64,000 bases of DNA from Dehalococcoidia bacterium (GCA_965214635.1 OZ243964.1:1299696-1363695), one strand, 5' to 3'; positions 1 through 64,000 are shown, counted from the stretch's first letter. Notes: generated by a model from the letters alone, not told the origin. A program made the numbers and translations.

Positions 1-29
1 TTGCGCCGAGCAGAACGAAGTGGAAGAGG

Positions 30-236
30 GTGCCATTCACGAGATCGCAGCGCACTGCCATAAAAGACAGGCTGTACGCAGAGCAGCGCGGGAAATGCGT
101 GCTGTGCAGCCGCCGGTTCCCAAAGGACATTTTCGAGATAGACCACATAATGCCCGTGGCGCGCGGTGGCGGCAACGACATCCGCAACCTGCAGATCTTG
201 TGTCCCCCATGCAACAGGCGCAAAGGGGCACGCTAG
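30..236 (+). CDS. small HNH endonuclease (beta-beta-alpha-Me zinc-finger nuclease)
   Basis: 68-aa ORF with a CxxC...DH...N...CxxC pattern: KCVLCSRRF, FEIDHIMPVARGG, NDIRNLQILCPPCNRRKG. The frame is open back to the window edge, so the true N-terminus may lie upstream. GTG at 30 is only the first start in the track. Confidence 0.75.
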   Translation: MPFTRSQRTAIKDRLYAEQRGKCVLCSRRFPKDIFEIDHIMPVARGGGNDIRNLQILCPPCNRRKGAR

Positions 237-279
237 CCGTTATCGCCCAGTTATGCCAGTTATAAGAGGCGCTTACTCT

Positions 280-846
280 ATGGCAAACAGGAAGGCAGAC
301 AGGAACGAACAGACGCACGGCGAGCCGATGCCGTCAAGTTTCGATGACATCGTGATGGAAAACTCGGACTTCGTGTACAATGTGGCGTACAAGATGATGG
401 GCAACGCACACGATGCCGAAGAGGTGGCGCAGGATGCGTTCTTGTCGGCGTACCGCTCTTACGGGCGCTTTCGCGGGGAGTCACGGGTTACCACTTGGCT
501 GTACCGCATCACCGTGAACGCCGCGCTGATGCGCCTGCGCCGTGAAAAGCGCACACGCGCGCTCAATCGGGTGGGCGTGGAGAACCTCGAAGTGCCGAGC
601 TGGATGGATGAGCCTGAATCGTCTGCGTTGCGATCCGAACTCGGTGAGAAGATACAAGAGGGCATCTCCCAACTGCAACCTGAACTGCGCGCCGCCGTCG
701 TGCTGCGGGATGTGTCGGGGCTGTCCAACGCCGAAGCCGCCGAAGCGCTGGACATCACAGTGTCGTCGCTAAAATCCCGCTTGCACCGCGGGCGTGTTTT
801 GCTCCGCCAATACCTCGCTGAGTACGCCCCAAAGTCGACAAAGTAA
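280..846 (+). CDS. ECF-type RNA polymerase sigma-70 family factor
   Basis: Track ORF 166..846 trimmed to ATG 280 (MANRKADRN...). Region 2: DAEEVAQDAFLSAYRSYGRF...WLYRITVNAALMRLRR. Region 4 HTH: LSNAEAAEALDITVSSLKSRLHRGR. Confidence 0.85.
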   Translation: MANRKADRNEQTHGEPMPSSFDDIVMENSDFVYNVAYKMMGNAHDAEEVAQDAFLSAYRSYGRFRGESRVTTWLYRITVNAALMRLRREKRTRALNRVGVENLEVPSWMDEPESSALRSELGEKIQEGISQLQPELRAAVVLRDVSGLSNAEAAEALDITVSSLKSRLHRGRVLLRQYLAEYAPKSTK

Positions 847-969
847 GGCAAGTGGAGGCTCGCGGGCTGACCGAACTAGAAAATTGTGATTGCGGCGTAT
901 AGCGATGTAGGATAAACTTGCCTGCGGGCAGAACGATGCGGCAATATTAGCGCAAAGGGGACAGGCGCT

Positions 970-1503
970 ATGGCGAATGTGGTGCTGGTAACAGATATGC
1001 TGGTTGGCTTCCTTGTGGATGGCAACAACCTCTATTGCGGCGATGCGGCGCGCGAAATCATCCCCCGCGTGCGGCGGCTCATCGAGGCCGAACAGGCGCG
1101 TGGCTCGAGCGTAATCTTCATCTGCGACACGCACGACCCCGACGACTTGGAGTTCGAGATGTTCCCCGTACACTGTGTGCGCGGCACTGAAGAAGCCGAG
1201 CTTATCCCGGAGCTGCGCGGCTATGATGGGATACGCTTGCCGAAACGCCGTTACAGCGCATTCTTCGACACCACGCTCGAAGCCACGCTCGCTGAACTTT
1301 CGCCGGACAAGCTCATCATCTGCGGCGTATGCACCGACATCTGCGTGCTGCACACCGCCGCCGACGCCCGCAACCGCGACTACAAGGTGGACATTCCCAC
1401 CGACTGCGTGGCATCGTTTGACCCGCAGGCGCATGACAACGCCCTAGCGCATATGGAGAAGATACTAGGCGCAACGCTAGTGCCCGCCACTGCCACGACA
1501 TAA
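970..1503 (+). CDS. pncA: nicotinamidase (isochorismatase-fold cysteine hydrolase)
   Basis: 177 aa. Blocks match Bacillus-type PncA as I recall it: FPVHCVRGTEE, KRRYSAFFDT, catalytic-Cys motif GVCTDICVLHTAADA, CVASFDPQAHDNAL. A nicotinate PRTase-family gene follows. Confidence 0.8.
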   Translation: MANVVLVTDMLVGFLVDGNNLYCGDAAREIIPRVRRLIEAEQARGSSVIFICDTHDPDDLEFEMFPVHCVRGTEEAELIPELRGYDGIRLPKRRYSAFFDTTLEATLAELSPDKLIICGVCTDICVLHTAADARNRDYKVDIPTDCVASFDPQAHDNALAHMEKILGATLVPATATT

Positions 1504-1640
1504 TGCCACCCGATTTGCGAACTTCCACACACCCGCTCGGCGGAGGCTGAACGGTCTTGTTGCCGTAAGATGCTGCTGACGGCACGCCAATTCCTTTCCA
1601 TATATGCCGCATATACCGCAAACTATGGTTGACTGAACCT

Positions 1641-2651
1641 ATGACTACGCCAATTCTCGCCCCCGAGTTTGAAGTTCGCCCATCCATGCTGGTGGGCGAC
1701 CGCGCCGATGTGCAGTCACAGCGCATCCTGACTATCTTGCGTAACGAAGGGATGAACCCCTTTGTGACCATCGACTTTTCGGCGGTGCGCGGCGGACTGC
1801 TGTGCGGGATAAGCGAGATGCGGCGGCTGCTGGAGAAGGTGCTGCCCGATACCGGCACCGAAGTGTGGGCATACGGAGACGGTCAAGTCATATCTGCCGG
1901 CGATGTGGCGCTGCGAATCAAAGCCCCGTACAGCACATTCGGCTTGTACGAGGGGACGATATGCGGCACGCTGGCAGCGTGTAGTGGCTGGGCGACGGCG
2001 GCGCGCGAGTGTGTGGATGCAGCGGGAAACGCCATCGTGTTGGCGGCGCCTGTGCCCTACGCCCATCCGGAAGTGGTGCCGCTCATAGAGTACGCCGCTG
2101 TGGTGGGCGGCTGCGTATCGGCATCCACAACGCGCGGCGGACGCCTCGCCAGCGTTACCCCCGCGGGGTATATGCCGCACACGCTCCCGATGCTGATGGG
2201 CGACACCGTGCGCGCGCTTCAATCCTACGACCGCCATATGGCACGCGAAATCCCGCGCGTGGTCATCATAGACACATTCAAGGACGAGGCAGAGGAAGCA
2301 GTGAATGTGGCGCGCGCGCTGCAAGACAGGCTGCGCGGCGTGAACATCAGCACCCCCCCAGAGCGCGGCGGCGTTACGCCCGAGCTGGTCAAGGAGGTGC
2401 GCGCGCATCTAGATTTGCATGGCTTCCAGCATGTGGACATCTATGTAACGCACGGGATGACGCGCAAGAAGATACAGCGGTTCACTGATGCAAATGCGCC
2501 TGTGAATGGGTTCAGCATCGGGGAGGCGCTGGTGAACGCTCCACCGATAGCGTTCAACGCCGACATACAAGAGGTTGACGGCAGACCAGTTGCACGGCGT
2601 GGGCGCACCCCCGGCGCCCCAGCCGCCCCCCGCTTAGACCGCGTCCTGTAA
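1641..2651 (+). CDS. nicotinate phosphoribosyltransferase family protein (type II PRTase, archaeal-like short form)
   Basis: Track ORF 1629..2651 (TTG); ATG at 1641. General type II PRTase barrel pattern (IIDTFKDEAEEA, GVNISTPPERGG, HVDIYVTHGM). Lies directly downstream of pncA. Family call from memory of archaeal NAPRTase-like proteins. Confidence 0.65.
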   Translation: MTTPILAPEFEVRPSMLVGDRADVQSQRILTILRNEGMNPFVTIDFSAVRGGLLCGISEMRRLLEKVLPDTGTEVWAYGDGQVISAGDVALRIKAPYSTFGLYEGTICGTLAACSGWATAARECVDAAGNAIVLAAPVPYAHPEVVPLIEYAAVVGGCVSASTTRGGRLASVTPAGYMPHTLPMLMGDTVRALQSYDRHMAREIPRVVIIDTFKDEAEEAVNVARALQDRLRGVNISTPPERGGVTPELVKEVRAHLDLHGFQHVDIYVTHGMTRKKIQRFTDANAPVNGFSIGEALVNAPPIAFNADIQEVDGRPVARRGRTPGAPAAPRLDRVL

Positions 2652-2740
2652 GACGCCGCCGCCCTGCCTGCCTTAGACGGACTAGGTAATATGCGTCCCC
2701 GTGCTGGCGGCAAGCCCTCTATATTGGGTATTTTCTATAC

Positions 2741-4243
2741 TCAATGTCGCTTAAAGCGTATCCGCAGCAGCCGTTTCGTGGCAGGGGTGATGCGCGCCCA
2801 GTGCGCTATGCGCCATCCCGCCACGCAGGCGATACCGCGCCCGCTTTCCAGCAGCGGTGTTCCGTTTCGCCATTCGCGCGGAATGCGTTCGTCCGACATG
2901 AAGGCTTTCAGCTTCTTGCTGCGGCTCATGCCAAGCGGCTGAAACCTGTCGCCCGGCAGCCGACCTCGCACCCACAGCGCCTTGTCGGTGTCGTCGGCGT
3001 TCCAGAGGGAGTCGTAGTCGAGCACCTCGCTCATTGCGAGCGGAGCGTTATAGGCAGCGTGTCCGCGCGCTATCGCCTTTTCTGCTGGCAGCGTGTCCGC
3101 ATTGGCGGCATCGTGGATGCTCGCGCTTACCAGCCAGACGCCGACCCGTGTTTCGCTGGGGATCTCTATGTGGTGCTTACCGCATAGAGCGGGCAGGGGC
3201 GATTGCGCCGCACCTGCGTCCGCAAGTCTAACCTGCGCCGTGTCGTATCCCACGCTGAACACCACACCGCCGGGCATGTTCAGCATCTTGCCTGCGCCGC
3301 CGTCCAACAGGCGCAGCATGCCCTGCAAGTGCGCCTGCGTGATGTCTTGCCTATCGCCCTTGACGGCTTGGATGGCGTACAGCAGCAAGCGGCTGCGGAT
3401 GGCAGGATGGCAGCGTCGAACGCCGGGTATGTCCAGCGTGACGGCGTCGCTGTGTACGCTTGCGACATGCTCCCACGCCAATGCCGCCTGCTCTTGGATG
3501 TATGCATCGTCTTCGTCGGCTCTGTGGGACAGGCGCACGAGCGCATCGCGCACGGATGGGTTGAACTGCTCCATCAGTGGCAGCAGCTCCAAGCGGATGC
3601 GGTTGCGCGTGTAGTGCGGGGACAGGTTGGACTCATCCTCGCGGGGCTGCAAGCCGTGCAGGGCGCAATATGCCTCTGTGTCAGCGCGGCTCACACCCAG
3701 CAGCGGACGAAACAGCGTTACGCGGGCTTGCCCGATGCGCTGTTCGGACAGTTGCCGCATAGCGCGCAAGCCTGCAAGCCCGCTGCCGCGTATGATGCGC
3801 ATAAGCGCGGTTTCGGCTTGGTCGTCGGATGTGTGCCCGAGCACGATGGCGTTCGCGCCATACAGGGCTGCGGTATCCGCTAGAAAGGCGTATCGTACGC
3901 GCCGCGCCGCATCCTCTGGGGACAGCCGTCGCTCCCAGCGATACGCCGCCGCATCCGCTTCGCCTAGGGCGCACTCTATGCCAAGTCGGGCGCACTCCGC
4001 CGCAACGAATTTGGCATCAGCGTTCGCCGCATCGCCGCGCAGCTTGTGGTTCAGGTGCGCCGCCGTTATTCGCAGGCTGAACGCCGAGCGCAGTGAGCAT
4101 AGGGCGTGTACCAGCGCCAGCGAATCTGTGCCGCCGCTCACCGCTGCGAGCAAAGTCTTGCCTTGCATGCGGTGCGCTTTTAGGGCTTCGGCGAGGCGAT
4201 GTTCCAGCATCGGGCGGGCTATCAGGCTATCGGAGCAGGGCAT
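2741..4243 (-). CDS. tilS: tRNA(Ile)-lysidine synthetase
   Basis: 500 aa. PP-loop LLAAVSGGTDSLALVHAL (SGGxDS), downstream HLNHKLRG, and a C-terminal TilS substrate domain. 17-nt overlap with the downstream CNNM gene. Confidence 0.9.
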   Translation of the reverse strand: MPCSDSLIARPMLEHRLAEALKAHRMQGKTLLAAVSGGTDSLALVHALCSLRSAFSLRITAAHLNHKLRGDAANADAKFVAAECARLGIECALGEADAAAYRWERRLSPEDAARRVRYAFLADTAALYGANAIVLGHTSDDQAETALMRIIRGSGLAGLRAMRQLSEQRIGQARVTLFRPLLGVSRADTEAYCALHGLQPREDESNLSPHYTRNRIRLELLPLMEQFNPSVRDALVRLSHRADEDDAYIQEQAALAWEHVASVHSDAVTLDIPGVRRCHPAIRSRLLLYAIQAVKGDRQDITQAHLQGMLRLLDGGAGKMLNMPGGVVFSVGYDTAQVRLADAGAAQSPLPALCGKHHIEIPSETRVGVWLVSASIHDAANADTLPAEKAIARGHAAYNAPLAMSEVLDYDSLWNADDTDKALWVRGRLPGDRFQPLGMSRSKKLKAFMSDERIPREWRNGTPLLESGRGIACVAGWRIAHWARITPATKRLLRIRFKRH

Positions 4244-5534
4244 CGGCGTTGGCGTCGTTCTCCGTCGCCTGCGCCCGGAAGACCTTTAGCGTCTCAATCT
4301 TCAGCGCCCTCATTTCGACGACCTCTATCTTGAGGTTCTCGTGCTCCAGCGTTTCGCCCTCTTCGGGGATATGCCCGAGCCTGTCGAGGACAAAGCCCGC
4401 CAGCGTGTCGAAATCGCCATCCGGCAGGTTGATGCCAAGCTCTTCGTTCGCCTCGTCTATGCTCATCCCGGCTTCTACTTGATAGGTGTTTTCGCCTAGG
4501 CTTTCGTACTCCTCCTCAGGAGCTTCGCCCTCTTCGCCATGCGCGCCCACGACCTCCTCCGACAGCCGCTTGAGCGTAACGATGCCGGCAAGCCCGCCGT
4601 ATTCGTCCACGATGATTGCCATCTGGTGGCCGTCGCTTCGCATCTCTTTGAATAGCTCCGCGGTGCGCTTGGTCTCCGGCACGAACATCACACTGCGGAC
4701 AACATCGGTTACATTGTCGTCGTAGGATATGCCGTTGACAGCCATAGACTTCAGCACATCTTTGGCGGACAGGATGCCGACGATGTCTTCGTCATGGTCT
4801 TTGTACACAGGAAAGCGCGTGTGCGAGTGCTCGCAATACACTTTGAGGAACTCGGCGAGCGTGGCGTTGCGGCGGATGCCCACGATTTCGGGGCGCGGCG
4901 TCATCACCTCGCGCACCTGACGGTCGCCGAAGCGGAACACATTTTGCAGCAGCTCGGCTTCGGACGGCTCGAATGTGCCCTCTGCCTCGCCGATGTCGAT
5001 GAGCGTTAGCAGCTCGCTTTCGGTGATGGAGTCGCGGTTGTTGGGGCTGACTCCGAGCATCCGCGTAGTGCCGTTGGTGATGCTTTGCAGGATGAACACG
5101 ATGGGCCACATCAGCTTTTCGATGAGCAGCAGCGGCCCTGCGTACCAGAAGGTTACGCGCTCTGAGCGGTGGACTGCGATGGTCTTGGGGATGATTTCGC
5201 CGAAGATGAGCAGCAGCACAGTTCCGACGACTGTGGCGACGACTGTGGCGATGGCTTCGTTCTCTTCGCCGAGCAGGTGCAGCGACGCGATGGTTATGAG
5301 CGCGGTGAAGGCGACATTGACGAGGTTGTTGCCCAGCAGGATGGTGGACAGCAGGCGCTCGGGCTTTTCCAGCATTGCTGCTACGCGTCGGGCGCCGGGG
5401 GTGTTGGTGCTGACCAGATGTGCTAGCCGCACGCGCTCGAGGGCGAGGAACGCCGCCTCAGATGAGGAAAAGAACGCCGATAACAGGATGCAGATGCCAA
5501 TGAGGATGAAGCTGAATAACTGTCCGTCCGCCAT
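4227..5534 (-). CDS. CNNM/CorC-family hemolysin-like membrane protein (DUF21 + tandem CBS + CorC_HlyC)
   Basis: 435 aa. N-terminal TM region with FFSSSEAAFLAL, central CBS pair (REVMTPRPEIV..., ILSAKDVLK) and a C-terminal transporter-associated domain. Confidence 0.85.
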   Translation of the reverse strand: MADGQLFSFILIGICILLSAFFSSSEAAFLALERVRLAHLVSTNTPGARRVAAMLEKPERLLSTILLGNNLVNVAFTALITIASLHLLGEENEAIATVVATVVGTVLLLIFGEIIPKTIAVHRSERVTFWYAGPLLLIEKLMWPIVFILQSITNGTTRMLGVSPNNRDSITESELLTLIDIGEAEGTFEPSEAELLQNVFRFGDRQVREVMTPRPEIVGIRRNATLAEFLKVYCEHSHTRFPVYKDHDEDIVGILSAKDVLKSMAVNGISYDDNVTDVVRSVMFVPETKRTAELFKEMRSDGHQMAIIVDEYGGLAGIVTLKRLSEEVVGAHGEEGEAPEEEYESLGENTYQVEAGMSIDEANEELGINLPDGDFDTLAGFVLDRLGHIPEEGETLEHENLKIEVVEMRALKIETLKVFRAQATENDANADALLR

Positions 5535-5558
5535 GGTTTGTACCTCCAGCGCGCGGCG

Positions 5559-6137
5559 TTAGGGGTGAGCGTGACGCCGCTGTGCCTCGGGGTGTGTGGC
5601 GGCGTCGGTTGCGGGTGGGGCGTCATCGGCGTAGCCTTGCCCGTCCACAGCGGCGTCGGCAGTGGAGGTGGGGCGGCTGCGCCATAGTTCGGAGATGATA
5701 CGACGGCTTGTGGATGCGCCGAAACCCCGACGGCGCATATAGCCGAACAGCCGCCGTGTGAAAGTGTCATGGTCGGTGTTTGCGAGGCGGCGTGCATATG
5801 CGGCGGCGGCGCGGCGGGCGTTTTCTTCGTCGTCGAAGTCGCTGAGAGCAGCGTCAGCGATATGCGATGCGATGCCCTTGTTTAGCAGCTCGCGCTTGAT
5901 CATCCAAGCGCTGCGGGGCTTGCTGTTTTGGCGGCTGTGCACCCATAGTTCGGCGAAAGTGGCATCGTCTATGAGGCGGTCGGCGGCGAGCCGTCGGATT
6001 ACGCCATCAACCACATCCGGAGGATAGTCGCGGCGCAAGCGCATCCTGACCTCTGATTCGGTTCTAGGTCTGCGCGACAAGTATCTTATGGCGACGGCGC
6101 TTGCGCGCCTGCTCTGCTCGCTCTCTTCTTCTATCAT
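5559..6137 (-). CDS. recX: recombination regulator RecX
   Basis: 192 aa. Helical-repeat pattern AIRYLSRRPRTESEVRMRLRR...VIRRLAADRLIDDATFAELWV is typical of RecX. No recA upstream in the window. Confidence 0.8.
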   Translation of the reverse strand: MIEEESEQSRRASAVAIRYLSRRPRTESEVRMRLRRDYPPDVVDGVIRRLAADRLIDDATFAELWVHSRQNSKPRSAWMIKRELLNKGIASHIADAALSDFDDEENARRAAAAYARRLANTDHDTFTRRLFGYMRRRGFGASTSRRIISELWRSRPTSTADAAVDGQGYADDAPPATDAATHPEAQRRHAHP

Positions 6138-6518
6138 GTCAGGCTATTGGAAGTGTTGGGAACTCCCGTACGCTGCTGCTCGTGAGGTGTGTCTGCCAGT
6201 TCTCGCATGTTAGCGGGGTAGGTTAGCAAGGTAGACCGAGTGTGCGAGCATGCGGCGCGGCAACTATGGGTTGCGTCTCCAAATCATCGCGGAATGGCGT
6301 AATGTATTCTCCCACCCGTCAGGCATTAGTTTAGCAGGGGATGGCATATCCGTAAAGCGCAGGGCGGGTCTGTGCAGGGCGTTTCTGCTAAACAAAGCCT
6401 GCGTAGTTGCGAGAGCATCGGCAGGCTGTGCACAGCCTGTACAGCGCACATTTATGCCACCCTTCCTGTCAACATTGCAGGCTGTTTCGCGATAGCATAC
6501 ACTATCCGCATATCCGTT

Positions 6519-6536
6519 TTGTGTATTTGAACACAA
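6519..6536. promoter_or_regulatory. candidate operator: TTGTGT-N6-ACACAA palindrome upstream of the CoA-transferase gene
   Basis: TTGTGTATTTGAACACAA read directly. 6-bp arms with a 6-bp spacer (geometry like CRP/FNR-type sites), in an AT-richer stretch about 66 nt upstream of ATG 6602. Function not demonstrated. Confidence 0.25.
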
Positions 6537-6601
6537 TCATAATGACGATTTTAGTTTAATCACTACCCCGCCTAACATTGCGCGAGCATAGAAAATCGAG
6601 C

Positions 6602-7843
6602 ATGGAGAAGTGCGAATTGCAGCAGGACACGAGCCAAGCGGCGCAAGGTGGTGCGCTCGACGATGTGCGCGTGCTGGACTTCACGCACTACATCGCTGGG
6701 CCGTATGCCACCAAGCTGTTGGCGGACTACGGCGCACATGTGCTGAAGGTGGAACGCCCGGACGGCGGGGACGGCGCGCGCCGCATGGGGCCGTTCCCCA
6801 ACGATGAGCCACACCCGGAAAAGAGCGGCATGTTCTTGCATCTCAACACGAACAAGCGCAGCATCACCCTGAACCTGCGCAAGCCCCAAGCCAGAGACAT
6901 CGTGCTGCAGCTCGCGGAGAGCGTGGATGTGGTGGCAGAGAGCTTCCGTCCTGGGGTTATGGCGTCGTTCGGGCTGGGCTACGATGCGCTGCGCTCCGTG
7001 AACCCGAACCTCGTCGTCGTATCGGTGTCCAACTTCGGGCAGACGGGGCCGTACCGAGATTTTCGCGCATCCGACCTGACCCTGTACGGCATGGGAGGCG
7101 AGATGTACTCCACCGGGCTTGAAGATCGTGAGCCGCTGAAGATGGGCGAGAACCTAATCCTGTATCAGGCGGGCGCAATCGCCGCCACCGCCACGATGGG
7201 TGCGCTGTTCGCTGACACGGGGCAGTATGTGGATGTGTCTATCATGGAGACACAGGTCGGCTCGATCGACCGTCGCATGAGCATGCTGCTTGCGTATCAG
7301 TACAATGACGAAATATCCAAGCGCAGCGCAACGGCGACGGCGGGCGGCTACCCGAACGGCGTGTACATATGCCTCGATGGGTATGTGCAAATATCCGGTG
7401 GGCGCAACTACTTCGACCGCGTGGTGGCGATGATGGGGGCGCCCGAGCCGCTGCTGGACGAGCGTTGGCACACGCCCGAGGCGCAGTACAACCCCGAGTT
7501 TGAGGATGAGTTCAACGCCTACTTCATCCCATGGTGCTTGGAGCGCACGAAGCAAGAGGTGTGGGAGACGGCACAGGCGGCAGGCGTGCTCAGCGCGCCC
7601 ATCAACACCACCGAAGACCTAGTTGCCGACGCCAACTTCCGCGCGCGTGGCGCATTCGCAGAGATAGACCATCCTGCTGCGGGCAATCTCTTATACCCGG
7701 GCAGGCCGTTCATAATGAGCGAGTCCCCGTGGCGTGTCCGCCGCCCTGCACCGCTGCTTGGTCAGCACACGGATGAGACGCTGGCTGCACTGGGGCGCAC
7801 GGCTTCGGACATAGCGCAGCTGTGGCGCGACGGCGTGATATGA
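6602..7843 (+). CDS. family III CoA-transferase (CaiB/BaiF)
   Basis: Track ORF 6578..7843 starts at TTG; ATG at 6602 (MEKCELQQ). N-terminal signature VRVLDFTHYIAGPYATKLLADYGAHVLKVERPDGGD. Confidence 0.85.
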   Translation: MEKCELQQDTSQAAQGGALDDVRVLDFTHYIAGPYATKLLADYGAHVLKVERPDGGDGARRMGPFPNDEPHPEKSGMFLHLNTNKRSITLNLRKPQARDIVLQLAESVDVVAESFRPGVMASFGLGYDALRSVNPNLVVVSVSNFGQTGPYRDFRASDLTLYGMGGEMYSTGLEDREPLKMGENLILYQAGAIAATATMGALFADTGQYVDVSIMETQVGSIDRRMSMLLAYQYNDEISKRSATATAGGYPNGVYICLDGYVQISGGRNYFDRVVAMMGAPEPLLDERWHTPEAQYNPEFEDEFNAYFIPWCLERTKQEVWETAQAAGVLSAPINTTEDLVADANFRARGAFAEIDHPAAGNLLYPGRPFIMSESPWRVRRPAPLLGQHTDETLAALGRTASDIAQLWRDGVI

Positions 7844-7914
7844 CCGTTCAGCATATCTATCTACTTATCTACACAGCACCTACACATGGGCTTTGCTAGC
7901 AGGCTTCGTAAAAG

Positions 7915-9219
7915 ATGAAGAAACTCCCGCTTGAAGGCATCCGCATCCTAGACATGACCGTGGTGTGGGCAGGGACTTACTGTGCCACGCTGCTTGCGGA
8001 TATGGGCGCTGAGGTAATCCGGCTGGAATCCATCGTGCGCCTGCCCCCGATTACGCGCGGCTACATGCCCTATCCGCCCAAAGAGGTGATAGAGGGGCTG
8101 CCCGCATTCGTGGCAGGGATGCCCGGCCGTGAGCCGGGACATCGCCCATGGAACCGATACCCCCTGTTCAACGCGCATGGGCGCAACAAGCTTGGCATCA
8201 CAGTGGATCTGTTGCAGCCATCTGGGATGGACATATTCAAGCGGCTTGTGGCGGTCAGCGATGCGTTTGTGGAGAACAATGTAACCGAGACGATGGACAA
8301 GCTGGGCATCTCATATGAGCTGATGCGGGAGGTCAACCCGCGCATCATAATGCTGCGGATGCCAGCGTATGGCAATAGCGGGGCATATCGCAACTACCGC
8401 TCGCTCGGCGTGCATATGGAGGGCGTCATAGGGCATACCATCGTGCGCGGCTATGCGGATATGGACCCGTCGTCCAGCACCAATGTGTTCGCCGCAGACG
8501 CCGCCGGCGGCGCACAGGGCGCGTTCGCTATGCTCGCAGCCCTGCGATACCGCAGGCGCACCGGCAAGGGACAGCTCATAGAGTTGGCGCAGGCAGAGAA
8601 CATGATGTCTTACACGGGGCGCTTTTTCATGGACTATGCGATGAATGGGCGCACCGCACGCACGCTCGGCAACCGCCACACATCCGCAGTGCAAGGCTGC
8701 TACCCCTGTGCTGGCGACGACCGCTGGGTGAACATCACGCTGAACGACGATGCGGATTGGCAGGCGTTCTGTGCCGCCATCGGCAGCCCCTGCTGGTGCG
8801 ACGATGCCCGCTTCGCCACGCATTCCAGCCGCCGCAAGCATCAAGACGCCCTGGATGCGCTCATCGCCGGCTGGACACGCACGCTGGATAACTACGAGGT
8901 GATGCGCCTGCTGCAAGCGGCGGGCGTGGCGGCAGGCACTGTGATGGACCAGCGCGACGCATTCGCAGACCCGCATCTGCAAGAGCGCGACATCTTCGAG
9001 AGCGTGTATCACGAGGATGTGGGCGGCGAGCATCTGTATGTGGGTGCGCCGTACAAGATGTCCGAGACGCCGATACGCATCCGCAGCGGCCCAGTGCGGC
9101 TGGGTGCGGATAACGAGTATGTGTACAAGCAGATCCTTGGTGTCAGCGACGACGAGTACGCCGAGCTTGAGGCTGCGGGACACATCGGGATGGACTTCCC
9201 CGACCGCCCCGTCGCATAA
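7915..9219 (+). CDS. family III CoA-transferase (CaiB/BaiF), tandem paralog
   Basis: 434 aa. IRILDMTVVWAGTYCATLLADMGAEVIRLE, followed by family III core blocks. Confidence 0.85.
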   Translation: MKKLPLEGIRILDMTVVWAGTYCATLLADMGAEVIRLESIVRLPPITRGYMPYPPKEVIEGLPAFVAGMPGREPGHRPWNRYPLFNAHGRNKLGITVDLLQPSGMDIFKRLVAVSDAFVENNVTETMDKLGISYELMREVNPRIIMLRMPAYGNSGAYRNYRSLGVHMEGVIGHTIVRGYADMDPSSSTNVFAADAAGGAQGAFAMLAALRYRRRTGKGQLIELAQAENMMSYTGRFFMDYAMNGRTARTLGNRHTSAVQGCYPCAGDDRWVNITLNDDADWQAFCAAIGSPCWCDDARFATHSSRRKHQDALDALIAGWTRTLDNYEVMRLLQAAGVAAGTVMDQRDAFADPHLQERDIFESVYHEDVGGEHLYVGAPYKMSETPIRIRSGPVRLGADNEYVYKQILGVSDDEYAELEAAGHIGMDFPDRPVA

Positions 9220-9288
9220 ATCGACGGGGTGAGTAGGTCGGGGGTGTGTCAGCATTACGGCTTACTCTGCTGATGCTTTCCCACTAGT

Positions 9289-10563
9289 CTACTGGCATAT
9301 GCGTCCGAACTGCTCGAAGTAGTCGGGGAAGGTCTTGGACACGGTGTCCGGGTGGTTGATGGTGATGGGGGCGTCTCCGAGCGCCGCAAGCGAAAAGCAC
9401 ATCGCCATACGATGGTCGTCGTAGGTGTCTATGGCGGCGGAGCGCAGCTGCGGTGGCGGCGTAATTCGGATGTAGTCCGTTCCCTCGACCACATCGGCGC
9501 CCACTTTGCGGAGTTCGGTCGCCATCGCCGCCAAGCGGTCGGTCTCTTTGACGCGCCAGTTGCCCACATTGCGGATGGTGGTTGCGCCCTCTGCGAACAG
9601 GGCAGTAACGGCGACCGTCATTGCGGCGTCGGGCATATGGTTCAGGTCGGCGTCGATGCCGTGCAATCGGGCTTGTGAGACCTCTATCCAGTCGGGTCCC
9701 GATGCGACGCGCGCACCCATCTGTTGCAGCACATCGGCGTGCGCTATGTCGCCTTGTATGCTGTCGCTACCCACGCCGTTCACCCGCACGCTGCCCCCAA
9801 TCGCCGCCGCCGACAGGAAGTAGCTCGCAGACGATGCATCGCCCTCGACTAGGATGCTGCCGGGCGATGTGTATGTTTCATTGCCGGGCAGCCGAAATCG
9901 CTCATAGCCGCTGCGCTCCACATCCACGCCGAAGCGCCGCATCACATCTATGGTCATGTCGATGTACGGCTTGGACACAAGCTCGCCCTCCACCTCAATC
10001 GTCAGCGGTGTGCGGGACATGGGCGCAGCCATCAGCATACCCGTCAGGTACTGGCTGGATATGCTGCCGCGAATGTGTGCCGTGCCGCCGCCAAGCCCGT
10101 GCGCCGCAACCCGCAGCGGAGGGTAGCCCGCATTGCCGGCGTACTCTATCTGTGCGCCCAGCTGTCGCAGCGCATCCACGAGGTCGCCAATGGGACGCTC
10201 CAGCATGCGCGGCTCGCCCGTTAGCGTGTAGTTGCCCTCGCCTAAGCATATGGCGGCGCAGAGGGAGCGCATAGTCGTGCCGGAGTTGCCCAAGAACAGC
10301 TCGGCATCCCCGCCTGTAAACGGCCCGCCAAGCCCGGTTACGCTGCAGCGCGTCCTATCGTTTGACAGCGCGATGCCCGCTCCCAGCGTCTCGAGCGCAC
10401 GCAGCATATGGTTCGTATCGTCCGACTCCAGCAGGTTGCGAACCTCCGTGGTCCCGATTGCAAGCGCCGCCAGCAGCAGGACGCGGTTGGACATGCTCTT
10501 GGAGCCGGGCAAGTTTATCTCCCCGTCCACTCGGCGTATCGGCTGCAGCGTTAGTTGCTTCAT
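9289..10563 (-). CDS. aroA: 3-phosphoshikimate 1-carboxyvinyltransferase (EPSP synthase)
   Basis: 424 aa. [29 protein letters not shown], and the C-terminal [13 protein letters not shown]. Confidence 0.95.
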
Positions 10564-10920
10564 CTGTTACCTCGCTTCCCGGTGCGTGCTGTCTGTCTTG
10601 TATCTGTCTCATAGAAGTATAATCCACATAGTGTAGTGGGGTGTAGCCTTTGTTGTTACCGTCGGTTTTCCCGCCGTTCCGGTGGATGTTGCGGCTGCCC
10701 TCTAATCCTAGCCCCTTTTTTTCCTTAGATGGGATTTTTCAGGTTTTATTGATTCCTCGCTGGCGATAACCCAAAAGTCATATCTGATATAATCACTTCC
10801 ACGATTTTATACTACCTGTATCGCTAACCAATCGTTGCGCCGATGCGTTTCAACAGGCAAGTCGGCAGCGGTGCAGCAGTTCCGATGACAAAGACACAAT
10901 CAGAAAGGGCCGTCGCTGAT

Positions 10921-12034
10921 ATGCAGGACATCAAGGGTCGACTCGCCACCATGAGGGGCAGGATTGCCGAGCTTATGGTGCGTCTTTGACCTACCCGCAG
11001 ATGAAAAGCGCATAGCCGAGCTAGAAGAGCAGGCGTCGGCACTCGGCTTTTGGGACGCCCCTACGCAGGCGCAGCGCAAGATGCGGCAACTCGCCCGCCT
11101 CAAGGCGAAGCTGGAAGACTGGCGGACGCTGGATGAAAACGCTGCATCGCTGGATGACCTGCTCGCAATGGCGCTGGATGAGGGCGACGAGTCGCTGATG
11201 GACACATTCACTGACGAGCTGGCGCAGATTCAAGACACATTTGCTGGATTGGAGTTCGACCTCACGCTGTCGGGCCCATACGACGACCGCAACGCCATCG
11301 TTGCGCTGCACGCCGGCGCCGGCGGTGTGGAATCCCAAGATTGGGCGAGTATGCTGATGCGTATGTACCTGCGATGGGCTGACCAGCGCAACTTCAAGCC
11401 CGATGTGCTGGATGTGTCCGCCGGGGACGAGGCAGGCGTGAAGAGCGCCGTGTTCCAAGTCTCCGGCGATTTTGCATACGGTTACTTGCAGGCAGAGCGC
11501 GGCGTGCATCGGCTTGTGCGCCTTTCGCCGTTCGACTCCGACCACGCCCGCCACACATCATTTGCGCTGATGGAGGTGATGCCCGAAGTGGAAGAGGGCG
11601 TGGATGTTACCATAAACCCGGACGATCTAAGGATAGATGTGTTTCGCGCAGGCGGACACGGCGGTCAGAATGTGCAGAAGAACTCCACGGCCGTCCGCAT
11701 CACACACCTGCCCACAGGCATACGCGTTGCGTGCCAAAACGAACGCTCGCAGCATCAGAACCGCGAAATCGCCATGCGCATCCTGATGTCCCGCCTCGTG
11801 GAGCGCGAAATGGCGGAGAAGGCAGCGGAACTGGCGAAAATCAAGGGTGAGCACATTTCGCCCGAGTGGGGCAACCAGATTCGGAGCTATGTGCTGCATC
11901 CGTACAAGATGGTGAAAGACCATCGCACAGGCTACGACACATCTGACGCAGAGGGCGTTCTAGATGGCGACATAGACGGCTTCATCCGCTCTTGGCTCAC
12001 AAGCAAAATCGGTAGCGAAGATTTTTCATCTTAA
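10921..12034 (+). CDS. prfB: peptide chain release factor 2, requires programmed +1 frameshift (join 10921..10986, 10988..12034)
   Basis: Frame 1 reads ATG 10921 ... GTG CGT CTT then an in-frame TGA (10987-10989). Frame +1 continues GAC CTA CCC (DLPADEKRIAELEE...) into track ORF 10964..12034. SPF motif (RLSPFDS) and GGQ motif (GGHGGQNVQK) are present. Confidence 0.93.
10984..10990 (+). promoter_or_regulatory. RF2 autoregulatory +1 frameshift site CTT TGA C
   Basis: The heptamer CTTTGAC is read directly. An SD-like GGTG lies 3 nt upstream (ATGGTGCGTCTTTGAC), the same spacing as the E. coli prfB recoding site. Confidence 0.9.
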
Positions 12035-12222
12035 ACATATGAAACGCCATGCAGTTTTAGGCAACTCAGGCAAGCGCACAACACACACAGAGGTTAAATA
12101 TGCGTTGTCCCAAAGACTATCGAAGGCTCTGACGCTAAGCCGAGCTTGGTAGGATAGCCAAGCGTAATTACAGTTAGTCGAAAATAGAGATATTAGGAGA
12201 GAGATAAGCAGGTGAATGAGAG

Positions 12223-13986
12223 ATGAAATACCTGTTCGTGATACCCGTGCTGATAGCGACGATGCTTGCGGCTGTGGCGTGCGGCTCTACGCCGCCAGAG
12301 GCGGAGGAACCGGCGCCTGTGCCGACCGAAGCGCCGACTGCGACGGCACAAGCCACAACAGAGACGGCAGCACCCACATCCGCACCAGCGGCTAGTGCGC
12401 CCACACCCGCCACGGTGCCGACACCGTCGAGCAGCGTTCCCGTTGTCGCAACCGCAGAACGCACGGACGATAAGCCTGTTGGCGGCGTGTTCAACCGCCT
12501 ATGGGCAGACCCGCCCACGCTGGATCCGCATAAGTCATCGGACACGACTTCCGCAGGCTTGGTGATAGAGATATTCAGCGGGCTTGTAACCCTGGACACA
12601 GACCTTCGCATCGTCCCAGACATCGCCGAGAGCTGGGAAGTAAGCGATGACGGGCTAGTTTACACATTCACGCTGCTGCCGAACGCCGTGTTCCACGACG
12701 GCACGCCCATAACGGCGCAAGACTTCGTGTATTCCATCAACCGCGCCGCAGACCCAGACCTAGCTTCCCCCGTTGCCAGCACCTACCTGAACGACATCGT
12801 GGGCATCAGCGAGGTGCTCAGCGGCGAGGTGGAGACCGCAAGCGGCGTTAGGGCGATAGACGACCGCACCTTGCAAATCACCATAGATGGCCCCAAAGCC
12901 TACTTCCTCGCCAAACTGACATATCCCACTGCATTCGTGGTTGACAAGAAGAATGTGGAAGAGGGCGGCGTCACATGGACGGATATGCCCAATGGCAGCG
13001 GCCCGTTCAAGCTTGTGGAGTATCAGATAGGCGAGCGTATCATCTTGGAGCGCAACGCTCTATTCTACCGCGACCCCGCATACCTCGACCGCGTGGTGAT
13101 GAACCTCGCCGGCGGTCAGGCGATGGCGATGTACGAAAATGACGAGATAGACATCACCGGCGTGAGCATCTTCGACCTAGATAGGCTGAAAGACCCCGAA
13201 GAGCCGCTGTCTAAGGAGCTTCAGGTTGCGCCGCCCGGATTCTCCGTGTTCTATGTCGGCTTCAACACCAGCGAGCCGCCGTTTGACGATGTGCACTTCC
13301 GCCGCGCACTCAATTTGGCAGTAGACAAGGAACTCATCGCGACCGAAGTGCTCGGCGACCGTGTGAATCCCGCATACGGCGTCTTGCCGCCGGGATTCCC
13401 GGGATTCAATGACAACCTGCAAGGGCTGACATTCGACGAAGCCGCCGCTAAGGAAGAGCTGGCTAACTCCAAGTACGCAGACCCCGCAGCGCGCCCGCGC
13501 ATCGTACTTTCAGTGTCTGGAACTGGCGGCGACATCAACATCGACACGCAGGTCGTCTTGCAAATGTGGCAAGAGGTACTTGGCGTGCAGGTGGAAATCC
13601 AGCAAGTGGAGTGGGCGACATACCTGCAAGACCTCAACCGCCGCCGCTTCCAAGTGTTCTCGCTGGGATGGCAGGCAGACTATCCCGACCCGCAGGACTT
13701 CCTAGACATACTGTTCCACACTGAGAGCGAGACAAACCATGGCGGCTACTCTAACGCCGAGGTGGACGACCTGTTAGAGAAGGCACGAGTGGAGCAGGAT
13801 AACAGCGAGCGCGTAAGGCTGTATAATCAGGCAGAGCAGCTCATCGTGGACGATGCTGCATGGGTGCCGCTGTGGTACACCAGTGAACGCCACCTGCTGC
13901 TCAAGCCGTACATCAAGGGCTACTCGCTGCTACCGATGAGCGTGCCGAAGCTTCGGTTTGTGTATATCGACGACAGCGACATCTAA
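12223..13986 (+). CDS. ABC transporter substrate-binding lipoprotein, family 5 (peptide/nickel/oligosaccharide type)
   Basis: 587 aa. Lipobox LAAVAC-GS, an Ala/Pro/Thr-rich linker, then the family-5 SBP core (FTLLPNAVFHDGTPITAQDFVYS, ADYPDPQDFL). Confidence 0.9.
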   Translation: MKYLFVIPVLIATMLAAVACGSTPPEAEEPAPVPTEAPTATAQATTETAAPTSAPAASAPTPATVPTPSSSVPVVATAERTDDKPVGGVFNRLWADPPTLDPHKSSDTTSAGLVIEIFSGLVTLDTDLRIVPDIAESWEVSDDGLVYTFTLLPNAVFHDGTPITAQDFVYSINRAADPDLASPVASTYLNDIVGISEVLSGEVETASGVRAIDDRTLQITIDGPKAYFLAKLTYPTAFVVDKKNVEEGGVTWTDMPNGSGPFKLVEYQIGERIILERNALFYRDPAYLDRVVMNLAGGQAMAMYENDEIDITGVSIFDLDRLKDPEEPLSKELQVAPPGFSVFYVGFNTSEPPFDDVHFRRALNLAVDKELIATEVLGDRVNPAYGVLPPGFPGFNDNLQGLTFDEAAAKEELANSKYADPAARPRIVLSVSGTGGDINIDTQVVLQMWQEVLGVQVEIQQVEWATYLQDLNRRRFQVFSLGWQADYPDPQDFLDILFHTESETNHGGYSNAEVDDLLEKARVEQDNSERVRLYNQAEQLIVDDAAWVPLWYTSERHLLLKPYIKGYSLLPMSVPKLRFVYIDDSDI

Positions 13987-14134
13987 TCGGCGCACAGCCC
14001 GTCCCGGTGGCGCGCGCTTGTTCCCAGTACAGGCGCGCACCGCCGATGTGTGCCAGCGCATCCCCGGATGCGCGCGATACGGCGTACTGCAAGCGTGAAC
14101 TAACCCGACACCTAACCTGACGAGGAGGCTTAAT

Positions 14135-14812
14135 GTGAGACTTATCATTGCAGGCTGCGAGTACAGCGGCACATCCACGCTGGCATTCGCCATAGACGAC
14201 TGGCTGTATGCCAACATGGGTGCACGCTTTCCGCTCATACACGACCACTGGAAAATCCCGCACACATCGGGGCATCCGCAGCCGGATATGTCCGAAGACG
14301 AGCGGCAACAGGTGCTTGCGCTCAGCCCCGAACTCAAAGAGATGACGCAGCGCCACAGCCTCTACTATCACATACAGCCCAACTCGTGGAGCGGCGAAGA
14401 TTGGCTGTCCATCGGCTTGCACATCGACGACGGCATCTACAGCCCGATGTATCACGGCTACGGCGGCGACGGAATGCCACACGACCGCAAGGTTGTGGGT
14501 CGGCAGGTGGAGGCGGCGATACTGCGGTTTGCGCCGGACATCGTGCTCGTGCATGTCAAAGCCGACGCTGATGTCATAGCGCGCCGCATGCAAGCCGAGC
14601 CGCGCAAACACAGCCCCATGAGCGAGCAAGACATCCCCAAACTGCTGCGCCTATATGAGGCGGCTTGCGCAGCATCCACAATTCGCCATAAGATTGCGCT
14701 CGACACCAGCGGCGGCGGTGTTGAAGACACAATGGCAGACTTCACCCGCAAGATAGAGTCGCACCTGAGCGATGTGGACAGGTCGCGCATCCTGCTGCAC
14801 AGGGCGTGGTAA
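14135..14812 (+). CDS. hypothetical protein, P-loop kinase-like with degenerate Walker A
   Basis: 225 aa. GTG start preceded by GAGGAGG. N-terminus MRLIIAGCEYSGTSTLA resembles GxxxxGK(S/T) of NadR/AAA_28-type kinases, but Lys is replaced by Thr. Codon usage looks coding. No other motif recognised. Confidence 0.6.
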   Translation: MRLIIAGCEYSGTSTLAFAIDDWLYANMGARFPLIHDHWKIPHTSGHPQPDMSEDERQQVLALSPELKEMTQRHSLYYHIQPNSWSGEDWLSIGLHIDDGIYSPMYHGYGGDGMPHDRKVVGRQVEAAILRFAPDIVLVHVKADADVIARRMQAEPRKHSPMSEQDIPKLLRLYEAACAASTIRHKIALDTSGGGVEDTMADFTRKIESHLSDVDRSRILLHRAW

Positions 14813-14933
14813 GATTTGTGTGTGTACGCTTGCGGCGTTGTCCGGACGGCTGTTGCACACCGCAAACCCGTCTCGTCGAGCCGCATACAAGTTATACAAT
14901 ACAAAAATGCCTAACCGCTTGAAAGACTGATCC

Positions 14934-15863
14934 ATGTGGGTGTACATACTTAGGCGGCTGATGTGGCTGCCCGTGCTGCTGTTTGCGACTAGCATCGTAA
15001 CCTTCACGCTAGTGCGCTTCGGGCCGGGCGACCCTGTGGAGGTCATATTAGGGCATCGCTATGACGAGCAGGCGGCGGCGAACATACGGCGTCAGCTGGG
15101 GTTGGACAGGCCGTTCTTCGTGCAGTATGCGACCTACATGTGGGGCGTGATGCGCGGCGACTTCGGGGAGAGCTACCGCTTCCGTGGGCGGCCTGTGTCC
15201 GAGCTGCTGTTCCCCAAGATGTGGGTGTCGTTTCAGGTGAACGCTGCGGCGATAATCGTCAGTCTTGGGATTGGGCTGCCGCTGGGGTTCTTCATTGCGC
15301 ACCGTCAGGGCAGCTGGCACGACCCCACCGTGGTTGCGATTGCGCTGGTGCTGATGTCCATCCCCATCATGATAAGCATTCCGTTCACGCTTTGGGGGTT
15401 GTGCCTAAAGCTGAAGGTTTTGCCATGCTCGGGATGGGGCGGATTTTGGGACTTGCGCATCATCGTGCCCGCCATCACGCTGGGGATACCGGGCGTTGCG
15501 GGGTTTGCGCGCTTCATGCGTGCGAGCACGCTCGATGTGTTGGGGCAGGATTTCGTTCGCACCGCAAAGGCGAAGGGGCTGTCGGAACTGGTTGTGGACG
15601 GGCGGCATGTGCTCAAAAACGCCCTCATTCCCATCGTAACGCTGCTCAGCTTCGTGCTGGCGGGGATGTTCGTTACCAGCTTCATCGTAGAGTTCATTCT
15701 AGGCATCCCCGGCGTGGGGCACTTCACAATAGACTCCGTGTTCAACCGAGACTATCCGATAATAATGGCAATGGGCATAATCGGCTCGGGGCTGTTCGTG
15801 ATTGCGAACCTGATTGCGGATATTACCTACGCCATCGTGGACCCGCGGATTCGTTATCAGTAG
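14934..15863 (+). CDS. ABC transporter permease (DppB/OppB-like)
   Basis: 309 aa. N-terminus YILRRLMWLPVLLF, and the EAA-loop region FVRTAKAKGLSE...VLKNALIP. Confidence 0.9.
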   Translation: MWVYILRRLMWLPVLLFATSIVTFTLVRFGPGDPVEVILGHRYDEQAAANIRRQLGLDRPFFVQYATYMWGVMRGDFGESYRFRGRPVSELLFPKMWVSFQVNAAAIIVSLGIGLPLGFFIAHRQGSWHDPTVVAIALVLMSIPIMISIPFTLWGLCLKLKVLPCSGWGGFWDLRIIVPAITLGIPGVAGFARFMRASTLDVLGQDFVRTAKAKGLSELVVDGRHVLKNALIPIVTLLSFVLAGMFVTSFIVEFILGIPGVGHFTIDSVFNRDYPIIMAMGIIGSGLFVIANLIADITYAIVDPRIRYQ

Positions 15864-15896
15864 GGTGCGCGCCGCAAATAGAGCGGCGACAGAACG

Positions 15897-16877
15897 GTGC
15901 GGCATATGGCGCTGACCGAACAACTTACCGAAGCAACCGAACTCGAACTGGGGCAGCGCAAAGGGCATCTGCGCCGCGCCGTAGAGCGGCTGGCGCGCAA
16001 GAAGATCGCCGTCATATGCATGGTGACACTCGTGGTCGTCTACAGCGCCGGCATATTCGCACCGCTCATCGCGCCGTATGACTACGACACCCCGCACTAC
16101 ACCGCTATACGCAAGCCGCCGAGCCTCGAGCATTGGGCAGGCACTGACCTAGCCGGGCGTGATGTGTTCACGCGGGTGTTATGGGGAATACAGAACACCG
16201 TTATCATCACCCTGGTGTCGATGGCGACAGGCGGGCTGCTCATCGGCGTGAGCATGGGGCTTATAGCCGGCTATTTCAGCAGCAAGGTGGACTCGGTCAT
16301 AATGCGGACGGGCGAGCTGTTCGCATCGTTCCCCGACATCTTGCTGGTGATAATCCTCGCATATGCGCTTAGGCCGCGCTTCTTGGAGTGGGTGCGCTGG
16401 GTGGAGGACAACACCGCCATAGACGGCATCGTGCGCTCCGGCGTGGTCGACTATGTGGTGGTGTCGCTGGCGCTGGTGGCGTTCGGATGGGTTGGGATGG
16501 CGAGACTGGTGCGCGGGCAGGTGCTGACGCTCAAGAACACGCCCTACATCGAGGCGGCGCGGGCGAGCGGCGCAAGCACAGCGCGCATAATGTTCGTGCA
16601 CCTGCTGCCCAACGCCATCAGCCCCATCGTGGTTAGCGTGTCTATGGGCATGGGGGCGCTGATAGGCACGGAGATAATCCTGAGCTGGCTGGGGCTGGGC
16701 ATACAGCCGCCGCGTCCTAGTCTCGGGGCGATGCTGCTGCAGGCGGGCAGCCTGAGTGCGCTGCGCGAAGTGCCGTGGATGCTGATTGCGCCGGGCATCG
16801 TGGCGTGGACACTGGTGCTTTCTTGGAACCTGCTCGGCGATGCCCTCAGCGATGTGCTGAACCCGCATACCCGATGA
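15897..16877 (+). CDS. ABC transporter permease (DppC/OppC-like)
   Basis: 326 aa. GTG 15897 (alternative ATG 15906). HWAGTDLAGRDVFTRVLWG, and the EAA loop YIEAARASGASTARIMFVHLLPN. Confidence 0.9.
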   Translation: MRHMALTEQLTEATELELGQRKGHLRRAVERLARKKIAVICMVTLVVVYSAGIFAPLIAPYDYDTPHYTAIRKPPSLEHWAGTDLAGRDVFTRVLWGIQNTVIITLVSMATGGLLIGVSMGLIAGYFSSKVDSVIMRTGELFASFPDILLVIILAYALRPRFLEWVRWVEDNTAIDGIVRSGVVDYVVVSLALVAFGWVGMARLVRGQVLTLKNTPYIEAARASGASTARIMFVHLLPNAISPIVVSVSMGMGALIGTEIILSWLGLGIQPPRPSLGAMLLQAGSLSALREVPWMLIAPGIVAWTLVLSWNLLGDALSDVLNPHTR

Positions 16878-16998
16878 GAACTGGGAACTATGGGCTGATA
16901 GAAAACTGATCCGACCGAATTACACGAATGATTGAGAGCGTATAGACACACTGCTTATAGAAAACGAAACGGACGCTGGCGCCTCGCCTGAGGGCAGG

Positions 16999-18519
16999 TT
17001 GCGGCGCGCTGCCGATGCGGCGTTGCCGTACTTCGTGGTGTTCAGCGCCAGTGCTTGCGGGCTTATCATAGAGATAGTGGCGTCGCGGATACTTGCGCCC
17101 ACGATAGGCGTGTCGCTGTTCACATGGACAAGCATCATCGGCGTGGTGCTTGCGGGCATCAGCGTGGGCAACTATGTCGGTGGGCTTACAGCGGACAAGC
17201 TGCCCCGCCAGACAACGCTGGGCGTCATCCTGATGGGTGCAGCATTGACGAGCCTCGCCGTGCTGCCGCTCGTGGATGTGGTGGCGCTCGCCTACAACGA
17301 TCTGCACATCATCCCCCGCATCTTGCTGATGACCACCACGCTGTTCTTCGTGCCGAGCGTGATACTGGGAATGGTTACGCCTGTGGTCATCAAGCTTCGG
17401 CTACGAAACCTCGAGCACGCCGGCAATGTGGTGGGCAAGATATACGCTGTGTCCACCGCTGGCAGCATATTTGGGGTGTTCGTTACCGGATTCGTGCTTA
17501 TCCAGTGGATAGGCACGCGCCCGATACTGCTCGGCGTGGCGGTATATCTGGCGCTGATGGCGCTGGCATTCGGTGGGCTGTGGCGGCTGCGCCTGACGGG
17601 CGCATGGATGCTCTTGGCGTTCGGGCTTGTCGCTATCGTCGGCATCATCGGCGGCTCTCTGAAATCCCAGTGCGATGTGGAGAGCAACTACTTCTGCATC
17701 AAAGTGCGGGAGCGGACGATAGACGGCAGGGAAGTGCGGACGCTCCGCCTCGACCAGCTCATACACAGCTATGTGGACTTGGACGACCCTGCGTTCTTCG
17801 TATACGGCTACGAAAAGATATTCGCCGACATCACCGTTTTGGCGGCTGAGCGCAACCCGCAGCTCAATGTGCTGTTCATCGGCGGGGGTGGCTATACGAT
17901 GCCGCGCTTCTTGGAATCGGAGTACCCGCAGAGCCGCATTGAAGTGATAGAGATAGACCCCGCCGTTACGCAGGTTACGCACGACCTGTTGGGAATGCCG
18001 CGCGACACGCGCATCATCACGCACAATGCCGATGCGCGGATGATTGTGCCGCAACTGCCGCCCGCATCATACGACCTCGTGATAGGCGATGCGTTCAACG
18101 ATGTGTCCGTGCCGTATCACTTAACCACACTGGAGTTCAATGAGCAGGTGAAGGCGTTGCTGAAGCCCGGTGGCGCATACGCCGTGAATGTGGTGGACAA
18201 GCAGCACAGTGGCGGCTTTTTGGGCGCTGTGGTGGCTACGCTGCGCATGAGCTTCCCCTATGTGTATGTGCTGCGCGAGGATGGCGATTGGGACACCGAC
18301 AATCAGTACACATTCGTGGTTGCTGCGTCGGCGCAGCCGCTGGAGTATTCCGACCTGTACTTCGCCAGCCACAAAGCGCAGCGTGGCGAACCCGAGACCA
18401 ACTTCATGCCGCAAGATAGGTTGAGCGCATGGTTTGATGCCAAGCCGCGCATCGCATTGACCGACGATTTCGTGCCGGTGGACAACCTGCTAATCCCGGT
18501 GTACCTAGACAGTCGCTAG
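16999..18519 (+). CDS. fused polytopic membrane domain / spermidine synthase-like methyltransferase-fold protein
   Basis: 506 aa with a TTG start. About 7 N-terminal hydrophobic helices, then an aminopropyltransferase-like core (VLFIGGGGYTMPRFL, VIEIDPAV, DLVIGDAFND). Confidence 0.8.
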   Translation: MRRAADAALPYFVVFSASACGLIIEIVASRILAPTIGVSLFTWTSIIGVVLAGISVGNYVGGLTADKLPRQTTLGVILMGAALTSLAVLPLVDVVALAYNDLHIIPRILLMTTTLFFVPSVILGMVTPVVIKLRLRNLEHAGNVVGKIYAVSTAGSIFGVFVTGFVLIQWIGTRPILLGVAVYLALMALAFGGLWRLRLTGAWMLLAFGLVAIVGIIGGSLKSQCDVESNYFCIKVRERTIDGREVRTLRLDQLIHSYVDLDDPAFFVYGYEKIFADITVLAAERNPQLNVLFIGGGGYTMPRFLESEYPQSRIEVIEIDPAVTQVTHDLLGMPRDTRIITHNADARMIVPQLPPASYDLVIGDAFNDVSVPYHLTTLEFNEQVKALLKPGGAYAVNVVDKQHSGGFLGAVVATLRMSFPYVYVLREDGDWDTDNQYTFVVAASAQPLEYSDLYFASHKAQRGEPETNFMPQDRLSAWFDAKPRIALTDDFVPVDNLLIPVYLDSR

Positions 18520-20009
18520 GCGCTGTTGGACAGCAGGTCGCCACAGAACGAATCGCTCCATGTCTTGTACGAATGGCGCTCGACTGCGGACATCAGCGCG
18601 CTCTGTCTGCGGCGGCGTTCGTCCAGCGGCATCCGCAGCGCTTGGTACATCGCCTCTGCCGTGCCGTCGATGTCGTATGGGTTCACGATGACGGCTTCGT
18701 GCATCGTGTCCACCGCACCGGTGAAGCGCGAAAGTACAAGCACGCCGGGCGAGTCCTCGCTTTGCGCCGCCACGAACTCTTTCGCCACGAGGTTCATCCC
18801 ATCGCGCAGTGGCGTTACCAAGCACACATCCGCATCGCGATAGAACCCCGCCAGCGTCCGCTGGGAATAAGAGCGATACAGGTAGCGCAGCGGCACCCAC
18901 CCCGCCTCAGAGAAGCGCCCGTTTATGCTGCCAACTAGCTGCTCCACGCGGTCTTTCTCTTGGATGTACTCGGGCACGCGCGTGCGTGATGGGGACGAAA
19001 TCTGCACATATGTTATTTTCCCCGCAAGGTTGGGGTGCCGCTCCAGCATGCGCTCGAAGATGCGCAGCCGGTGGGGGATGCCCTTGGTATAGTCCAGTCT
19101 GTCCACGCCCAGCACGAGGCGGTGGTTGGGCATAGTTGCAAGCGAAAGCTCATCGGTGAGGCTCTGGTACTCCTCACCCTCGCGCAGCTTGAACATAGAC
19201 GAATCGATGCCGATGGGGTAGACGCCTATCCGCGCCGTATTGCCCTCGTGAGAGTAGTGCACATCCGTATCTGCGTTCTTGGTGAAGTGGTTATCAGCGC
19301 GGTCGGGTTCGCCGCTGTAGTCGCCGCTGCTTGCCCTGCCGCCCAACTCGGAGTCCAGCGAATCCACGAGGTTGTGCAGATACCGTTTGGTGTGCAGCCC
19401 AATGAGGTCGTAGTGCAGCAGTGCGCGCAGCGTGGTATATGCCCATGGCAGGATGGCGAACACATCGGCGGACGGGAAGGGGACATGCAGGAAGAAGCCT
19501 ATCTTACCCTGCCATCCGAGCTGCCGAAGCTCAAACCCGAGATGGAACAGGTGGAAGTCTTGCACCCAGATGATGTCGTCGGAATCGAGCATGGGCAGCA
19601 GCGTTTCTGCGAAGCGGCGGTTGATGCGGCGATATGCGCGGTAGGTGTCGTGGCGGATGACCACTCGCGTGGGGAAGCTGTGCAGCAGGGGCCATAAGGT
19701 GCGGTTGGAATAGCCGGAGTAGTAGAGGCTGACCTCATCCTCGGAGAGGTCTATTGTGGCGAGCTTGGTCTTGCCAAAGTTGGTGATGTGTGGCACATCG
19801 TCTGCACGGGCGCGGCGGCGTGTGCTCCTACCGCTCCAGCCCAGCCATATCCCGCCGTTACTGTCCATTGCGGAGCGGATGGCGGTTACGAGACCGCCAG
19901 CAGACGCTTCGCCCTTGCCCTCGCTGTAGAAATCGGAGGCGGGCGGCACACGGTTGGATACCACGATGAGCCGCCGCTCGCCGTTATCCACAATATGCGT
20001 CGCTGCCAT
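18516..20009 (-). CDS. otsA: alpha,alpha-trehalose-phosphate synthase (GT20)
   Basis: Track ORF 18516..20024, trimmed to ATG 20009, which is preceded by GAGGGGG. Motifs [28 protein letters not shown]. Confidence 0.9.
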
Positions 20010-20219
20010 TACACACCCCCTCACACCATCGCCGAACTACTATTCAACATAGCCATCATCGCTGCTGATGTCAAACGACGGAGGCGTTAGGGGGTAAGGG
20101 GGTTTAGATACGCCGCTATCGTTCAGCCGCAGCCGATGGTTACGGCATATCGGGAATACGCGCCATGCTTTTTGTATGGCGTGAGTTGTGCAGGTGCTTT
20201 ATGGAGAGGGTGTATGAGA

Positions 20220-21455
20220 TTACACAACACCTTGTTGTTGCAGCGCCGCAATATCAGCGGTGTGTATGCCGAGCAGTTCGCCGTACACCTCGGCGTTGTG
20301 CTGCCCGAGTCGCGGCGCAGGCGTAGCGTCAGCGGCGCTTGGTGTTTCTGACAGGCGGAATGGCGCGCCGGTGTATGTGAGGCTACCGGCGTCGGGGTGC
20401 TGAATGTCGATGAAGTAGTTACGCTCTTGGAACTGCTCATTGTGCAGCGATTCGCTCACATCCAAGATGGGGGCGCACGGCAGCCCCTCGCGCTGTCCCG
20501 CTGCGAATATCTCGGCGCGGGTGTGGTCGTCGAACCACGCTTGGAATATGCCCTCAAGCTCCAAGCGGCGTGTGGTGCGATCGTCGGAGGTGCGAAAGCG
20601 TGGGTCGTCTATGAGGTCGGGGCGGTCTATCATGCGGGCGAGCTGGGGCCACATCCGCGAACCGAGCGGCAAGAAGCTGACGAAGCCGTCCTTGCATCGG
20701 AAGCTGCCCACGGCGTAAGGCTCGCGCATGCCTGCGGCTGCAAGGCGTGGCGGCTGGCGCAGGTCGGGTTCGTTGCCGTACACATATGGCGCGCGCCGCC
20801 CAATCTGATGCGGATGACCTGCCATGCACTCTTGCATAGATATGTCAATCCACTCGCCTTCGCCGCACATCGTCGCGCCAAACAGGGCGGTCATCGTGGC
20901 GGCGGCGGCGGTCGTGCCACTGAAGTACTGCGCCACATCAGCGCCGTAGCGCAGGGGTTCGCGCTCCGGCAGCCCCTCGCGGTGCATCCCGCCGCCTGTG
21001 GCGAACAGGGTCAGCTCCGTGAACTCATAGTCCTTGTGCGGGCCGGACTGTCCGAACGGGGTAACCGATGTCATCACGAGCGAGGGACGATGCGGGCGCA
21101 GGTCGTGATAGCCGATATTCCAAGCCGCCATTTGGCCGGGCTTGAAGCTCTCTAACAGCACATCGCATTTGCGCGCAAGCTCAGCGAACATACGCTGCCC
21201 CTGCTTCGTGGACAGATTGAGCGTGATGCCCTTCTTTGACCTGTTGAGATGCAGGAAGAGGGCGCTCTTTTCAGGATGGGGCGCATCGCTGGGGAACGCC
21301 CCCACGCTGCGCGTCGAATCCCCGCCGGAGGGATGCTCAACCTTGATGACATCAGCGCCGTAATCGGCGAGCATCTTGCCGCAGTACGGGCCGGCGATGC
21401 CACTTGTGGTGTCTAGGACGCGAATGCCGTCAAGCGCAAAGTATGTCACAGGCAA
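20220..21455 (-). CDS. family III CoA-transferase (CaiB/BaiF)
   Basis: 411 aa. IRVLDTTSGIAGPYCGKMLADYGADVIKVEHPSGGD. Confidence 0.85.
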   Translation of the reverse strand: MPVTYFALDGIRVLDTTSGIAGPYCGKMLADYGADVIKVEHPSGGDSTRSVGAFPSDAPHPEKSALFLHLNRSKKGITLNLSTKQGQRMFAELARKCDVLLESFKPGQMAAWNIGYHDLRPHRPSLVMTSVTPFGQSGPHKDYEFTELTLFATGGGMHREGLPEREPLRYGADVAQYFSGTTAAAATMTALFGATMCGEGEWIDISMQECMAGHPHQIGRRAPYVYGNEPDLRQPPRLAAAGMREPYAVGSFRCKDGFVSFLPLGSRMWPQLARMIDRPDLIDDPRFRTSDDRTTRRLELEGIFQAWFDDHTRAEIFAAGQREGLPCAPILDVSESLHNEQFQERNYFIDIQHPDAGSLTYTGAPFRLSETPSAADATPAPRLGQHNAEVYGELLGIHTADIAALQQQGVV

Positions 21456-21768
21456 GCCCTCATATCGCTGCCGATTTCCGGCGCACAGGATAAGCGCAAT
21501 TGTCTATGGACGGCGCATCGATGTCAACGGGGAGAGTGGTTGATAGCCGTCAGTTACCAGTGTTCGGCGGTCAGTATGGTGGCTGGGGCTGTCGGAGAGG
21601 CTTGCAAGTTGACCGACTATGCGGCTGGGGGCGCTCATCCGGAATTGCGCTAGTGTGCTAAAATGCCGAGAATTCGTTGTGATGACACGACTACGAACGC
21701 CGATAACGGTATAACGCCGATTGGCGGACTGAAATTGAAACACAGACAGCTACACTCAGGAGCTTGCA

Positions 21769-22866
21769 ATGAAAATCACCGATGCGACGATGGAGATATA
21801 CCGCTGGGATAGGCCCGTGCCGATTCGCAACGGGCGATACACTTATCCCACGGTGGCGCTGAACCTCATCAGGCTGGAGACGGACGAGGGTATCACGGGC
21901 TACGGGTATATGGGCGGGGAGCATGTGTCCGATGAGCTTAACATGGGCGTGTTCGGCAACATGAAGCAGTTCGTCATCGGGCAAGATCCGTTCGACAACG
22001 AACGCCTGTGGGAAGAGATGTGGCAGCCCAAGCTCGTGGGACGGCGCGGCTTGTCCACCCGTGCGATTAGCGGCATAGACATCGCCCTGTGGGACATCAA
22101 GGGCAAGGCGGCGGGCGTGTCCGTCCACAAGCTGCTCGGCGCTTTCACCGACAAGATACCCGTGTACATCGCCGGCGGCTATTACGAAGAGGGCAAGGGG
22201 CTGCGTGAGCTTGCGGCTGAGATGGAGACCGCTGTGGAGATGGGGTCGCGCGCTGTGAAGATGAAGATAGGCGGTGCGCCCATCAACGAGGATGTGGAGC
22301 GCATCCGCGCGGTTCGCGATGCCATAGGCTCGGATGTGAAGCTGCTGATGGACGCCAATTGCGCTTACCGCTACTATGAAGCCATTGAGCTTGCGCGCAA
22401 GGCGGAGCGCTACGATGTCTACTGGTTCGAAGAGCCGGTGAACCCCGACGACTACGAAGGGCATCGCCTCATCAGCCGTGCCACCAGCATCCCCATAGCC
22501 ACGGGCGAAAACGAGTACACGCGCTACGGCTTTCGCGACCTAATAAACAACCGCTGCGCCGCCATCATCCAGCCTGATGCGCTCATCATGGGCGGCGTAA
22601 CGGAGTTCGTGAAGGTTGCGGCGATGGCGTCCGCCCACGACCTGCCCATAGCGCCGCACGGCAAGCAAGAGGTGCACATCCACCTTGCGGCGGCAATCCC
22701 CAATGGTCTGATATTGGAGTACTACGCCGCCGCATTCGACCCGATGTACGGCAAAGTATTCGACGAGCCGCTAGAGGTGTCGGGTGGGTATGTGCATGCG
22801 CCCGCCCGTCCCGGCTTCGGTTTCACGCCGAACTTTGCAGCGCTTGCGCCGCACCGGGTTGCGTAG
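21769..22866 (+). CDS. enolase-superfamily enzyme, mandelate racemase/muconate lactonizing family
   Basis: 365 aa, RBS AGGAG. KxK motif (AVKMKIGG) and metal-ligand blocks LMDANCAY, WFEEP, ATGENEY. Confidence 0.85.
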   Translation: MKITDATMEIYRWDRPVPIRNGRYTYPTVALNLIRLETDEGITGYGYMGGEHVSDELNMGVFGNMKQFVIGQDPFDNERLWEEMWQPKLVGRRGLSTRAISGIDIALWDIKGKAAGVSVHKLLGAFTDKIPVYIAGGYYEEGKGLRELAAEMETAVEMGSRAVKMKIGGAPINEDVERIRAVRDAIGSDVKLLMDANCAYRYYEAIELARKAERYDVYWFEEPVNPDDYEGHRLISRATSIPIATGENEYTRYGFRDLINNRCAAIIQPDALIMGGVTEFVKVAAMASAHDLPIAPHGKQEVHIHLAAAIPNGLILEYYAAAFDPMYGKVFDEPLEVSGGYVHAPARPGFGFTPNFAALAPHRVA

Positions 22867-22873
22867 CTTCGCA

Positions 22874-22927
22874 GGAATGGCGCTGCCGCCTATTGAGAAC
22901 AGCGCCATTCCCGCAAAAATCGGGAAT
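22874..22927. terminator. two overlapping strong hairpins between convergent genes (terminator-like, no U-tract)
   Basis: GGAATGGCGCTG (22874-22885) pairs with CAGCGCCATTCC (22900-22911): 12-bp perfect stem, 14-nt loop. Overlapping it, ATTCCCG (22907-22913) pairs with CGGGAAT (22921-22927). Lies between the enolase-superfamily stop (22866) and the rplY stop (22964). Confidence 0.4.
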
Positions 22928-22963
22928 ACGGGGTTTGAGGACAGGGGCGAATCCGAGCCGACG

Positions 22964-23602
22964 CTACTCTTCGGTCGGCTCCTCCGCATCCTCTGCCCCT
23001 TCCTCGAGATCTTCGTCCAATTCTTCTTCGAAGTCCTCTAGATCCACGCGCGGCGGGATGACTCGGGCGATGAGTTCTTCACTGTCTGTGAGAACGGTTA
23101 CATTCGCGCCCACGCTGATGTCTCTGACGATGACGGACTTCTCAAAGTCGTCCAAGTCGGACACATCGGTCTCGATGGCGGCGGGGATGTTCATCGGCAG
23201 GGCTTCCACGAGCAGCGTAGTAAGCGATTGGAGCAGCGTTCCGCCCTGCTGTGTTGCGGGCGCCATGCCCACCAGCGTTATTGGCACTTCGGCGCTGATG
23301 GTCTGGGACACATCCACGCGGATGAAGTCTATGTGCAGCACATCTTCGCTTACGGGATGGCGCTGCACCTCGCGCACGAAGCAGATGTTCTCATCGTCGC
23401 TGCCGTCTATGTTCACCTGCAGCGGGATGTTCGTTCCCACACGCAGCAGGATCTGCCGCAGTGTGCCGGCATCGCCTTGCAGGCTCTGAGATGCTATCCC
23501 GCTGCCATACATATGCGCAGGCACGATGCCCATACGCCGAAGCTGCTTGACCTTCTTGCCTGTTACACTGCGCTGCGACAGGCTAACGCTGACCACATCC
23601 AT
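22964..23602 (-). CDS. rplY: 50S ribosomal protein L25 (Ctc form) with acidic C-terminal tail
   Basis: Track ORF 22964..23740, trimmed to ATG 23602 (MDVVSVSLSQRSVTGKKVKQLRRMGIVPAHMYG). The C-terminus DLEDFEEELDEDLEEGAEDAEEPTEE is strongly acidic. Confidence 0.85.
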   Translation of the reverse strand: MDVVSVSLSQRSVTGKKVKQLRRMGIVPAHMYGSGIASQSLQGDAGTLRQILLRVGTNIPLQVNIDGSDDENICFVREVQRHPVSEDVLHIDFIRVDVSQTISAEVPITLVGMAPATQQGGTLLQSLTTLLVEALPMNIPAAIETDVSDLDDFEKSVIVRDISVGANVTVLTDSEELIARVIPPRVDLEDFEEELDEDLEEGAEDAEEPTEE

Positions 23603-23739
23603 CACTTTTGCCCTCTTAAATCCTGATATGCTTCTCGTAAGTATGCTCTGGGACGCCCCTGCGCCTCTAGTATCGCTAGCGTGTGTGCTCTGACGATTGC
23701 GGGTGCGGCGCAAACTGCAACGATGCCGCACAAGGCGCA

Positions 23740-23748
23740 ATTATAGCA
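23740..23748 (-). promoter_or_regulatory. candidate extended -10 promoter element (TGCTATAAT) for rplY
   Basis: The reverse complement of 23740-23748 reads TGCTATAAT (TGn + perfect TATAAT), about 140 nt upstream of ATG 23602. No good -35 element seen. Confidence 0.35.
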
Positions 23749-23767
23749 TAAACTTCATGTGAACTGG

Positions 23768-23797
23768 TTGAACTTCGTTTGGCGGCTGACTGATAAT
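23768..23797 (+). promoter_or_regulatory. candidate sigma-70-type promoter for the Type II R-M operon
   Basis: TTGAAC (23768-23773), an 18-nt spacer, then GATAAT (23792-23797), read directly. Divergent from the rplY element. Confidence 0.3.
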
Positions 23798-23901
23798 AGC
23801 GGCGATGCGAGATGCCACTATGCTGCATCATAGGTATGCGAGAACCACACGCATATGCGATTGACGCAGGGACACTAGATACACTAGGGGACACGAATGG
23901 A

Positions 23902-25062
23902 ATGGCGACGAATGTGCGGCACACAAGCGAATTTCAACTGCATCTGAACGGCAGTTCCGAAAAAGCGGAATCGTCGGATTACCTCTCGCGCCAGCTGATA
24001 ACATACATCGGTAACAAGCGTGCGCTGCTGGGGCATATTGGGTCGGTCGTAGAGCAGGTCAAGCGGCGGCTTGGAAAATCAAAGCTCAAGACACTTGACG
24101 CATTTAGCGGATCTGGCGTGGTGTCTAGATACTTCAAGGCGCACTCATCGCTGCTCATAAGCAACGACTTCGAGGGCTATACTGCGCTCATAGGCAGATG
24201 CTACCTGACCAATCGCAGCGAAGTGGACTTGTTCGAGTTATCCGAAGTTGTCGCCGAATTGAACCACCGGGCTGAAAGCGAACGCTTTGAGACGGGCTTT
24301 ATCGAAGAACTCTACTCGCCGAAAGACGAGGCAAATATACTGAAAACCGACCGTGTTTTCTACACTAAGGAAAACGCCCGTCTGATTGATAATTACAGGC
24401 GGCTGATTGACGAATATCCAGTGGAATACAAAGACCTCCTGCTAGGACCGCTTCTTAGCGAGGCGTCTGTGCATTCCAACACGGCGGGCGTGTTCAAGGG
24501 CTTTTACAAAAACCGCAAAACCGGCATCGGTCAGTATGGCGGCACTGGCAAGGATGCGTTGACCCGCATAAGGGGTCGGGTAAAACTCGAAATGCCCGAG
24601 TTAAGCATGTTCGAGTGCGAATATCGAGTAATGCAGCGCGACGCTAACGCGATGGCGGGTGTGGTAGAACCCGTGGATTTGGCGTACATCGACCCGCCGT
24701 ATAACCAACATCCCTACGGCTCTAACTACTTTATGCTTAATCTAATCGCCAACTACCACCGTCCAAGCGAAGTCAGTCCGGTATCTGGCATACCCAAAGA
24801 TTGGAAGCGTTCAGGCTACAATGTGCGTGCACGCTCGTTCCCGCTGCTGATGGACTTGCTGCGCCGCATAGATGCCCGATTCCTGTTGGTGTCGTTCAAC
24901 GATGAGGGTTTCATAGAGCATCGCGAGTTGGTATCAGCCTTGAACGAGCTTGGTTCCGTCGAGTCCTGCGCAATACGCTACAATACATTTCGTGGTTCAA
25001 GGAATCTGCGAAAACGGGACATACATGTTACCGAGCGTATGTTTTTGGTTGAAAGGAAGTGA
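23902..25062 (+). CDS. N6-adenine DNA methyltransferase, alpha-class (Dam/D12-like), Type II R-M
   Basis: Track ORF 23812..25062; in-frame ATGs at 23812, 23836 and 23902, true start uncertain. Dam-like N-terminal YIGNKRALL. Motif I LDAFSGSGVVS, then about 190 aa, then motif IV AYIDPPYNQHPY. This I-TRD-IV order indicates alpha class. The stop overlaps the endonuclease GTG (GTGA). Confidence 0.85.
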   Translation: MATNVRHTSEFQLHLNGSSEKAESSDYLSRQLITYIGNKRALLGHIGSVVEQVKRRLGKSKLKTLDAFSGSGVVSRYFKAHSSLLISNDFEGYTALIGRCYLTNRSEVDLFELSEVVAELNHRAESERFETGFIEELYSPKDEANILKTDRVFYTKENARLIDNYRRLIDEYPVEYKDLLLGPLLSEASVHSNTAGVFKGFYKNRKTGIGQYGGTGKDALTRIRGRVKLEMPELSMFECEYRVMQRDANAMAGVVEPVDLAYIDPPYNQHPYGSNYFMLNLIANYHRPSEVSPVSGIPKDWKRSGYNVRARSFPLLMDLLRRIDARFLLVSFNDEGFIEHRELVSALNELGSVESCAIRYNTFRGSRNLRKRDIHVTERMFLVERK

Positions 25063-25781
25063 GCGACTTGGCGGACCGGGATAGGTTGAGACATCAGCGG
25101 GCTGGCACGGTTATCAATGTAACCTCAAGGCGTCAGGAAACCGAGGTCATCAAGGCGCTGGGTCTGGTCGTCAATCACCTGAGCGACACATTCGGCAAGC
25201 GCATTGTGCTTTCGCATAGAACCCGTTGGCGGCTTGCGGACATAGTTGGCGAACTCCACATAACATACCCCGATATGGAGTTCCACCACCATTTGGACAA
25301 CACCTTCATTCTGCCTGATGGCGGCATTCTGTTTATAGAGAGCAAGAAAGCAAACGACTTCGTTTTCCCCATACTAATCTCGGAGGTGAAGCACCAAGGG
25401 ACGAATGACTTGCGACAGAGAGAAGGGCTGCCCCGTCAGTCGAGAGGTAACGCCATAGAGCGACTGGGCAAGAACCTCATCGGGCTTCGTGTCGCCCTGA
25501 TGCGAGAAAGCATATTCCCATTCGTGTGCTTTGGCTACGGCGTTGACTTCGAGGACGGCTCATCCATTCTGGACCGTGTTTCGACGATGGCGATGTTTGG
25601 GAAACTGAACAAGACATATCTGCATAACGAACACGATGGATTGTTCAATAGGGGCAGTTTCTACTTCCGCGAGGAGCGGTGGACGGTCGATGAGATGGCG
25701 GAAGTGATGAAAGACATTGCGGAGCGGTCTGTGCTGTATTACTTCTCTAAGTACCGTGAGGATTACTTTTTACCGCAGTAG
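25059..25781 (+). CDS. Type II restriction endonuclease, EcoRI/RsrI/MunI family
   Basis: 240 aa. LPDGGILFIE...ISEVKHQG...RGNAIERLGKN...FPFVCF aligns by eye with EcoRI KPDGGIVEVK...AEAKHQG...AGNAIERSHKN...FPYVLF (PD...E-x-K catalytic motif plus the recognition segment). Confidence 0.85.
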   Translation: MSDLADRDRLRHQRAGTVINVTSRRQETEVIKALGLVVNHLSDTFGKRIVLSHRTRWRLADIVGELHITYPDMEFHHHLDNTFILPDGGILFIESKKANDFVFPILISEVKHQGTNDLRQREGLPRQSRGNAIERLGKNLIGLRVALMRESIFPFVCFGYGVDFEDGSSILDRVSTMAMFGKLNKTYLHNEHDGLFNRGSFYFREERWTVDEMAEVMKDIAERSVLYYFSKYREDYFLPQ

Positions 25782-25816
25782 AAGACAGCAGTACATAAAA
25801 GGCAGGCGAGGATCTG

Positions 25817-27118
25817 ATGACCACGATTGAGGATGTGAGAGCAAGGGAAGTTTTGGACTCGCGGGGCAACCCCACGGTGGAGGTTGACGCTCGCTTGTCT
25901 GACGGCACAACCGGCAGGGCGATAGTGCCATCCGGCGCAAGCACGGGCAGCTTCGAGGCGTTGGAGCTGCGGGATGGCGACGCCAAGCGTTTTCGTGGGC
26001 GCGGCGTGCAAACGCCCATCGACAACATCGCCAAGCACATCAAGCCCGCAATCGTAGGCAAGTCCGCCCTCGACCAGCAGGCTTTGGATGAGCTGCTCAT
26101 AGAGATTGACGGCACGCCACTCAAGACGCGGCTAGGCGCTAACGCCATCCTCGGCGTGTCTATGGCGGTGGCGCGTGCGACAGCGCAGAGCGCAGGCAAG
26201 CCGCTTTACGCCCACATTAGCGGCGACACAGCGTTCACGCTGCCAGTGCCGTTGTTGAACATCATCAACGGCGGACGCCACGCCGAAAATTCCACCGACT
26301 TCCAAGAGTTCATGGTCGTCCCCGTTGGGTTCGATCGCTTCAAGTATGCGCTGCAAGCCGGCGTAGAGATATACCATGCCCTGTCCGATTCGCTGCGCGA
26401 CCGCGCGCTTGGCACTGCCGTGGGCGATGAGGGCGGGTTCGCCCCGCCGCTGCAGTCCAACCGCCAAGCGCTAGACCTCGTCATGGAAGCCATCGAGCGT
26501 GCCGGCTACCGACCCGGCGTGCAGGTGTTCATTGCGCTGGATGTTGCAGCGTCTGAACTGCGCCTCCGCAACAACCCCCGACGATACGGGCTGCGCCGCG
26601 AAGAGACGAACTACTCCGCCGGCAGCCTCATCGACATCTACAAGAGCTGGATACAAGACTACCCCATCATCAGTATCGAGGATGGCATTGCCGAAGACGA
26701 TTGGGAAAACTGGTGCCTGCTCATGGACTCTATCGGAGACCGTGTGCAGATTGTGGGCGACGACCTGTACACCACCAACACCGAGCGCATTCGCGAGGGC
26801 ATGCGGCTCAATGCTGCCAACGCTGTGCTCATCAAGCTCAACCAGATTGGCACGGTTACCGAAACGCTGAACGCCGTGCGGATGACGCAAGACGCCGATT
26901 GGGGCGTGGTCATCAGCCACCGCAGTGGCGAAACCGAGGACACCACCATCGCAGACCTCGCCGTGGGCACCAACGCCGGGCAGATAAAGGCGGGCGCTCC
27001 CGCACGCGGCGAACGCACCGCCAAGTACAACCGCCTCCTCCGCATCGAAGAGGAACTCGGCGACAACGCGCGTTACGCCGGCCGCAGCGTATATCAGCGG
27101 CTTTTGGGCAACAGGTGA
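25817..27118 (+). CDS. eno: enolase (phosphopyruvate hydratase)
   Basis: 433 aa. REVLDSRGNPTVEV, VISHRSGETEDTTIADLAV, KYNRLLRIEEELG. Starts 35 nt after the endonuclease stop, on the same strand. Confidence 0.97.
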   Translation: MTTIEDVRAREVLDSRGNPTVEVDARLSDGTTGRAIVPSGASTGSFEALELRDGDAKRFRGRGVQTPIDNIAKHIKPAIVGKSALDQQALDELLIEIDGTPLKTRLGANAILGVSMAVARATAQSAGKPLYAHISGDTAFTLPVPLLNIINGGRHAENSTDFQEFMVVPVGFDRFKYALQAGVEIYHALSDSLRDRALGTAVGDEGGFAPPLQSNRQALDLVMEAIERAGYRPGVQVFIALDVAASELRLRNNPRRYGLRREETNYSAGSLIDIYKSWIQDYPIISIEDGIAEDDWENWCLLMDSIGDRVQIVGDDLYTTNTERIREGMRLNAANAVLIKLNQIGTVTETLNAVRMTQDADWGVVISHRSGETEDTTIADLAVGTNAGQIKAGAPARGERTAKYNRLLRIEEELGDNARYAGRSVYQRLLGNR

Positions 27119-27182
27119 GCAGCCGGCGACACTCATCTCGCTCACTCATCGCGCATTCGTCGCTCATATCCTGCTTCCCGCC

Positions 27183-27208
27183 CTGAACCGCCCGCATACG
27201 CGGTTCAG
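27183..27208 (+). terminator. hairpin downstream of eno (possible terminator, no U-tract)
   Basis: CTGAACCGC (27183-27191) pairs with GCGGTTCAG (27200-27208): 9-bp perfect stem, 8-nt loop. Lies 65 nt after the eno stop. Confidence 0.3.
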
Positions 27209-27429
27209 CAGATTCATCACAGCGGCGCTCAACACGAACTGCCGCAGTCAGCGCAACCTCACCCGCCGAACGGGATAGCGACGCGGTAGGGACGCTCGCA
27301 GCCCGCACGCTGCCACAACTTTTGGGCGTATTCAGGCACGGCGCTCGGAGTCGTGTCCGCTGTCCACCCGGCGGCGCAAAGCCCAACGCCATCGACTTTG
27401 GGGCGTCTTTCGGAATTCCCGTTTACAAT

Positions 27430-27453
27430 GTTTGAGTCAGCGTTTGAGTCAGC
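27430..27453. repeat. perfect 12-bp tandem direct repeat (GTTTGAGTCAGC x2) upstream of res
   Basis: Read directly: GTTTGAGTCAGC at 27430-27441 and again at 27442-27453. Each unit contains GAGTC (a GANTC site). Lies 54-77 nt upstream of the res ATG at 27507. Confidence 0.9.
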
Positions 27454-27506
27454 ATCAAACAGAAATCAGGCAAACGCAAGCAATCCCCCAACCACTCGGA
27501 GTAACC

Positions 27507-30491
27507 ATGACGCCTACGAAACTAGTCAGCCCAATCATCAACCGTCCCTATGCCCCGCCAGAGTGGCACTGGCAGCGCCATACCGATGGCCGCATCGCCG
27601 ACGCTCCGCAGCAATCGGGGCGTTACCCAGCCACAGGCGAATTACCCACCGCCGTGAAGGGGCTAGACCTGCAGGCACGCAACCCTAGGCAACCAATGGG
27701 CGACATGACCGACATGCTGCCCCATCTGGCGCTGGTGAACGACATCCGCGCGGAAGTCTCCGTATGGCAGAGCCAAGCCTACCCCGGCGCAACTCGCGTT
27801 TCCCGCGAACTCATAGGGCATTGGCTCAACCCCGACAGGGGCGGCCTCTACTTTGCCCAGAAGGAAGCCATATTGACCGCCATTTGGCTGGGCGAAATTG
27901 CCCCACGAACACAGGCAGGCAATGGCATCCTCAGAGAGCTGGACGAGATTAACGGTGTCATCAACGACGGCATCCCCCGCATCTGCCATCAGATGGCAAC
28001 CGGAACCGGCAAAACCGCCGTCATCGCCGCCATCATCCTTTGGCAGACCTGCAACCATCGGGAATACCCGGAAGACCGGCGCTTCACCAACCGCTTCCTC
28101 GCCATTACGCCGGGCATCACGGTGCAGGAACGGCTGGAAGCCGGCCTCCAGTACATGAAACACGGCAAGCCCGACCAGACCACCGAATACCTCAACCCCC
28201 ACCTGCACTTGGTGCCGCCGCAGTACGAATCCACCCTGCGCCACATTCGGCTCAAGGTGGTCAACTATCACAAGTTCATTCCGAAAGACCCAGACGGGCA
28301 GATGCCGACACGAGCCAAAACCCTTGCCCGCAAAGCCGATAACATCGAGACAGAACAGCAGGTGCTTGACCGCGTGCTCGGGCAGGACGCCAAGCCTATG
28401 GTGGTTTTCAACGATGAAGCGCACCACTGCCACCAAGGGGCGCCCGGCGCCAAGCGCAGCGCTAAGGCAAGCAAAAGCAAGTTCGTCTGGTTCAGCGCCT
28501 TGCGGATGCTCAGAGACCACGCCCTGATACACGGCACAGTGCGCGACCTGTCCGCCACGCCGTCGTTCATCGATGTGCGCGGCGCGCCCCTTTTCCCGTG
28601 GATAGTCTCTCAGTACGGCTTGCAGGAAGCAGAAGAAGCCGGCATCGTCAAGATCATGCGTCTGCCCGACACCGAGAACCGACCCGACGAATGGGACGAC
28701 GACCTGACCCGCAGCATCTATGCCCATACCAAAGACGGCAAGAACCTGACCCGCGAAGACGACGCCAGCAGCAACAAAGACCTGAAAATCGCCTTGAAGA
28801 TGATGTTTCTGAACTGGCAGGCGGTGCGGCAAAACGACAATTGGCAGCAGCGAAATGTTCCGCCCGTGTTGGCAATCATCGTCAACAACATCAAGAATGC
28901 CAACCGTGCATTCGACTACATCGCCGGCTGGGAGCACGACGAAACCCTCTACCCCGGTCGGCTCGGCAACGAACTGTCCAACATCGATGTGAACGCCAAC
29001 GAATACCATCAGCACCCGCGCACCATCTTGGTGCACTCTCGGTTGGAAAACCCCGACGCCAGCGAAACTGGCGAATCGCAGCAATACCTGAAACGGCAAG
29101 CCGCAACATATCGCAGCCTGTATCCCAACGCCGTAACTGCTGGCAATGTGTCGTTTCCGCAAGCGTCGGACAAGGATGTGCTCCGTACGGTGCTGAACAC
29201 CGTGGGCAAAGCCGGACAGCCCGGCGAGCGAGTTCGCTGCGTGGTGTCCGTGGGGATGCTCACCGAAGGCTGGGACGCCCGCACCGTTACCCATGTCTTG
29301 GGCTTCCGCAGGTTCGGCACTCAGCTAATCTGCGAGCAAGTATCCGGGCGCGCCCTGCGCCGCGTCGCATATGATACCGACGAAGAGGGATACCTGTATC
29401 CCGAGTACGCCGACATACTCGGCATTCCCTTCGACAGCCTTGGGCGGCGTGGGCGAGCCGCTCCACCAATCACACCGCCACCACCGCCGCCGCACTACGA
29501 TGTGCACATCGTGGACGAGCGCTCAGACTTGAAAATCCGCTGGCCCAATGTTACGAACTATCGCCGGCCGCAAGGCAAGAACCCGCTGTCGCTGCAGCCG
29601 CCGCGCGACTGGGCTGGCGTGCCAGCATACGAAGCGCCCGACCACGAACGGGCTGAGCGCGTCCGCACTGCACCCGGCGCACCTGCCGGCGAGCAAAACC
29701 CGCTTTACGAACATCCCGCCACTCGGCAGGAGTTCCAGTACCTAGTCACCAAGTTCGCCGTCGACAAACTCACACAAGTCGACCGCGATGATGCCACGCT
29801 CAGTCGGGGACGCCTGTTCCAGCAGGCGCTTGCCATAATCCAAGAGGCCATCAGGCAAGGCAAGCTAACGGGCCCAGACCGCGATGACCGCTGGCCCAAC
29901 CGCCACACCCACGAACCCACCCGCGCCGCACAATGGCTGCTACAATACGCCGATGTTACCGTCGAAGGCGATGCAGCCAACACGGTGGTTGCCGAGAATG
30001 GCGAACCCGTATGGCTAGATTCCCGTCGGCTGCAGCCATACCAGAGCAACCGCGCCTACAAGCACGAAACCCGCAAGTCGGAGACCAACATCGCCGTTTG
30101 CGACTCCGACTGGGAGGTCGCCGTCGCCGAAACGCTCGACCGCCACCCGTCCGTCAAACGCTGGATTCGGAATGAGCGGCTGGGCTGGACAATCCCTTAC
30201 CGCCACGACGGGATGCCCCGCAACTACGAACCCGATTTCATCGCCGTGGCAGCGCTGCCGTCAGGGGGCGACCTTAACATCGTCATCGAGGTCAAAGGGC
30301 TGACGCGCGAAACCGACGCAAGCAAGCAAATCTGGACGACGCAATACTGGCTGCCAGCGGTGAATGCGCATCCCGAGTACGCCCACGCAGGCACATGGGC
30401 GTACCTGTATGTTGACCAAATGCCGACCGAAAACTATGTTATTGATGCCCTTACCAACATCATCCTGCAACACGATCCGGAGCGGGAGTAA
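27507..30491 (+). CDS. Type III-like restriction enzyme Res subunit (SF2 DEAH helicase + C-terminal PD-(D/E)xK nuclease)
   Basis: Track ORF 27432..30491, trimmed to ATG 27507 (GGAG 6 nt upstream). Helicase motifs: I MATGTGKT, II FNDEAHH, III LSATPSF, V-VI MLTEGWDARTV...QVSGRALRR. Pro-rich linker PPITPPPPPPH. Nuclease motif YEPDFIAV...NIVIEVKG. Confidence 0.9.
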   Translation: MTPTKLVSPIINRPYAPPEWHWQRHTDGRIADAPQQSGRYPATGELPTAVKGLDLQARNPRQPMGDMTDMLPHLALVNDIRAEVSVWQSQAYPGATRVSRELIGHWLNPDRGGLYFAQKEAILTAIWLGEIAPRTQAGNGILRELDEINGVINDGIPRICHQMATGTGKTAVIAAIILWQTCNHREYPEDRRFTNRFLAITPGITVQERLEAGLQYMKHGKPDQTTEYLNPHLHLVPPQYESTLRHIRLKVVNYHKFIPKDPDGQMPTRAKTLARKADNIETEQQVLDRVLGQDAKPMVVFNDEAHHCHQGAPGAKRSAKASKSKFVWFSALRMLRDHALIHGTVRDLSATPSFIDVRGAPLFPWIVSQYGLQEAEEAGIVKIMRLPDTENRPDEWDDDLTRSIYAHTKDGKNLTREDDASSNKDLKIALKMMFLNWQAVRQNDNWQQRNVPPVLAIIVNNIKNANRAFDYIAGWEHDETLYPGRLGNELSNIDVNANEYHQHPRTILVHSRLENPDASETGESQQYLKRQAATYRSLYPNAVTAGNVSFPQASDKDVLRTVLNTVGKAGQPGERVRCVVSVGMLTEGWDARTVTHVLGFRRFGTQLICEQVSGRALRRVAYDTDEEGYLYPEYADILGIPFDSLGRRGRAAPPITPPPPPPHYDVHIVDERSDLKIRWPNVTNYRRPQGKNPLSLQPPRDWAGVPAYEAPDHERAERVRTAPGAPAGEQNPLYEHPATRQEFQYLVTKFAVDKLTQVDRDDATLSRGRLFQQALAIIQEAIRQGKLTGPDRDDRWPNRHTHEPTRAAQWLLQYADVTVEGDAANTVVAENGEPVWLDSRRLQPYQSNRAYKHETRKSETNIAVCDSDWEVAVAETLDRHPSVKRWIRNERLGWTIPYRHDGMPRNYEPDFIAVAALPSGGDLNIVIEVKGLTRETDASKQIWTTQYWLPAVNAHPEYAHAGTWAYLYVDQMPTENYVIDALTNIILQHDPERE

Positions 30492-30530
30492 AGCGCGGGA
30501 ACAAAGACCACGAACACAGAGGCACCACAG

Positions 30531-33272
30531 ATGGCACACTCGGAAAACCGACCACTAGACCAGTACAGCTACGACAGCGCCTCACGCGTCTCGCTAGCGA
30601 CGCAAGAAACTGGGTTGAACTTGCCTGACGAGCAGCTGGCCGAAACAGAGTATCAGATGCCCAAAGTGCAATCCAACTATCCCATTCTGCAATGGCGCCG
30701 CAGCCCGGACGCAGATGCGGGACGCTACGGCAGGCTGTTCATCCACGACAAGGTGTCTCCGGCAGAGTTCATGTCCAGCCTGCTCAAAGACCGCGAGGCT
30801 GCGCAGGCGAACTGGTTTCAGGATTTCAACAACCTGCCAGAGGGCGCACACTACGAACCCTACCTGCACGATAGCGGCAACTGGTCAAACCGTCTCATCA
30901 AGAGCACCGGACAGCGTGGCATGGCGTCCTTGCTGAACGACGAAGCCATGGCCGGGCAGGTCGACCTCATCTACATGGACCCGCCCTACAACATCAACTT
31001 CCGCTCCAACTTCCAAGGGATGATTGGCGACACCAACACCGGAGAGCGCTGGCAAGACATCCCCGCCGATGTGCGGCAGGTCAAGGCGTTCCGCGATTCC
31101 TACCGCGACGGAGTGCACTCTTACCTTGACCAGCTGCGCGTGCAACTGACGCACGGCAGAGAATTGCTCAAAGACAGCGGCAGTTTCGTAATGCAAATCG
31201 GGCCCGACAACCTGCACTACATCGCCGTGATGATGAGCGAGATATTTGGACACGAAAACCATGTGGCAACAATCCCGTACCGAACCGCAACCAACCCGAG
31301 CACTCGCCTGCTGCCTGAAATCGGAAACTGGCTGATATGGTACGCCAAAGACAAGGGAAGCATCAAATACCGCCAACTGTACACCCCTACTAGCAGCCGA
31401 CAAGACATCATGGATCTGTGGAGAGACCGTGTAAGGTATGAAGCACCATCCGGAGAAATCCGAACCCTCACCAGCGACGAGAAACGCAACCCGATGAATA
31501 TACCTGAGGCGGGCAAGTTGCTTATGACCTACCCGTGCCACTCAAGCCATGTGAGCAACACCGGACGCAGCGACGACTTCTACCATCATCCAAACGGGAA
31601 GCCGTGTCCCGAGCATGCCGAAGACTGGGAAAAGCACACATGCAGCAGCCAGTGCCATGCCGCTGAAAGAGAGAATTTGTCCAAACCGAACGGCACTCGT
31701 GCCTGCCCAAGGGGCCGCAGGTGCGGGTCCTTGTGTCGCGCCAATGGCTACCCGTGCCCGGCGGGTAGCCATTGGCGTGTAAGCCTGAAAGGCTTACACG
31801 CCATTGGAATGCAGGGAAGGCTGAGCATAGGCAGAAACGGGGGCATCCAATGGAAACAGTACGAAGATGAGGTCCCCGGCAGAACACTGAGCGCCGTCTG
31901 GGAAGGTGGCGGGAGAATAGTCGACAAGCGCTACATCGTGGAGACGCCGCCGACGGTGCTCCAACGCGTCTTGCTGATGACCACGGATCCGGGAGATCTG
32001 GTGCTCGACCCCACTGCGGGTTCTGGGGCGATGCCGCTGATGGCAGAGCGCTGGGGCAGACGCTGGATAGCCATTGACTCGTCCGCAGTCTCCGTTGCCA
32101 TCGCCCGCGAGCGCATCGCCACCGCAATCCACCCGTATCACATGCTGAAAGACTCGCCGACCGGACACCGCCGCGACCATGAGCTATACCAAGATCTGCT
32201 GCCGTCTGAGCAGCGCACCAAGTTCACGCCAAAGTCAGCGTATAGCCACGACCCGGCGCAAGGCTTCGTGCTGCAAAGGCAGCGGCGCGTATCAGCCGCT
32301 ACGCTGGCATACGGCTTCGACAACGAACCGCTAATCTACCATCCCGACCGCGCCGAGCCGGAATCTAGCAAGCGGCGCGTTAGCTCAGCCTTCACGGTGG
32401 AATCAGACCTGCCATTCAGCGCGATGCAGCCCAACTACGCCGATGCGCGCAACGGCATCGACGCAGACGGTCTGATAACGCTGCGCAACATGGAAGAGGC
32501 TCTGCTGACCAGCGGCATCAAGATATACAGCGACGATGGGAAGTCCGCCAAAACTTACCGCGTGTCTGACTTGGAATCCACAGTGGAGATCCCCGATGTC
32601 ACCCACACCGGGCGTATCATCGGCGAAGACGGCGACGCCAAAGAGGCGGTGTTCTACATCTGCCGCGAAGATGAGGTGGCGGGGCAATTCCAGACGCGCA
32701 ACCTAGCGGCAGCGGCGCGCAATCGGCGCACACCCTACGCCTGCGTCGTGGGCTTCGGGCACGAGGGCGACACCGGCTCAATGGAACGGTCGCAAGGCAC
32801 AGTAACCATCCTGAAAGTGCGGGCGAACCGCGACCTGATGATCCCCGGGCTTGAGCACAAGAGGGACGATGATGCGTTCGTGGTAATCAGCGAACCTGAC
32901 TTGATCATCCACGACGAACCCGACGACAAAATGAGCATCGAGGTTCGTGGGCTGACCACCTACAACCCTGCCACCGGTCAGGTGGAGCCTACGGGCGATC
33001 GGCGCATCGCGGCAATCATGACCGACACCTCATACGACCAAGAATCCTTCAAGGTTTGCCTGCTGAACTTGACATTGCAGGGGCAGAAGTCAGAGCGGCG
33101 TCTGAAGCAAATCCGCGACACTTTCCGCAGAGAGATTGACGATGCCAAGTGGAAGCGAATGCGCAGCAAGCGCACCCTAGCGTTTGACCCACCATCTGCG
33201 GGCGGCAAGATAGCCGTAAAGGTCATCGACCATACCGGCGTGGAGCACATGAAAGTGCTGGACATGCGGTAG
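30531..33272 (+). CDS. Type III-like Mod DNA methyltransferase (N4/N6 beta-class) with Cys/His-rich insert and long C-terminal extension
   Basis: 913 aa. Motif IV DLIYMDPPYN sits in the N-terminal part. Motif I VLDPTAGSGAMPLMAERWGRRWIAIDSS lies about 340 aa later, giving beta-class order with a central TRD. 8 of the 11 Cys fall in residues about 336-409. About 380 aa beyond motif I carry no motif I recognise. Confidence 0.9.
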   Translation: MAHSENRPLDQYSYDSASRVSLATQETGLNLPDEQLAETEYQMPKVQSNYPILQWRRSPDADAGRYGRLFIHDKVSPAEFMSSLLKDREAAQANWFQDFNNLPEGAHYEPYLHDSGNWSNRLIKSTGQRGMASLLNDEAMAGQVDLIYMDPPYNINFRSNFQGMIGDTNTGERWQDIPADVRQVKAFRDSYRDGVHSYLDQLRVQLTHGRELLKDSGSFVMQIGPDNLHYIAVMMSEIFGHENHVATIPYRTATNPSTRLLPEIGNWLIWYAKDKGSIKYRQLYTPTSSRQDIMDLWRDRVRYEAPSGEIRTLTSDEKRNPMNIPEAGKLLMTYPCHSSHVSNTGRSDDFYHHPNGKPCPEHAEDWEKHTCSSQCHAAERENLSKPNGTRACPRGRRCGSLCRANGYPCPAGSHWRVSLKGLHAIGMQGRLSIGRNGGIQWKQYEDEVPGRTLSAVWEGGGRIVDKRYIVETPPTVLQRVLLMTTDPGDLVLDPTAGSGAMPLMAERWGRRWIAIDSSAVSVAIARERIATAIHPYHMLKDSPTGHRRDHELYQDLLPSEQRTKFTPKSAYSHDPAQGFVLQRQRRVSAATLAYGFDNEPLIYHPDRAEPESSKRRVSSAFTVESDLPFSAMQPNYADARNGIDADGLITLRNMEEALLTSGIKIYSDDGKSAKTYRVSDLESTVEIPDVTHTGRIIGEDGDAKEAVFYICREDEVAGQFQTRNLAAAARNRRTPYACVVGFGHEGDTGSMERSQGTVTILKVRANRDLMIPGLEHKRDDDAFVVISEPDLIIHDEPDDKMSIEVRGLTTYNPATGQVEPTGDRRIAAIMTDTSYDQESFKVCLLNLTLQGQKSERRLKQIRDTFRREIDDAKWKRMRSKRTLAFDPPSAGGKIAVKVIDHTGVEHMKVLDMR
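31737..31853. repeat. cluster of three abutting hairpins / four CCAWTGG motifs inside the mod CDS
   Basis: Hairpin 1: 31741-31754 CCAATGGCTACCCG pairs with 31762-31775 CGGGTAGCCATTGG (14 bp perfect, 16 bp with the flanking CG). Hairpin 2: 31776-31785 CGTGTAAGCC pairs with 31791-31800 GGCTTACACG (10 bp, loop TGAAA). Hairpin 3: 31801-31812 CCATTGGAATGC pairs with 31843-31853 GCAT-CCAATGG (11 bp, 1 bulge). CCAWTGG occurs at 31741, 31769, 31801 and 31847. Confidence 0.85.
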
Positions 33273-33369
33273 GCGAAACGCCTCGACAGGCTTGACGGGG
33301 AGGGCGAACGCCTCGCCTGTGCGCTTCAGGCATAGGCAAAGCGACACAGTCGGTGTCAGAACAGGCTCA

Positions 33370-35805
33370 TCAGGTCAGCGATACCGGGTCAACATCCACG
33401 CTCCAGCCCTGTGGCAAGGTTACCCTGTCCAGCAGCGTGCGCGGATTTGCGCCCCGCAGCACGATGTGCCAGCGATAGCGCCCGCGTAGGCGCGCCGGGA
33501 ACGCCGGCATCGCCCCCAGCACATCGGTATCCGCATCGCCCCACGCTTGCTGCTGAAACCGAAGTTCTGCCGCAAGCCCTTGCGCCTCTTCCTCGCACAG
33601 GGCGCGGTTGGTGTGCGCAAACAGCAGCCGAATCAGCCTGCTGAACGGCGGGTTGCGATGCTGTCGCCGCTGCGCTATCTCTTGCGCATAGAACGCTTGG
33701 TAATCCTGCGCCGCCGCCGCTTGTATGGCATAGTGGTCGGGCTGGAAGGTCTGCACGATTACTTTGCCCTTCGCCTCGCCGCGCCCGGCGCGCCCTGCCA
33801 CTTGGTACAGCAGTTGAAACGCCCGCTCGCTCGCCCGGTAATCCGGGATGCTCAAGCCCACATCGGCGGACACAACGCCCACCAGCGTTACCGACGGGAA
33901 GTGTAGCCCCTTCGCTATCATCTGCGTGCCGACAAGCAGCTTCGCCTCGCCGGAGCGGAACCGATGCAGCAAAGCTTCGTGCGCCTTCGGGCTTGACGCC
34001 ATATCCCTGTCCCAGCGCAGCACGCCCGCGTCTGGATACTGGTTCGCCAGCTCATGCGCCACTGACTCGGTGCCTATGCCGAAGTAGCGCAAGCGGTAGG
34101 TGCCGCAGCGCTGGCACATCTCGGGCGGACGCCGCCGCCTGCCGCAGTAGTGGCAGATGAAGCGCCTAGATTCCTGATGGAATGTCATATTGACATCGCA
34201 ACTGCCGCACTTCAGCCCGTATCCGCAATGGGCGCACAGTAGCAACGATGCAGTGCCGCGTCGGTTGATGAACAGCATCGCCTGTTCGCCCGCCGCTACG
34301 CACTCATCCAGAGACGAGCGCAGCGCGCGGCTGAACATGTGGCTGCCCCCCTCTATCAGCTCAAGGCGCATATCCACCACATCCACACCGGGCAGCCCAC
34401 TGCCGCCGCTCCCGCTATCGCCGTGATGTTCGGCGTATCTGCGGCGCAGTCGGCGCAGCCGATGCCGCTTGCTCAGCCCGTTGGCGTATGTCCCCACATC
34501 CGGCGATGCGCTGCCCAGCACGAGGACTGCGCCCGTTCGCTCCGATATGCGCAGCGCCACGCTGCGGGCGTGGTATCGCGGCGTGGCGTCATTCTGCTTG
34601 TATGTCCATTCGTGTTCCTCGTCCATCACGATTAGCCCTAGCTCGGGTTGGGGAGCGAACACCGCGCTGCGCGAGCCGATGACCACGCCGTATTCGCCGC
34701 GCCGTATCTTCCACCACTGGTCGAACCGCTCTCCGTCCGACAGCCCGCTGTGAAGCACGCCCACCTGCCCGGGGAAGCGCGCCGCAAACCGCTCGATAGT
34801 CTGATATGTGAGGGCGATTTCGGGGACGAGGATGATGGCGCGCCTGCCTATGCGCAGGCAGTGCTGCACGGCATCGAGGTAAAGCTCGGTCTTGCCGCTG
34901 CCGGTTACGCCCTGTATCACGAATGCGCGGCGGGGCGTGCTTGACGCATCTAGCGCGGAACGGATGTCAGCGGCGGCGGATGCCTGTTCGTGGGTGAGGG
35001 TCGGCGGCTCGGCATGGTCGAACGCCCGTCCGTCCAGCGGGTCGCGCTCTATGCGTGTGGTGTGCATAACGAGCCAGCCCTTGTCTAGCAGCGCCTTCAC
35101 TGCGCCCGCCCCGAACTGCTTGCGCGCATGGGCAGCGTCCATTGCGTCGACACACCGCATATGCTCCAGCAGAGCGTACTGTTTGGGTGCGCGCTTTTCG
35201 ACTGATTGCAACCACTCGTCCACCGCATCCGTTGCGTCCGTTGACACGCTCACCATAGCGCGGTACTTGTGCCGCACGGACGGGGCGTCCAGCGTATACT
35301 CCCGCCGGACGATGCCCTTATTCACGAGCGCCGATATGGATGCGCCGATGTTCCCGCCGACCGCACGGGTCAGCCGTTCCTGACGCGCCACGCCGCGCTT
35401 CGCGATGTACTCTGCTACCCGTTGCTGTAAGGGAGTCAGCGTTTCGGGGTCAAAGGAATCGTCGGCAAGCGCTAGGTAGGTCTTGGGTCGGACGCGCCCG
35501 CCGGGTGGCAGCATAGGTGCGGCGGCTTCGAACAGCGAGCAGATGTAGCGCTCACCAATCCACTCTGCTAGTTCGAGTTGTGCGGCGTCCAGCAGCGGCT
35601 CGTCGAACACGGCGGCGTCTATGTCCCGTGTGCGCTCCACTTGCGGCGTATCTGCTAGCCGCATCACCAGCCCCTGCATCTTGCGTCGCCCAAACGGAAC
35701 GGCAACCAGCTGCCCGGCTCGTATGCGCAGCGTATCGGGGATGGCGTAGCTAAAAGTCTGCCCAACGCCCGTTGGCACATCCACCGCAACTTCTGCGTAT
35801 CTCAT
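33370..35805 (-). CDS. priA: primosomal protein N' (replication restart helicase)
   Basis: 811 aa. Walker A GVTGSGKTE, Walker B IVMDEEHE, and a Cys-rich zinc region CAHCGYGLKCGSCDVNMTFH...CHYCG...CQRCG. Confidence 0.95.
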   Translation of the reverse strand: MRYAEVAVDVPTGVGQTFSYAIPDTLRIRAGQLVAVPFGRRKMQGLVMRLADTPQVERTRDIDAAVFDEPLLDAAQLELAEWIGERYICSLFEAAAPMLPPGGRVRPKTYLALADDSFDPETLTPLQQRVAEYIAKRGVARQERLTRAVGGNIGASISALVNKGIVRREYTLDAPSVRHKYRAMVSVSTDATDAVDEWLQSVEKRAPKQYALLEHMRCVDAMDAAHARKQFGAGAVKALLDKGWLVMHTTRIERDPLDGRAFDHAEPPTLTHEQASAAADIRSALDASSTPRRAFVIQGVTGSGKTELYLDAVQHCLRIGRRAIILVPEIALTYQTIERFAARFPGQVGVLHSGLSDGERFDQWWKIRRGEYGVVIGSRSAVFAPQPELGLIVMDEEHEWTYKQNDATPRYHARSVALRISERTGAVLVLGSASPDVGTYANGLSKRHRLRRLRRRYAEHHGDSGSGGSGLPGVDVVDMRLELIEGGSHMFSRALRSSLDECVAAGEQAMLFINRRGTASLLLCAHCGYGLKCGSCDVNMTFHQESRRFICHYCGRRRRPPEMCQRCGTYRLRYFGIGTESVAHELANQYPDAGVLRWDRDMASSPKAHEALLHRFRSGEAKLLVGTQMIAKGLHFPSVTLVGVVSADVGLSIPDYRASERAFQLLYQVAGRAGRGEAKGKVIVQTFQPDHYAIQAAAAQDYQAFYAQEIAQRRQHRNPPFSRLIRLLFAHTNRALCEEEAQGLAAELRFQQQAWGDADTDVLGAMPAFPARLRGRYRWHIVLRGANPRTLLDRVTLPQGWSVDVDPVSLT

Positions 35806-35940
35806 ACTCTGTCCTGACGAACTGGTCTAGCAAGCCGCACACCCTAGTCAGAACATTTTATCAAAGAATCCCGATGCAATCGGGGTTATGCAGCTGAAGA
35901 ATGCCCCTGTGCAGGCGGGATATATGCGGGATGTATAAAG

Positions 35941-35970
35941 AGAGGCGCATCAAATGACCGATGCGCCTCT
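35941..35970 (-). terminator. intrinsic-terminator-like hairpin downstream of rplS
   Basis: AGAGGCGCATC (35941-35951) pairs with GATGCGCCTCT (35960-35970): 11-bp perfect stem, 8-nt loop. On the minus strand it is followed by CUUUAU. Lies 38 nt after the rplS stop. Confidence 0.55.
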
Positions 35971-36007
35971 TGTGAGAATACGGGGAGCGAATGAAATGGC
36001 GAATCTG

Positions 36008-36352
36008 CTAGCGGCGCTCTTTGATGCGCGCGGCACGCCCGGACAGCCCGCGTAGGTAGTACAGGCGTGCGCGGCGAACCTTGCCGCGTCGCATTACTTT
36101 GACCGCCTCCACATTGGGGGAGTGGATTAGGAATGTGCGCTCCACGCCGACTTCGTGGCTGACGCGGCGCACGGTGAACGATGAGCCGGGGCCGCCGCCT
36201 CGCTTCCGGATGACCACGCCTTGAAACGCCTGCGTCCGCGTGCGCTCACCCTCAGTAACCTTGATCTCCACGCGCACCGTATCGCCGGGCTGAAACTCTT
36301 CGATGTTCGGGTTTGCCTCAAACTGGACCAGTTCGTGGGCTTCCATATCCAT
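36008..36352 (-). CDS. rplS: 50S ribosomal protein L19
   Basis: 114 aa. [35 protein letters not shown]...[16 protein letters not shown] is canonical L19. It stands alone, with no trmD or rimM upstream. Confidence 0.95.
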
Positions 36353-36645
36353 CCTACCTTGCGTGCATCACTTTCCAAAATAACCTATCTATAATACCGC
36401 CAACGCCGCCACACACGCAAGTGTTAGTGTGCCAGAAAGTTCCCAATGGGCAAGTGGGTTAAGAAAGCCCTTGCAGCCAGCAAGAGTATCGGGGAGCATG
36501 AGCAGGCTGTGCAGCGCCCATTCGCTCCCGCCGATGGCCTTTCGGCATTGAACCATAGGGCAATGCTTGTTAGACTTATGACCTGATTTGTAGGAGTTGC
36601 CGATATGCGAATGGCGATTGACGGACGCATCTGGGTTACGGCGGT

Positions 36646-37584
36646 ATGAGCGCGCAGAAGAAGCGATGGCTTGCGCTTGCCGGCGGCGTCGGTGGGGCGA
36701 AGCTGGCGCTGGGGCTGACGCACATTCTTGCCCCAGACGAGCTGACCGTGGTGGTTAACACGGGCGACGACGAGGTGTTTCACGGCTTGCATGTGTCGCC
36801 GGATGTGGACACAGTGATGTACACGCTCGCCGGGCTTGCCAACCCTGACACGGGCTGGGGCATAGCGGGCGAGACCTTCCACGCCTTGGAATGGCTGCGA
36901 ACCTATGGCGCCGATGCATGGTTCAACCTCGGCGACCGCGACTTTGCGACGCACATACGGCGCACAGACTTGCTGCGGCAGGGGCACACATTGAGCGAAG
37001 TTACGGATATGCTGCGGACGGCGCTCGGCGTGCGCCATCCCATCGTCCCGATGAGCGACGACAGCGTTCGGACGATGCTCTGCACCGACATAGGGACGCT
37101 CCCGATGCAGACCTACTTCGTGAAGCATCGCTGCGAGCCGGCAGTGAGCGCTGTCCGCTTTGAGGGCGCTGAATCTGCACGCCCGTCCCCGGCGTTCTCG
37201 GCTGCGCTTGCGGACTGCGATGTCATCGTGTTCTGCCCGTCCAACCCGTTCGTGAGCGTTGCGCCAATTCTCGCCGTGCCGGGCGTGCGCCGCGCCATAG
37301 CCGAATTCAAGGGCACGCGGATTGCAGTAAGTCCAATCATTGGCGGACAGGCGGTTAAGGGGCCGGCAGCGGATATGCTGCGCGATCTTGGGTGCGAGGT
37401 GTCCTGCGTGGGTGTGGCGCAGCAGTATGTCGGGCTGTGCGATATTTTCGTGCTAGACGAGCTTGATCGCGCGCTTGCGCCCGAAATAGAGGCGCTGGGA
37501 ATGCGCCCCGCAGTTGCGAACACGATGATGCTCGACAATGCCGACAAGGTGCGGCTTGCCGAGTATGTGCTCGGGCTGGCGTGA
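36646..37584 (+). CDS. cofD: 2-phospho-L-lactate transferase (F420 biosynthesis)
   Basis: 312 aa. LALAGGVGGAKLALGL, VVVNTGDD, and the CofD/FbiA core. Confidence 0.9.
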   Translation: MSAQKKRWLALAGGVGGAKLALGLTHILAPDELTVVVNTGDDEVFHGLHVSPDVDTVMYTLAGLANPDTGWGIAGETFHALEWLRTYGADAWFNLGDRDFATHIRRTDLLRQGHTLSEVTDMLRTALGVRHPIVPMSDDSVRTMLCTDIGTLPMQTYFVKHRCEPAVSAVRFEGAESARPSPAFSAALADCDVIVFCPSNPFVSVAPILAVPGVRRAIAEFKGTRIAVSPIIGGQAVKGPAADMLRDLGCEVSCVGVAQQYVGLCDIFVLDELDRALAPEIEALGMRPAVANTMMLDNADKVRLAEYVLGLA

Positions 37585-38255
37585 TGTGCGCAGCGGGGAT
37601 TGTGGCAATCGTGCCGATGAAGCCGCTGCACTCGGCGAAGATGCGGCTCGCCGGTGTGTTGTCGCCGTCTGACCGCGCCGCACTCAGCCTCGGGATGATG
37701 CGGAATGTGGTAACGGCGGCGCAATCGGTATTGGGCGAGGTGTGGGTCGTGGGTGGCGATGACGCCGTGCGCTGCGCCGCCGAACCACTCGGCGCACGAT
37801 GGCACGAAGACCCCGCCACAAACCTGAACGATACGCTGTCCATCGCGATGCAATGGGCGTTTGCGGCGGGCAAGGCTGCGCTGTATCTGCCATCCGACCT
37901 GCCGCTGCTGACCGCTGCCGATGTGCGGGCGCTGGTGCGAGCGTCTGCCGACGGTACAACGCTCACGCTTGCGGCTGCAAAGCGCGACGGCGGTACGAAC
38001 GCCATCCTGACGCCATGCGGCTCTCACTTCCGACCCGCGCTAGGGTATCAGAGCTTCCAACGGCACAAAGAGTTAGCGCAGATGTTGGGCATCCCATTCT
38101 TGGTGTGCGATACGGCAGGGCTTGCCCTAGATTTGGATACGCCATCAGACCTTGCAGCGTGTGTTGAAGTGGAGGTTGGGTTTGTACGGCGGCTGACGGG
38201 GGATGAGTTGGTCAGCCTGACTATTGATAAGCCTGTCAGCGAGTCGACCGAGTAG
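37581..38255 (+). CDS. cofC: 2-phospho-L-lactate (or PEP) guanylyltransferase (F420 biosynthesis)
   Basis: 224 aa. The start overlaps the cofD stop (GTGATG). AIVPMKPLHSAKMRLAGVLSPSDRAAL and GGTNAIL are typical of CofC/FbiD. Confidence 0.8.
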   Translation: MMCAAGIVAIVPMKPLHSAKMRLAGVLSPSDRAALSLGMMRNVVTAAQSVLGEVWVVGGDDAVRCAAEPLGARWHEDPATNLNDTLSIAMQWAFAAGKAALYLPSDLPLLTAADVRALVRASADGTTLTLAAAKRDGGTNAILTPCGSHFRPALGYQSFQRHKELAQMLGIPFLVCDTAGLALDLDTPSDLAACVEVEVGFVRRLTGDELVSLTIDKPVSESTE

Positions 38256-38292
38256 TCGATAGTCGGTCTTTATTAGGGGAGAGTATGAAACC

Positions 38293-39267
38293 ATGAGTTT
38301 GAAGATCGGGGTGCTGCTGCCAACGCGAGGACTGGTGATGGCGGACGATGCGCCGCCTGATGTGGAGCCGCTGCTGCAAATGGCAGAGGCGGTGGAAGCC
38401 GCTGGCTTGGATTCGGTGTGGGTGGGCGACAGCCTGACGGCAAAGCCGCGCCTCGAGCCGTTGACCACGCTCACGGCAGTGGCGATGCGGACGCGCCGAG
38501 TGCGTCTCGGTACGGCGGTGTTGCTTGCAGGGCTGCGGCATCCGCTGCTGCTGGCGCAATCCGCCGCCACTGTGGATGCCGTGTCGCGCGGGCGAGTCGT
38601 GCTGGGCGCAGGCGTTGGTGGCGCATTCAACGAAGCTCAGCGACAGGAATGGCACAGTGTCGGCGTAGACCCGTCTCGGCGCGCAAGGCGCTTCGAGGAA
38701 GTGCTGGAAATAGCAAGCCGCCTGACACGCGGCGAGCGAGTCGAGTTTGTAGGGCAGCACTTCAGCTTGGATGGTGTGGGTGTGCGTCCAAGAGCCGTGC
38801 AGGCTGGGGGCGTGCCGTTCATCGTGGCATGCCACTGGCGCGCTGGACGCGAGCGGCAGTTCAAGCGCGCCGCAAGGCTTGGGGCAGGCTTCATCTCCAT
38901 CTCCGACTATCCGCACGAGTATGCGCGCGTCGTGGAGCGAGTGCGCGAGTATGCGGCGCAATACGCAGCCGATGGGCAGCGCCCCGATGCGCCTCCTATA
39001 GAAGCCACCTTTTACATGACTGTGAACCTTGACCGTAATGAGCGGCGCGCGGCTGATGAAGCTGACGCATTCCTGAGAATGTACTATGGCGCTAACATAT
39101 GGGGCGACAGGTGGGGGCCGTTCGGCGCGCCGGAGCGCGTATCAGAGCGCATTGCCAATTATGCCGCAGCGGGCGCACAGACCATCATCGTCCGCTTCGC
39201 ATCACCCTCGCAAGAGGCGCAGCTAGACACTTTCCTGAGCGAGATTGCGCCGAACTTTGAGGGTTGA
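38293..39267 (+). CDS. LLM-class (luciferase-like) F420-dependent oxidoreductase
   Basis: 324 aa. Luciferase-like TIM-barrel blocks (AGLDSVWVGDSL, LGTAVLLAGLRHP, VVLGAGVGG). Lies immediately downstream of cofD-cofC. Confidence 0.85.
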   Translation: MSLKIGVLLPTRGLVMADDAPPDVEPLLQMAEAVEAAGLDSVWVGDSLTAKPRLEPLTTLTAVAMRTRRVRLGTAVLLAGLRHPLLLAQSAATVDAVSRGRVVLGAGVGGAFNEAQRQEWHSVGVDPSRRARRFEEVLEIASRLTRGERVEFVGQHFSLDGVGVRPRAVQAGGVPFIVACHWRAGRERQFKRAARLGAGFISISDYPHEYARVVERVREYAAQYAADGQRPDAPPIEATFYMTVNLDRNERRAADEADAFLRMYYGANIWGDRWGPFGAPERVSERIANYAAAGAQTIIVRFASPSQEAQLDTFLSEIAPNFEG

Positions 39268-39497
39268 AAATTGGGAACAGCTGGAATATTCCAATGCCCA
39301 TGTCCCTGTATTACCTGTATCAAGAGTATCGCGGCAGCAACAGGCATGGCCATCATGCGCAAGACAGCGTGAAAGGCTGGGCTAGAAGTGATACGATTGG
39401 CTAGGTGAACCGAGTAACGGGTTTCGGGTCTTATATAAGGGAGAGCGGGGACGGCTCAGGAGATATAAGGTTAAGTTGGCAGGACGGCGGTTTGTGA

Positions 39498-40286
39498 ATG
39501 GATAGCGATATTTATGTGGAGCGGGATGGTGCGGTTGCGACGATTGTGTTCAACCGGCCGGCGCAACGCAACGCCATCGACTACGCCGGCTGGCTTGAGC
39601 TGCGGCGCATTGCGCTTGAGCTGGACGCAGACGATGCGGTCCGCGTAGTGGTGCTGACGGGGGCTGGCGAGCGCGCCTTCTCTGCGGGCGCAGACATCAA
39701 GGACTTCGAGCAGTATCGCATCAACTCGCGCGTTGCCAAGCTGTATGCGGACGCATTCGACGGTGCGATGGATGCGGTAGAGGCGATGTCCAAGCCGACC
39801 ATATCCATGATACGGGGCTTTTGCGTGGGCGGAGGCTGCGAGCTTTCGATGGCAACCGACATTCGCATCGCCGCAGCAGGCAGTCGGTTCGGCATCCCGA
39901 TTGCGCGGCTGGGCATACTCGTGGGCTATGGCGAGATGCGGCGGCTGGTGAACCTCGTTGGGCCGGGCAACGCATCGTACATCCTGCTCAGCGCACGGCT
40001 GATTGACGCTCAGGAAGCGCACCGCATCGGGCTGATAACAACGCTGGTTGGAGCAGACGATTTGCGTGAACACACCTACACGCTCGCCCGCGAGGTGGCG
40101 GAACTTGCGCCGCTCAGCCACGCCCGCAACAAGCGCATCCGCGACATCACCCTGCGAAACCCGTCCGGCGAAGGGCTGACGCAGGAAGAGCGCGACCTGC
40201 CGTTCACCAACTTCGACAGCGCTGATTTTCTCGAGGGCAGGGCAGCATTCATCGAGCGACGAAAGCCCAATTTCAAGGGGATGTGA
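39498..40286 (+). CDS. enoyl-CoA hydratase/isomerase (crotonase family)
   Basis: 262 aa. ATIVFNRPAQRNA, VVVLTGAGERAFSAGADIKDF, GFCVGGGCELSMATD. Confidence 0.9.
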   Translation: MDSDIYVERDGAVATIVFNRPAQRNAIDYAGWLELRRIALELDADDAVRVVVLTGAGERAFSAGADIKDFEQYRINSRVAKLYADAFDGAMDAVEAMSKPTISMIRGFCVGGGCELSMATDIRIAAAGSRFGIPIARLGILVGYGEMRRLVNLVGPGNASYILLSARLIDAQEAHRIGLITTLVGADDLREHTYTLAREVAELAPLSHARNKRIRDITLRNPSGEGLTQEERDLPFTNFDSADFLEGRAAFIERRKPNFKGM

Positions 40287-40426
40287 AGTCAATGGCGTCA
40301 GTTACCCGCTTGCAGCTCGGTATTTGAAATGGAGTCGCTCTTTCGCAAGCACTGCACAAACGCCGCACAAGACTGGGAACGGCGGGTCTGGGGAGCAAGT
40401 CGGTTTAGGCAGCACAGGGGTTAGGA

Positions 40427-41653
40427 ATGCAAGGTAATCGGGACAACAAAAACAGAAAACTGCCTCTTGCGGGCATCAATGTGCTTGACTTCAGCCAGAT
40501 ACTGGCGGGGCCGTTCTGCACGATGCTGCTGGCGGATATGGGCGCTGAGGTGATAAAAATCGAAAAGCCCAACGGCGGCGACGACACCCGTCGCTACGGC
40601 CCGCCGTTCATCGAGGGCGAATCCGCAGCGTTTCTCACGCTGAACCGCAACAAGCGCAGCATCGTGCTCGATCTCAAGACCGAACAGGGCTTGGATGTGG
40701 TGCGCCGTATGCTTGCTGACGCCGATGTGATGATCCACAACTTCCGACCCGGCGCGATAGAGCGTATCGGGCTTGGATACGACGATGTGTGCCAGCTCAA
40801 CCCCGCCATCGTCTATTGCAGCGTGTCCGGGTTCGGCAGCACTGGGCCTTACAGCAAGCGCGCAGGCTTCGACCTCGTGGCGCAGGGCATGAGCGGGCTG
40901 ATGAGCATCAACGGCTTCCCCGATTTGCCGCCTGCGAAGGTGGGCGTTCCCGTGGCAGACCTAAACACGGGGATGTTCTGCGCCTACGGCATCCTGACGG
41001 CGTACATCCACAGGCTTGCCACTGGGCAGGGGCAGTATGTGGACGCGTCGCTGATAGAGTCCGGCATCGCCTACACGCTCTACGAATCGGCGTCATACTT
41101 CGCCACCGGGGATGTTGCAGGCCCCTTGGGGTCGGCGCATCGGATGATAGCGCCATATCAGGCGTTCGCCACGCAGGATGGGTACATCAACATCGGGGCG
41201 GCGAACCAGAACAACTGGGAGCGGATGTGCCGCGCCATCGGGCGGGAAGACCTGCTCGAGGATGAGCGGTTTGCGTCCAACCCGAAGCGAATGGTAAGCA
41301 TATCGGCGCTGACACCCGTGATGGAAGACACATTCCGCACACAGACGACTGCTCATTGGATCGAGTTGCTAGAAAAAGCGGGTGTGCCGTGCGGTCCTAT
41401 TTACGACATCGAGCAGGTGTACGCTGATGAGCATGTGCAGTCCCGCAATATGGCGGTGGAGCTTGAGCACCCCAAGGCAGGCGCAATCCGCAACATCGGG
41501 GTGGCTGTGAAGCTCAGCGACACGCCCGGGTCGGTTCGCACGCCTGCGCCCCTGCTCGGCGAGCACACGGAAGAAGTGCTGGCGCAGTTCGGCTATTCGC
41601 CTGAGGATATTGCATCGCTGCGGGAATGCGGCGCGCTGGCATCGCTGGCATAA
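40427..41653 (+). CDS. family III CoA-transferase (CaiB/BaiF)
   Basis: 408 aa, RBS AGGA. INVLDFSQILAGPFCTMLLADMGAEVIKIEKPNGGD. Confidence 0.85.
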   Translation: MQGNRDNKNRKLPLAGINVLDFSQILAGPFCTMLLADMGAEVIKIEKPNGGDDTRRYGPPFIEGESAAFLTLNRNKRSIVLDLKTEQGLDVVRRMLADADVMIHNFRPGAIERIGLGYDDVCQLNPAIVYCSVSGFGSTGPYSKRAGFDLVAQGMSGLMSINGFPDLPPAKVGVPVADLNTGMFCAYGILTAYIHRLATGQGQYVDASLIESGIAYTLYESASYFATGDVAGPLGSAHRMIAPYQAFATQDGYINIGAANQNNWERMCRAIGREDLLEDERFASNPKRMVSISALTPVMEDTFRTQTTAHWIELLEKAGVPCGPIYDIEQVYADEHVQSRNMAVELEHPKAGAIRNIGVAVKLSDTPGSVRTPAPLLGEHTEEVLAQFGYSPEDIASLRECGALASLA

Positions 41654-41708
41654 GCTCGGTCGGTCGGGAAGTCCTAACCCGCTCCGTAAGATAGACTTGG
41701 AGGACGAT

Positions 41709-42488
41709 ATGCCGTTCGTAAGCGCGGACAATGCGGAGATTTACTACGAGGTTCATGGTGAGGGGACGCCGGTTGTGTTGCTGCACGGCGCTGGCGGGAA
41801 CACATTGGTGTGGTATCAGCAGGTGGCGCACTTTGCGCGCTGGCACACCGTGCTCGCGCTAGACCATCGCGGCTGGGGGCGCTCGAAATGCGAGCCGCAG
41901 CACAAGCACGCCCGCTACTTCGCAGACGATTTGCGTTCCGTGCTGGACGCCGCAGGCATCGGGCGCGCCGCAGTGGTCTGCCAGTCTATGGGCGGCTGGA
42001 CAGGAATGCACTTCACGCTGCAAAACCCGGAGCGAGTGCGCTGCCTCGTGTTGTCCGGCACGCCGGGCGGGGTTCAGACGCCGGCAGTAGCAGCGGCGCG
42101 CCAAGTGCGGGCACGGAGCAATCCCCTAGATAGCCCCATCGCTTGGAACGAGCCACACCTTGCGCTTGCGCCGGATGCGTTCGAGCGCGACCCGTCTATG
42201 GCGCTCTTGTATCGCCAGCTCTCCGGGCTGAATGCGCCGATAGGCGACACGGGTATGGGCGACATGGGCATCGCCCCTTCGGCGCTGGCAGAATATGACA
42301 CGCCAACGCTGATGGTCGCCGGGGCGCAAGACCGCATCTTCCCGCTCGCCGCCCTCAAAGAGGTGTCGCGCATAATCCCAGGCGCTCGGCTGCACACCAT
42401 CGGGCACGCAGGACATTCGCCATACTTCGAGGCGGCGGACGAGTTCAACAGCGTTGTGGGCGCTTTCATCGCCGAACATAGCGGCTAA
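41709..42488 (+). CDS. alpha/beta-fold hydrolase
   Basis: Track ORF 41610..42488, trimmed to ATG 41709 (MPFVSADNAEIYYEVHGEG). PVVLLHGAGGN, nucleophile elbow VCQSMGG, and C-terminal GHAGHSPYFE. Confidence 0.85.
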   Translation: MPFVSADNAEIYYEVHGEGTPVVLLHGAGGNTLVWYQQVAHFARWHTVLALDHRGWGRSKCEPQHKHARYFADDLRSVLDAAGIGRAAVVCQSMGGWTGMHFTLQNPERVRCLVLSGTPGGVQTPAVAAARQVRARSNPLDSPIAWNEPHLALAPDAFERDPSMALLYRQLSGLNAPIGDTGMGDMGIAPSALAEYDTPTLMVAGAQDRIFPLAALKEVSRIIPGARLHTIGHAGHSPYFEAADEFNSVVGAFIAEHSG

Positions 42489-42613
42489 CGCTGCATGTGC
42501 AACCTACACTGCAACGGATGGAGTTTGCTGGCACATAACGCAGAGCGCCCGACAGCCGATTATATCCACCACATCGCACAATCGCGTATATCGCATATGA
42601 GGAGGCAGCGCAA

Positions 42614-43945
42614 ATGACAGCGAATAAGTTCGATGGCGAGGTGCGCCAGTTCGTGGCAAGCACACCCCGCTCCAAGGCGCTGCAAGGCGAGTCAGCGCAG
42701 TATCTACCGGGCGGCAGCTCGCGCGGCACGGCGTTTTTCGCCCCTTACCCGATGTTCGTCGACCATGCTGAGGGGCGCTATGTACAGGATGTGGACGGCA
42801 ACCGCTACCTCGACTTCATGATAAACGCCACTAGCCACATTCTCGGACATGCGCATCCCGATGTCGTGGCGGCACTGCAAGAGCAGGCCGCGCGGGGCAA
42901 CTCGTTCAGCGGCCCGACGGAGGCGCAGGTGCGCTTGGCGCGCGTGCTGTGCGAGCGTGTGCCGTCCTTGGACACCGTGCGGTTCACCAACTCTGGCACC
43001 GAAGGCACGATGATGGCGATACGCGGCGCACGCGCCTACACCGGCAGGCACAAGATTGCCAAGTTCGAGGGCGGCTACCATGGTTCGCACGAGTATGTGT
43101 CGGTCAGTGTGCGTCCGCCCGCCGATGCGCTCGACCCGAACGGCACATCGCCAATCCCCGAGCATCCGGGACAGCCGCCTAGCGTCATCGAAGATGTGAT
43201 AACCCTGCCATATAACGACCTGCCCGCCTGCGAGCGTATCATCAGCGCTCATGCCGACGAACTCGCCTGCGTCATCATGGAGGCGGTGTCCTCTAACTTC
43301 GGCTATCTGCCGGCGGATCCTGCATTTCTGGCTGGTATGCGCGAACTGACTCAGAAGCACGGCATACTGCTGATATTCGACGAGGTGCAGAGCTTCCGCG
43401 TAGCGCCGGGTGGGGCGCAAGAGATGCTCGGTGTTACGCCCGACATCACCACTTTCGGCAAGATAATCGGCGGTGGGATGCCGGTCGGCGCTTGGGGTGG
43501 CAGGCGCGATGTGATGGCGCTGTTCGACCCGACAGCCGACGCCCCGATAGCCCACGCTGGCACATTCAACGCCAACCCGATGACGATGGTTGCCGGCGAA
43601 GTTGTGATGTCGCACTTGACGCCGGATGTGTACGCGCGAATGAATGCGCTGGGCGAGACGCTGCGCGCGAAGCTCCGTGCCGTGTTCGACGAGTTGGAAG
43701 TGCCGGTGCAGGTAACGGGCATCGCATCACTCTTCGGCATCCACTTCACCACAGAACCCATCACCGACTATCGCTCTGCGCTCACCGGCGACGCCGAGAT
43801 GACGCGTGCGCTCTTCACCGGCTTGCTGAACGAAGGCGTGCTAATCCAAGCTGGCGGCGCAGGCGCTCTTAACACGCAGACCACCGAAGCCGATGTGGAC
43901 TCCCTCGTGGATGCCACACGCCGAGTCGTGCAGCGCGTGCGCTAA
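42614..43945 (+). CDS. class III aminotransferase, glutamate-1-semialdehyde aminomutase (HemL)-like paralog
   Basis: 443 aa, RBS AGGAGG. VRFTNSGTEGTMMAIRGAR, IFDEVQSFRV, and the PLP-Lys block FGKIIGGGMPVGAWGGRRDVM, nearly as in HemL. The N-terminal LPGGSSRG differs from HemL IPGGVNSPVRAF. Confidence 0.85.
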   Translation: MTANKFDGEVRQFVASTPRSKALQGESAQYLPGGSSRGTAFFAPYPMFVDHAEGRYVQDVDGNRYLDFMINATSHILGHAHPDVVAALQEQAARGNSFSGPTEAQVRLARVLCERVPSLDTVRFTNSGTEGTMMAIRGARAYTGRHKIAKFEGGYHGSHEYVSVSVRPPADALDPNGTSPIPEHPGQPPSVIEDVITLPYNDLPACERIISAHADELACVIMEAVSSNFGYLPADPAFLAGMRELTQKHGILLIFDEVQSFRVAPGGAQEMLGVTPDITTFGKIIGGGMPVGAWGGRRDVMALFDPTADAPIAHAGTFNANPMTMVAGEVVMSHLTPDVYARMNALGETLRAKLRAVFDELEVPVQVTGIASLFGIHFTTEPITDYRSALTGDAEMTRALFTGLLNEGVLIQAGGAGALNTQTTEADVDSLVDATRRVVQRVR

Positions 43946-44001
43946 TGAGGGCGATGGCGTCCACGCAAATCGCCTGAAGGCGGGGAACCGGGCGCGCTTG
44001 T

Positions 44002-44751
44002 CTAGGTTGCGGTGAAGCCGCCGTCGATGACAAGCTCGCTCCCCGTCATGTAAGACGCCTCGTCCGATGCAAGGAACAGCACGCCCTTCGCCACATCGTC
44101 CGGCATGCCCATCCGTCCCATCGGGATGTTGACCGTGCGTTGCTCGCGCATGCCCTCTTCGGGAAACACCAAGTCCAGCATATCGGTCTCTATGGGGCCG
44201 GGATGGACGGAGTTGATGCGGATGTTGTCTGCGGCATATTGGACGGCGGTGGACTTGGTGAGCAGCCGCACAGCGCCCTTGGATGCGTTGTAGGCAGTGG
44301 ACATTGCGCTGCCAATAATGCCTGCCACGGACGATATGTTGACGATTGAGCCGCCCCCGGACGCCCGCATCGCCGGAATCGCCGCCTTCGTCCCCAAGAA
44401 CACGCCGCGCCCGTTGATGCCAAGCATTCTGTCCCAGTCGTCGTCGGTGGTCTGCTCAACATTGGCGCGCTGATAGATGCCGGCGTTGTTGACGAGGATG
44501 TCCAGCCTGCCGTAGGCGGTCATCACGGCGTCCACGGCGCTCTCCCACTGCGCTTCGCTTGTAACATCCAGCGGGACGAACATCGCATCGCCGCCCTGCG
44601 CCCTGATTTCGGCTGCGAGCGTCTGCCCGGCTTCTTCGCGGATGTCTGCGACAGCGACCTTAGCGCCCTCTTGCGCAAACAGCTGCGCCTCCACTGCGCC
44701 CATGCCGCGCGCACCACCGCTTATAATCGCAACCTTTCCTGCAAGCCTCAT
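44002..44751 (-). CDS. SDR-family oxidoreductase
   Basis: 249 aa. GKVAIISGGARGMG (TGxxxGxG), NNAG, and the catalytic YNASK. Confidence 0.9.
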   Translation of the reverse strand: MRLAGKVAIISGGARGMGAVEAQLFAQEGAKVAVADIREEAGQTLAAEIRAQGGDAMFVPLDVTSEAQWESAVDAVMTAYGRLDILVNNAGIYQRANVEQTTDDDWDRMLGINGRGVFLGTKAAIPAMRASGGGSIVNISSVAGIIGSAMSTAYNASKGAVRLLTKSTAVQYAADNIRINSVHPGPIETDMLDLVFPEEGMREQRTVNIPMGRMGMPDDVAKGVLFLASDEASYMTGSELVIDGGFTAT

Positions 44752-44949
44752 CGCACACCTCGCTCGTTATCTATCGTCCTGCGCCCGCTGCCATATCGGC
44801 AGTGCGATTATACACTTGCGGGTGCGGATATGCGATACGATTCGGAATAAGCAGCGCCGCTCCGCATCCCGAAGATGCTGGTGCAGACATTAAGAGTGCA
44901 AGGGAGTGAGTGTTTTATTTGCAGGCAGGGTTGGGTCAACTTCCAAATC

Positions 44950-46323
44950 CTAGTCCGCAGCGGCGTGTGCTGGCGTCCGCAATTCGGCTTGCCTCGCCGC
45001 AAGGGCGGCGTTCAGGATGCGGCGCTCGGATGCCTCCGTCTCTGGGGAGAAGCGCACGACGAACACTAGCGCGGCGGATAGGATGACCGCTGCGCCTATG
45101 AACAGCAGTCCCTCTTGGTAGCTGATGCTCTCGGCGCGGAAGAGGAAGCCGAACGCCACAGCGCCTGCGTTCCCGCCCGCTCCCACGATGCCCGCCACCG
45201 AGCCGAGCACGCGCCGATTGATGAACGGCACTACTGAGTAGGTTGCGCCCTCGGACATCTGCACGAACAGGCTGAATGCTATCATCGCGCCCACGGCGAG
45301 CCACAAGACTGCCATCTGCGAAAACACGATGAGCGCTATCCCCTCGATGAACAGCACCACGCCGAGAAACATCACGCGCCCCTTCAAGCCGAACTTGATG
45401 CCGAACTTGTCGCTGAGGATGCCACCCATCGTGCGGGCGAATATGTTCATCACACCGAACAGCCCTGCTATCAGCCCTGCTGTGGCGAGGCTTAGATCGA
45501 AGCGGTCGAAGTAGTAGAGCGCCGCGATGTTGTTGATGGTCAGTTCCACGCCGAAGCATGCGCCGTAGATGATGAACAGCGCCCACACGCGATAGTCTCT
45601 GACGGCTGTGAGGAACGCGCCGCGTACCTGTGGTGCGGGCGGCATCAGTCCCTTCGCGCGCAGGTCTTTGTAGTTGCCGTCGGGCGCGTCCTGTGTCAGG
45701 AAGAAGTATGCGATGCCCACGAGGAAGAGCGCAACGCCCGGCACAACCATCGCTAGGCGCCACCCGACGACCTCGCTGACACCGAGCATCAGCACCCCAG
45801 CGAACACCAGCGGCATCGCCATCTGCGTTACGCCGCCGCCTAGGTTGCCCCAGCCTGCGGTTGTGGCGTTTGCTGTGCCTATCACATTGGGTGCGAACAT
45901 TACAGAGGTGTGGTACTGCGTGATGACGAACGATGCCCCGATGACGCCAATGGCGAGACGGAACAGCAGGAATGTCTCGTAGGATTGCGCCAAGCCGATG
46001 CACATAACCGGAATGGAGCCTAACATCAGCAGGGCGCTGTATGCGATGCGTGGGCCTACTCGGTCGCAAAGCCAGCCGATGACGATGCGCGCGACGATGG
46101 TTATCGCCACCGACGCTATGATGGTGTTGCCGACTTGCGCCTTAGTGAGCAGCAGGTCTTCGCGCACTACTGCCATGAGCGGAGCTATCCCGAACCAGCC
46201 GAAGAACGCGAGGAAGAAGGCGAACCATGTGAGATGGAACGCTCGCATCTGCGGTGTCCTGAAACTGAACAGGCTAATGCGAGTAGCCTTGCTGCTCTCT
46301 TTGCCGTTGACCGCTGCGCTCAT
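44950..46323 (-). CDS. narK: MFS nitrate/nitrite transporter (NNP family, NarK/NrtP)
   Basis: Track ORF 44950..46338 (GTG), trimmed to ATG 46323, which is preceded by GGAAGGA. MRAFHLTWFAFFLAFFGWFGIAPLM, plus 12-TM MFS architecture. Confidence 0.9.
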   Translation of the reverse strand: MSAAVNGKESSKATRISLFSFRTPQMRAFHLTWFAFFLAFFGWFGIAPLMAVVREDLLLTKAQVGNTIIASVAITIVARIVIGWLCDRVGPRIAYSALLMLGSIPVMCIGLAQSYETFLLFRLAIGVIGASFVITQYHTSVMFAPNVIGTANATTAGWGNLGGGVTQMAMPLVFAGVLMLGVSEVVGWRLAMVVPGVALFLVGIAYFFLTQDAPDGNYKDLRAKGLMPPAPQVRGAFLTAVRDYRVWALFIIYGACFGVELTINNIAALYYFDRFDLSLATAGLIAGLFGVMNIFARTMGGILSDKFGIKFGLKGRVMFLGVVLFIEGIALIVFSQMAVLWLAVGAMIAFSLFVQMSEGATYSVVPFINRRVLGSVAGIVGAGGNAGAVAFGFLFRAESISYQEGLLFIGAAVILSAALVFVVRFSPETEASERRILNAALAARQAELRTPAHAAAD

Positions 46324-46745
46324 GTCTTTTCCTTCCACGCTAACAACTCGTCAATTCGGGGCGGGCGGTGCATCGTGTGAACACGCCATGCCGTGCCTTA
46401 TGACACGCAGAAATCCTATGAGCGAACTTTTACAGCGGCGTTACAAGGGCGTTAAACTAATGTGAAAATCTGGTTAATTCGGTGTTACATAGTGAAGGGG
46501 TAAGATAAAGACACGCCGACTTTCACGCGTTCGTCTGCGGATTCACGAATGGAGAAACTTCTGATGCGTGGCAACGCCGTCTATATGCTCACAACTAGTG
46601 GAAATGACGGCGTGTCATTTGCCTATTGCGAGTTGCGAAATAGAGGCGCTGTGCAAATGCTATGCAAAGCGAAGGCGTGAAAAAGAGAGAGCAGGCAAAA
46701 TAAGAGGACAGACAGGAAAATCAGCAGCGACGAGGCATTGCAAGG

Positions 46746-46780
46746 CGCTGCGCCGGCGCGCTTATACGGTCGGCGCAGCG
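46746..46780 (-). terminator. GC-rich hairpin between nirD and narK (possible internal attenuator/terminator)
   Basis: CGCTGCGCCG (46746-46755) pairs with CGGCGCAGCG (46771-46780): 10-bp perfect stem, 15-nt loop. Begins 28 nt after the nirD stop. On the transcribed strand a long C/U-rich tract follows it. Confidence 0.35.
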
Positions 46781-46807
46781 TTCTAGTGCAAGCGTATAAT
46801 CGGACGC

Positions 46808-47152
46808 TCAGGCGCGAGCGGTTGAGAGCAGGATTTCGCCGTTTTCGGTGAGCGACACAGGGTATGTCTTGAGGGCGTCGCACTCGTTGTCGACGGGGTT
46901 GCCGGTGGCTAGGTCGAACTTGTAGGCGTGCAGCGGGCACACCAATACGCCGCCGCCAATGATGCCATCGCACAGCGGCCCGTCCCTGTGCGGGCAGGAC
47001 GCCTGTGTTGCGAACACCTCGCCCCGCCGCGAGCGAAACACGGCGATGCTCACTCCGTCCACAACAAAGAGCCGTCCCTCTCCCATGGGTATCTGCGCTG
47101 CGTTTCCCAGTGTTCTGCGCTGGCTGTCCCTGCCGTTCATGCCATTTGGCAT
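46808..47152 (-). CDS. nirD: nitrite reductase small subunit (Rieske-like)
   Basis: Track ORF 46808..47248, trimmed to ATG 47152 (GGAG 5 nt upstream; avoids overlap with nirB). CPHRDGPL...CPLHAYKF. Confidence 0.85.
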   Translation of the reverse strand: MPNGMNGRDSQRRTLGNAAQIPMGEGRLFVVDGVSIAVFRSRRGEVFATQASCPHRDGPLCDGIIGGGVLVCPLHAYKFDLATGNPVDNECDALKTYPVSLTENGEILLSTARA

Positions 47153-47178
47153 ATTTGCTCCGTACACAGCCTGTTCTC

Positions 47179-49629
47179 CTAACTTGTTACGCCGGCGGCG
47201 ATGCTGACGAACTGGTTGGGGTGTACTGGCAGTTCCGATTCCTGCCACGGGTCTTGATAGGCGTCCACGGCGGCTTGTATGTCGGCGTCTAGGCGTTCGC
47301 AGATGCCCTCGCTGTCATCTACGACGACACTTCTGATGTGTTCCAGCCCCACGCGTTCCACAAAGCCGTATGTGCGCTCAAGGTACTTGGCGTTTTCGCG
47401 GTAATACTGCATGAAGCGCCCCATGTACTTCAGCACATCGTCGTGGCTGTCCACTATGCAGAGTATGTCGCCCTTGCGGACGCGCGAACCCGCCGCCCCG
47501 CCGATATAGATCTCCCACTTGCCGCCCTCGATTGCCACGACACCGAGGTCTTTGGTGGTGGATTCGGCGCAGTTGCGCGGGCAGCCAGATGCCGCAAGCT
47601 TCATCTTGTGGGGCGACTCCACGCCTTGGAAGCGCTTCTCTATCTTGACACCGAGCGCAACGCTGTCGCCCACGCCGTAGCGGCAGAAGTCGGTTCCCAC
47701 GCAGGTCTTGCAGGTGCGAAACGCCTTGCTGTAGGCGTGCCCCGATGGCATCTTGAGGTCGCGCCACACATCGGGCAAGTGCGCTTTTGGGATGCCGAGC
47801 AGGTCTATGCGCTGCCCGCCGGTAATCTTGACCATCTTGGCTTCGTACTTATCGGCTGCGTCGGCGATGCGGCGCAGCTCATCCGGCGATGTGATGCCGC
47901 CATAGATGCGCGGTACGACGCTGAAAGTGCCGTCACGCTGTATGTTGGCGTGTACGCGGTCGTTGATGAAGCGGGCGTCGCGCTCGTCTTCGTACTCGTC
48001 TGCCCACAGAGTTTTCAGCAGCGACGCAAGTCCCATCTTGCTTGCAGCGTCCTCTTTGCCGCCGGCGAGTGCATCGAATACTGCGGACACGCTCTTGAGC
48101 CGCATTCGCTTGATGGCGTCCACGAGTTCGGGTTTGGTCATAGGAATGGACGGCACATAGTAGTGGTCCGCTGGGTCGTCGGCGATGAGGCCGTCCGCCG
48201 CTATCTCAAGCAGGGCTTGCACTTGCGGGACGCATGAGCCGCAGCCGGTGCCGGCTTTGGTGGCGCCGCAGACCGCCTTAAGGCTGCGATGACCGGCGTC
48301 CACAGCGGCAATGATCTTCGCTTTGGATACGCCGTTGCAGTTACATATCTGGGCATCGTCGGGCAGGCTGGCGAGGTCAGGTGCGGCGGTTTCAGCGGAC
48401 AGCGGAAAGAGCAGCTCGGCACGGTTTTGGGGCAGTGTCTCGCCGCGGTCGAAGGCTTGCAGCAGGCGTGGTGCGGTGAAGCCGTCCCCCAGCAGGATAG
48501 CGCCCGCAACTTTGCCATCTCGGATGATGACCTTCTTGTACACGCCGCGGTTCGGCTCTACATACGACACCACTTCGTCGTCTTCGCTGGCGGGTTCTTT
48601 GTCGCCCGCCACGGCAAGTTCCACGCCCATCACCTTGAGCTTGGTTGACACCTTGGAGCCGTAGTATGAGGATGTGGAGTTTTCGGAAGTGAGGCGCTCG
48701 GCGAGGGTGCGCGCCTGTTCCCAGAGCGGCGCTACTAGTCCGTAGGTCTTGCTGCGATGCTCGGCACATTCGCCGATGGCGTAGATGTGGCGGTCGTTGC
48801 GACAGGACAGGTCGTCGTTGACGAGGATGCCGCGCCGCAGGTTCAGCCCTGTCATGCGCGCAAGGTCGATGTTCGGGCGAATTCCGGCGGATACTACTAG
48901 CATATCGCACTTTATCGAGCCGCCGTCCCTAAATGTTACGCCGCTGACCTTGCCGCCGTTAGTCTGCACCGCTGTGGTGAGCTTCTCCAAGTGAAAGCGC
49001 ACGCCCATATCTTCCAAAAGCTGCTTGAGCATATCGCCGGAAGATGCGTCTAGCTGTGTGTCCATTATGTACTCGGTCAGGTGAATGACATCCACCTCAA
49101 GCCCGCGGTTCATCAGCCCGCGCGCCGCCTCAAGTCCGAGCAGCCCGCCGCCGATGACCGCTGCCTTGCGCACACCGTCGGCGTACTCCACCATCTCTGA
49201 GCAATCGTCCAATGAGCGGAACTGGAACACACCTTCAGTGAAACTTCCGTCTTCCCGGTACAGCCCGTCTATGGGCGGGATGAAGGGCGAGCTTCCGGTT
49301 GCCATCACCAACTTATCGTATGGGACGAGCAAACCGCCTGCGCCGTATGCGGTCTTGGAGGTGCGGTCGATGCCGATGACCCGAACGCCGGCGTGCAGCG
49401 TGACGCCGTTCTCTTCGTACCATGCCAACGGGTTGATGAAGATGTCTTTGGCATCGTGGCTGCCCGCTAGCACGCCTGATAGCAGTATGCGGTTGTAGTT
49501 GCCATATGGCTCTTCGCCGAACACGGTTATGTCGTACTTGTCGCGCCCGCCGAGTTCCAGAAGTTCCTCTACGAACCGCGCACCCGCCATCCCATTGCCC
49601 ACAACTACTAGCTTCTCTTTGTCTGGCAT
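47179..49629 (-). CDS. nirB: NAD(P)H-dependent assimilatory nitrite reductase large subunit
   Basis: 816 aa. LVVVGNGMAG, BFD-like ICNCNGVSK, and siroheme/4Fe-4S ligand blocks CKTCVGTDFCRYG and SGCPRNCAES. Confidence 0.95.
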   Translation of the reverse strand: MPDKEKLVVVGNGMAGARFVEELLELGGRDKYDITVFGEEPYGNYNRILLSGVLAGSHDAKDIFINPLAWYEENGVTLHAGVRVIGIDRTSKTAYGAGGLLVPYDKLVMATGSSPFIPPIDGLYREDGSFTEGVFQFRSLDDCSEMVEYADGVRKAAVIGGGLLGLEAARGLMNRGLEVDVIHLTEYIMDTQLDASSGDMLKQLLEDMGVRFHLEKLTTAVQTNGGKVSGVTFRDGGSIKCDMLVVSAGIRPNIDLARMTGLNLRRGILVNDDLSCRNDRHIYAIGECAEHRSKTYGLVAPLWEQARTLAERLTSENSTSSYYGSKVSTKLKVMGVELAVAGDKEPASEDDEVVSYVEPNRGVYKKVIIRDGKVAGAILLGDGFTAPRLLQAFDRGETLPQNRAELLFPLSAETAAPDLASLPDDAQICNCNGVSKAKIIAAVDAGHRSLKAVCGATKAGTGCGSCVPQVQALLEIAADGLIADDPADHYYVPSIPMTKPELVDAIKRMRLKSVSAVFDALAGGKEDAASKMGLASLLKTLWADEYEDERDARFINDRVHANIQRDGTFSVVPRIYGGITSPDELRRIADAADKYEAKMVKITGGQRIDLLGIPKAHLPDVWRDLKMPSGHAYSKAFRTCKTCVGTDFCRYGVGDSVALGVKIEKRFQGVESPHKMKLAASGCPRNCAESTTKDLGVVAIEGGKWEIYIGGAAGSRVRKGDILCIVDSHDDVLKYMGRFMQYYRENAKYLERTYGFVERVGLEHIRSVVVDDSEGICERLDADIQAAVDAYQDPWQESELPVHPNQFVSIAAGVTS

Positions 49630-49663
49630 TTCAGAGTTCCTCAGTTTTTAGTCTTTCAGCGGA

Positions 49664-51817
49664 TCAATCGGTTGGGTTTTTGCTTCGACGAATGGGTTGG
49701 ATGCTGGCGGCGCAGACCTTGAACTCGGGCATGCGGCTTGTGGGGTCGAGCGCCGGGTTGGTGAGGCGGTTGGCTGAGCCTGCGCCGCCCCAGTGGAACG
49801 GGGTGAACAGGGTATCCTCGCGGATGCTAGCGGTTACCTTGACCTTGAACTTGGCGCTGCCGCGGCGCGTGCTGATTTGCGCCATGTCGCCATCCACCAG
49901 TCCATACTGCCGCGCCGTGCTGGGATGCACCTCGGCGATGGGCAGCGGCGCGCGTTCGAGCAGGTCAGCGATGCGCCGCGTCTGTGTGCCGGACTGGTAC
50001 TGCGACAGGATGCGGCCGGTGGTGAGATACAGCGGGTATTCGGCGTCGGGTGTCTCCGCCGGTGGTTGGTGGCGCACGGGATGGAATATCGCCCTTCCGT
50101 CCGGCGTGGCGAAGCGGCGAGTGAACATCCGCGGTGTGCCGTTGGACGATGTCGGGGAATCCGTATCGTTGGTGGCGTCTGTGCAGGGCCAGAACACGCC
50201 GTCGTTGGTGTCTATCTTGGCGTAGGTGATGCCGGAGTAGTCGGCTGCGCCGCCCGCGCTTGCGCGCCCAAGCTCGGCGAACACATCGGCAGGGCTTGTG
50301 TAGTCGAAGTACTCGCCCTTGCCCAGCCGGTGTGCCAGTTCGCATATCACATCCACATCGTCGCGGACGCCGTGTGGCGGTTTAATAGCGCGGCGGCGCA
50401 GTATGACGCGCCCCTCGAGGTTGGTCAGCGTCCCCTCTTCCTCTGCCCACTGCGCCGCTGGCAGCACCACATCTGCAAACGCCGTCGTCTCCGACAGGAA
50501 GAAGTCAGACACGGCGAGAAAGTCCAGCGACCGCAGGCGGCGCTCCACATGCAGCGCATTAGGCGCAGACACCACCACATTAGAGCCAAGCACGAACAGG
50601 CATCGCACGCCGCCCTCTGTGCCGAGCGTATCCAGCAGTTCGTATGCCGACTTGCCGGGCATCGGCAGCGTATCGGGGTCGATGCCCCAAACGGATGCGA
50701 CATGACGGCGTGCGGCGGGGTCGTCTATCTTGCGATAGCCGGGGAGTTGGTCTGCCTTTTGCCCGTGTTCGCGCCCGCCCTGTCCGTTGCCCTGTCCAGT
50801 GAGGCAGCCGTAGCCGCTATTAGGGCGTCCGACCAGCCCTAGCGCAAGCGCAATGTTTATGAACGACAGGGTGTTGTTGACACCTTGTGCGTGCTGCTCC
50901 ACTCCGCGCGCAGTGAGCACCATAGCGGTGTCTGCCTCGCCGAGCATATGCGCCGCACGGGTTAGCGCCGCCTCTGACACGCCTGTGATGCGCTCCACTC
51001 GCTCCGGCCAGTAGGTGGATACCAGCCCGCGCAGGGCAGAGAACCCGGTGGTGCGCTCTGTGATGTAGTCTGCGTCTATAAGCCCGTCTCGCACGAGGAT
51101 GTGTAGGATGCCGTTGGCTAGGGCGGCGTCGCTGCCGGGTGTGAGCCGCAAGTGCAGGTCGGCTCGCTGCGCTGTGGGCGTGAGGCGGGGGTCAGCCACG
51201 ATGAGGTTGCCACCGGCGGTGCGCTGCGCCTCGAAGTACTGCATGATGGGCGGCATCGTCTCGGCGGCGTTGCTGCCCACCAGCAGGACGGTGTCTGCGT
51301 CGGCGATGTCCGACACCGGGAAGGGCAAGCCGCGGTCTATCCCGAACGCCTTGATGCTCGCCGCCGCCGCAGACGACATGCAGAAGCGCCCATTGTAGTC
51401 TATGTTGGATGTGCCAAGCGCGACGCGTGCGAACTTGCCGAGAAGGTACGCCTTTTCGTTGGTGAGCGAGCCGCCGCCGAACACGCCGACCGCATCGGCA
51501 CCGTGGGCGACTTGGGCACGGCGAAACTCGGCAGTGATACGGTCTAGTGCGGCGTCCCAGCTCACGGGGGACAGCACGCCATTCGCATCGCGTATTAGCG
51601 GGGAGCGCAGGCGCTCCGGGTGGTTGAGCGCCGCTGCTGCCGTCCAGCCCTTGATGCAGAGCGCCCCCTTATTCACTGGGAACTCGGTGTTGCCTTCGAT
51701 GTCCACGCCCGCATCGCTGTTTGCGGAGGCAGTGATGCTCATCCCGCATTGAAAGGCGCAGTATGGGCAGTGCGTGAGTGTGGCAGTCTGCCGCTCGGTA
51801 ATGGGAATCTGCTTCAA
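49664..51817 (-). CDS. nasA: assimilatory nitrate reductase catalytic subunit (molybdopterin oxidoreductase)
   Basis: 717 aa with a TTG start. N-terminal 4Fe-4S motif HCPYCAFQCG...CIKG, followed by MopB-family blocks. Confidence 0.9.
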   Translation of the reverse strand: MKQIPITERQTATLTHCPYCAFQCGMSITASANSDAGVDIEGNTEFPVNKGALCIKGWTAAAALNHPERLRSPLIRDANGVLSPVSWDAALDRITAEFRRAQVAHGADAVGVFGGGSLTNEKAYLLGKFARVALGTSNIDYNGRFCMSSAAAASIKAFGIDRGLPFPVSDIADADTVLLVGSNAAETMPPIMQYFEAQRTAGGNLIVADPRLTPTAQRADLHLRLTPGSDAALANGILHILVRDGLIDADYITERTTGFSALRGLVSTYWPERVERITGVSEAALTRAAHMLGEADTAMVLTARGVEQHAQGVNNTLSFINIALALGLVGRPNSGYGCLTGQGNGQGGREHGQKADQLPGYRKIDDPAARRHVASVWGIDPDTLPMPGKSAYELLDTLGTEGGVRCLFVLGSNVVVSAPNALHVERRLRSLDFLAVSDFFLSETTAFADVVLPAAQWAEEEGTLTNLEGRVILRRRAIKPPHGVRDDVDVICELAHRLGKGEYFDYTSPADVFAELGRASAGGAADYSGITYAKIDTNDGVFWPCTDATNDTDSPTSSNGTPRMFTRRFATPDGRAIFHPVRHQPPAETPDAEYPLYLTTGRILSQYQSGTQTRRIADLLERAPLPIAEVHPSTARQYGLVDGDMAQISTRRGSAKFKVKVTASIREDTLFTPFHWGGAGSANRLTNPALDPTSRMPEFKVCAASIQPIRRSKNPTD

Positions 51818-52156
51818 CTGGGGGAGTCGCCTTTCATTCAGCGGTTATCCGAATGCGCCAAAGGCTATATGGCAACTTTTGCCGTTGTATTGCAATGGTG
51901 TTAAATGTGTGTAACATCGAAATGGCAGGATGACGAGTCGGAGGCAGCGCCTGCTGCCCCAAGTGGGGCATTCCCACTCCGCAGAACGGCTTCTCTTTCG
52001 CCTCTGATTGGGAGTAATTTGGGAGTTTTCGGAAACCCATTCCATTGCCATATGAGCGTAAAACTGACACAATTAAGTATGAACATTTCGCTTTGTGGCA
52101 AGTACACTAGGTGAGATAACAGGCGCATCTACGCAGAGCATAGTGCGGGAGGGATT

Positions 52157-53197
52157 ATGGCTGCAACGACATCGCACACGGCCGGGCAGTCCGCTGCTGG
52201 TATGGACCTGACCGACCGCAATATCTTGAACATCATACAGACGCGTTTCCCGCTCGTGGAGCGCCCCTATGCCGACATCGGGGCAGAGACGGGGCTGGAT
52301 GAAGACGAGGTTATCGCGCGCATTGGGGCGCTGAAAGATCGCAATGTGGTGCGCCAAATCAGCGCCATATTCGACACGCGCAGGCTCGGTTACAAGACCA
52401 CGCTCGTGGCAATGCGCTTTCCGGCAGAGCGCTTGGATGCTGCGGCGCAGATCATCAATGAGCATCCCGGCGTCAGCCACAACTACGCCCGCAACGGGAA
52501 TTTTAACCTGTGGTTCACGCTCGCCGTGCCGCCATACGAAGACCTAGCCGAATCCGTGGAACAGATGGCAGTGCGCACGCAAGCCGAAACCTACCGCCTG
52601 ATGCCCACTATCAAGTTCTTCAAGATAGGCGTGAACTTCGATATGGTCAAGGAAGAGGGGGCGGCGAGCAAATACTACAGCCCCGACGGATACGGCGACA
52701 GGAACGGCACGCAATGGAACAAGGCAGAGGCGCTGACAGATTTCGACATCGCCGTCATCCGCGAACTGCAAGAGGATGTGCCGCTGACGCCTCAGCCCTT
52801 CACGCCAATGGCAGAGCGGCTTGGCATCGCACTCGATGCGCTGTTCGATGCGGCAGATGCGCTCCGACAGCGCGGGCTAATGCGCCGTTTCAGCGCTGTG
52901 CTGCACCACCGCCGCGCCGGTTTTCGCTCTAACGCCATGGCGGTGTGGAAAGTGCCGTCCGAGCGCGCAGTGGAAGTGGGCAACCTCATGGCGCAGTCGC
53001 GCTGGGTTACACACTGCTACGAGCGTCCGACATTCCCGGACTGGCAGTACACGCACTTCACGATGATACACGCCACATCGCAAGATCAGTGCGAAGCCGT
53101 GGCGCAGGAACTCTCGGAGGCGACCGGCATAGACGAATACATGCTCTTGTACAGCACCCGCGAGTATAAGAAGACGCGCGTGCGGTATTTCGTGTAG
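52157..53197 (+). CDS. siroheme decarboxylase, fused AhbA/AhbB (NirDL-like) two-domain protein
   Basis: 346 aa, RBS GGGAGGG. Two tandem Lrp/AsnC-like halves, each with the characteristic block: half 1 ...RQISAIFDTRRLGY...HPGVSHNYAR, half 2 ...RRFSAVLHHRRAGF...SRWVTHCYER. Confidence 0.8.
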   Translation: MAATTSHTAGQSAAGMDLTDRNILNIIQTRFPLVERPYADIGAETGLDEDEVIARIGALKDRNVVRQISAIFDTRRLGYKTTLVAMRFPAERLDAAAQIINEHPGVSHNYARNGNFNLWFTLAVPPYEDLAESVEQMAVRTQAETYRLMPTIKFFKIGVNFDMVKEEGAASKYYSPDGYGDRNGTQWNKAEALTDFDIAVIRELQEDVPLTPQPFTPMAERLGIALDALFDAADALRQRGLMRRFSAVLHHRRAGFRSNAMAVWKVPSERAVEVGNLMAQSRWVTHCYERPTFPDWQYTHFTMIHATSQDQCEAVAQELSEATGIDEYMLLYSTREYKKTRVRYFV

Positions 53198-53308
53198 CCG
53201 CCTGCACAAATCTGCACAAAGAGGAAGTGAAGGTTGCGTGTGTTGACGCAAAATCTCAGCATGCGCCACTTACCCTGACATACAAGCAAAACGAAAAGGA
53301 TTCCCATC

Positions 53309-54040
53309 GTGCCTGCATACTACCCTGCGTTCATAGATGTGAAGGGCCGTTGCTGCGTGGTCATAGGCGGCGGCGGCATCGGCGAAGAGAAGGTGGTGAA
53401 GCTGCTGGACTGTTACGCCGATGTGGTGGTGATAAGCCCTGAGGTGAACGAAGGTGTGCAGCAGCTGGCGGAGGCGGGCAAGGTCATCTGGCACCAGCGC
53501 GCATATCGCAGCGGAGACCTTGCGGATGCGTTCATCGCCATCGCCGCAACGGACGACAACACCGTCAACCGCGCCATCGCTGCCGAAGCACATGAGCGCA
53601 ATGTGCTGCTGAATGTGGTGGATGTTACGCACCTGTGCACATTCATCGCGCCGTCGGTGGCAGTACGGGGCGATGTAACGGTTGCGGCATCCACAGGCGG
53701 GGCAAGCCCGGCACTGGCGCGCAAGTTCCGCGAACTGCTGGACGGCAGCCCGATAGACTCATCGCACCCGCTGATGGACTACGCCGAGCTGACGCCGCTG
53801 CTCGCCGATGTTCGCGCTGAAATCCGCGGCAAGGGCATCACGCTGTTCACCGACCACTGGCAGGCGTGCATCACCGACAGCCTGCTGGACACCGTGCTTG
53901 CAGGGCGCTACGAAGAAGCGCGCGCAACGCTGCTGGACGACCTGATGGCGGGCGTGGGCTGCGACTGCGTAGCCGGCGTCTGTAAAATGTGGGAAGAGAA
54001 GAAAGCCCTCGCCGCCAAAGCGGTGGGAACGCCCTCGTGA
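53309..54040 (+). CDS. precorrin-2 dehydrogenase / sirohydrochlorin ferrochelatase (SirC/Met8/CysG-N-like)
   Basis: 243 aa with a GTG start. Rossmann motif CVVIGGGGIGEEKV, LLNVVD, and ASTGGASPALARKFRE. Confidence 0.85.
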   Translation: MPAYYPAFIDVKGRCCVVIGGGGIGEEKVVKLLDCYADVVVISPEVNEGVQQLAEAGKVIWHQRAYRSGDLADAFIAIAATDDNTVNRAIAAEAHERNVLLNVVDVTHLCTFIAPSVAVRGDVTVAASTGGASPALARKFRELLDGSPIDSSHPLMDYAELTPLLADVRAEIRGKGITLFTDHWQACITDSLLDTVLAGRYEEARATLLDDLMAGVGCDCVAGVCKMWEEKKALAAKAVGTPS

Positions 54041-54999
54041 CCTCACTGAACGCCCGCAAGAAGGTTGTCATCGGCTCACGCGCTAGCACTCTATCTCTGG
54101 CACAGACCGATGAGGTGGCACGCCGCCTGCGCCAAGCACACCCGGGGATTGTCGTCCACACAGTAACCCTATCCACGCGCGGCGACCGCAACAAGAGCGC
54201 CCCGCTGCTCAGCATGGAGCGCGGGATGTTCGTGAAAGAGATAGAGGCGGCGCTGTTGAACGGCGAGATTGACATTGCGGTTCACAGCGCTAAGGATATG
54301 CCGACGGCAATGCCTAATGGGCTTGTTGTCGCAGCTTACACGGAGCGCGAGGACGCCCGCGATGTGCTGGTGAACCGATGGGAGCTTAATCTACATGAGC
54401 TGCCGCAGGGCGCACGGCTCGGCACTAGCAGCCCGCGCCGCATAGCGCAGCTCAAAGCCGTGCGACCGGATCTCCAGTACCCGCCCGTGCGCGGCAATGT
54501 AGACACGCGCATCCGCAAGGCGCACGGCGCAGACTACGACGGGGTGGTTCTTGCGGCAGCGGGCATCATCCGACTGGGCAGAGCTGCGGAAATCAGCGCA
54601 TTCATATCGCCCCAGCTGTGCGTGCCGGATGTGGGGCAAGGTGCGCTCGCCGTTCAAGTGCGCGCATCGGACGAGGCTATGCGGGAACTTGTCGGCGCAA
54701 TAGACCATCAAATTACCGCCGATGCCGTCCGTGCAGAACGCGCCTTCCTCACGGCGATGGGCGGCGGCTGCACAGTGCCAACCGCCGCATATGCCACCAT
54801 TCAAGGCGATGAGCTTCACCTGACGGCGATGGTCGCAAACCCTGACGGCAGCCGTCTCATTCGCATCGTGCGAGACTGCGAGCGGTCGCAGCCCGAAGCC
54901 GCAGGGCGCGCCGTTGCAAGGGCGATGATGCGGCAAGGGGCGGGCGAAATCCTGTCGGACAAGGGCGTGCGGCACGGCAACTCGGACGATGCGGAGTAG
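54037..54999 (+). CDS. hemC: hydroxymethylbilane synthase (porphobilinogen deaminase)
   Basis: Track ORF 53989..54999, trimmed to GTG 54037, which overlaps the upstream stop (GTGA). KVVIGSRASTLSLAQT, RGNVDTRIRK, and the C-terminal GGCTVP. Confidence 0.9.
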   Translation: MTSLNARKKVVIGSRASTLSLAQTDEVARRLRQAHPGIVVHTVTLSTRGDRNKSAPLLSMERGMFVKEIEAALLNGEIDIAVHSAKDMPTAMPNGLVVAAYTEREDARDVLVNRWELNLHELPQGARLGTSSPRRIAQLKAVRPDLQYPPVRGNVDTRIRKAHGADYDGVVLAAAGIIRLGRAAEISAFISPQLCVPDVGQGALAVQVRASDEAMRELVGAIDHQITADAVRAERAFLTAMGGGCTVPTAAYATIQGDELHLTAMVANPDGSRLIRIVRDCERSQPEAAGRAVARAMMRQGAGEILSDKGVRHGNSDDAE

Positions 55000-55005
55000 T
55001 TTCCA

Positions 55006-56553
55006 ATGGACGAAACAGCAATGACCGCCGGCGTTGTGGCGCTGGTGGGGGCGGGGCCGGGCGATCCGGAGCTTATCAGCGTCAAGGCGCTGCGGCTGCT
55101 AGCCGACGCCGACGCCGTGGTGTACGACCGTCTCGTGGACGAACGGCTGCTGCGACATGCCCGCGCGGATGCTGAACTCATAGATGTGGGCAAGATGCCC
55201 GGCAGCACGCGCAACCGACAAGAGGACATCAACCGCCTGCTGATAGACCTCGCCCGCGCTGGCAAGCAGGTTGTGCGGCTCAAGGGCGGAGACCCGTTCG
55301 TGTTCGGGCGCGGCGGTGAGGAAGCCGAAGCACTGGCATCCGAAGGGCTGGGATTCGAGGTAGTCCCGGGCGTTACATCGGCGATTGCGGCACCTGCGTA
55401 CGCCGGCATCCCCCTCACACATCGCAGGGCAGCGTCATCGTTCAGCGTGATTACGGGCAGCGAAGACCCGTCCAAGCCTGAAACCGCTGTGCGCTGGGAT
55501 GCGCTGGCGCAGAGCGAAGGCACGCTGGTTGTGCTGATGGGACAGGCGAACCTGCGCGCCATCGTGGACAGGCTGATGCTCGAAGGGCGCGCACCTGACA
55601 CGCCCGCCGCCATTGTGCAGTGGGGCACGGAGCCGTATCAGCGCACAGTCAGCGGCAGGCTCGACAACATCGCTGACATCGCATCGAACAGCGGCATATC
55701 CGCCCCCGCCGTAACCGTGATAGGCGAGGTGGCGGCGATGAGAGAGCGCATTCGCTGGTTCGACAACCGACCGCTGTTCGGCAAGCGAATACTGGTAACG
55801 CGCACGAGGGCGCAGGCGAGCGTCTTGTGCGATATGCTGGCGCAGCGCGGTGCTCAACCCGTCGAACTGCCCACTATACAAATCCAGCCTATGGACGATT
55901 ACACCGAGCTGGACAGGGAACTCAGCGCCATCCGAGGCTATGACTGGCTCATACTGACGAGCGCCAACGCCGTGGATGTGGTGTTCGAACGGCTGTCGGC
56001 GCTCGGGGCAGACGCCCGCACATTGCATGGCGTATCCGTCGGCGCAATTGGGCCTGCCACGGCTGCGCGCCTGCGACGCTACGGCATCAGCGCCGACTTT
56101 CTGCCGCAGGCGTTTGTGGCAGAGGCAGTGGTTGAGGGAATGCAGGCGTATAACCTGCGTGGCAAGCGGGTGCTGCTGCCGCGCGCTGACATCGCCCGCA
56201 GCGCCTTGGATGAGGGCTTGGCGGCACAGGGCGCATCGGTCAAGTGCATCGCCGCATATCGCACAATCACACCGCCCGATGCCGCAGCGCGCGCCCGCTC
56301 CATCCTCGCAGAGGGCATAGACATCGCCACATTCACAAGCTCCTCCACCGTCCGCAACCTGATTTCGCTGCTCAACGATGCGGATTTCGGGGATAGCGCA
56401 GCGCCTGCTCTGCTCAAAAATGTTACGATAGCGTGCATAGGCCCCATCACAGCGCAGACCGCCGCCGAACTCGGTATCGCTCCGCACATCGTGGCGTCCG
56501 AATACACCGTGGCTGCGCTTGTGGATGCTGTGGAAGCCTATTTTTCGCGCTAG
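55006..56553 (+). CDS. cobA/hemD: bifunctional uroporphyrinogen-III C-methyltransferase / uroporphyrinogen-III synthase
   Basis: 515 aa. N-terminal SUMT domain (VALVGAGPGDPELISVKA, VVRLKGGDPFVFGRGGEE). C-terminal HemD domain (RILVTRTRAQAS..., DWLILTSANAV). Confidence 0.9.
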   Translation: MDETAMTAGVVALVGAGPGDPELISVKALRLLADADAVVYDRLVDERLLRHARADAELIDVGKMPGSTRNRQEDINRLLIDLARAGKQVVRLKGGDPFVFGRGGEEAEALASEGLGFEVVPGVTSAIAAPAYAGIPLTHRRAASSFSVITGSEDPSKPETAVRWDALAQSEGTLVVLMGQANLRAIVDRLMLEGRAPDTPAAIVQWGTEPYQRTVSGRLDNIADIASNSGISAPAVTVIGEVAAMRERIRWFDNRPLFGKRILVTRTRAQASVLCDMLAQRGAQPVELPTIQIQPMDDYTELDRELSAIRGYDWLILTSANAVDVVFERLSALGADARTLHGVSVGAIGPATAARLRRYGISADFLPQAFVAEAVVEGMQAYNLRGKRVLLPRADIARSALDEGLAAQGASVKCIAAYRTITPPDAAARARSILAEGIDIATFTSSSTVRNLISLLNDADFGDSAAPALLKNVTIACIGPITAQTAAELGIAPHIVASEYTVAALVDAVEAYFSR

Positions 56554-56613
56554 AACATGACGGCGTATACATCGCAATACCCGAGCAGACCCCGATTAGG
56601 AGAGAGCAGCCTT

Positions 56614-57588
56614 ATGAGCAGATTTCCGCAGATGCGCCTCCGCAGAATGAGGGAAGCCGCCGCGCTGAGAAGCCTCGCGCAAGAGACCCGCATCTCTGTG
56701 AGCGACTTCATATATCCTATCTTCGTTACGCACGGGCGCAATGTCCAAAACCCCATCGACCCGATGCCGGGAATGTACCAACTCTCGCTGGACAACCTCA
56801 TATCGGAAGTGGGCGAAGTGGACGCACTGGGCATCGGCGCTGTGCTGCTGTTCGGATTGCCGGCGCACAAGGACGCTGAGGGCACGGAAGCATATCACCC
56901 CAACGGGATTGTGCAGGAAGCCATCCGCACCATCAAGCAGACAGCGCCTGATATGCTGGTTATTGCAGATGTGTGTCTAGACGAATTCACAGACCACGGG
57001 CATTGCGGGATAATCCGCAACGGGACGGTGGACAACGACGCCACGCTGGAACTGCTGGCGCGAATGGCGGTGTGCCAAGCTGAGGCGGGCGTGGACATGG
57101 TGGCTCCGTCGGCGATGATGGATGGGCAGGTGGCTGCGATACGCAGCGCATTGGACAGCGCCGACTTCGAGCATCTGCCGATTATGGCGTACTCGGCGAA
57201 GTATGCGTCTTCGTTCTACGGGCCGTTTCGGGTGGCAGCGGATTCAGCCCCGCAGTTTGGCGACAGGCGCGGCTATCAGATGGACATCGCCAACTCGCGC
57301 GAGGCGATGCGCGAAATCCGCATGGACATAGACGAGGGCGCAGACATCATCATGGTCAAGCCGGCGCTGTCGTACTTGGATGTGATAGCGGCTGCGCGCA
57401 AAGAGTTTGGCTATCCTATGGCGGCGTACAATGTCAGCGGAGAGTACTCCATGGTCAAGGCGGCGGCGGAGAACGAGTGGATAGACGGCCAGCGCATCAC
57501 GCTCGAGATACTCACATCCATCAAGCGCGCCGGCGCAGACATGATAATCAGCTACCACGCCAAAGAAGCCGCACGCTGGCTCGCATGA
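56614..57588 (+). CDS. hemB: porphobilinogen synthase (ALA dehydratase)
   Basis: Track ORF 56557..57588, trimmed to ATG 56614 (AGGAGAG 9 nt upstream; N-terminus MSRFPQMRLRRMR is typical). Active-site IIMVKPA, and metal motif DVCLDEFTDHGHCG. Confidence 0.92.
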   Translation: MSRFPQMRLRRMREAAALRSLAQETRISVSDFIYPIFVTHGRNVQNPIDPMPGMYQLSLDNLISEVGEVDALGIGAVLLFGLPAHKDAEGTEAYHPNGIVQEAIRTIKQTAPDMLVIADVCLDEFTDHGHCGIIRNGTVDNDATLELLARMAVCQAEAGVDMVAPSAMMDGQVAAIRSALDSADFEHLPIMAYSAKYASSFYGPFRVAADSAPQFGDRRGYQMDIANSREAMREIRMDIDEGADIIMVKPALSYLDVIAAARKEFGYPMAAYNVSGEYSMVKAAAENEWIDGQRITLEILTSIKRAGADMIISYHAKEAARWLA

Positions 57589-57680
57589 CGCATCAATTGG
57601 GGATTAGGAGTTGAGGGTCGGCGCTCGGTGGCGGCGTCTCATTCCTAAACGCCCAAGCAGCGGCTGAGAACCGTCGGCTG

Positions 57681-58184
57681 TCAGCGTCTCAAAAACCCCC
57701 ATCGCAGGGGCGGCCATATGCGGCATACCGCCCTGCCTGTTATCTGCTCGCGCCGCAGGGGGCCATATGCGCGGCTGTCCGTGCTATGGGCGCGGTTGTC
57801 GCCCATGACGAAGTACTCGCCGTCGCCCAGCGCCCAGGATGCGGCGTCCGAGCCGATGTGTGCGGGCAAGCCGCGCAGGTATCGTTCGCGCAGCCGTTCG
57901 CCGTCTATGAGAAGCATGCCGTCGCGCAGGTCAATGCGCTCTCCCGGCAGCGCCACGATGCGCTTCATCGCCTCGTGCTCGGCTTGCTCCGTCTGCTCGC
58001 CCCGATGATTCACTACGACCACATCGCCCCGCGACGGCACACGCTTGGATGTGGCTGCAGTCCGCACTAGCACAAGGTCGCCCGACCTCAGCGTCGGCAG
58101 CATGCTCTCGCCCCGCACGCCGTAGAGCAGAAATCTGGGGTGTCGTTCGGTTTCGATGCTCATTTTAGGAACTAGAAATCGCAA
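57681..58184 (-). CDS. S26-family signal peptidase I-like serine protease, no obvious membrane anchor
   Basis: 167 aa (TTG 58184; alternative ATG 58163). Ser box GESMLPTL, Lys box KRIVALPGE, and GDNRAHSTDSR. No hydrophobic N-terminal helix visible. Confidence 0.8.
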   Translation of the reverse strand: MRFLVPKMSIETERHPRFLLYGVRGESMLPTLRSGDLVLVRTAATSKRVPSRGDVVVVNHRGEQTEQAEHEAMKRIVALPGERIDLRDGMLLIDGERLRERYLRGLPAHIGSDAASWALGDGEYFVMGDNRAHSTDSRAYGPLRREQITGRAVCRIWPPLRWGFLRR

Positions 58185-58248
58185 TCTGTCGGGCTAGACA
58201 AGGCTAGCTCGCTGACAATACTGAGCCACAAAGGTGTAGGGTATTCTA

Positions 58249-58629
58249 TCAGCTATGCGCTTTTGGTGGTGCACCTTCCAGAAACTGCGTCCGAACGAAC
58301 GGGTCTTTGGCAGGAAACATCCCGATAATCACGGCAGGGCTGTCCCCAATCGCCGTGAACCCGTGCGGCACATTCGGGGGCACGACGATGGTGTGGTCTG
58401 CGCCCACTTCATGGGTCTCATCTCCGTAGCGGACGCTCAGTGTGCCGCTCAGCACGACTATCAGCTCATCGTCTTCGTGCGTGTGCAGCGGCGCTCCCGT
58501 ACCGACCCCAACTTCGCTGATAGATGCGTCCGTCGATGTTGTGCCGTCCCCATCCTGCGTGATTAGCCACTTGCGGTAGTTTGGTCTCCAAGGGACTTCC
58601 GGGGCGTTGTTGTGATTGACGATTGGCAT
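58249..58629 (-). CDS. cupin-domain protein
   Basis: Track ORF 58249..58671, trimmed to ATG 58629 (AGGAG 6 nt upstream; avoids overlap with the pfkB-like gene). Cupin motif 1 GAPLHTHEDDELIVVLSG, motif 2 VPPNVPHGF. Confidence 0.75.
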   Translation of the reverse strand: MPIVNHNNAPEVPWRPNYRKWLITQDGDGTTSTDASISEVGVGTGAPLHTHEDDELIVVLSGTLSVRYGDETHEVGADHTIVVPPNVPHGFTAIGDSPAVIIGMFPAKDPFVRTQFLEGAPPKAHS

Positions 58630-58645
58630 GTTCATCTCCTGTGCG

Positions 58646-59638
58646 TTAGATGCTGGGAAGGCGGTGAACACTCAGATTCGCCGCAAGTTCATCGCTGGTT
58701 GGCGGGTCGGCGCCGGTGCGAGTGCATGTGAGTGCCGCAGCGCGATTGGCGTAAGCAAGCGCATGGGCGAGTGTGTCGGCGCTCAGGGTGCGTATGGATT
58801 GGGTTTGGAGCGCTCCCATGCGGTCGAGATATGCCAGCAGCGCCGACATAAACGCATCGCCCGCGCCCACGGTGTCGGCGACGCTGACCGCTTCGCCTGA
58901 TATGCGAACCGCGGCCCCGTCTGCAAACGCCATTGCGCCGTCTGCACCGAGCGTAATCACGACTAACAGCGGCTTCTTGCCCTCCGTTTCTGCTGTTTCC
59001 GCTGCGCCAATGCCGCCCAGCCAGCGCAGCGCCACATCCTGTGGGCTATACCCCGGATACAACCAAGCCAAGTCTTCTGCGCTCGCCTTGACTATATGCG
59101 TGAAGGGTAGCAGCGTCTCTATGCGGCGGGCGTATGCCTCGCGCTGCGGGAAGAGCATCGGGCGCACATTCGGGTCCATCGTGATGAGCCGTCGTGTGTG
59201 TTCGCGGCGTATCAGCGTCTCGTAGGTTTGGGCGCTGCTGCCTAATACGAGCGAGCACGAGCCGAAATGCAGTGCCGCATCGTCGGGTAAGGTGTCGGGC
59301 AGGTCTTCGGGGCGCATGCTTTGGTCTGCCGTGTTTGCGCCGTAGAATGCGAAGTCATGTGTTCCGTCGGTGTTGGGGACGACGAATGCGAGCGCCGTGG
59401 GTTCGCTGCCGCGCACCGCCCATTGCAGACGAACGCCCTCGTCCGCAATCTTGTCGTACAGGGCGTCTCCGAATGCGTCGCGGGACAGCTTGCCCACGAA
59501 CGCCGTGCAGACGCCGAGCCGCGCCAGCCCAATGGCGACATTGCAGGGTGAGCCACCGAACCGCTGCACGAACGCAGGTGCTCCGTCAACGGTTGTTGGC
59601 GTGAAGTCGATTAGTGCCTCTCCGCATACTACAATCAC
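58646..59638 (-). CDS. PfkB-family carbohydrate kinase (fructokinase-like)
   Basis: 330 aa. N-terminus VVCGEALIDF...GGSPCNVAIGLARLG, and the C-terminal ATP/anion-hole motif DTVGAGDAF. Confidence 0.85.
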   Translation of the reverse strand: MIVVCGEALIDFTPTTVDGAPAFVQRFGGSPCNVAIGLARLGVCTAFVGKLSRDAFGDALYDKIADEGVRLQWAVRGSEPTALAFVVPNTDGTHDFAFYGANTADQSMRPEDLPDTLPDDAALHFGSCSLVLGSSAQTYETLIRREHTRRLITMDPNVRPMLFPQREAYARRIETLLPFTHIVKASAEDLAWLYPGYSPQDVALRWLGGIGAAETAETEGKKPLLVVITLGADGAMAFADGAAVRISGEAVSVADTVGAGDAFMSALLAYLDRMGALQTQSIRTLSADTLAHALAYANRAAALTCTRTGADPPTSDELAANLSVHRLPSI

Positions 59639-59682
59639 GGCGCATACCGCCTTTCGGCGTGGGCATTAGGCGGACGGGGCGT

Positions 59683-60576
59683 TTATATCTGCCGCAAGCG
59701 CGGGTCGAAGTAGTCGCGCAGCCAGTCGCCCAGGAAGTTGAGCGACACCACGATGAGCGCGATAGCAACGCCCGGAATGACCGCGATCCACCATGCGGAG
59801 TCGATGTAGTTTCTGCCGAACGCTACCATGCTACCCCACGCTGGCCTAGGCGGTGGTATGCCGACGCCCAGGAAACTGAGTGTGGCTTCGGTCAGAATAA
59901 TCTGGCCTGTGCCCAGCGTGGCGACGACGATGAGCGTGTTGGTTACGCCCGGGAGCAGGTGCAGAAATATGATGCGCCGGGATGATGCGCCTGCAACCCT
60001 AGCAAGCGCCACATAGTCCATCTCCTTGAGCTGGAGCACCTCGCCCCTGATTTGGCGCGCAGTGGTTCCCCAAGAGAACAGCGCGATGATAATCAGAAGT
60101 GTGGTGAAGCTTGCACCGAACACGCCTACCACCACAAGCGCCGCTAGAATGAAGGGAAGGGCGTTCTGCAAGTCAACGAGGCGCATTAACATCTCGTCGA
60201 TGTGCCCCCCGAAATAGCCCGATATTGCGCCTATGACAGCGCCCAGCGCCACGCTGAGCAGCATCGTTACGGCAGCGAAACTTATGGAAACCCGCGCGCC
60301 GTGAATTATGCGGCTGAATATGTCCCGCCCTTGGTTGTCCGTCCCGAAGAGGTGCTCGGTTGTTCCGCCGAAACCTAGCGGCGGTTTGCTGCGCGCCCTC
60401 AAGTCACCCTTAACCGGATCGTATGGCGAAATGACAGGCGCTGCAATGGCCGCAAACACAAGCACGAACAGTATCAGCGCAGGGATATACGGCCATCTGC
60501 GAAATTTCGTATAAGCCCTCGATATGAGCGAGGGCTTAACATCTTGCAGCAGTAGTTCACCGCGGTCGAGTTGCAT
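59683..60576 (-). CDS. ABC transporter permease (DppC/OppC-like)
   Basis: 297 aa. LFGTDNQGRDIFSRIIHG, and the EAA loop YVALARVAGASSRRIIFLHLLP. Confidence 0.9.
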   Translation of the reverse strand: MQLDRGELLLQDVKPSLISRAYTKFRRWPYIPALILFVLVFAAIAAPVISPYDPVKGDLRARSKPPLGFGGTTEHLFGTDNQGRDIFSRIIHGARVSISFAAVTMLLSVALGAVIGAISGYFGGHIDEMLMRLVDLQNALPFILAALVVVGVFGASFTTLLIIIALFSWGTTARQIRGEVLQLKEMDYVALARVAGASSRRIIFLHLLPGVTNTLIVVATLGTGQIILTEATLSFLGVGIPPPRPAWGSMVAFGRNYIDSAWWIAVIPGVAIALIVVSLNFLGDWLRDYFDPRLRQI

Positions 60577-60597
60577 AATCGGTCTATGTGTATCGGT

Positions 60598-61533
60598 CTA
60601 TGTGTATCTTATGCGTGGGTCAACAAGCGCGTAAATCATATCAAGAATGAATGCGAAAACCACATACATTGCGGCGAAGAACAGCACCGAGCCTTGCAGA
60701 ACGGGGAAATCGTTGGCATACACCGCTTGCAGGGCGAGCCGTCCGAGGCCGGGCAGTGCGTAGATGGTCTCCGTGAGCACGGTGCCGGTGGCGAAGCCGG
60801 CAAGCAGCAGCCCGCCGTATGTCAGCGGCGCTATCAGGGCGTTGCGGAAGGCGTGTTTCCACACGAGTGTGAACTTGTCCACGCCTTTGGCTCTTGCGAG
60901 CTTCACAAACTCCGAGTCCATCACATCTAGCATTGCGGAGCGCGTCAGGCGCAAGAACCCCGCAGAGCCGAACCAGCCCAAGATGACGCTAGGCATAATG
61001 TAGTGGGAGAAGCCGCCCTGTCCCGCCGCAGGGAGCAGCTCAAGCCTAACCGAAAAGATGAGGATGAGGACGATTGCCAGCCAAAATGCGGGCACAGACT
61101 GCCCTAGCACCGCCATCGTTCTGCCCATGTAGTCCCAGAAGCTGCTCCTGTACACGCCAGACAGCACGCCCAAGGGGATGCCGAGCAGCACGGCGAACAC
61201 GAACCCGCCGCCTGTGAGTTTAAGCGTAAGGGGCAGCCTGTCGGTTACGGCTGTCCACACGGGGATGCCGGTGTCGATGGACTCGCCCCAGTCGCCAAGC
61301 AGAACATCTCGAAGCCAGTAAAGGTACTGCAATGGCAGCGGCTTGTCCAGCCCCAGCTTTCTTCCCCAAGCCTCCCATACCTCTGGACCGACATGCGAGA
61401 AGGCGTTCAAATACAGGAGGCGCGGGTCTCCCGACATTCGCGACAGGGCGAACACGATAATCGTAGCGAGGATAATCGTAACTAGTGAATAAGCGACTCT
61501 TCGCAGCAGAAATCGCGCCATAGCCTCTCGCAT
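60598..61533 (-). CDS. ABC transporter permease (DppB/OppB-like)
   Basis: 311 aa (alternative start ATG 61521, MARFLLRR). EAA loop FVKLARAKGVDKFTLVWKHAFRNAL. Confidence 0.9.
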   Translation of the reverse strand: MREAMARFLLRRVAYSLVTIILATIIVFALSRMSGDPRLLYLNAFSHVGPEVWEAWGRKLGLDKPLPLQYLYWLRDVLLGDWGESIDTGIPVWTAVTDRLPLTLKLTGGGFVFAVLLGIPLGVLSGVYRSSFWDYMGRTMAVLGQSVPAFWLAIVLILIFSVRLELLPAAGQGGFSHYIMPSVILGWFGSAGFLRLTRSAMLDVMDSEFVKLARAKGVDKFTLVWKHAFRNALIAPLTYGGLLLAGFATGTVLTETIYALPGLGRLALQAVYANDFPVLQGSVLFFAAMYVVFAFILDMIYALVDPRIRYT

Positions 61534-61655
61534 TCACAGCGGGTTCAGGTGGTCGGTCTCAATAGTATCCCCCGACAGGATGGGGGGAGCAGGTGTGTGG
61601 TTTCGCGATTGGGGGATGGGCGCTATCGCGAAACAGCGCCCATCCGGTAAGTGGG

Positions 61656-63485
61656 TTACTGCTTGATGGTTATGGTCTCTAGGTTGTTGAACAGGCCGGT
61701 TATTTCCATCTGCCAGCCTTCCACGAAGTTAGGGTTCACCCAGACGGGGTTGTCGGCGTGGACGACGCCTGTGGAGAGCATCCAGTGATACAGGAACTCG
61801 CCCTCTTCGAGGTTTGCTTCAACGCGCGCTGTTCTGTCGAGTGGATTCGCTTCAACTTTGTTCACGCCTTCCATGACCTCTATGACCTCGAAGCCGGGGT
61901 TCCAGTCGCCTTCACCGATGGTGGAGCCTTCGCGAGCGGCTAGGCGCGGCTGGTCCATCAGCAGTAGCGGGCCGCCGCAGCCGGGCCAAGCGCAGCACGA
62001 TGTCAGCCCGTTCCACTCGCGGTCAACGAGGCGCGGTCTGAACGCCTGATAAGCGGTGCTGTCAACTGTTACATCCAGCCCCAAGTTAATCCACATCGTG
62101 GCTACTGCGTCGAACACCTCGAAGTTCACATTCGGAAGCTGCTGCACATAGATTTGGAACGCGGGGAAGGATTCCACCGGGTTGCCGCTCTGTTCCAGCA
62201 TCGCTACCGCGCCGTCCGGGTCATATGGGATTACCCAGTGGTCGGGATGCTCTGGCAGCGAGCTGGAGTAGAAGTTGACATACTCGGGGAAGCCGTTGCC
62301 TAGTAGCACCTCTTCCACGATGAGGTCGCGGTCAATCGCCATCGAGAGGGCGTGGCGCACTAGGCGCGCCGACTCCATGCGCTCCGGGTCTTTGGGGTCG
62401 CCAATCCATGGGTGATCTTCGTCCGGCTCGAAGCCCGGGCGTGGTGTAACAGCCTGACCGTCCCTGCCCTTGTTGTCGTTGGGCGGGTACTCGAACATCC
62501 AGAAATTGCCGCTGTAAGTAACAGCCTGCGTTGCGCCGCCCAAATTGTCGCTATTAGGCTCCATCCCTGACTCGAGCAAGTCCGGCAGGAAGCTGAATGG
62601 CACCGGGTCTATGATGTGCACAGCGTCGGTCTTGATGAGCGCAACGCGCGTGGAGTCTTCGGGAATCTCTTTGACGCTGAGCATGTCGAACGATGCGGGC
62701 TGATCCCAGTAGTCTTGGAAAGTGCTGCCAACAAACTCATCGTTGGGCGTCCAGCTTTCCATCTGGAATGGGCCAGTGCCTATGGGGTTCTGGAACGCAT
62801 GGTCGCGCCCCATTTCGTTGATGTACTTGCTGCTGTACACGAAGACCAGCCCGATTATGGCGCCCTCGTATTCGGAGGTGAAGCTCTTGAGCGGGAACTC
62901 CACTGTGTGGGAGTCGACGATCACATGAGGCTCTTGGTATTCGTGCAGGTATCCCACATTCCCGAACACAGATTCTTGGTTCTCCACGCCTGCATCGCCG
63001 AAGCTCCACTTGACATCTTCGGCGGTCATCTCACCCCAATCGTGGTGGAACTGGACGCCCTCGCGCAGGTTCACGGTTATCTTGGAGAGGTCGGGAGCGA
63101 CATCGTAGGATTCTGCTAGATGCGGGTAGAAAAGCAGGTCTTTTGCCTTGCGCTCGGTGAGGTTCTCCATCAAGCCGATGAGGCCGGGGATGGTGTCGCC
63201 GGTGCCGCCCGATGCTTGGCTTGGCAAGCCCTGAGCGTTGCCTAGCGTTCGCATTGCGACTTTGAGAGTGCCGCCGCCTGAGGGCGCGGCTGCTGGTGGC
63301 GAAGTGGGTGCTGGGGCTGAGGTTGCGGCGGCTGATGCAGGTTGGCTCGCCGGCTGCGCAGGTGCGGTCGTGGGCGCAGCTTGCTCTGGGGTTTGCTCCG
63401 GTTCTGCCGCTCCGCATGCGGCTACAAGCAGTGCCAAAATCGCCATTGCACTCAAGAGCATAAGCATATGTGGGACGCGTTTCAT
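61656..63485 (-). CDS. ABC transporter substrate-binding lipoprotein, family 5
   Basis: 609 aa. Lipobox LLVAAC-GA, an Ala/Pro/Thr/Ser-rich linker, then the family-5 SBP core. Confidence 0.9.
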   Translation of the reverse strand: MKRVPHMLMLLSAMAILALLVAACGAAEPEQTPEQAAPTTAPAQPASQPASAAATSAPAPTSPPAAAPSGGGTLKVAMRTLGNAQGLPSQASGGTGDTIPGLIGLMENLTERKAKDLLFYPHLAESYDVAPDLSKITVNLREGVQFHHDWGEMTAEDVKWSFGDAGVENQESVFGNVGYLHEYQEPHVIVDSHTVEFPLKSFTSEYEGAIIGLVFVYSSKYINEMGRDHAFQNPIGTGPFQMESWTPNDEFVGSTFQDYWDQPASFDMLSVKEIPEDSTRVALIKTDAVHIIDPVPFSFLPDLLESGMEPNSDNLGGATQAVTYSGNFWMFEYPPNDNKGRDGQAVTPRPGFEPDEDHPWIGDPKDPERMESARLVRHALSMAIDRDLIVEEVLLGNGFPEYVNFYSSSLPEHPDHWVIPYDPDGAVAMLEQSGNPVESFPAFQIYVQQLPNVNFEVFDAVATMWINLGLDVTVDSTAYQAFRPRLVDREWNGLTSCCAWPGCGGPLLLMDQPRLAAREGSTIGEGDWNPGFEVIEVMEGVNKVEANPLDRTARVEANLEEGEFLYHWMLSTGVVHADNPVWVNPNFVEGWQMEITGLFNNLETITIKQ

Positions 63486-63729
63486 CCATTCACCTCTCTT
63501 TTTAATGCCGTCTCAGCTAGCCTGTAGTCGAATATTCACATAAATATCGTCTATTTCTAGTACTAGGCGCTATTAAATCATTAGTTTGTACGATAGTCAA
63601 TATTGAGATTGTTAATTTTTATGAACAGACAGCGAGCAGTTACCGTCCGTCCGGATGGCGGTGGGGGATAAGCCTTTGGCTTTTGCGATGTCGGCGCGTT
63701 TGGACAGAGCGCAGGCTCGTTTAGTGCGC

Positions 63730-64000
63730 CTAGTGCGCCACACGAAAGATGTGCGACTGACGGTAGCCGGTGACCACGCTGATGTAGCCGCTGAGGGCGG
63801 CGTCGAGGGACGGGTCGCCGGTGTCCACGAGCAGAGGCTTGCCGTGCAGTTGGCGAAGCTTGTGCGGTGTGGCAGCGACGATGATGTTGTCCTGCCCGAC
63901 TTGGCGAATCAGTCGGGGGCTGAGCTGCTGGTTGCCGCGCCCGAGTATGCAGCCTTGCCCGCCGATGGCGGTTACGATTATCTTGGCGGGCGTGTCTGCG
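63730..64000 (-). CDS. ATP-NAD kinase-like family protein (COG3199-type), C-terminal fragment cut by the window edge
   Basis: Not in the ORF track (open at the edge). My manual reverse translation gives ...IIVTAIGGQGCILGRGNQQLSPRLIRQVGQDNIIVAATPHKLRQLHGKPLLVDTGDPSLDAALSGYISVVTGYRQSHIFRVAH*. The GGQG-x-(I/L)-x-GRGNQQ(L/I)SP block matches my memory of this family. Confidence 0.6.
   Translation of the reverse strand, partial: ADTPAKIIVTAIGGQGCILGRGNQQLSPRLIRQVGQDNIIVAATPHKLRQLHGKPLLVDTGDPSLDAALSGYISVVTGYRQSHIFRVAH

What the first reader, a model, noticed from the sequence alone, without database searches (positions are those of the whole stretch)
31737..31853. Three abutting strong hairpins built from four CCAWTGG motifs, kept in-frame inside the Mod-like methyltransferase gene
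Seen directly:
- Hairpin 1: CCAATGGCTACCCG (31741-31754) pairs perfectly with CGGGTAGCCATTGG (31762-31775). That is 14 bp with a 7-nt loop, and the flanking CG/CG extends it to 16 bp.
- Hairpin 2 abuts it: CGTGTAAGCC (31776-31785) pairs with GGCTTACACG (31791-31800). That is 10 bp with loop TGAAA, extendable to 17 bp with one mismatch through the neighbouring CCATTGG copies.
- Hairpin 3 abuts again: CCATTGGAATGC (31801-31812) pairs with GCAT-CCAATGG (31843-31853). That is 11 bp with one bulge and a ~30-nt loop.

The quasi-palindrome CCAWTGG occurs 4 times in 113 bp. Copies 1 and 4 are each complementary to copies 2 and 3, so mutually exclusive alternative folds exist.

Back-of-envelope: about 6.4e4 positions x ~20 loop lengths / 4^14 is roughly 0.005 expected perfect 14-bp short-loop inverted repeats in the window. 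By eye I found only scattered single CCAWTGG copies elsewhere, and no comparable structure inside any other CDS.

The ORF stays open through the element (..LCRANGYPCPAGSHWRVSLKGLHAIGMQGRLSIGRNGGIQWKQ..). It sits at the end of the Cys/His-rich part of the presumed target-recognition region.

Hypotheses (inference):
- An in-frame palindromic insertion, as is known for Rickettsia palindromic elements or REP/MITE-like repeats.
- A cis-acting RNA or DNA structure tuning Mod expression.
- A clustered binding or self-recognition site for the R-M enzymes or a recombinase.
- An assembly artefact.
Basis: partly seen in the sequence, partly recalled or inferred. Interest (0 to 1): 0.7.

Follow-up and report, generated by a model that had tools for sequence, protein, structure and literature searches.

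The report
Conserved double hairpin inside methyltransferase gene
Two back-to-back, almost perfect stem-loops are written into the protein-coding sequence of a restriction-modification methyltransferase gene; relatives from unrelated bacteria keep them through matched changes on both sides of each stem, so something other than the protein maintains them, though their job is still unknown.

Summary
Hairpin 1 (16 bp perfect) and hairpin 2 (10 bp, 17 bp with one T·T mismatch) are the two strongest short-range inverted repeats in the 64-kb window. No simulation produced a stem of 14 bp or more.

This is not an insertion. Codons 404-426 encode a conserved core motif of a Type III-like Mod methyltransferase (consensus AxxYPCPxGxQWRVSxxGLHxIA).

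Ten homologous genes from independent assemblies, at 44-76% protein identity, keep both hairpins with 21-24 of 24 Watson-Crick pairs. Six to eight stem positions show compensatory changes, several of which also change amino acids. Rare codons are used (TTA is 1% of Leu codons). Synonymous conservation is the highest in the gene.

The central CAWTGG(CG) segment can pair leftward or rightward, and both partners co-vary with it. Three clade members have lost the structure. Hairpin 3 and the "four CCAWTGG sites" idea are not conserved.

Other subfamilies carry differently built hairpins at the same Trp codon. No Rfam family or dispersed repeat matches.

Best reading: a maintained stem-loop element made by reverse-complement copying. 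It probably acts in the mod mRNA as a pause, processing or stability element. A self-perpetuating DNA quasipalindrome is nearly as likely.

The parts
27432..30491 (+). res-like gene (1019 aa): ResIII helicase, related to the BPTD_3080 family of restriction endonucleases. It lies upstream of mod, separated by a 39-nt gap.
   Evidence: Pfam ResIII, E = 3.8e-8. NCBIfam NF046055 scores 672 bits, below the 800-bit cut-off. The same res-then-mod order is seen in homologous loci.
30531..33272 (+). mod gene (913 aa): beta-class N6/N4 DNA methyltransferase, Type III Mod-like. DPPY lies at aa 150-153 and the DPTAGSG motif at aa 493-499. The variable TRD cassette spans about aa 283-465.
   Evidence: Pfam PF01555, E = 3.9e-22. 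PADLOC MTase_III, E = 1.6e-91. The N-terminal half matches EcoP15I Mod (4zcf) and the C-terminal motif region matches CcrM. Alignment A1. Segment identities.
31739..31777 (+). Hairpin 1. Arms are 31739-31754 and 31762-31777 (16 bp perfect), with loop 31755-31761 (TGCCCGG, the Cys409-Pro410 codons). It encodes (R)ANGYPCPAGSHW(R).
   Evidence: -34.5 kcal/mol. Conserved in 10 homologues, with compensatory changes at alignment columns 11/33, 12/32, 13/31, 14/30 and 8/36.
31769..31807 (+). Hairpin 2. The core is 31776-31785 with 31791-31800 (10 bp perfect, loop TGAAA). The extended form is 17 bp (31769-31785 with 31791-31807) with one T·T mismatch. It encodes (S)HWRVSLKGLHAIG.
   Evidence: -29.1 kcal/mol. 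It is a perfect 17-18 bp stem in L081, L082 and L112. Compensatory changes occur at columns 33/71, 40/64 and 46/58.
31769..31777 (+). Shared junction segment CCATTGGCG (last base of the Ser413 codon, His414, Trp415, and the first two bases of Arg416). It can pair leftward with 31739-31747 (perfect in the window) or rightward with 31799-31807 (one T·T mismatch in the window).
   Evidence: Every hairpin-bearing homologue has a perfect partner on at least one side. Column 33 co-varies with both column 11 and column 71: G/C/G in the window and L112, C/G/C in eight others. At protein level the triples are G-S-G, A-[KRQ]-A and V-R-V.
31801..31853 (+). Hairpin 3 (CCATTGGAATGC ... GCAT-CCAATGG). It is specific to this window, weak, and not part of the conserved element.
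   Evidence: z = -2.6. The 3' arm is absent from all 11 homologues examined.
31847..31853 (+). Fourth CCAATGG copy (Ile-Gln-Trp codons). It is a coincidental second Gln-Trp codon pair.
   Evidence: Homologues read ACGTGG, AGATTC, AGATGG and similar here.

Best explanation
SHOWN:
- Codons 404-426 of a Type III-like mod gene carry a maintained nucleic-acid structure: two abutting near-perfect stem-loops.
- Their junction is the CAWTGG(CG) of the Gln/His-Trp-Arg codons, which can pair either leftward or rightward.
- It is not an insertion. It overlies a conserved protein motif.
- Only a clade of the family has it. There the arms change only in concert, even when that changes amino acids. Examples: N405/H414 versus I405/Q414; G406/S413/G426 versus A406/[KRQ]413/A426; R416/A424 versus S416/S424; Y407 to V in L082.

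INFERRED ORIGIN:
- The conserved central Q/H-W-R-V-S coding segment was copied in reverse complement onto both flanks, by template switching.
- This recoded tolerant residues. The wider family reads G-x-x-[FYW]...G[LM][DE]R[LM]A; the hairpin clade reads A-N-[AG]-Y...GLH[AS]I[AG].

INFERRED MECHANISM (my preferred reading, not demonstrated):
- The element works when single-stranded in the mod mRNA.
- A block of about -49 kcal/mol, rich in rare codons, sits directly after the variable recognition/zinc module.
- It slows or stalls ribosomes and/or offers a long coaxial double-stranded RNA stem for processing or exonuclease blocking. Either would set Mod output from the res-mod transcript.
- The same palindrome in replicating single-stranded DNA lets template-switch correction keep the arms perfectly Watson-Crick.
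For: - Strength: hairpins 1 and 2 are the two strongest short-range inverted repeats in the window by perfect stem length. There are no stems of 14 bp or more in 60 simulations. The 69-nt element folds at -48.8 kcal/mol, z = -7.6.
- Not an insertion: alignment A1 is gap-free here, and C409 and W415 are invariant.
- Conservation: 10 genes from independent assemblies, at 44-76% protein identity, keep 21-24 of 24 Watson-Crick pairs. Clade members that lost the structure have 11-12, and the wider subfamily has 1-12 (L002 is intermediate at 15). The distribution is bimodal.
- Covariation: 7-8 pairs changed on both sides, 0 of 500 shuffles reach the observed score, and slid controls drop to 25-43% paired. 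An independent RNAalifold consensus finds 6 compensatory pairs.
- Protein-level echo in 121 homologues: R416/A424 in 23, S416/S424 in 18, discordant in 7 (Fisher p = 1e-6). Triples at 406/413/426 are concordant in 28 of 35.
- Synonymous constraint: codon identity is 0.79 at aa 403-425 against a gene mean of 0.52, the highest in the gene, and falls to 0.21-0.26 just after.
- Nucleotide identity of the block to the window is 0.75-0.86 even where the flanks are 0.55-0.61.
- Rare codons in the stems, as a share of their amino acid: TTA 1%, CGT 8%, GGT 8%, GGA 9%, GTA 11%, ATT 12%.
- It is the only structured peak in each gene.
- A covariance model hits only this site, and also recovers L002, which was not in the training set.
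- Other subfamilies have differently built hairpins at the same Trp codon (L012/L050, L008/L054). This argues that position matters.
- Slight excess of sense-strand G·U over A·C mismatches (9-12 versus 4 with hand-counted additions, binomial p = 0.04-0.13).
Against: - No experiment, transcript or expression data exist; function is inference.
- The stems are almost purely Watson-Crick with very few G·U pairs and no conserved loop. That fits a DNA palindrome kept perfect by template switching at least as well as a selected RNA helix.
- The G·U versus A·C asymmetry is not significant (4 versus 2 in strict bearers).
- There is no U-tract, no slippery heptamer, no nearby start codon or ribosome-binding site conserved with the element, and no Rfam match. 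No known RNA mechanism is therefore identified.
- Three clade members (L114, L116, L118) do without the structure, so it is dispensable for the enzyme.
- A roadblock inside mod would lower Mod relative to Res, which has no obvious benefit.
- Only 10 bearer sequences were available, and they are phylogenetically related.
Confidence: 0.42

Rival explanations
1. Self-perpetuating DNA quasipalindrome with no function of its own. Template switching created the inverted copies. Afterwards, template-switch 'correction' in replication copies any change from one arm to the other, much faster than point mutation erodes the stem. Deletion, the usual fate of palindromes, is forbidden here because it would remove the invariant Cys409 and Trp415. 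The palindrome is therefore trapped in an essential coding segment and decays only after several mismatches accumulate or the cassette is swapped.
For: - Arms are nearly always perfectly Watson-Crick (21-24 of 24), and the distribution is bimodal: perfect or fully decayed.
- Multi-base concerted changes occur, for example TAC/GTA to GTC/GAC in L082 with a radical Tyr-to-Val change.
- Arms are read in different frames.
- L008 and L054 carry frame-shifted duplicates of the Trp region plus extra perfect hairpins.
- The loop of hairpin 2 is TGAAA in the window and L113 but its reverse complement TTTCA in L117. This is a possible loop flip, typical of DNA hairpins.
- Both strands fold equally well (-48.8 and -46.0 kcal/mol).
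- Template switching is documented to create and maintain perfect stems and to produce multi-base compensatory changes (PMC8794818).
Against: - Hairpins appear only at this one site in each gene, although the neighbouring hypervariable TRD would tolerate such scars far better.
- At least three independently built architectures exist at the same codon, suggesting position-specific benefit.
- The element persists across lineages whose synonymous sites are otherwise saturated.
- There is a slight sense-strand G·U excess.
Confidence: 0.3
2. DNA-level functional element: a hairpin or cruciform-prone island of conserved sequence inside the variable recognition cassette. It stalls forks or attracts hairpin nucleases, and so acts as a recombination hotspot or crossover anchor for exchanging TRD (half-)cassettes between mod alleles.
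For: - TRD identity is only 23-50% even between backbones that are 85-89% identical (L081 versus L116).
- Cluster mates P0121 and P0122 are about 97% identical to the window protein outside aa 283-464 but about 27% different inside it.
- The N- and C-terminal pairwise identity matrices group the genes the same way, while TRD identities do not follow those groups.
- The hairpin block is the conserved nucleotide island inside that cassette.
- TRD movement by recombination at conserved motif-coding DNA is known for Type III mod genes (PMC3467074).
Against: - Homologous recombination needs sequence identity, not self-complementarity, so this does not explain compensatory maintenance of pairing.
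- There is no partner element at the 5' side of the cassette.
- Cassette swaps can carry the block along (L116 lost it with its cassette), so it is not a fixed breakpoint.
- Selection for evolvability is second-order.
Confidence: 0.12
3. Clustered double-stranded DNA binding or self-recognition sites. The quasi-palindrome (CG)CCAWTGG(CG) would be a protein-binding site, or the system's own target, repeated four times.
For: Three near-identical copies of CGCCAWTGG lie 28 and 32 nt apart, with a fourth copy 46 nt further on. CGCCAWTGGCG with up to 1 mismatch gives 12 hits in the window against 4 expected.
Against: - The central copy is dictated by the Gln/His-Trp codons, and the others are its complements.
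- In L113 and L117 the right copy is CCAGTG, and in L081 and L082 the central copy is GCAATGG.
- The fourth copy is absent from all homologues.
- The rest of the stems, which are outside the motif, co-vary just as well.
- CCAWTGG is not enriched window-wide.
Confidence: 0.04
4. In-frame mobile palindromic element (RPE, REP or MITE-like) inserted into mod.
For: The palindromic anatomy fits. Related genes L008 and L054 do carry an in-frame insertion of about 25-30 codons made of perfect hairpins at this position.
Against: - There is no length difference from homologues.
- The peptide is a conserved family motif.
- No other copies occur in the window or in about 1 Mb of related loci.
- Metagenome matches to the 10-nt core are unrelated longer hairpins in other contexts.
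Confidence: 0.03
5. Chance, a protein-driven by-product, or an assembly artefact.
For: Residual complementarity (11-12 of 24 pairs) persists in clade members without the hairpin, because the peptide motif is shared.
Against: - No stems of 14 bp or more appear in 60 simulations.
- Rare codons are chosen to complete the pairing.
- Amino-acid-changing compensations occur.
- The element is present in 10 independent assemblies.
Confidence: 0.01

Closest known systems
Conserved RNA secondary structures embedded in coding sequence (for example frameshift-stimulating hairpins, intragenic processing or stability stem-loops, and regions of excess synonymous constraint as found by FRESCo-type scans)
   Same: It overlaps an ORF. 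It shows excess synonymous constraint, compensatory base-pair changes and strong thermodynamic stability.
   Different: There is no slippery site, U-tract, conserved loop or known partner signal. The stems are unusually long and perfect (16-18 bp), with hardly any G·U. The element has no Rfam match. The host is a restriction-modification mod gene, and I found no such case described.
Quasipalindromes created and corrected by replication template switching (Ripley-type mutations; Monttinen and Loytynoja 2022, PMC8794818)
   Same: It has perfect reverse-complement arms with short spacers and multi-base concerted changes. The arms ignore reading frame. Related genes have extra inverted or frame-shifted copies.
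   Different: Here the palindrome sits on a conserved protein motif and has persisted across genes down to 44% protein identity. No ancestral reconstruction of a switch event was done.
Rickettsia palindromic elements and REP/MITE in-frame insertions
   Same: Palindromic DNA is translated in frame inside a functional gene.
   Different: In this gene it is not an insertion, not dispersed, and its position is conserved among homologues. Only the L008/L054 subfamily resembles an insertion.
TRD (DNA-recognition-domain) exchange in Type III mod genes (H. pylori, Haemophilus and Neisseria modA; PMC3467074, PMC1557822, PMC3311624)
   Same: The backbone is conserved, the central cassette is hypervariable, and TRD similarity does not follow backbone similarity.
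   Different: Those systems rely on ordinary sequence homology of the conserved flanks. No self-complementary element has been described in them. Here the gene order is res-then-mod and there is no simple-sequence repeat.
Attenuator-type alternative pairings (for example the trp leader)
   Same: A central segment containing a Trp codon can pair with either an upstream or a downstream partner, and both pairings are conserved.
   Different: It lies inside a 913-codon ORF. There is no terminator, no leader peptide and no tandem regulatory codons. The resemblance is formal only.

Membership tests
In-frame mobile palindromic element (RPE/REP/MITE) | Extra sequence relative to homologues that lack the element | tested here: not met
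   The alignment with 32 homologues is gap-free across aa 404-426, and the motif is conserved.
In-frame mobile palindromic element (RPE/REP/MITE) | Multiple dispersed copies in the genome | tested here: not met
   No other copy occurs in the 64-kb window at up to 3 mismatches. The covariance model finds no extra hit in about 1 Mb of window plus loci. The whole genome was not available.
Any Rfam family | Covariance-model match at or near the gathering score | tested here: not met
   The best hit over the element is aspS on the opposite strand: 22.8 bits against a 42.5-bit gathering score, E = 0.88.
Conserved cis-acting structured element (generic) | Base pairs kept through compensatory changes in homologues | tested here: met
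   7-8 pairs with changes on both sides, 0 of 500 shuffles reaching the observed score, and slid controls at 25-43% paired. RNAalifold finds 6 compensatory pairs.
Conserved cis-acting structured element (generic) | Excess synonymous constraint over the element | tested here: met
   Identical-codon fraction is 0.79 against a gene mean of 0.52, the top windows of the gene. Rare codons occur in the stems.
RNA-level (sense-strand) structure | Strand-specific tolerance of G·U but not A·C | tested here: inconclusive
   4 G·U against 2 A·C in strict bearers. The count is 9-12 against 4 when L002, L200 and loop-closing pairs are included, p = 0.04-0.13.
Programmed -1 frameshift stimulator | Slippery heptamer X XXY YYZ 5-9 nt upstream of the stem | tested here: not met
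   The sequence upstream of either stem (GGGTCCTTGTGTCGCG; GCGGGTAGCCAT) has no slippery heptamer (read directly).
Intrinsic terminator or attenuator | Stem followed by a U-tract | tested here: not met
   No terminator-like site is called at 31739-31807 on either strand. The downstream sequence is CCATTGGAATGCAGGG.
Invertible or shufflon-type specificity switch (hsdS-like) | A second, silent copy of the repeat or TRD nearby, plus a recombinase | tested here: not met
   The arms have no other copy in the window. No recombinase gene lies next to res-mod in the window.
Template-switch quasipalindrome | Perfect reverse-complement repeat with a short spacer and multi-base concerted changes | tested here: met
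   16-18 bp perfect arms with loops of 5-7 nt. L082 shows TAC/GTA changed to GTC/GAC. L008 and L054 carry frame-shifted duplicates.
Template-switch quasipalindrome | Ancestral reconstruction showing a single-event origin | not tested
   This needs dense sampling and a dedicated tool such as FPA. Only the contrast between outgroup motifs (G..[FYW]..GLDRLA) and clade motifs (ANGY..GLHAIG) was available.
Type III restriction-modification system (host operon) | Beta-class Mod methyltransferase (motif IV before motif I, with a central TRD) adjacent to a Res helicase-nuclease | tested here: met
   DPPY at aa 150 and DPTAGSG at aa 493. PF01555. PADLOC MTase_III E = 1.6e-91. EcoP15I Mod similarity. 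ResIII neighbour.
Type III restriction-modification system (host operon) | Canonical mod-then-res order and demonstrated ATP-dependent cleavage at inverted sites | tested here: not met
   The order is res-then-mod in the window and in all loci where the upstream gene is visible. The Res match to NCBIfam BPTD_3080 is below its cut-off (672 against 800 bits). Enzymology is not testable here.

The most novel reading that the evidence does not exclude
The double hairpin is a previously undescribed class of coding-embedded cis element, specific to a res-mod (Type III-like) defence family. It would be a structural switch whose central Trp-codon segment toggles between a left and a right helix. This switch would control either how much Mod is made from the res-mod transcript or where recognition-domain cassettes recombine. 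Selection for it would be strong enough to have rewritten conserved residues of the enzyme.
Probability: 0.35. Interest if true: 0.75.

Novelty: new variant of a known kind. Interest (0 to 1): 0.62.

Why it matters
Long, perfect, co-varying stem-loops overlaid on a conserved protein motif are rare in bacterial genes, and I found none described for restriction-modification genes.

If the element is functional, it reveals a new layer of control, either of expression or of specificity-cassette exchange, in a widespread but uncharacterised res-mod defence family found in Chloroflexota-like, Acidimicrobiia and other uncultured lineages.

If it is a functionless, self-correcting palindrome trapped in an essential codon block, it is a clean natural example of template switching creating apparent 'compensatory evolution' and even driving amino-acid change. 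That matters for how covariation is read as proof of functional RNA.

Either way it is directly testable by synonymous recoding.

Tried and rejected
- Rfam E-value scan of 30400-33400: only chance-level hits.
Only L001, L002, L007, L008, L012, L050 and L054 were useful.
- Metagenome-contig scan for the hairpin 2 core: 29 loci, none in a methyltransferase gene. They are other, longer hairpins sharing the 10-nt core.
- Viral contigs relatives: 41% identity or less and no structure at the site. Used as outgroup controls.
- Plasmid tblastn: only relatives at 38% identity or less.
- Looking up the window's own protein on contigs: not on record.
- Search for second copies of the arms, silent cassettes, or long-range complements in the operon: none. 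There is only an 11-nt repeat, CTACCCGTGCC, at 31529.
- Promoter and terminator scan: nothing at the element.
- Slippery sequence, conserved internal start codon, and complementarity to the ribosome-binding site: none.
- G·U versus A·C asymmetry to decide between RNA and DNA: inconclusive.
- AlphaFold model of Mod: low overall confidence (pLDDT 57.6), so no fold search was run. The local region at aa 390-450 is better (about 80) and shows a strand at 405-407 and a helix at 419-427.
- Correlation of the hairpin with the Cys/His-rich module: none. L115 lacks the module but has the hairpins; L114 and L118 have the module but lack them.
- Literature searches found no description of such an element in R-M genes.

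Full report
**1. Observation**

- Hairpin 1 pairs 31739-31754 with 31762-31777: 16 bp, 100% complementary, 7-nt loop.
- Hairpin 2 pairs 31776-31785 with 31791-31800. It extends to 31769-31786 with 31790-31807 (18 nt, 94%).
- These two are repeats I3 and I1, the two strongest short-range inverted repeats of the whole 64-kb window by perfect stem length (ranks 3 and 1 by arm length).
- Folding energies as RNA:

| Segment | Free energy (kcal/mol) | z-score |
|---|---|---|
| Hairpin 1 alone | -34.5 | -6.7 |
| Extended hairpin 2 | -29.1 | -8.7 |
| 69-nt pair, sense strand | -48.8 | -7.6 |
| 69-nt pair, antisense strand | -46.0 | -7.8 |

- The 151-nt region has z = -4.9 as RNA and z = -5.8 as DNA.
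- The window has two perfect stems of 14 bp or more with loops of 3-10 nt, both here. None appeared in 60 Markov simulations.
- CCAWTGG is not enriched window-wide (13 observed, 9.3 expected), but 4 of the 13 copies lie in this 113-bp stretch.
- Hairpin 3 folds only weakly (z = -2.6).

**2. Gene context**

- ORF 30531-33272 (913 aa) is a beta-class N6/N4 DNA methyltransferase. It matches PF01555, has DPPY at aa 150-153 and DPTAGSG at aa 493-499, and resembles Type III Mod subunits (PADLOC MTase_III E = 1.6e-91; EcoP15I Mod 4zcf).
- A 1019-aa ResIII helicase related to the BPTD_3080 family of restriction endonucleases lies 39 nt upstream.
- The pair sits between eno and priA.
- The only named relatives of the enolase are Chloroflexi MAGs.
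- Homologous res-mod pairs lie in defence or mobile contexts, next to SIR2, CBASS, Mrr, PD-(D/E)xK, TnpB and integrase genes.

**3. Not an insertion**

- Alignment with 32 homologues at 45-76% identity shows that aa 404-445 are a conserved island: consensus AxxYPCPxGxQWRVSxxGLHxIAxxGRM...WKRYEDExPGR, with C409 and W415 invariant.
- There is no gap at the element.
- The variable Cys/His-rich module lies just upstream and is present or absent independently of the element.

**4. The structure is conserved in homologue DNA**

- I retrieved DNA for 13 clade genes from independent assemblies.
- Ten keep both hairpins: the window, L081, L082, L112, L113, L115, L117, L119, L001 and L200. They range down to 44-45% protein identity.
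- They have 21-24 of 24 Watson-Crick pairs in the better of two alternative registers. L200, at 44% protein identity, is partly degraded (hand count; 73.4 bits against the model). L114, L116 and L118 have 11-12, and the wider subfamily has 1-12, with L002 intermediate at 15. The distribution is clearly bimodal.
- In a scan of 156 homologous genes, only this clade plus L012 is unusually structured at the Trp415 codon. Clade z-scores are -2.5 to -6.6, and each such window is the most stable in its own gene.
- The wider family centres on z of about 0.
- It is the only consistently structured peak along the genes.

**5. Covariation**

- On a 12-sequence, gap-free, codon-anchored alignment, the left-extended structure has 84% of cells paired and 8 pairs changed on both sides.
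- The right-extended structure has 87% paired and 7 such pairs.
- For both, 0 of 500 shuffles reach the observed paired percentage or covariation score. Sliding the partner by 1-3 columns drops pairing to 25-43%.
- RNAalifold independently predicts two helices with 6 compensatory pairs.
- Many compensations change amino acids:

| Pairing | State 1 | State 2 |
|---|---|---|
| 405 / 414 | N405 (AAT) / H414 (CAT), window | I405 (ATT) / Q414 (CAA), L113 and L117 |
| 406 / 413 | G406 (GGC) / S413 (AGC) | A406 (GCT) / K413 (AAG), or A406 (GCC) / R413 (AGG) |
| 407 / 412-413 | Y407 (TAC) / GGT-A | V407 (GTC) / GGA-C, L082 |
| 416 / 424 | R416 (CGT) / A424 (GCC) | S416 (AGT) / S424 (TCC or TCT), L115, L117, L119 |

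- L119 also recodes AGC-C/G-GC-TTA to TCC-C/G-GGA-ATA.
- The same couplings appear across 121 family proteins. R416/A424 occurs 23 times, S416/S424 18 times, and discordant combinations 7 times (Fisher p = 1e-6). Residues 406/413/426 form concordant triples in 28 of 35 signature proteins.

**6. Two alternative pairings are both maintained**

- The junction segment (columns 33-41, CCAWTGGCG) pairs either with the 5' end of hairpin 1 or with the 3' flank of hairpin 2.
- Every bearer has a perfect partner on at least one side. It is on the left in the window, L113 and L117, and on the right in L081, L082, L112, L115 and L119.
- Column 33 co-varies with both its partners, columns 11 and 71. The state is G/C/G in the window and L112, and C/G/C in eight others.
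- The window protein's close cluster mates P0121 and P0122 show G406V + S413R + G426V. Given the codons, this is most simply T/A/T. This step is inferred, since no DNA was available.

**7. Nucleotide-level constraint**

- Among the nine bearers analysed (L200 was retrieved later), identical-codon usage at shared residues peaks at 0.79 over aa 403-425. These are the top windows of the gene, against a gene mean of 0.52. It drops to 0.21-0.26 immediately downstream.
- Nucleotide identity of the block to the window is 0.75-0.86 in bearers whose flanks are only 0.55-0.61 identical. The loops differ freely.
- The stems use codons that are rare in this genome. As a share of their amino acid: TTA 1%, CGT 8%, GGT 8%, GGA 9%, GTA 11%, ATT 12%.

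**8. What is not conserved**

- The 3' arm of hairpin 3 and the fourth CCAATGG copy are absent from all homologues. They come from a second, coincidental Gln-Trp codon pair.
- The CCAWTGG 'motif' is the Gln/His-Trp codon pair plus its complements. In some bearers the copies read GCAATGG or CCAGTG.

**9. Origin (inference)**

- The wider family reads [DNE]G.x[FYW].C...W[RS]VS..G[LM][DE]R[LM]A. The hairpin clade reads A-N-[AG]-Y-P-C...W[RS]VS..G-L-H-[AS]-I-[AG].
- Both outer arms are therefore recoded to complement the conserved central segment. Reverse-complement copying, that is template switching, would do exactly this.
- That process is documented to create perfect stems and multi-base compensatory changes (PMC8794818).
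- Other subfamilies carry differently built hairpins at the same codon:
  - L012 and L050 have an 11-bp palindrome centred on CAWTGG with three compensations.
  - L008 and L054 have an in-frame insertion after WRVS composed of two to three perfect 10-11-bp hairpins. It includes a duplicate of the Trp region read in another frame (DTRQWRVS against ETRANGVF).

**10. What it is not**

- No Rfam family matches.
- It is not dispersed. The arms have no other copy in the window, and a covariance model built from the bearers hits only this site in mod genes across about 1 Mb. That model also recovers L002, which was not used to build it.
- Exact matches to the 10-nt core of hairpin 2 in JGI metagenomes are unrelated, longer hairpins.
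- There is no terminator U-tract, slippery heptamer, conserved internal start, silent cassette or recombinase.

**11. Mechanism**

- The firm conclusion, at about 0.85 confidence, is that a self-complementary element is actively maintained on top of the coding sequence.
- Whether it acts as RNA or DNA is unresolved.
  - For an mRNA role: position specificity with several architectures, a single site per gene, a rare-codon-rich -49 kcal/mol block just after the recognition module, and a slight sense-strand G·U excess (9-12 against 4, p = 0.04-0.13).
  - For a DNA palindrome: almost exclusively Watson-Crick stems, perfect-or-decayed bimodality, frame-blind duplications, equal stability of both strands, and a possible loop flip (TGAAA against TTTCA).
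- I rank an mRNA pause, processing or stability element first (0.42). A functionless, self-correcting quasipalindrome trapped in an essential codon block comes second (0.30). A recombination anchor for TRD-cassette exchange comes third (0.12).
- The third has a background in known TRD movement in Type III mod genes (PMC3467074). It also fits the strong cassette exchange seen here: TRD identity is 23-50% between backbones that are 85-89% identical, and P0121/P0122 differ from the window protein mostly within aa 283-464.

**12. Verdict**

- This is an undescribed, clade-specific, co-varying double hairpin embedded in a restriction-modification methyltransferase gene.
- It is a new variant of a known kind, and its function is open but directly testable.

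Noticed in passing
L083-L111 (JGI metagenome contigs): The 10-nt core of hairpin 2 (CGTGTAAGCC / GGCTTACACG) is also the centre of longer hairpins in unrelated contexts. Examples: a soil family tctgtgtaag-CGTGTAAGCC-N7-GGCTTACACG-cttacacaga located just after stop codons (about 12 loci); ccaaagac-CGTGTAAGCC...GGCTTACACG-gtctttg (4 loci); and tatttggt..gc-CGTGTAAGCC-cgatc.g-GGCTTACACG-gc (4 or more loci). They are possibly REP- or terminator-like families.
   Followed up: partly
L008 about 6100-6260; L054 about 5950-6110; L007 about 6100-6240: Acidimicrobiia-type homologues have an in-frame insertion of about 20-30 codons between WRVS and GLDRLA. In L008 and L054 it is built from two or three perfect 10-11-bp hairpins and contains a duplicate of the Trp-codon region read in a different frame. 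L007 has only an imperfect hairpin 2-like stem and no perfect stem of 8 bp or more.
   Followed up: partly
L012 and L050, at the Trp415-equivalent codon: A different architecture occurs here: an 11-bp perfect palindrome centred on CAWTGG (CGATACCCTCC-AAT-GGAGGGTATCG against TGACACACTCC-ATT-GGAGTGTGTCA), with three compensatory differences. The peptide pattern STLQWRVD in P0004, P0006, P0008 and P0027 suggests more members.
   Followed up: partly
window 31786-31790 versus L117 and L113: The hairpin 2 loop is TGAAA in the window and L113, but its exact reverse complement TTTCA in L117. This could be a loop inversion between the arms, as is known for DNA hairpins. It is a single case and could be chance.
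   Followed up: no
window 31529-31539 and 31748-31758: The 11-nt direct repeat CTACCCGTGCC encodes Tyr-Pro-Cys twice (TYPCH at aa 333-337 and GYPCP at aa 406-410). The two copies bracket the Cys/His-rich module.
   Followed up: no
window 31530-31740 (aa about 335-402): A Cys/His-rich, zinc-finger-like module in the recognition region is present, absent or expanded among otherwise close homologues, independently of the hairpins.
   Followed up: partly
mod aa 283-464; proteins P0121 and P0122: Cluster mates of the window protein are about 97% identical outside aa 283-464 but about 27% different inside it. TRD identity is 23-50% between backbones that are 85-89% identical. Recognition cassettes are therefore being exchanged in this family.
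   Followed up: partly
L081, L082, L112, L113, L115, L117, L119 flanks: The res-mod pairs of this family sit in defence or mobile islands. Neighbours include SIR2_2 (L081), CBASS SMODS plus Cap17-like (L113), Mrr (L119), PD-(D/E)xK (L112), an integrase (L115) and DDE transposases. A TnpB gene follows mod in three loci (L082, L115, L117). The gene order is always res then mod.
   Followed up: no
window 22868-22917: An 18-nt, 89% inverted repeat with a 14-nt spacer starts right after ORF 21769-22866. It is probably a terminator.
   Followed up: no
window 45945-45955 and 52803-52813: Isolated copies of CGCCAATGGCG and CGCCAATGGCA occur elsewhere in the window. CGCCAWTGGCG with up to 1 mismatch gives 12 hits against 4 expected, and only 1 of 100 shuffles reached 12.
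   Followed up: no
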